Source: Mycoplasmoides pneumoniae FH (GTDB taxonomy: Bacteria; Bacillota_I; Bacilli_A; Mycoplasmatales; Mycoplasmoidaceae). Taken from it: 32,000 bases of DNA. The stretch covers positions 752,809 through 784,808 of the forward strand of contig NZ_CP010546.1 in the NCBI RefSeq assembly GCF_001272835.1, given 5' to 3'. A program made the position numbers and the translations under genes. The notes under the pieces were generated by a model, which made no database searches, had not been told where the DNA came from, and saw only the letters and a program-made list of their open reading frames with translations. Positions 1-32,000 of the stretch are shown piece by piece (positions within the stretch are counted from its first letter, which is position 1; each line of letters opens with the position of its first letter).

Positions 1-10626: not shown

Positions 10627-11181
10627 ATGAGTCCAGAAAAATACCTGAACTTCTTTAAAGAAACCGCTGATAAAAAGTTCCAATGACTCAAAGAAGAATT
10701 GAGCAAAATCCGTACTGGTAGACCTAATCCAAAACTGTTTGATAATATCCTTGTGGAAAGCTATGGTGACAGAATGCCAATGGTAGCATTAGCACAAATT
10801 GCGGTAAATCCACCGCGGGAAATTGTGATCAAGCCGTTTGACGTTAAAAACAATATTAATGCCATCTACAGCGAAATTCAACGTGCTAACTTAGGTGTAC
10901 AACCAGTGATTGACGGAGATAAAATTCGCATTAACTTTCCCCCAATGACCCAAGAAAGTCGTTTGGAAAGCATTAAGCAAGCTAAAAAAGTAGTGGAACA
11001 AATCCACCAAGAGTTGCGCAGTGTGCGACGTGATACCCTTCAAATGATTAAGAAGGATGATCATAAAGACGAAGACTTTGAAGAATTCTTAAAAGAAGAA
11101 GTAGAAAAAGTTAACAAGCAGTATATTGCACAGTTAGAAACTATTCAAAAACAAAAAGAAAAAGAACTATTAGTGGTCTAA
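10627..11181 (+). CDS. frr: ribosome recycling factor, 184 aa
   Basis: ATG at 10627, one in-frame TGA, then joins ORF 10699..11181. Typical RRF sequence ([20 protein letters not shown]...). Confidence 0.95.
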
Positions 11182-12368
11182 TGGATCTGAAAGATAATTC
11201 CTTCGCTAAAAAACGATCGACAGTGTTCGTTGTTTTGCTCATTGTCTTTTGTTTTTTTTTAATGTTTTCAGCCTTTGCTGACGGCTTTAACTTTTGATCG
11301 CCTTGGTCAACTGATTTCAATTCACGCGTAATTCACATTAAAAGTGACGGTAATATAGAAACCACTAGTATTGTCAGCCATGAGTTGCATCCTGACTTTA
11401 AGGCAGTCCGTTTTGCTTTTGGCTTAGTGATAGTTTTATTTATTAGCGTTATTGCCGTTTTAATGAATTGGGAGTTGTCTAACAGTATCTTTAAAAACTA
11501 TGAAAAGCTCAACTTATCCTTATCACTACTTAGTGGAATTATGGTTTCAGGTGGGATGATTCCAACCTTTTTCGTAATCTATTTCCGTGAATGAAATGCG
11601 ACCGTTAACTGAATTTGAACTGCCTCGTTGGCTGGCATGATTGTCTTTTTATGGGCAGTGTACATGATTAGCACTTCCTTCATAAAGATCCGACCATCAT
11701 TGCAAGTGATTTATAGCCTAGGTGCAGTGATCTGTTTCATCGCTTGCATAGGTACAATTTACTTTTCCGTAATTAGGGGATGGACTACCATTTTTCTCTT
11801 AATTGCTATTGGCGTTTGCACTGATACCTTTGCTTATCTGTTTGGTAAACGTTTTGGAAAAAATCCCCTCATTAAAATTTCTCCCTCAAAAACTTGGGAA
11901 GGTGCTTTCTTTGGGGTTACTGGTACAGTTTTAACCATTTCTATTATTTGTGTTTTGTACTCGATCCCTAACTATGTAAGACAACCTAGCATAAAGGATG
12001 CAAGTAAGACAGCACTACAAACACCACAAAACTATGATGTGCATAACCTTATTACCAATGTCTTTCTCATCTCCTTCATTTCCGGTGGTAGTACCTTTTA
12101 CATCTACTGGTGAGTTAGCACATTAGCACTGATATTTACTGCTTCCATTTTTGCCATAGGTGGTGATTTATTCTTTAGTTACATTAAAAGACTCACAAAA
12201 ATTAAGGATTTTTCGAAGTTATTGGGTAAACACGGTGGTATCTTAGACCGGTTTGATTCCAGCTCTTTTTTAATTAGTTTTTTCTTTATTTACCACGTAA
12301 TTGCGGGAATCTCTTCTAACCAAAGATTGCTTATGGAACCAAACACTTATTTCAGTGCTGTAAGTTAG
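11181..12368 (+). CDS. cdsA: phosphatidate cytidylyltransferase (CDP-diglyceride synthase), 395 aa
   Basis: ATG at 11181 overlaps the frr TAA (TAATG). ORFs 11385.. and 11628.. share its frame and are joined by TGA. TAG at 12366-12368. Motifs: [24 protein letters not shown] and [26 protein letters not shown]. Confidence 0.85.
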
Positions 12369-12387
12369 TTTTTAGAATTTAAAGGAA

Positions 12388-13515
12388 ATGACTCCTAAAT
12401 TAAAGCTTAACACTAACAGTAATTGAACTAAGAAAACCCTTGGCAGCTTATTTGAACTCAAGAAGGGTGAAATGCTCGAAAAAGAGCTATTGGCGCCCGA
12501 TGGTAAATACGAATACTTTAACGGTGGTATTAAAGCCTCTGGACGCACCAATGAGTTCAATACCTTTAAGAACACCATTAGCATTATCATAGGCGGTTCT
12601 TGTGGTTATGTCAGATTAGCCGATAAGGATTACTTCTGTGGCCAGAGTAGCTGTACCCTAACTGTTTTAGATCCCCTGGAAATTGACCTCAAGTTTGCTT
12701 ATTATGCACTTAAATCACAAGAGGAAAAAATTACCAGTTTAGCTAGCGGAACTACCATTAAAAACATTCGCCTAAGTGATTTAAAGGATTTACCTATTCC
12801 GCTTGTTAAAAGCATTCAGGATCAACGAACTATTGCACATGCTTTAAGTGTGTTTGACCTTCGCATCGAACACCTCAATGAATTAATTGAAGTAAACCGT
12901 AAGCTCAGAGACGAGTATGCCCACAAATTATTTACCTTAGATCCAGACTTCTTAACACACTGAAACCTACATGAACTCCATGAACAAATGGGTGAAATTA
13001 GTTTAGGTGAAGTGTTTCACTTAAAGAGTGGTAAATACTTAAAGGCTGATGAGCGCTTTGAGGATGGCAAATTCCCTTATTATGGTGCTGGTATTGAAAG
13101 CACTAGCTTTGTCAATGAACCCAACACCAAAGGTGATACTCTTTCAATGATTGCTAACGGTTACTCCATCGGAAACATTCGCTACCATACTATTCCTTGG
13201 TTTAATGGTACTGGTGGTATTGCCATGGAAGCATTAAAACCTAATGAAACCTATGTGCCGTTCTTTTACTGTGCTCTAAAATACATGCAAAAGGATCTAA
13301 AGGAACGCTTTAAACGTGATGAATCACCGTTTATTTCCTTAAAACTAGCCGGTGAAATTAAGGTTCCTTTCGTTAAATCGTTTGCACTCCAAAGAAAAGC
13401 CGGTAAGATTATTTACTTGTTAGATAAAACTCTTGAAGAATACAAAGAAGAAGCTAAGTCTTTAATCAGTATTCGCGATAACTTATTGGGCAAATTGTTC
13501 CCAACACTATCTTAA
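12388..13515 (+). CDS. hsdS: type I restriction-modification specificity subunit (two target-recognition domains), 375 aa
   Basis: ATG at 12388. ORFs 12472..12963 and 12988..13515 are in the same frame and joined by TGA. Two-fold architecture: each half has a TRD (LGSLFELKKGE / LGEVFHLKSGK) followed by a helical conserved region (LNELIEVNRKLRDEYAHKLF / KSLISIRDNLLGKLF). Confidence 0.88.
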
Positions 13516-14363
13516 AGCAAAGCAAATAAGGTGTAAGGGAAAAGGTTAACACCTTCGTTATCAAAGCTCTGGTCTTTGAGACTGCTGGTTAAGCTATTCT
13601 CCAATAACTTCTTCATTAGATCACTCGTACTAGAAACTTGAATTCTTAACTTTGTGTTAAGTTTGATGTTACTGGTAAAACGGTCAAATGAAGCGCGGCC
13701 AAAGATGCCTTGAGTAGCTGGACTATATGTAAAAGTGGCTTCTAGAGCTTCATTTTGACCCATACTCATGGTTAAAGAATTTTGAGCATCTTTTTTCTTA
13801 GTTTCATCATCCTTAAAAATATTCTCTATATGGCTCATCGCCTTGGTTGGATCAATTTTTAAATCTGCCTTAATCTTAACCGTAGCCTCAAATTGCTTAT
13901 TCGATTCAACTTTGTAGGTAAACTCCTTCACTTCTTGCTTGCTAACAGTGATGGCTTGTTCAGCTAATAATTGAATCTCAGTTGTTGAACGTTCACTTAA
14001 CTTTAAACCCTTAAGCGTAGCATTGGGTTGAACACTGTTTTGGTTACTACCGTTGCCGAAGGATTTAGCAAAGCGGCCTACTTCAGTTTGCCAACGTTCT
14101 AATATTCTCTGTGAAAGCAAAGTGTACCTTCAACCTTCAAACAAGAGGTTTAAGGTACCTTTAGGATTTAAGCCGTAACTTTCGCGTAAAGTTGTAATTA
14201 AGGTACGTTTATTTTTCGTTAGTTCTGTGTTGCGATCTGCTAGGTTTTGCAGTTCTGATAAAGATTTAAGTTCAACGCTGGCAACTAGAGCAGAACAACT
14301 GCTTAAAATAAGCGCTAAACTAGGGATACTAGCTCAAATTCACTTCCTTAATTTAAGCGCCAT
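13512..14363 (-). CDS. lipoprotein, divergent beta-type member of the array family (recalled as MG439/MG440 family), 283 aa
   Basis: ATG at 14363 (MALKLRKWIWASIPSLALILSSC, signal peptide plus lipobox). Three in-frame TGA join it to ORF 13512..14120. C-terminus is NLFPYTLFALL. Confidence 0.85.
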
Positions 14364-14431
14364 ACTCCCTAACATGCAGTAATTAAACAATTGTAAAAAT
14401 TACCGCAAATACTGTAAAAGGACTAAAAGAA

Positions 14432-15286
14432 TTAAAGCAGAGCGTAGTAAAAAAACGGTAATAAATTAAATAACTTACCTGTTAATTGACGACTTTTCAT
14501 CTTTTTGACCTGTTCGTTGCTTTCTAATAATTCATTCAGCTTTGTGTGAGAAGTTGTTACATCAATCTTGACATTAGCGGGAAAGTTAATCGAACTAGTT
14601 GGTACATCAAAGGATTTATCAGAGAAGTTTCTAGCACCTCCAGTTGGTGGGGTATAGGTAAAAATAAAGTTACCAGTGAATTTGGCTTTTTCACCAGTGT
14701 ATTCACTTTCATCAATACTGTTTTTACCATTGCTACCTTTACCTCCCGAACTATTACCCTCTAAGAATGATTTAATCAATGCTTTGCTTGATTCATCAAT
14801 CTTTCCATCCATTTTGATTTGAATATTTACCTGAAACTTTTTTGGACTGTTTCAACTGTAAGAAAAACCACTAACTGTTTGCTTTTCAACTTTAAATACT
14901 TTAGCGATTTCTGAACTAATACCAGGAAAAGTGTCTGCTAAAAATAAACTTTTTTCACTAATGTTAGGGGTAATATCGTCCTTCTTGCTAGTAGAACCAA
15001 AAGCGCTAGCAAAGCGTGAAGCATCTAAATTTCTTTCTAAAAGCTTTTGATCCATTAAGGTGTACTTTCAACCTGCTAAAAGAGCGTTAACTGTTTTGTT
15101 AGGATCAGAGTTATAGCCATCTTTCAGAATGTTGATAACGTTCTTTTTGTTCAATTCACCTTTATTTGCTTCAAAGTATTTTTGCGCGCTACTTAAACTC
15201 GATATAACCTGGCTAGTTGCAGAGGAACAAGCGCTCAGCAATAAACTAGATCCTAATAAAGGAATTAATAACAGTTTAAGTTTCAT
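14432..15286 (-). CDS. lipoprotein, alpha-type (A2), 284 aa
   Basis: ORFs 15068..15286, 14852..15055 and 14432..14812 are in one frame, joined only by TGA. Signal peptide MKLKLLLIPLLGSSLLLSAC. C-terminus LLPFFYYALL. Confidence 0.88.
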
Positions 15287-15471
15287 TAGAGAATGGAATA
15301 AAGCAAGTAAGGTAAAAGATCAATTGATTGGTCTTGGAAAGTTTGACTGGACAAATTATTAGTAAAGGTAGTACTTTGAAGAATCTTTTTCATGATTTCG
15401 TCTTTACCAACCATATCTATTTTTAAGGTGGTATTGAAATTAATTTTCTTCATTAAAGTACGAAGTTCTTT
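15286..15471 (-). pseudogene. out-of-frame 3' tail of the beta-type lipoprotein gene at 15453..16115
   Basis: The alternate frame reads ...[56 protein letters not shown]. This is the family C-terminus. Its TAA overlaps the next gene's ATG, as in the intact pairs. Confidence 0.8.
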
Positions 15472-16115
15472 CTAGAGAAAAGATTTGATTCAGGTACAGT
15501 ATAGGTAAAAATAAGATCTGCAGAAAGAGTGCCACTTTCTTGTTTCAAATCACCATCATTTAAACCAATTTGTTGTAGATAAGATTGAACTTGACTTTTT
15601 TGGTATTTTCCTTGAGCATTAAGTTTTACTTGAACTTTAAAACTAGTTCGACTTTTGTATTGGATATTAAATGCTTCTACTTTTTGCTCATTTAGCGAAA
15701 TAACATTGTTGATAATATTAGCAGTGCTTGGTTCAAATCGTTTATCAAGTCTTAAACCTTTAACACTAGCATTAGGCTCAACATCTTCATTACTTTTTCC
15801 AGAGCCAAAAGCTTTGACAAATCTAGAAGGGTCTTTGCTCTCCAAAATTTTGGAATCTAATAAGGTAAATTTCCAAGCGTCTAATAAAACTTTGGTAGTT
15901 CCTTCAGGATTATTTTCAAATGCTTTTTGCAGTGACTCCACAAAAGCTTTCTTGTCTTGGGTTAGACTGGTATTTTGATTAACGCCTTCCCTCAATTGAT
16001 TCAAACTTGTTAAATTAGTTTGAAAATCAGAATTAGAACAAGCAGTTAAAGCTGTTCCGAACAACATGAATAAAGCACCTAATGAAGCTTTGGGTAATAG
16101 TCTTTTCTTATTCAT
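15453..16115 (-). CDS. lipoprotein, beta-type, C-terminally truncated by a 1-nt deletion, 220 aa as encoded
   Basis: Signal peptide [26 protein letters not shown]. Homology to intact beta genes (16957..17781, 19491..20324) continues in another frame after codon ~218. Confidence 0.8.
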
Positions 16116-16117
16116 CT

Positions 16118-16957
16118 TTAAAGTAGAGCATAGTAAAAGAAGGGTAGCAAGTCAATATTTCTTCCATTAAATGTACGACTTTTCATTCGCTTAACTTGAT
16201 CGTTTTTCTCAAGCAGTTCATTTAGTTTATTATGCGAAGTGTTCACATCAATCTTTACATCAGCAGGGAAATTGATCATATTGGTGATAACATCAAATGA
16301 TTTATCGGTTAAAGATCTAGTACCTCCAGTTGGTGGAGTATAGGAAAAGATAAAGTCTGCAGTGAATTTAGCTTTATCTCCAGTATATTCACTTTCTTCT
16401 ACGCTATTACTTCCATTTGAATCTTTGTTACTCAAAAAAGACTTAATTGTTTCCTTACTCTTTTCATTAATCATCCCTTCCATCTTTATGTGGATGTTTA
16501 CTTTAAAACTTTTAGGGCTGGTTCAGCTGTAAGAAAAACCACTAACAATTTGTTTTTGTACATTAAACACTTCAGCAATTTGACTTCCTAAACCAGTAAA
16601 AGTTTCATTTAAAAATAAACCTTTCTCGCTAATATTCGGAGTAACGTCATCTTTATTTTTATTCGGGCCAAAAGTATTTTTAAAACGAGATGGATCTAAA
16701 TTATTTTCCAACAATTTTTGATCCATTAAGGTGTACTTCCAGCCTGCTAGTAAGGCGTTAACTGTTTTGTTAGGATCAGAGTTATAGCCATCTTTCAGAA
16801 TGTTGATAACGTTATTTTTATTCAACTCACCTTTATTTGCTTCAAAGTATTTTTGAGCGCTACTTAAACTCGATATAACCTGGCTGGTAGTGGAAGAACA
16901 TGCACTTAAAATAATGCCGGAAGCTAAAAGAGGAATTAAATAAAGTTTAAGTTTCAT
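16118..16957 (-). CDS. lipoprotein, alpha-type (A2), 279 aa
   Basis: ORFs 16523..16957 and 16118..16483 are in the same frame, joined by TGA. Signal peptide [21 protein letters not shown]-terminus LLPFFYYALL. Confidence 0.88.
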
Positions 16958-17781
16958 TAGAGTATGGAGTAAAGCACGTAAGGCAAGAGATTTATCGATT
17001 GGTCTTGAAATTTTTGATCAGCTAGTTGCTTTACAAAACTACTTTGTTGCAATAATTTAGTCATCACACTATCTTTGCCTATAATTTGTATTCGTAAATT
17101 GGTATTAAAGTTGATGGCTCTTGTTAGTTTGTCAAATTTACTTGCAGAAAAGAAACTGGCAGCAGGTGGCATATAGGTGTAAATTATTTCAGCTTCTAAT
17201 GTACCTGTATCATTTAGATCACCATCTGATAAACCTACTTGACTTAAATAAGTTTTTACAGTATCCTTTTTGTAATTACCTTTAGCATTAATTTTTACTT
17301 GAACTCTAAAGTTTTTAGGATCTTTGTATTGAATGCTAAAAGCTTCTACTTTTTGTTTGTCCAGTTTAATTACGTTATTAATTATATTGGCAGTGTCTTG
17401 TGTGTATCTTTCCACCAAGCGTAAACCCCTTACTCCAGCACTAGGCTCTACATCTTCAATGCTTCTGCCAGAACCAAAAGATTTACTAAATTTGGAAAAA
17501 TCTTGTTTTTCTAAAATTTGAGCGTCTAAAAGCGTAAACTTTCAAGCGTCTAATAAAACCCTAGTAGTGCCTTCTGGATTATTTTCAAAAGCTGATTTTA
17601 AGGCTGTAACTAAATCAGCTTTATTTTGGGTTAAATTAGTATTTTTACTTGCACTGGTTCTTAATTGATTCAAGCTAGTAAGATTTGCTTCAAAACCAGA
17701 ATTAGAACAAGCAGTTAAAGCTGTTCCAAACAACATAAATAAAGCGCCTAAGCTTGTCTTATTTCAAATTTTCTTTTTCAT
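16957..17781 (-). CDS. lipoprotein, beta-type, 274 aa
   Basis: ATG at 17781 ([25 protein letters not shown]). I translated 17419..17541 by hand and it contains only sense codons plus TGA, joining ORFs 17542..17736 and 16957..17418. C-terminus [10 protein letters not shown]. Confidence 0.88.
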
Positions 17782-17785
17782 ATTT

Positions 17786-18637
17786 TTAGAGTAAGGCATA
17801 AAAATAGAAGGGCAATAGATCAAATGATTTACCAGTAAACGAACGACTTTTAATTTTTTTAACATGTTCGTTGTTTTGCATTAGGATATTGAGTTTTTCA
17901 TGAGTTGTGCTTGCATCAATTTGAAGATTAGCAGGGAAATTAATTGTTCCAGTGATTGGATCAAAGTTACTAAATGCAAATCTTCTTCCATCTGTAGGCG
18001 GAGTAAAAGTGAATATGAATGTGCCATCAAAGTTTGCATTTCCATTATTAAAATCATTTTCAGTAACATTGCCATTATTTCCAGAGCTCAAGAAAGATTT
18101 AATTAAAGAATTACTTTCTTCACCACTGCCAACAATGCCTTGCATCATAAAAGATATAACTACTTTAAAGTTAGTGGTGCTAGATCAGCTGTAAGAAAAT
18201 CCAGTTACTTTTTGGCTTTGCACTCCAAGTACTTTAACTATTTGTTGACTTACACCACTGTAAGTTTCATCTAAAAATAAACCTTTCTCACTAATACTTG
18301 GAATGACATCATCTTTGCCTTTGTTAGTACCAAATGCTTTTGTAAAGCGACTAGCATCTAGATTTCTTTCCAGTATTTTTTGATCCATTAAGGTGTACTT
18401 TCAACCAGCAAAAAGTGAATTAACTGTAGCTTTTGAATCAGTACTGTAACCTTCTTTTAAAAGATTAATTACATTCTTTTTGATTAGTTCACTTTTGTGA
18501 GCATCAAAGTATTTTTGCGCACTACTTAAACTAGAAATAACATTGGTGGCAGTTGATGAACAGGCACTTAAAGCAGTGCCGAACAATAAAAATAAAGCAT
18601 CTAATGGAGTTCTGAATAATAGCCTTTTCTTATTCAT
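17786..18637 (-). CDS. lipoprotein, alpha-type body with beta-like signal peptide (A1), 283 aa
   Basis: ORFs 18401..18637, 18185..18388 and 17786..18148 are in one frame, joined by TGA. Signal peptide MNKKRLLFRTPLDALFLLFGTALSAC. C-terminus LLPFYFYALL. Confidence 0.88.
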
Positions 18638-18639
18638 CT

Positions 18640-19491
18640 TTAAAGTAGTGCGTAGTAAAAGAACGGTAACAAGTCAAAGGTTTTACCAGTAAACTTACGG
18701 CTTTTAATCTGTTTTACTTGTTCATTGGCTTCCATTAAAGTATTTAACTTTTGGTGAGTAGTGCTTACATCTATTTGTAAGTCTGCTGGAAAGTTAATCT
18801 TAGTTGTAAGAGGGTCAAAAGAAGTGGCACCAAATTTTCTACTTTGAGTAGGAGGTGTATAAGTAAAAGTAAAGAAACCATCGAAATTAGCAGAATCACC
18901 ATTAAAGTCAGTTTCTTTTACTCCGCCATTTTGATTTGATCCATTGTTATCAGAACTTAAAAAAGATTTAATTAATTGTTGACTCTCTGAATCACTTCCA
19001 ACTTTTCCCTTCATACTAATTTGAATTTGTACTTTAAAGTCAGAGTTACTGGATCACTTGTAATTAAATTGTTTAACAGTTTGACTTTGTACACCTAAGA
19101 CTTTGGCAATTTGAATACTAAAGCCAGTGTAAGTTTCGTTTAAGTACAATCCCTTTTCACTAACACTAGGAGTTACATCGCCTTTATCGCGTCCGCTACC
19201 AAAAGCTTTGATAAAGCGACTATCAACTTCTTTAGAAAGTAATTGCTGGTCCATAAGTGTGTACTTTCAACCAGCTAGCAAAGCATGGACTGCCTTATTA
19301 GCATCAGATTCATAACCTTCCTTTAAGATTTTGATGACATTCTTTTTGTTGAGTTCACCTTGACTGGATTCAAAGTATTTTTGAGCACTACTTAAACTAG
19401 AAATTACTTGAGTAGCTGCTGAAGAACAAGCGCTTAACAACAAACTAGAACCTAAAAGAGGAATTAATAGAAATTTAAGTTTCAGTTTCAT
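18640..19491 (-). CDS. lipoprotein, alpha-type (A2), 283 aa
   Basis: ORFs 19267..19491, 19054..19254 and 18640..19014 are in one frame, joined by TGA. Signal peptide [23 protein letters not shown]-terminus LLPFFYYALL. Confidence 0.88.
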
Positions 19492-20324
19492 TAGAGGATG
19501 GAGTAAAGTACGTAAGGCAGTAAATTAACTGCTTGGTTTGGGTAATTAACACTGGCAAGATTATTAGTGAAGGCACTACTGTTAAGAATCTTTCTCATTA
19601 CTTCGTCTTTACCAACCATTTCTAATTTCAGATTGGTATTGAAATTAATCGATTTAGTTAACTTGTCAAAATTACTCTTAGAAAACAAATTTGAAGCAGG
19701 TGGAGTGTAAGTGAAGATTAAATCAGCTTCTAAAGTGCCTTCTTCCTTATCGCCCAGTTCATTATCTTGAAGACCAATTTGTGACTTATATTTCTCGACT
19801 TCACTCTTTTTGTAATTACCTTTTGCATTCAGCTTAATCTGAATAGTGAAATCACGACTACTTTTAAAGCGAATATTAAAAACCTCTACTTTTTGTTGAT
19901 CCAATAAAATTGCATTTTTAATAAGACTAGCTGTGTTATCACCAAAACGTTCAACAAATCTTAAACCACGTACGCCAGCACTAGGTTCTATGTCTTCCTT
20001 ACTTTTACCGCTACCAAATGCTTTAACAAATTTAACTGGATCTTGTTTTTCCAAAATCTTCGCATCATAAAGACTAAACTTTCAGGCATCTAGTAAAACC
20101 TTAGTGGTACCTTCTGAATTATTTTCAAAGGCAGTTTTTAAAGCATCAATTAAGGTATTTTTGTCCTGAGTTAAATTAATGTCTTTATTGGCTGAAGTTC
20201 TCAATTGGTTCAAACTAGTTAAGTTAGCTTGAAAGTCATAGTTAGAACAAGCAGTAAACGCTGTTCCTAATAAAAGAAACAAAGAACCAAAAGCGGTTTT
20301 AGATCAAATACTTTTTTTATTCAT
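19491..20324 (-). CDS. lipoprotein, beta-type, 277 aa
   Basis: ATG at 20324 ([26 protein letters not shown]). ORFs 20082..20282 and 19491..20054 are in the same frame, joined by TGA. C-terminus [10 protein letters not shown]. Confidence 0.88.
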
Positions 20325-20346
20325 GCTTCGAAATAAGGTTTAAAAA

Positions 20347-21219
20347 TTAGAGAAGGGCGTAGTAAAAAAAAGGCAAAAGATTAAATGATTTGCCTTTAAA
20401 AGAGCGGTTCTTAATCATTCCTACCTGAGTATTAGTTGTCATTAAAGTGTTTAACTTTTCATGACTAGTACTTACCTCAATTTGGAGATCAGCAGGAAAA
20501 TTGATGGTTCCAGTAATTGGATCAAAGTTGCTGGACGCAAGTCTTCTGCCATCGGAAGGTTGAGTGTAAGTAAAGATAAAATTGCCATCAAAGTTAGCTT
20601 GGTCACCTTCAAAATCTTTTTCAGTTACACCACCATTTTGATTATTGCTTCCACTGCCTTTGCTATCAGTACCTAAAAAAGACTTAATTAAAGTTTGACT
20701 TGTGCCATCACTACCAACTTTTCCTTTCATTTTGATTAAGATTTTGACCTCAAACTTGGTTTTGCTAGTTCAGCTATAAGAAAAACCAGTTACCTTTTGG
20801 CTTTGGACACCAAGAACTTGAGCGATTTGACTACTTACACCGGGATAAGTTTCTGCAAGATATAAACCTTTTTCACTGATGTTCGGGGTAACATCATCTT
20901 TAGTGTTAGAACCAAAAGCTTTAGAAAAACGGGAAGGATCCATTGGGTTCTCCAATAACTTTTGATCCAGCAAGCTGTATTTTCAGCCAGCTAATAAAGA
21001 ATTAACTGTTGACTTGGGATCAGAATTATAACTATCCTTCAAAATGGTTACTAGATTACGTTTATTAAGTTCTTTTTTGTTGGCACTAAAGTACTTCTGG
21101 GCACTACTAAAACTGGAAATTACTTCTGTGGTGGCAGAGGAGCAGGCACTTAAAGCTGTGCCAAACAGGAAAAACAAAGAACCTAGACTGGTCTTTGACA
21201 AAATCGATTTTTTGTTCAT
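20347..21219 (-). CDS. lipoprotein, alpha-type body with beta-like signal peptide (A1), 290 aa
   Basis: ORFs 20983..21219, 20770..20973 and 20347..20730 are in one frame, joined by TGA. Signal peptide MNKKSILSKTSLGSLFFLFGTALSAC. C-terminus LLPFFYYALL. Confidence 0.88.
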
Positions 21220-21295
21220 TTTTAAAAAAGTAAATTTTTTAGTTGATTTATTGATTAGTCAGATGGTTTAAAAATACTTGTTTACAAACAATGAG

Positions 21296-21319
21296 ATAAG
21301 AGGAGATTTATCCTCTTAT
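21296..21319 (-). terminator. candidate terminator hairpin downstream of the 21330..21740 gene
   Basis: Perfect 9-bp inverted repeat ATAAGAGGA / TCCTCTTAT with a 6-nt loop, 10 nt past the stop. On the minus strand it is followed by CTCATTGTTTGT. Confidence 0.4.
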
Positions 21320-21329
21320 TTAGTATGAG

Positions 21330-21740
21330 TTAACGCAATTCAAAGAAAAGCGGGCGGTATTTAAAAAAACAGAAGTAATCACTAAGTTTGGAATTAATTA
21401 CCTCCTTTTCAATGACAACTACAATCTCTAACTTAGGCGTTTCTTCTATTACTTCTGGTTGATTGTCTTCTTCTATGCTTGGTTGTTCAATTAAAAGGCC
21501 AATAAAATTATGAACTTGGCGTTCAATAAAGAAAACAAAGTTGTTTAAAGAACTAAAATCGTTTTTAATACTTCTTCAAGCTTTAATTAACAGATTAAAG
21601 GTATAGTAGTTATTTAATGAGTGGGTGACACGAAAATTAAATAACTTAAATAATGTTTTCGAAAGAAAAACAAGACCGTTAATTAAAAACAAGGAGACTA
21701 GTAAGATAGCTAGTACATTTGCTTTAAATTGGCTTTTCAT
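21330..21740 (-). CDS. hypothetical small membrane protein, 136 aa (absent from the ORF track because of one TGA)
   Basis: Hand translation: MKSQFKANVLAILLVSLFLINGLVFLSKTLFKLF...IKAWRSIKNDF...EQPSIEEDNQPEVIEETPKLEIVVVIEKE...FFELR*. Length is divisible by 3 with a single in-frame TGA. It has an N-terminal TM helix and an acidic centre. Confidence 0.55.
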
Positions 21741-22035
21741 GAAGAAGAAGGTTGGTTAAAATTGAAAGCTTTTTGAACTAAACAAACCCAACAGCTTGAC
21801 TGAAACTAAATTAGTTCTCGTCTAATTGACCATAATTTTAAAACTTTTAATTGTTGCTTATTCCGCTAATAAGCTCGTTTAACTAGCTCGATTCAAATAA
21901 GTAAGATGGCAAAATTAACTAAATTGGCATTAATCAATATTCAACTGTTATTCTAAACTGACTTTTAGCTAAAAAAGTAGATCGATTAAGTTAACTGATT
22001 CTTAATAAAAAAGCTTTCATTTTTCAACCAAAAAT

Positions 22036-22437
22036 TATTTTTCAATTGAATGTCTTAAAAAACGAAAAAATCTTATTTCTTGTTCTGTTCGATCATCGAA
22101 ATGATTTTCAAACTCTTCTCTGTCCGCATTACTTTGACCAATATATTCCCAACTTGATGTTCCATAAAGAATTATTTCTCCGTGTTCCAAATTAAAACTA
22201 TTGTTGCATTTGGTAGTTTTATCGTGATCTTTTCATAAGAAGTTTTTAAAGATTTAACTAGATTTGTATGGCCTGTTTCTGTTTCAATTTCTTCAGACCA
22301 ATTTAAATCTTCGTTAGTATTGTTTTAATCAAACTTTATATCTCTGATTTGACATTGGAACAAGCACTTAAAGCTGTATCGCACAAAATAAATAAAGCTC
22401 CTAGACTTGTTTTAGATAAAACTTTACTCTTACACAT
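22036..22437 (-). pseudogene. remnant of a gamma-type lipoprotein gene (signal peptide plus frameshifted fragments)
   Basis: ATG at 22437 gives [33 protein letters not shown]. Downstream fragments in other frames (TNEDLNWSEEIETETGHTNLVKSLKTSYEK...) resemble the N-terminal region of the genes at 23327 and 27721. Confidence 0.5.
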
Positions 22438-22626
22438 AACGAAGATAGATGAATTAAATGTTGATCCATTTTGCTTTTTTTGGAAAAGACGTGCTTGAAA
22501 ACTTCAAAATCACTTAATTTTTAGGTTTCCTGGTTTGTAATTTTGAAGTAAAAAGCTTTTAAAAATTTTTAAAAAAGTTTTTTATTTAACTAAAAAGTTT
22601 TGAGGAATTAAGTAAATCTTAATAAG

Positions 22627-23037
22627 TTATCTAATTACGTAAACTAAATAACTAAAAAGGTTGATTTTGTAGTCATCAATTTGAAAAGCTCTTGCTCTAC
22701 CAAAAACACTTAATTCAAAAAGTTTTTTGCTAACTTCGTCTTTTCCTTCTAATCTCCAGCTAAATGAAACATAAAAGTCGATTGCTTCTGAATCAGGTTT
22801 AAAGTTTTCTGCTGCAAATGGATGGTTGGGAGAAGCTTTAAAAGTAAAAAAGAGATCAAAATAAAGCTTTTCACCTTTTTTTGGAGCGAAACCTATTGAA
22901 AAATCATTGCCATACCATGTAAAGGTATAGTTCAATTTGGCAACAACTGAAAAATCACTAAGGCTTTGGTAATTCAAATTGAAATACTCAACCTTTTGTT
23001 CGATACTAAAGAAACTAGTGCTTAAGGAAATTTTCAA
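22627..23037 (-). pseudogene. C-terminal body of the same gamma-type lipoprotein gene, displaced into another frame
   Basis: The 136-aa ORF has no ATG start. Its sequence (EQKVEYFNLNYQSLSDFSVVAKLNYTFTW ... KINLFSYLVYVIR*) is collinear with the bodies of the alpha/beta genes. A single indel near 23030-23040 would fuse it to 23022..23327. Confidence 0.65.
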
Positions 23038-23327
23038 TTAGTTCAATTAGTTTCAGAACTCTCTATTTGACCGTTTTCTACACTTTGCTTCCAGGCATTC
23101 AAGAGTACACTAGCTGTTTTGCTAGGGTTAGTTTCGTAAGACTTCTTTAAAGAACTTATTAAATTCTTCTTTCCCTCAGAAGTACTAACTGATTCAGACA
23201 AATCAAGGTCTTGATCGGTGGTTTCCTTAATAAGACTTTTCAAATTAGCTCCAACATTGACGCTAGAACAAGCGCTAAATAATAAAGCTGAAAATAATAA
23301 CGGAGTTGATAGATATTTAAATTTCAT
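23022..23327 (-). CDS. gamma-type lipoprotein, N-terminal part of a split gene, 101 aa in code 4
   Basis: [20 protein letters not shown] is a signal peptide plus lipobox. The TGA at 23043-23045 reads through to TAA at 23022-23024. Confidence 0.7.
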
Positions 23328-23912
23328 TAGAGGACTGAATAAACCAGATATAGCAGTAAATTTACTTTGTAATCAAAGTAAATTTTATCTACCAATTTTC
23401 CAATAGAACCATTATCTAAAAGTTTTTTGGTTATTTCATCCTTAGGAAAAACTTCTAGTCTCATTGTTGTTTAAAAATCAATGGAATATCACAAATTCCC
23501 TAATTTATTATCAGAGTTTTTAACAATACTTGTCTCTAGAATTGGTTTGTTTTTAAATGGTTTGTATGTGTAAATAAGATCAAAATTAAGCAAGTAGTTG
23601 CCAAAGCCCGACATTATTAACCCTCCTTGATTTGGTTTTTGATTAATATCAGCATTAAAAGTTGTGTTCATTTTAACAACAACCTTAAAATCATTTTTAT
23701 TGTTTGCCTGAATGTCAAACAATTCAACTTTTTCGCTAATTGTTATTGATTTCTTGTGGAATTAAATGAATGGATTGATAAAAAAGGTTAAACATTACTT
23801 CTACCTTCTTCTCTCATAAGACTATTAAATCATTTGGAATAATACCAGTACCACAGGTGCTAAACAATAAAACTGCTGATAAAAATGGAACTGAAAGGTA
23901 CTTAAATTTAAT
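23327..23912 (-). pseudogene. heavily decayed gamma-type lipoprotein gene
   Basis: The start codon position reads ATT (IKFKYLSVPFLSAVLLFSTCG). There are several frameshifts, and ORF 23489..23722 is an internal piece. The tail reads ...[15 protein letters not shown], and its TAA overlaps the ATG at 23327. Confidence 0.6.
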
Positions 23913-24002
23913 TCCTTAATTCTGCTTTTTTTGCAAAAAGACCTTTTGACACCTTAAGCAAAGAATAAAAGTTTTATTCTTAAGATAAGGACTAAACCAA
24001 AA

Positions 24003-24173
24003 ATGAGAAAGAAATTAGCAAAAGTAAAAGTTCACATTCAGTCTTTGGATTCATTGCTTTCATCAATGACGATGCCGATTATTGGCATCTTTATTGCTTG
24101 GGGACTTTTAGCTTCTTTTTTTATTCCATCTGGTTGAACACCTGATAAAAACCTAGCTTTAATGGTGGAATAG
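24003..24173 (+). pseudogene. mtlA: 5' fragment of mtlA (PTS mannitol EIIC N-terminus), stops at TAG 24171-24173
   Basis: MRKKLAKVKVHIQSLDSLLSSMTMPIIGIFIAWGLLASFFIPSGWTPDKNLALMVE* aligns with the N-terminus of E. coli MtlA as I remember it (...[26 protein letters not shown]...). Confidence 0.75.
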
Positions 24174-24326
24174 GAATCCAATATGTGATTCCGACCATAA
24201 TTGTTTTTTTGGTGGTAAAAAGATTTTGAAATACGTGGTGGTGTGATTGCTGTCATTATTGCCATTGCTGTAATAGCTGCTGGTCAAACCGAAGCATTTA
24301 CAAAAATTGTTGGTCAAAAATCAGTA

Positions 24327-25466
24327 ATGTTTTTATGTGTGATGATATTCGTCCCAATTGCAGCGCTAATCTTAAAACACACTGAAAAGTTTTGAATTCA
24401 CCGTATTAAAAGTGGCTTTGAAATGCTGGTAAATAATTTTTACCTTGGCTTTTTAGGTTTCGCCTTAATATTTCCTAGTTTTTACCTATCAATTTACTTA
24501 ATTGGTTACATTCAATTAGGTTTAAAACTGCTTGTTGAAATAATGCAACAGTACAAACTTTATCCAATAGCTGCCATTGTGATAGAGCCGGCCAAAGTTT
24601 TATTCCTAAATAATGCCATTAACCATGGCGTGCTAACTCCATTAGGCTTACAACAAGTAAGAGACAGTGGTAAATCAATTCTTTTCTTATTGGAATCAAA
24701 TCCTGGTCCAGGTTTGGGTCTCCTTGTTGCTTTCTTAATCTTTTTCTTTAAACGTGATAAAAAGCTTTCTAGTAATGCGGCATCTTCTGGTCCTATTCAC
24801 CTCTTTGGTGGTATCCATGAAGTTTACTTTCCGTTTGTGCTATTAAAACCTGTGTTAATTCTGGCCACAATTGCTGGTGGTGTTGTGGGAAACGGCATTT
24901 TGCAAATATTTAATGCTGGGACAATTGCACCAGTGTCACCTGGTTCTGTTATTGCTGGTTTTCTCCAAATTAATAAAACACCTTTAGATGTAGCTGGTTA
25001 TGCTTTGGCACTCGTTTTATCAGCTGTAACTTCGTTGTTAATTTCGCTTTTATTACTTTCTTTAACACGTAAAAAACAATTGAAAACACTGCAAGAAGCG
25101 CAAGCACAAGTTGCAGAAATGAAGCAAACGCCTGCAAAAAAACCAAGACAAAAAGATACTCCAGCAATTGCTACAAAGATAGACTTTTCCCAAGTTACCT
25201 TTGTTTGCGATGCAGGTATGGGTTCTTCTACTATGGGAGCAGCTATATTTAGAAAAGAACTAAAAAATCAAAATATTGAAGACATTACAGTGATTAATAA
25301 AGCAATAGTTGATTTAAAAGATGAAAAGGTAATTATTACCATTTCCCAACTTTATGATCGCGTAAAAGCGAAGCGTGCAGACGCTACGATTTATACCATC
25401 AATCAGTTCTTAGATAAACAAGGCTATTTAACTATTATTGAAAAGATTAAAAATGAAAAGAATTAA
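24327..25466 (+). CDS. mtlA: PTS mannitol-specific EIICB component, main ORF lacking its native N-terminus
   Basis: The frame is open from 24219, with the first ATG at 24327. The track ORF 24423..25466 starts after the TGA at 24393. Motifs: KSGFEMLVNNF, EPAKVLFLNNAINHG, NPGPGLG, GGIHEVYFP, and the EIIB Cys site VCDAGMGSS. Confidence 0.85.
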
Positions 25467-26547
25467 TGTATTGCACTTTGGCGCTGGTAATATAGGTAGA
25501 GGTGTTATATTACCGATTTACCAACAAAATGACTTTTCCATTGATTTAGTGGAATTGAATCAAAATACAGTTAATGAGTTACAAAAGCAAAAACAATACC
25601 AAGTTCATTACCTTGATTGTGATCAAAGTCAGTTAGTTAATGACTTTAATACTTGAAACTTAAAGGATGAAGCGAAGATTATTGAACTAATGGAAAGAGC
25701 TGATGTTATTTCCACTTCAATAGGTGCTAAAAACTTAGCTAGTTTAAAAACTTTGTTTGACAAAGCTAAGTTCCATAAAAGGGCTATAGTGCTTTGCTTT
25801 GAAAACGGCTTTCGGATTAGTTCTAACTTTAAAAACATTTTGCAATTAAATAACACACAAGTAAATTTTGTGGATGTGGTAATCGATACAATTGCACCTA
25901 ACTTCGAAAAGAAAGCGAATTTCTTGGATATTTATTGCGAGAAGTATTCAGAAATTTATGCTGAAACTTTCCCGCTAGAAATTAAGGGAGTAAATCAAAC
26001 GAATAGTTTAGATAGATTCATTATTAAAAAACTTTTATTAGTCAATGCACTGCACAGTGTTATTGGACTTTTAGGCTTTCAACAAAAGCTTAAGTATGTA
26101 CATGAAACATTGCAAGTTAAAAGTAATTTGACTTTTGTAGAAAAATTAGCCCAACAAATTATTGATGCCCTTTGTGCTGAATATCCTGAATTTAATAAAA
26201 ATAATTTGTTAAGTTATGGCAAAAATAACTTAGTCCGTTTTGCTAATCCCAAGATTCAAGATTTAAACACACGCTTAATTAGGGAACCATTACGTAAACT
26301 TAACCAAAATGAACGCTTTTATGCCATTTATAAACTCTTTAAAAAGAATAAGATTGCACTAAATAATATTTTGCAAGTTTATCTGATGGTTTTAAAAACT
26401 AATATAACAGATGATACCGAAAGCCAACAAATTGCTAAATTAATAAATGAAAAAGCTTGAACAGAGTTAGCGAAATTATCCAGTTTAGAAGAGTCAGAAT
26501 GAAACCTAATTAAACAAGAATTAAGCCGTGAAATTACTAAAAAATAA
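25453..26547 (+). CDS. mtlD: mannitol-1-phosphate 5-dehydrogenase, 364 aa
   Basis: ATG at 25453 (MKRINVLHFGAGNIGRG). ORFs 25438..25656 and 25690..26460 are in the same frame, and two further TGA extend it to TAA at 26545-26547. Overlaps the mtlA 3' end. Confidence 0.9.
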
Positions 26548-26959
26548 CATTTACATTAACGTTTATTTAAAAAACAAACAAGAAATTTTTGAATTTGTTT
26601 TTAAAAAGTTTAAAGAAGATGGTGCTGTACTAGATAGTTTTTTACCAGCAATTGTGGAACGCGATAAAGCAGCTAGTGTAGCAATTGGTAATTACCTCTT
26701 TTTACCCCACCCAGTTTATGACGAAATAGCAAACATTCAAAAAGAAAAAATGGTGTTTATTGGTTTAAAAGATGTAATTAACATTGATGGTCAACCAATT
26801 AAATTTATCTGTGGTTTAGCCTTAAAAGGTGAGCACCAAATGGATGCGTTGCAATCTTTAGCAATAGCTTTTTCAGACCCTGAAGAAGTGGAAAAGTTAG
26901 TTAAAGATAAGGATTTAACACAAGATAAGGTACTTGAATTTTTAGCAAAACACAACTAA
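26528..26959 (+). CDS. mtlF: PTS mannitol-specific EIIA component, 143 aa
   Basis: PTS EIIA type-2 pattern with GNYLFLPHP (phospho-His). GTG start at 26528 as in the track. The exact start is uncertain. Confidence 0.8.
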   Translation: MKLLKNNIYINVYLKNKQEIFEFVFKKFKEDGAVLDSFLPAIVERDKAASVAIGNYLFLPHPVYDEIANIQKEKMVFIGLKDVINIDGQPIKFICGLALKGEHQMDALQSLAIAFSDPEEVEKLVKDKDLTQDKVLEFLAKHN

Positions 26960-26971
26960 GCAGTCACAATA

Positions 26972-27331
26972 TTACTTAATTAAAAATAGTAAGTAACTAA
27001 ATAAATTAACTTGCTTTTCGTCAGTTTTGTAACTAATATAGTCATTTAAAAAATTTTATCCAGATTTTTTTGGCTAAGTTCATCTTGTCCTTTTAATGAT
27101 CAGCTAAGTGAAACTTTAAGCTAAATTCATTCTGTTACTATTTTTTCAGCTTTTAATTCTTCATTTTTAACGATGAAGTTTTCTGCTGTAAATTGTTTTT
27201 TTGATTAGGTTTAATAGTAAGGGAAAGATCGAAAGAATACTCTTATCACCATTCTTGGCAGTGAAGCCATTATTGGAATACTGTCCATGCCAATTAAAGG
27301 TATAGATCAACTTAGCACTAATTGAAAAATT
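26972..27331 (-). pseudogene. multiply frameshifted body and tail of the gamma-type lipoprotein gene starting at 27721
   Basis: Fragments in different frames: [42 protein letters not shown], and the tail KQVNLFSYLLFLIK*. They are collinear with 22627..23037. Confidence 0.6.
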
Positions 27332-27721
27332 TTAATACTTCGATATTCAATGTCGAAACGCTCTACCTTTCGCTCCATTTTTAAAAGGATCTTTTTCTGT
27401 TGGATTAGTTACTTGGTCAAAATCAAGATCCGCAATGCCTAATTTGCCCTCTTCTGAGCTTTGTTTTCATGCGTCTAACAATAGCTTTGTTGTATCTTTT
27501 GGATTAACTTCATAAGATTTCTTTAAAGAATTTATGAGGTTTTGCCTACCTTCCGGAATTTTAATTGCTTTAGACAAATCAAAATCTTTGCCAGTTGTTT
27601 CTTTAAGAAGATTCCTAAGATTGGCTTGGATCCATGTGCAAGCACTTAATATTGTTCCACATAACAAAAACAAAGAACCGAAGGAAATCCTTGACAAAAG
27701 TTTCTTTTTACGCATTAACAT
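27332..27721 (-). CDS. gamma-type lipoprotein, truncated N-terminal ORF, 129 aa in code 4
   Basis: [28 protein letters not shown] is a signal peptide plus lipobox. The TGA at 27467-27469 reads through to TAA at 27332-27334. Confidence 0.7.
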
Positions 27722-27840
27722 AAAAAATAATGCATGATTTTGCTTTTTTGGAAAAGCCTTTTTAAGAAGAGGAAATTAATTGAAATTTCTGTTTAAACGT
27801 TATTTAAAAAATGAACTTTTTAAATTAGAAAAGCTATCTT

Positions 27841-27936
27841 TGTTGGTATTTTTATTCATCTAAAAAATACTCAAAAACTTTTTGCAAGTTTTGTTAGCAC
27901 TTTTTCTCTACTCATGCAATTCATTAGTTAGAAGGG
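27841..27936 (+). repeat. copy 1 of a ~95-nt upstream leader repeat
   Basis: TGTTGGTATTTTTATTCATCTAAAA...TTTTGCAAGTTTTGTTAGCACTTTTT is about 80% identical to 28650..28742. It lies ~60 nt upstream of the ATG at 27998. Confidence 0.7.
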
Positions 27937-27997
27937 TGACAAGTGGTTTTTTTAGCTTGATCAGTGTGTTGCCTAACTTTATTTACTTAAATTACCA

Positions 27998-28612
27998 ATG
28001 AGCAACAATAATAAATATTTCACTATAACTAAAAAACAGTACAAAAAAATGCGCCGCAATAAAATTGAACTTCTTTTTAATGTGAAAGTCCTAAAAAAGA
28101 AAAACGGTCGGCAAAAGTTCAAAATACTGCATGAAGTTGAGAATAAGCCAAAAATACCAATTAAAATAATTGAAGATCAACCGGAGTCGCCAAAGCCACC
28201 TAAAACTCCTAAACCCCCTAAACCGCCTAAAGGTCCTGACAATCCTGAGGAGCCGGATTCTCCAGAAGAACCCAAAGAAACAGATCAACCAGGTGGTCCC
28301 GATAATCCTAATGCAGGAAATAAAAAGATGCCAACACCTGAAGAATACGTAACTCGTAAAGAATTCAACGAATTCAAAGATTCAAACAATCAACGACTTA
28401 CAAAGATTGAAAATAAGGTTGATAAGTTAGAAGTCAAAGTCGACAAATTAGCTGAAATTGTTCAAACTCAGGGCGAAGAAATCAAAGAACTGAAAGTGGA
28501 GCAAAAAGCCCAGGGTGAAACCCTACAGCTAATTTTGAAAACACTGCAAAAGATGAACGATCGTCTGGACAGAATGGAAACTCGCTTAGACAAGATCGAT
28601 TCGCCCAAATAG
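27998..28612 (+). CDS. proline-rich / coiled-coil protein, DUF16 (UPF0134)-like, 204 aa
   Basis: Basic N-terminus, then a [28 protein letters not shown] tract. The C-terminal heptad-rich segment is [31 protein letters not shown]...[13 protein letters not shown]. Family assignment is from memory. Confidence 0.7.
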
Positions 28613-28649
28613 CTTTAGGCTAAAAAGAAGATACCAATGGCTAAAACGC

Positions 28650-28742
28650 TGTTGGCATTTTTATTCATCTAAAACTGCCCAAAAAATTTTTTGCAATTTT
28701 GTTGGCACTTTTTAATTGCTATTTCAATTTATTTAGTGGAGG
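28650..28742 (+). repeat. copy 2 of the ~95-nt upstream leader repeat
   Basis: TGTTGGCATTTTTATTCATCTAAAA...TTTTGCAATTTTGTTGGCACTTTTT. It lies ~55 nt upstream of the ATG at 28798. Confidence 0.7.
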
Positions 28743-28797
28743 AGCAAAATGCAATTTTTTTGATTTTCTAGAATCCTCTAGAAAGGAGGTGTTAATT

Positions 28798-29046
28798 ATG
28801 AAATATAAAAAGATAGGTGATATTAAATCTAAAGGATTTTTCGAATCTAAAGAAGAATATAAGGAACTTTTAAAAAAATGTGAACTAATTTCTTTTGAAG
28901 CTTTTTCTGAAAAATTACCTAATGGTGATTATGAAGTGACTAAGAAACTTAAGCTTGTAGAAAAAGGTCCAAATTGAAAAAGAAAAACATACAAACAATC
29001 TTTAGAGAATGAAAAAATCTTAAAGTGGCTTATAGAGCACGACTAA
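28798..29046 (+). CDS. hypothetical small basic protein, 82 aa
   Basis: ATG at 28798 is preceded by AGGAGG (28784-28789). The TGA at 28975-28977 reads through to TAA at 29044-29046. The upstream part of track ORF 28699.. is probably not translated. Confidence 0.55.
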
Positions 29047-29050
29047 CAAT

Positions 29051-29084
29051 AAAAGCAAGCCAAAATCGGCTTGCTTTTATTTTG
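29051..29084. terminator. bidirectional rho-independent terminator between convergent genes
   Basis: Perfect 11-bp stem AAAAGCAAGCC (29051-29061) / GGCTTGCTTTT (29068-29078) with a 6-nt loop. T-rich tracts follow it on both strands. Confidence 0.75.
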
Positions 29085-29085
29085 T

Positions 29086-29901
29086 CTAATCTAACTCAAA
29101 ACTCAGTTTACCGTACTTCCCGTTTATCAGTTCACTAACAAACAGTTCGCACGCTAAATTAATGTTGAGCTGATTCGATTTTTGCAACAACTTACGACTG
29201 ATAGCAAATTTATGTAAAAACTCAGTGAAGTCTGTACCTTCATATGGTAACAATTGCGGATAATGTTTGCTTAAATAACAAAAAGCAAACGCACCTACAT
29301 CTTCCAAAGGGACTACTTCCCTTTTAATAACGTTAGTTAAAACTAACTTGTAACCAACAGCCATTTCATCAATTCGTTTAAAGAAGACTCCTGGGGTATC
29401 GCTCAAATAAAACTCCGAACTTATTTGGTTTCAACTCATTGACTTGGTAACCCCAGCCCGATTAGCTACCTGTAAGTGATTTTTATTTAGTAACAAGTTA
29501 ATTAAACTGGATTTACCAACGTTGGGCATTCCAATAACCGCTAACCGAAACTGGTGCACTAATAAACCTTTGGCTTTTAACTGATTCTTTTTTGCTTGAA
29601 ACAAAGTTTGCAGTTTCTTAATAACTAAGCGTTTAAGTTGCAAACCTTGCTTTAAGGTTCCCCATAAAATATTGGAGTTAGCCACTGTTTGTGCTAAATC
29701 AGCCTTTAAAGCTAAAGTGAGTTTCGGTTTATTGGTAAAGTAAGCCGTAATTTCGGGGTTTTGGGTTAACGTTGGTGCACGCGCATCAACTACCTCAATT
29801 ACACCATCTAAACTACTAGCTAGTTTTTTGAGTTGGTCATGGGTCTTCTTCATGTGACCCGGAAACCAGTTAATCTTGACTGCAGAGGTAAATGTATCCA
29901 T
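29086..29901 (-). CDS. rbgA: ribosome biogenesis GTPase A (YlqF/RbgA, circularly permuted GTPase), 271 aa
   Basis: ORFs 29431..29901 and 29086..29406 are in the same frame, joined by TGA at 29431-29433. Permuted motif order: DARAP, LKADL (G4), GMPNVGKSSLIN (G1), DTPG (G3). Confidence 0.82.

Positions 29902-32000: not shown

Follow-up and report, generated by a model that had tools for sequence, protein, structure and literature searches.

The nine-gene lipoprotein array at positions 13512-21219 of the window analysed here (32,000 nucleotides of the Mycoplasma pneumoniae FH genome; assembly GCF_001272835.1, contig NZ_CP010546.1, positions 752,809 to 784,808 of the forward strand) is the already published lipoprotein family 6 cluster MPN647 to MPN639 of this human pathogen. 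The array is a real feature that was already known, and the detail added here is modest. Lipoprotein Multigene Family 6 (MPN639-MPN647; Hallamaa et al., 2006, 2008) is equivalent to Pfam PF00938 (Lipoprotein_3) and to the NCBI "MPN647 family lipoprotein"; the array is the same locus and does not differ from it in kind. The best explanation of its organization, which is judged probable, combines this identity with amplification of a beta-to-alpha gene pair, including chimeras joined at the lipobox, and with a joint function of the alpha and beta proteins.

All 18 published qRT-PCR primers (Hallamaa, 2008) map exactly to the array, one pair per gene from g1 to g9 and in the right order, which together with the database names shows that the locus spans MPN648-MPN639. 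Database proteins identical or nearly identical to the array products carry names that agree with MPN639-MPN647. PF00938 matched the four products scanned (g1, g2, g3, and g9) with E values of 3e-85 to 4e-104 and scores of 286-348 bits against a gathering cut-off of 22.7, and precomputed gene tables for other strains list the same domain for all nine genes. A search of 1.84 billion representative proteins found the family restricted to M. pneumoniae and Mycoplasma genitalium.

The earlier note had described nine lipoprotein genes recovered by TGA read-through. The genes were confirmed, each as a minus-strand reading frame with an ATG start and a TAA stop at the coordinates given below, with lengths of 274-290 aa except for the truncated g7 (220 aa). 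The read-through was not, as the coding share of the window is 94% with code 4 vs 49% with code 11, meaning that this is simply the Mollicutes code, in which TGA encodes Trp. The nearly gap-free packing was also borne out (22, -1, 2, 4, -1, 2, 166, and 68 nt from g1 to g9), and the gap of 166 nt between g7 and g8 becomes -1 nt once the g7 frameshift is repaired. A lipobox (L/F-S/T-A/S-C) is present in all nine genes with the Cys at position 20-26, predicting lipidation. The locus is organized as follows:

21330..21740, minus strand: MPN648 (by position and published operon range), immediate upstream neighbour of the array, its small product (Pfam DUF5426) anchored in the membrane by the N terminus
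21296..21319, minus strand: hairpin (stem of 9 bp) with a T-rich tail behind it, in the interval that separates the DUF5426 gene from g1 (consensus match only)
20347..21219, minus strand: g1, MPN647 ("MG439 homolog 1"), 290 aa, type A1, with a beta-type signal peptide and an alpha body
21142..21159, minus strand: chimera junction zone of g1 by sliding-window nucleotide identity, codons ~21-26, lipobox GTALSAC
19491..20324, minus strand: g2, MPN646 ("MG440 homolog 1"), beta, 277 aa
18640..19491, minus strand: g3, MPN645 ("MG439 homolog 2"), alpha, with an MG439-like (ancestral) signal peptide
17786..18637, minus strand: g4, MPN644 ("MG439 homolog 3"), second A1 chimera, junction zone ~18560-18577
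16957..17781, minus strand: g5, MPN643, beta, 274 aa (280 or 302 aa from alternative annotated starts)
16118..16957, minus strand: g6, MPN642 ("MG439 homolog 4"), alpha A2, overlapping g5 in TAATG
15286..16115, minus strand: g7, MPN641 ("MG440 homolog 3"), beta, frameshifted (truncated ORF 15453-16115, 220 aa)
14432..15286, minus strand: g8, MPN640 ("MG439 homolog 5"), alpha A2, 284 aa here, with the canonical ...FFYYALL end
14449..14455, minus strand: T7 run near the 3' end of g8 (T6 in the compared strains L002-L005)
14390..14418, minus strand: promoter-like site (TTTACA, 17 nt, TACAAT; 10/12 matches) in the 68-nt spacer before g9
13512..14363, minus strand: g9, MPN639, divergent third lineage, beta-leaning, 283 aa (287 aa from a start at 14375)

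The hairpin may serve for partial termination or for processing. The promoter-like site, although such consensus matches are fewer in the region than in shuffled sequence, might weakly fit the position of g9 outside the published MPN640-MPN648 operon. At its stop, g9 shares 4 nt with the convergent hsdS gene.

The division into alpha and beta types, set beforehand as the test of the proposed array structure, was recovered in the phylogeny with 100% bootstrap for each clan. Pairwise identity is 57-76% among alpha and 62-64% among beta proteins vs 25-38% between the types, and public names already separate the two ("MG439 homolog" vs "MG440 homolog"). The difference is not mainly C-terminal, as had been proposed, since identity between types is 27-38% in the N-terminal half and 23-31% in the C-terminal half; neither do the types alternate strictly, as A2 followed by A1 occurs. 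What is invariant is that every beta gene is followed by an A2 gene with a 1-nt overlap (TAATG), as between the stop of g2 and the ATG of g3. The description of g9 as a divergent beta-like gene holds in that it leans to beta (183 vs 135 bits with the beta and alpha HMMs); however, with about 30% identity to all other members it represents a third deep lineage.

Judged by their sequences, the paralogs are old (synonymous sites saturated, pS 0.64-0.79) and under purifying selection (dN/dS 0.09-0.22), the latter indicating that each copy has been maintained. A conversion tract of 180 nt relates g6 (16718-16897) to g8 (15047-15226), about 91% identical in the tract and about 70% elsewhere. Comparison with four other strains revealed 12-13 differences in 8.4 kb (99.85% identity) and the same nine genes, and this near-invariance argues that the array is not a switching antigen system. 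Two lineage-specific frameshifts were found. In g7, deletion of one nucleotide (GAT to GT) at 15460/15461 yields the 220-aa product, while the rest of the gene (55 codons) stays intact in the -1 frame down to the TAATG shared with g8; the intact 276-aa allele occurs on 457 contigs and the truncated one on 125. In g8, the T6 form of the run shifts the frame so that the last 5 residues are replaced by 21 others, giving a 300-aa allele on 462 contigs vs 154 with the 284-aa form. The FH window belongs to the lineage with truncated MPN641 and canonical 284-aa MPN640. In addition, MPN639 is split in about 80 contigs.

The counterpart locus in M. genitalium consists of the DUF5426 gene followed by MG440 and MG439, the last two sharing base 10825 in a TAATG. 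The same overlap is found at all three beta-to-A2 junctions of the array, which form a conserved repeat (D8). In the tree MG439 groups with the alpha and MG440 with the beta proteins (100% bootstrap for each clan), and the two are 51-59% identical to their M. pneumoniae counterparts. Both loci have MG441/DUF5426 upstream, a convergent hsdS downstream, the beta-to-alpha order and the same signal-peptide types, that of MG439 being of the A2 type; the C-terminal motif EVINSKLSDYFCFFKYR of the DUF5426 protein is identical in the two species. Unlike the array, M. genitalium has a single pair, with neither an A1 chimera nor an MPN639-type gene, and no relics were detected in the flanks of MG440-MG439. 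Where MG439 branches within the alpha genes is left undecided by the tree (52% vs 38% support), so that for alpha the difference may reflect loss of copies in M. genitalium instead of gain in M. pneumoniae.

That the array is operon-like agrees with its tight packing and with published work: MPN647-644 have been reported as polycistronic, and an operon running from MPN640 to MPN648 has been named (PMC12494982). Transcript measurements have been published for each of the nine genes. In M. genitalium a metal chelator induces MG_439, MG_440, and MG_441 alike. Alpha-beta coupling is thus conserved at the level of TAATG junctions (three array pairs and M. genitalium), polycistronic transcription and chelator induction, and the adjacency, order and overlap kept in two species make the alpha-beta heteromer suggested by the earlier note plausible. 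A tentative proposal, held at somewhat less than even confidence, is that translational coupling keeps the output of beta and alpha in fixed proportion and that the two form a heteromeric, non-enzymatic surface binding module with an orphan two-domain fold, whose ectodomains would be partly shed and whose extra copies would be diversified or redundant. No alpha-beta interaction data were found in the searchable literature. Against pairing, the two A1 genes break the 1:1 stoichiometry; moreover, g7 is frameshifted here, leaving g8 without its own partner, and the C-terminus of g8 is altered in the other lineage, which indicates that at least the third pair is dispensable.

Somewhat unlikely, but to be taken seriously, is a reading without an alpha-beta complex, in which the paralogs are partly redundant and independent of one another. 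Each lipoprotein might then serve by itself, for example as a diversified binding protein (on the surface or shed), as an immune decoy or as a stimulator of TLR2, and the gene order would be a frozen accident of tandem duplication. The tolerated frameshifts in g7 and g8, the split MPN639 and the A1 copies that upset a fixed stoichiometry would fit this reading, as would the reported recovery of MPN643 (g5) mainly in the culture supernatant after cleavage, and the length-variable G/S/N-rich loop of the alpha genes, modelled with low confidence. Likewise, the operon has been discussed among genes with passage-enriched, expression-altering transposon insertions in a published map (PMC12494982), in line with dispensability in culture. 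However, order and the 1-nt overlap were kept in two species despite synonymous saturation, purifying selection has maintained each copy, and alpha and beta are still distinct, with no homogenisation between types.

The mosaic nature of the A1 genes was confirmed at the DNA level, since identity to beta and A2 genes reverses after the Cys codon: it amounts to 47-85% with beta and 30-59% with A2 genes over the initial ~20 codons, and past the Cys codon to 67-97% with A2 and 17-52% with beta. In g1 the sequence is beta-like upstream and alpha-like downstream of 21142..21159. The 5' end of g4, which clusters with beta 5' ends in a repeat family (D7), is closest to that of g7 (77-85%), not to g2 or g5, and the upstream junctions of g4 and g7 (g3 to g4, A2-to-A1; g6 to g7, A2-to-beta) are identical, both being TAAAGATGAATAAGAAAAG. 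Based on this evidence, g1 and g4 are likely beta::alpha chimeras with the lipobox as the point of fusion, such as unequal crossing-over of a beta with an alpha gene is expected to produce, although gene conversion limited to the 5' end would yield the same chimera sequence.

From the anatomy of the locus, the following origin is suggested. The ancestral conserved unit would be a small operon with a DUF5426 membrane-protein gene, a beta and an alpha lipoprotein gene, the last two overlapping in TAATG, which is exactly the arrangement MG441-MG440-MG439 of M. genitalium. In M. pneumoniae the beta-to-alpha pair would have been amplified to three copies, and in the tandem array a beta gene may have mispaired with an alpha gene and crossed over, turning [B A][B A] into [B A][B::A][B A]. 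This single mechanism would account for the beta signal peptide on A1, for its position in the "beta slot" behind A2 with a junction of the A2-to-beta type, and for the beta and then A2 genes that follow A1. Gene conversion between g6 and g8 and the frameshifts in g7 and g8 would be later events, and g9 an older, separately transcribed offshoot. Against this model, the beta and A2 trees are incongruent, which the g6/g8 tract accounts for only partly, the A1-to-beta junctions measure 22 and 4 nt vs 2 nt for A2-to-beta, and with synonymous sites saturated the events can be neither dated nor ordered.

The earlier note had instead taken an A1-beta-A2 triplet as the basic repeat. That this three-gene module was duplicated as a unit and is functional, for example as a three-part complex, appears improbable. 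The spacing of g2/g5 and of the A2 genes that follow them (2534-2540 nt) corresponds to three genes, and g1 and g4 are reciprocal best matches in the mature protein (67%). However, M. genitalium contains only beta then alpha, the third array unit lacks A1, {g1,g4} reaches 42% bootstrap, and the 5' end of g4 points to g7. The A2 mature proteins form no clade ({g3,g6,g8} 10%) and g6 pairs with g8 (100%; g5+g7 0%), meaning that the two modules do not have corresponding A2 genes. Amplification of the beta-to-alpha pair is therefore preferred.

The array also has relatives close by. Decayed lipoprotein genes of the family-5 type lie just upstream of it:

22339..23761, minus strand: stretch of decayed relatives that precedes the operon, nearer to the branch of family 5 (MPN011-like)
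23330-23761, minus strand: C-terminal relic, among these relatives
22630-23384, minus strand: MPN650 and its frameshifted C-terminal half, among these relatives
22339-22581, minus strand: signal-peptide relic, among these relatives
26975..27775, minus strand: further disrupted family-5-like lipoprotein gene, N-terminal part 177 bits against the family-5 HMM, with downstream fragments in other frames

Family 5 (MPN011/MPN012/MPN271/MPN411/MPN505, MPN466, MPN650) is homologous to the array proteins from end to end (hhalign probability 98%, E 4e-14, 225 columns) and shares with them the lipobox and a hydrophobic C-terminal ...NLFxYLxYLI tail, but its members are shorter (231-252 aa), scattered over the genome and lack alpha/beta pairing. 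Like the array, the Vsa, Vlp, Vsp, Vpma, and vlhA systems of other mycoplasmas are clustered paralogous surface lipoprotein genes in wall-less pathogens; unlike them, the array is co-transcribed, shows almost no strain variation and lacks an invertible promoter, an evident recombinase and a repeat-tract switch. A phase- or antigen-variation system producing high-frequency recombinant or ON/OFF variants is hence barely credible here, in spite of the tandem arrangement of surface lipoprotein paralogs, the past recombination seen in chimeras and conversion tract, and the T6/T7 run that differs between lineages, given that the four other strains have the same nine genes at near identity, that both indels are lineage-fixed (hundreds of contigs each) and not mixed, the T6/T7 run at the 3' end of g8 being the sole tract polymorphism, that no meaningful inverted repeats frame a promoter and tandem repeats reach at most about 2.4 short copies, that no recombinase-like ORF is evident in the ORF list of the window, that the genes are co-transcribed, and that synonymous saturation of the paralogs indicates that exchange is not ongoing.

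Regarding what the pair may do, AlphaFold2 models of alpha and beta show one common topology (pLDDT 71 and 78), and the invariant residues are almost all hydrophobic or structural. No significant fold match was found in the PDB for either model (best E 0.12). The BPI/TULIP/SMP and NTF2-like classes recur among the top structure matches of both, at values that are not significant (best E 0.12, TM <=0.33, probability <=0.35); lipid-binding cups of these classes, as well as M. pneumoniae P116, likewise pack long curved antiparallel strands against helices. This resemblance of the predicted models to a cup for hydrophobic ligands is a lead only. A more specific and rather doubtful proposal is that beta and alpha form an obligate heterodimer with a fold restricted to the M. 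pneumoniae/M. genitalium lineage, made in a constant ratio through translational coupling along with the DUF5426 membrane protein. The heterodimer would act as a sheddable, surface-anchored carrier of a hydrophobic host molecule (lipid or sterol) or of a scarce nutrient. If this were the case, the extra pairs of M. pneumoniae and the beta::alpha chimeras would widen the ligand or antigenic range.

Decoding of the window with genetic code 4 (TGA = Trp) gave a coding fraction of 94%, vs 49% with code 11. The TGA read-through invoked in the earlier note is simply the normal code of Mollicutes. Nine minus-strand ORFs were confirmed at the coordinates given there, between 13512 and 21219, all with an ATG start and a TAA stop; they are designated g1 to g9 and correspond in order to MPN647 to MPN639. 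A lipobox Cys occurs at residue 20-26 in 9/9 proteins. PF00938 (Lipoprotein_3) was matched by g1, g2, g3 and g9 in a Pfam scan of these four (E 3e-85 to 4e-104), and precomputed gene tables of other strains assign it to all nine genes. The GC content of the window is 36%, exact protein matches assign it to Mycoplasmoides (Mycoplasma) pneumoniae, and Rfam and tRNA scans across the window gave no matches. The array and its surroundings are organized as follows:

One flank of the array: pgm, tpiA, tsf, pyrH, frr, cdsA and hsdS
13512-21219, minus strand: lipoprotein genes g1 to g9
22339-23761 and 26975-27775, minus strand: decayed copies resembling family 5 (MPN011-like) lipoproteins, just upstream of the operon
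Relics there, minus strand: among them MPN650 together with the frameshifted C-terminal half of that gene, relics of a C-terminus and of a signal peptide, and a family-5-like gene that is disrupted
Other flank of the array: mtlA/mtlD, a GTPase gene, rplS and trmD

The locus is that of Lipoprotein Multigene Family 6 (MPN647 to MPN639), as 18 out of 18 qRT-PCR primers published for this family match g1 to g9 exactly, one pair per gene. In UniProt, MPN647/645/644/642/640 are named "MG439 homolog 1-5" and MPN646/641 "MG440 homolog 1/3"; since these names separate MG439 from MG440 homologs, the alpha/beta dichotomy was already public. The NCBI name of all nine proteins is "MPN647 family lipoprotein", despite which an NCBIfam scan returned no family. 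The array is a real feature and its earlier description was judged accurate overall, subject to four corrections, but the gene family is already published and annotated. The additions made here are modest and comprise a putatively coupled beta-to-alpha ancestral unit, lipobox chimeras, a conversion tract, restriction to two species and a predicted orphan fold.

The proposed division into alpha (MG439-like; g1, g3, g4, g6 and g8) and beta (MG440-like; g2, g5 and g7) genes is supported by phylogeny, with an alpha clan and a beta clan recovered at 100% each, these values being bipartition frequencies from NJ bootstrap on mature proteins. Protein identity is 57-76% among alpha, 62-64% among beta and 25-38% between alpha and beta members, and the divergence spans the entire protein rather than mainly the C-terminal halves as had been proposed. 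The last gene, g9, taken as beta-like, indeed scored 183 bits against the beta HMM vs 135 against the alpha HMM, but it represents a third deep lineage with ~30% identity to everything. Strict alternation of the two types does not hold either, as A2 (alpha with an MG439-like signal peptide; g3, g6 and g8) is succeeded by A1 (alpha body with a beta-type signal peptide; g1 and g4) at g3-to-g4. The A2 class is defined by the signal peptide only; in the same analysis {g3,g6,g8} received 10% support and g6+g8 100%. From g1 to g9 the gaps measure 22, -1, 2, 4, -1, 2, 166 (after the truncated g7) and 68 nt, in agreement with the intergenic gaps of -1, 2, 4 and 22 nt reported inside the array.

Alpha proteins contain a G/S/N-rich loop of variable length at ~residues 165-200 (in g1 roughly 20620-20725), which is much shorter in beta proteins; it is the internal segment modelled with the least confidence, and no other part varies as much in length among paralogs. 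The hsdS gene (type I restriction specificity; 12388-13515, plus strand) converges on g9 (13512-14363, minus strand); the two ends share 4 nt, no terminator-like hairpin separates them, and this neighbour is kept in M. genitalium too.

In the M. genitalium locus the order is DUF5426 gene, MG440 (beta), MG439 (alpha) and convergent hsdS, and the window shows a matching frame of DUF5426 gene (21330-21740), array and hsdS. MG440 and MG439 overlap by one base, in TAATG, and carry beta-type and A2-type signal peptides, respectively. TAATG is likewise found at 3/3 beta-to-A2 junctions of the array (g7-to-g8 being counted with the g7 frameshift repaired), and this junction region corresponds to a conserved repeat block, D8. 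With a beta and then an alpha gene alone in M. genitalium and this overlap at every beta-to-A2 junction, the A1-beta-A2 triplet put forward as the repeated module is not supported as the basic unit. The overlap and order common to both species make the conserved unit a beta-to-alpha bicistron, predicted to be translationally coupled, that follows a gene for a small membrane protein. In the NJ bootstrap the three beta genes of M. pneumoniae form a clade that excludes MG440 (100%), and the MG439 branch found no firm placement among the alpha genes. The DUF5426 small membrane protein (minus strand in the window; 9497-9907 in the M. genitalium locus) is encoded ahead of the lipoproteins in both species; its two versions are poorly conserved apart from an identical C-terminal motif, EVINSKLSDYFCFFKYR, and a role as their functional partner is possible.

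The mosaicism attributed to A1 genes was borne out by sliding-window nucleotide comparison, in which g1 and g4 switch sharply from beta to alpha at the lipobox. Their codons 1-20 are 47-85% identical to beta and 30-59% to A2, and from the Cys codon on they are 67-97% identical to A2 and 17-52% to beta. The 5' end of g4 is nearest to that of g7 (77-85%) and was placed by a repeat finder in one repeat family, D7, together with the three beta 5' ends. Moreover, the g3-to-g4 (A2-to-A1) and g6-to-g7 (A2-to-beta) junctions are one identical string, TAAAGATGAATAAGAAAAG. It is proposed that a beta gene misaligned with an alpha gene and that unequal crossing-over turned [B A][B A] into [B A][B::A][B A], a single step that would account for the position, signal peptide and neighbours of A1. 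Gene conversion of the 5' end only would produce an identical sequence; because an alpha gene would then have to be duplicated in a separate event, crossing-over is the preferred origin of A1. A 180-nt tract of g6 (16718-16897) is ~91% identical to g8 (15047-15226), vs ~70% elsewhere, and records an earlier gene conversion involving these two A2 genes. This event explains in part the disagreement between trees, which group A2 genes g6+g8 at 100% and beta genes g5+g7 at 0% (NJ bootstrap).

The paralogs are old copies, individually maintained under purifying selection and not being homogenised, with pS of 0.64-0.79 (saturated) and dN/dS of 0.09-0.22 between them. Four other strains possess the same nine genes, with 12-13 differing positions in 8.4 kb, only two of which are indels. 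In the lineage of the window g7 is truncated by deletion of an A at 15460/61 (truncated allele on 125 contigs, intact on 457). The g8 run at 14449-14455 is T7 here vs T6 in the four other strains and alters the C-terminus of g8: T6 swaps the conserved ...YYALL for a 21-residue hydrophobic tail, producing a 300-aa MPN640 (462 contigs) vs 284 aa (154 contigs). The lineage with the T6 lesion keeps MPN641 intact and that with the MPN641 frameshift keeps MPN640 intact; the lesions of the third pair (g7 and g8) are therefore reciprocal. This pair is suggested to be under relaxed constraint. MPN639 (13512-14375), intact here, is annotated as two pieces of 85 and 197 aa in ~80 contigs (strain 309-like), which suggests that one more member of the family has been disrupted in a lineage-specific manner. 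Neither tandem repeats nor promoter-flanking inverted repeats were found in the array and no recombinase gene is evident in the window; together with the few strain differences, this rules out a switching antigen or phase-variation system.

Outside the array, a gene with MPN635_N and SprT-like domains (9408-10550, plus strand), a 380-aa ORF in other strains, is divided into two in the window by an in-frame TAA at 10005-10007. It adjoins a HATPase_c_3/MPN635_N gene (7566-8936); both sit between pyrH and frr and are missing from the M. genitalium locus.

When 1.84 billion representative proteins were searched with a profile, 14 matches were obtained; those traced belong to M. pneumoniae or M. 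genitalium and include the shorter family 5 lipoproteins (MPN011, MPN466, MPN650). Based on the traced matches, the family is confined to these two human pathogens. Alignment with hhalign shows family 5 lipoproteins to be homologous to the array family along their entire length (probability 98%, E 4e-14). Some lipoprotein relics separate the array from the mannitol genes and others lie past those genes, and the relic region and mannitol genes are both absent from the M. genitalium locus. AF2 models of alpha (pLDDT 71, pTM 0.70) and beta (pLDDT 78, pTM 0.75) have a common topology consisting of an N-terminal helical bundle, then five long antiparallel strands interspersed with helices, and finally a short helix at the C-terminus. 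Foldseek searches of the PDB with these models gave no significant match (best E 0.46 and 0.12, respectively) and PDB sequence and profile searches nothing below E 0.078; the predicted fold appears to be without a solved relative. Both models repeatedly retrieve BPI/TULIP/SMP lipid-binding domains and NTF2-like cones among their top, though insignificant, matches, a resemblance that may serve as a lead only.

Lipoproteins constitute ~7% of M. pneumoniae genes, and drive inflammation and vaccine-enhanced disease. To our knowledge, most M. pneumoniae lipoprotein families, including that of the array, have no known function. The literature assigns no function to these lipoproteins. Transcripts of all nine genes have been measured; co-transcription is likewise taken from published work, in which MPN647-644 are polycistronic. 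A sigma-70 scan found 16 sites vs 27.5 in shuffled sequence, and promoter calls from this consensus, which describes M. pneumoniae promoters poorly, are weak. MPN643 was detected preferentially in the culture supernatant, apparently cleaved past ~residue 50. In M. genitalium, a metal chelator raised MG_439 (log2 1.94), MG_441 (1.29) and MG_440 (1.28, a value from a separate supplement table, unlike the other two) alongside stress genes.

It is tentatively proposed from the gene arrangement that beta and alpha form a heteromer. Translational coupling would supply them in fixed proportion, and the two would work jointly at the surface, with some of the protein shed, as a binding module without enzyme activity. 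Diversified or redundant versions would be provided by the chimeras and the additional pairs. The main rival, in which each paralog acts alone and gene order is historical, is rated only a little less likely; in its favour, loss of g7 is tolerated, g8 is altered in the other lineage, MPN639 is split in ~80 contigs and A1 copies would disturb the stoichiometry of a heteromer. Enzyme function was rejected, as the invariant columns hold hydrophobic or structural residues and lack conserved polar residues or a catalytic signature, and so was immunoglobulin binding, recombinant MPN641 having shown none as a control.

The gain in discovery is modest, since databases and literature already contain the array, the family and the alpha/beta distinction, and the refinements are useful for mycoplasma specialists rather than surprising. 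The locus drops off the list of candidate antigen-switching systems. The putatively coupled pair with its small membrane protein, the restriction to two pathogens and the predicted orphan fold provide a concrete, testable entry to an orphan family in two minimal-genome models.
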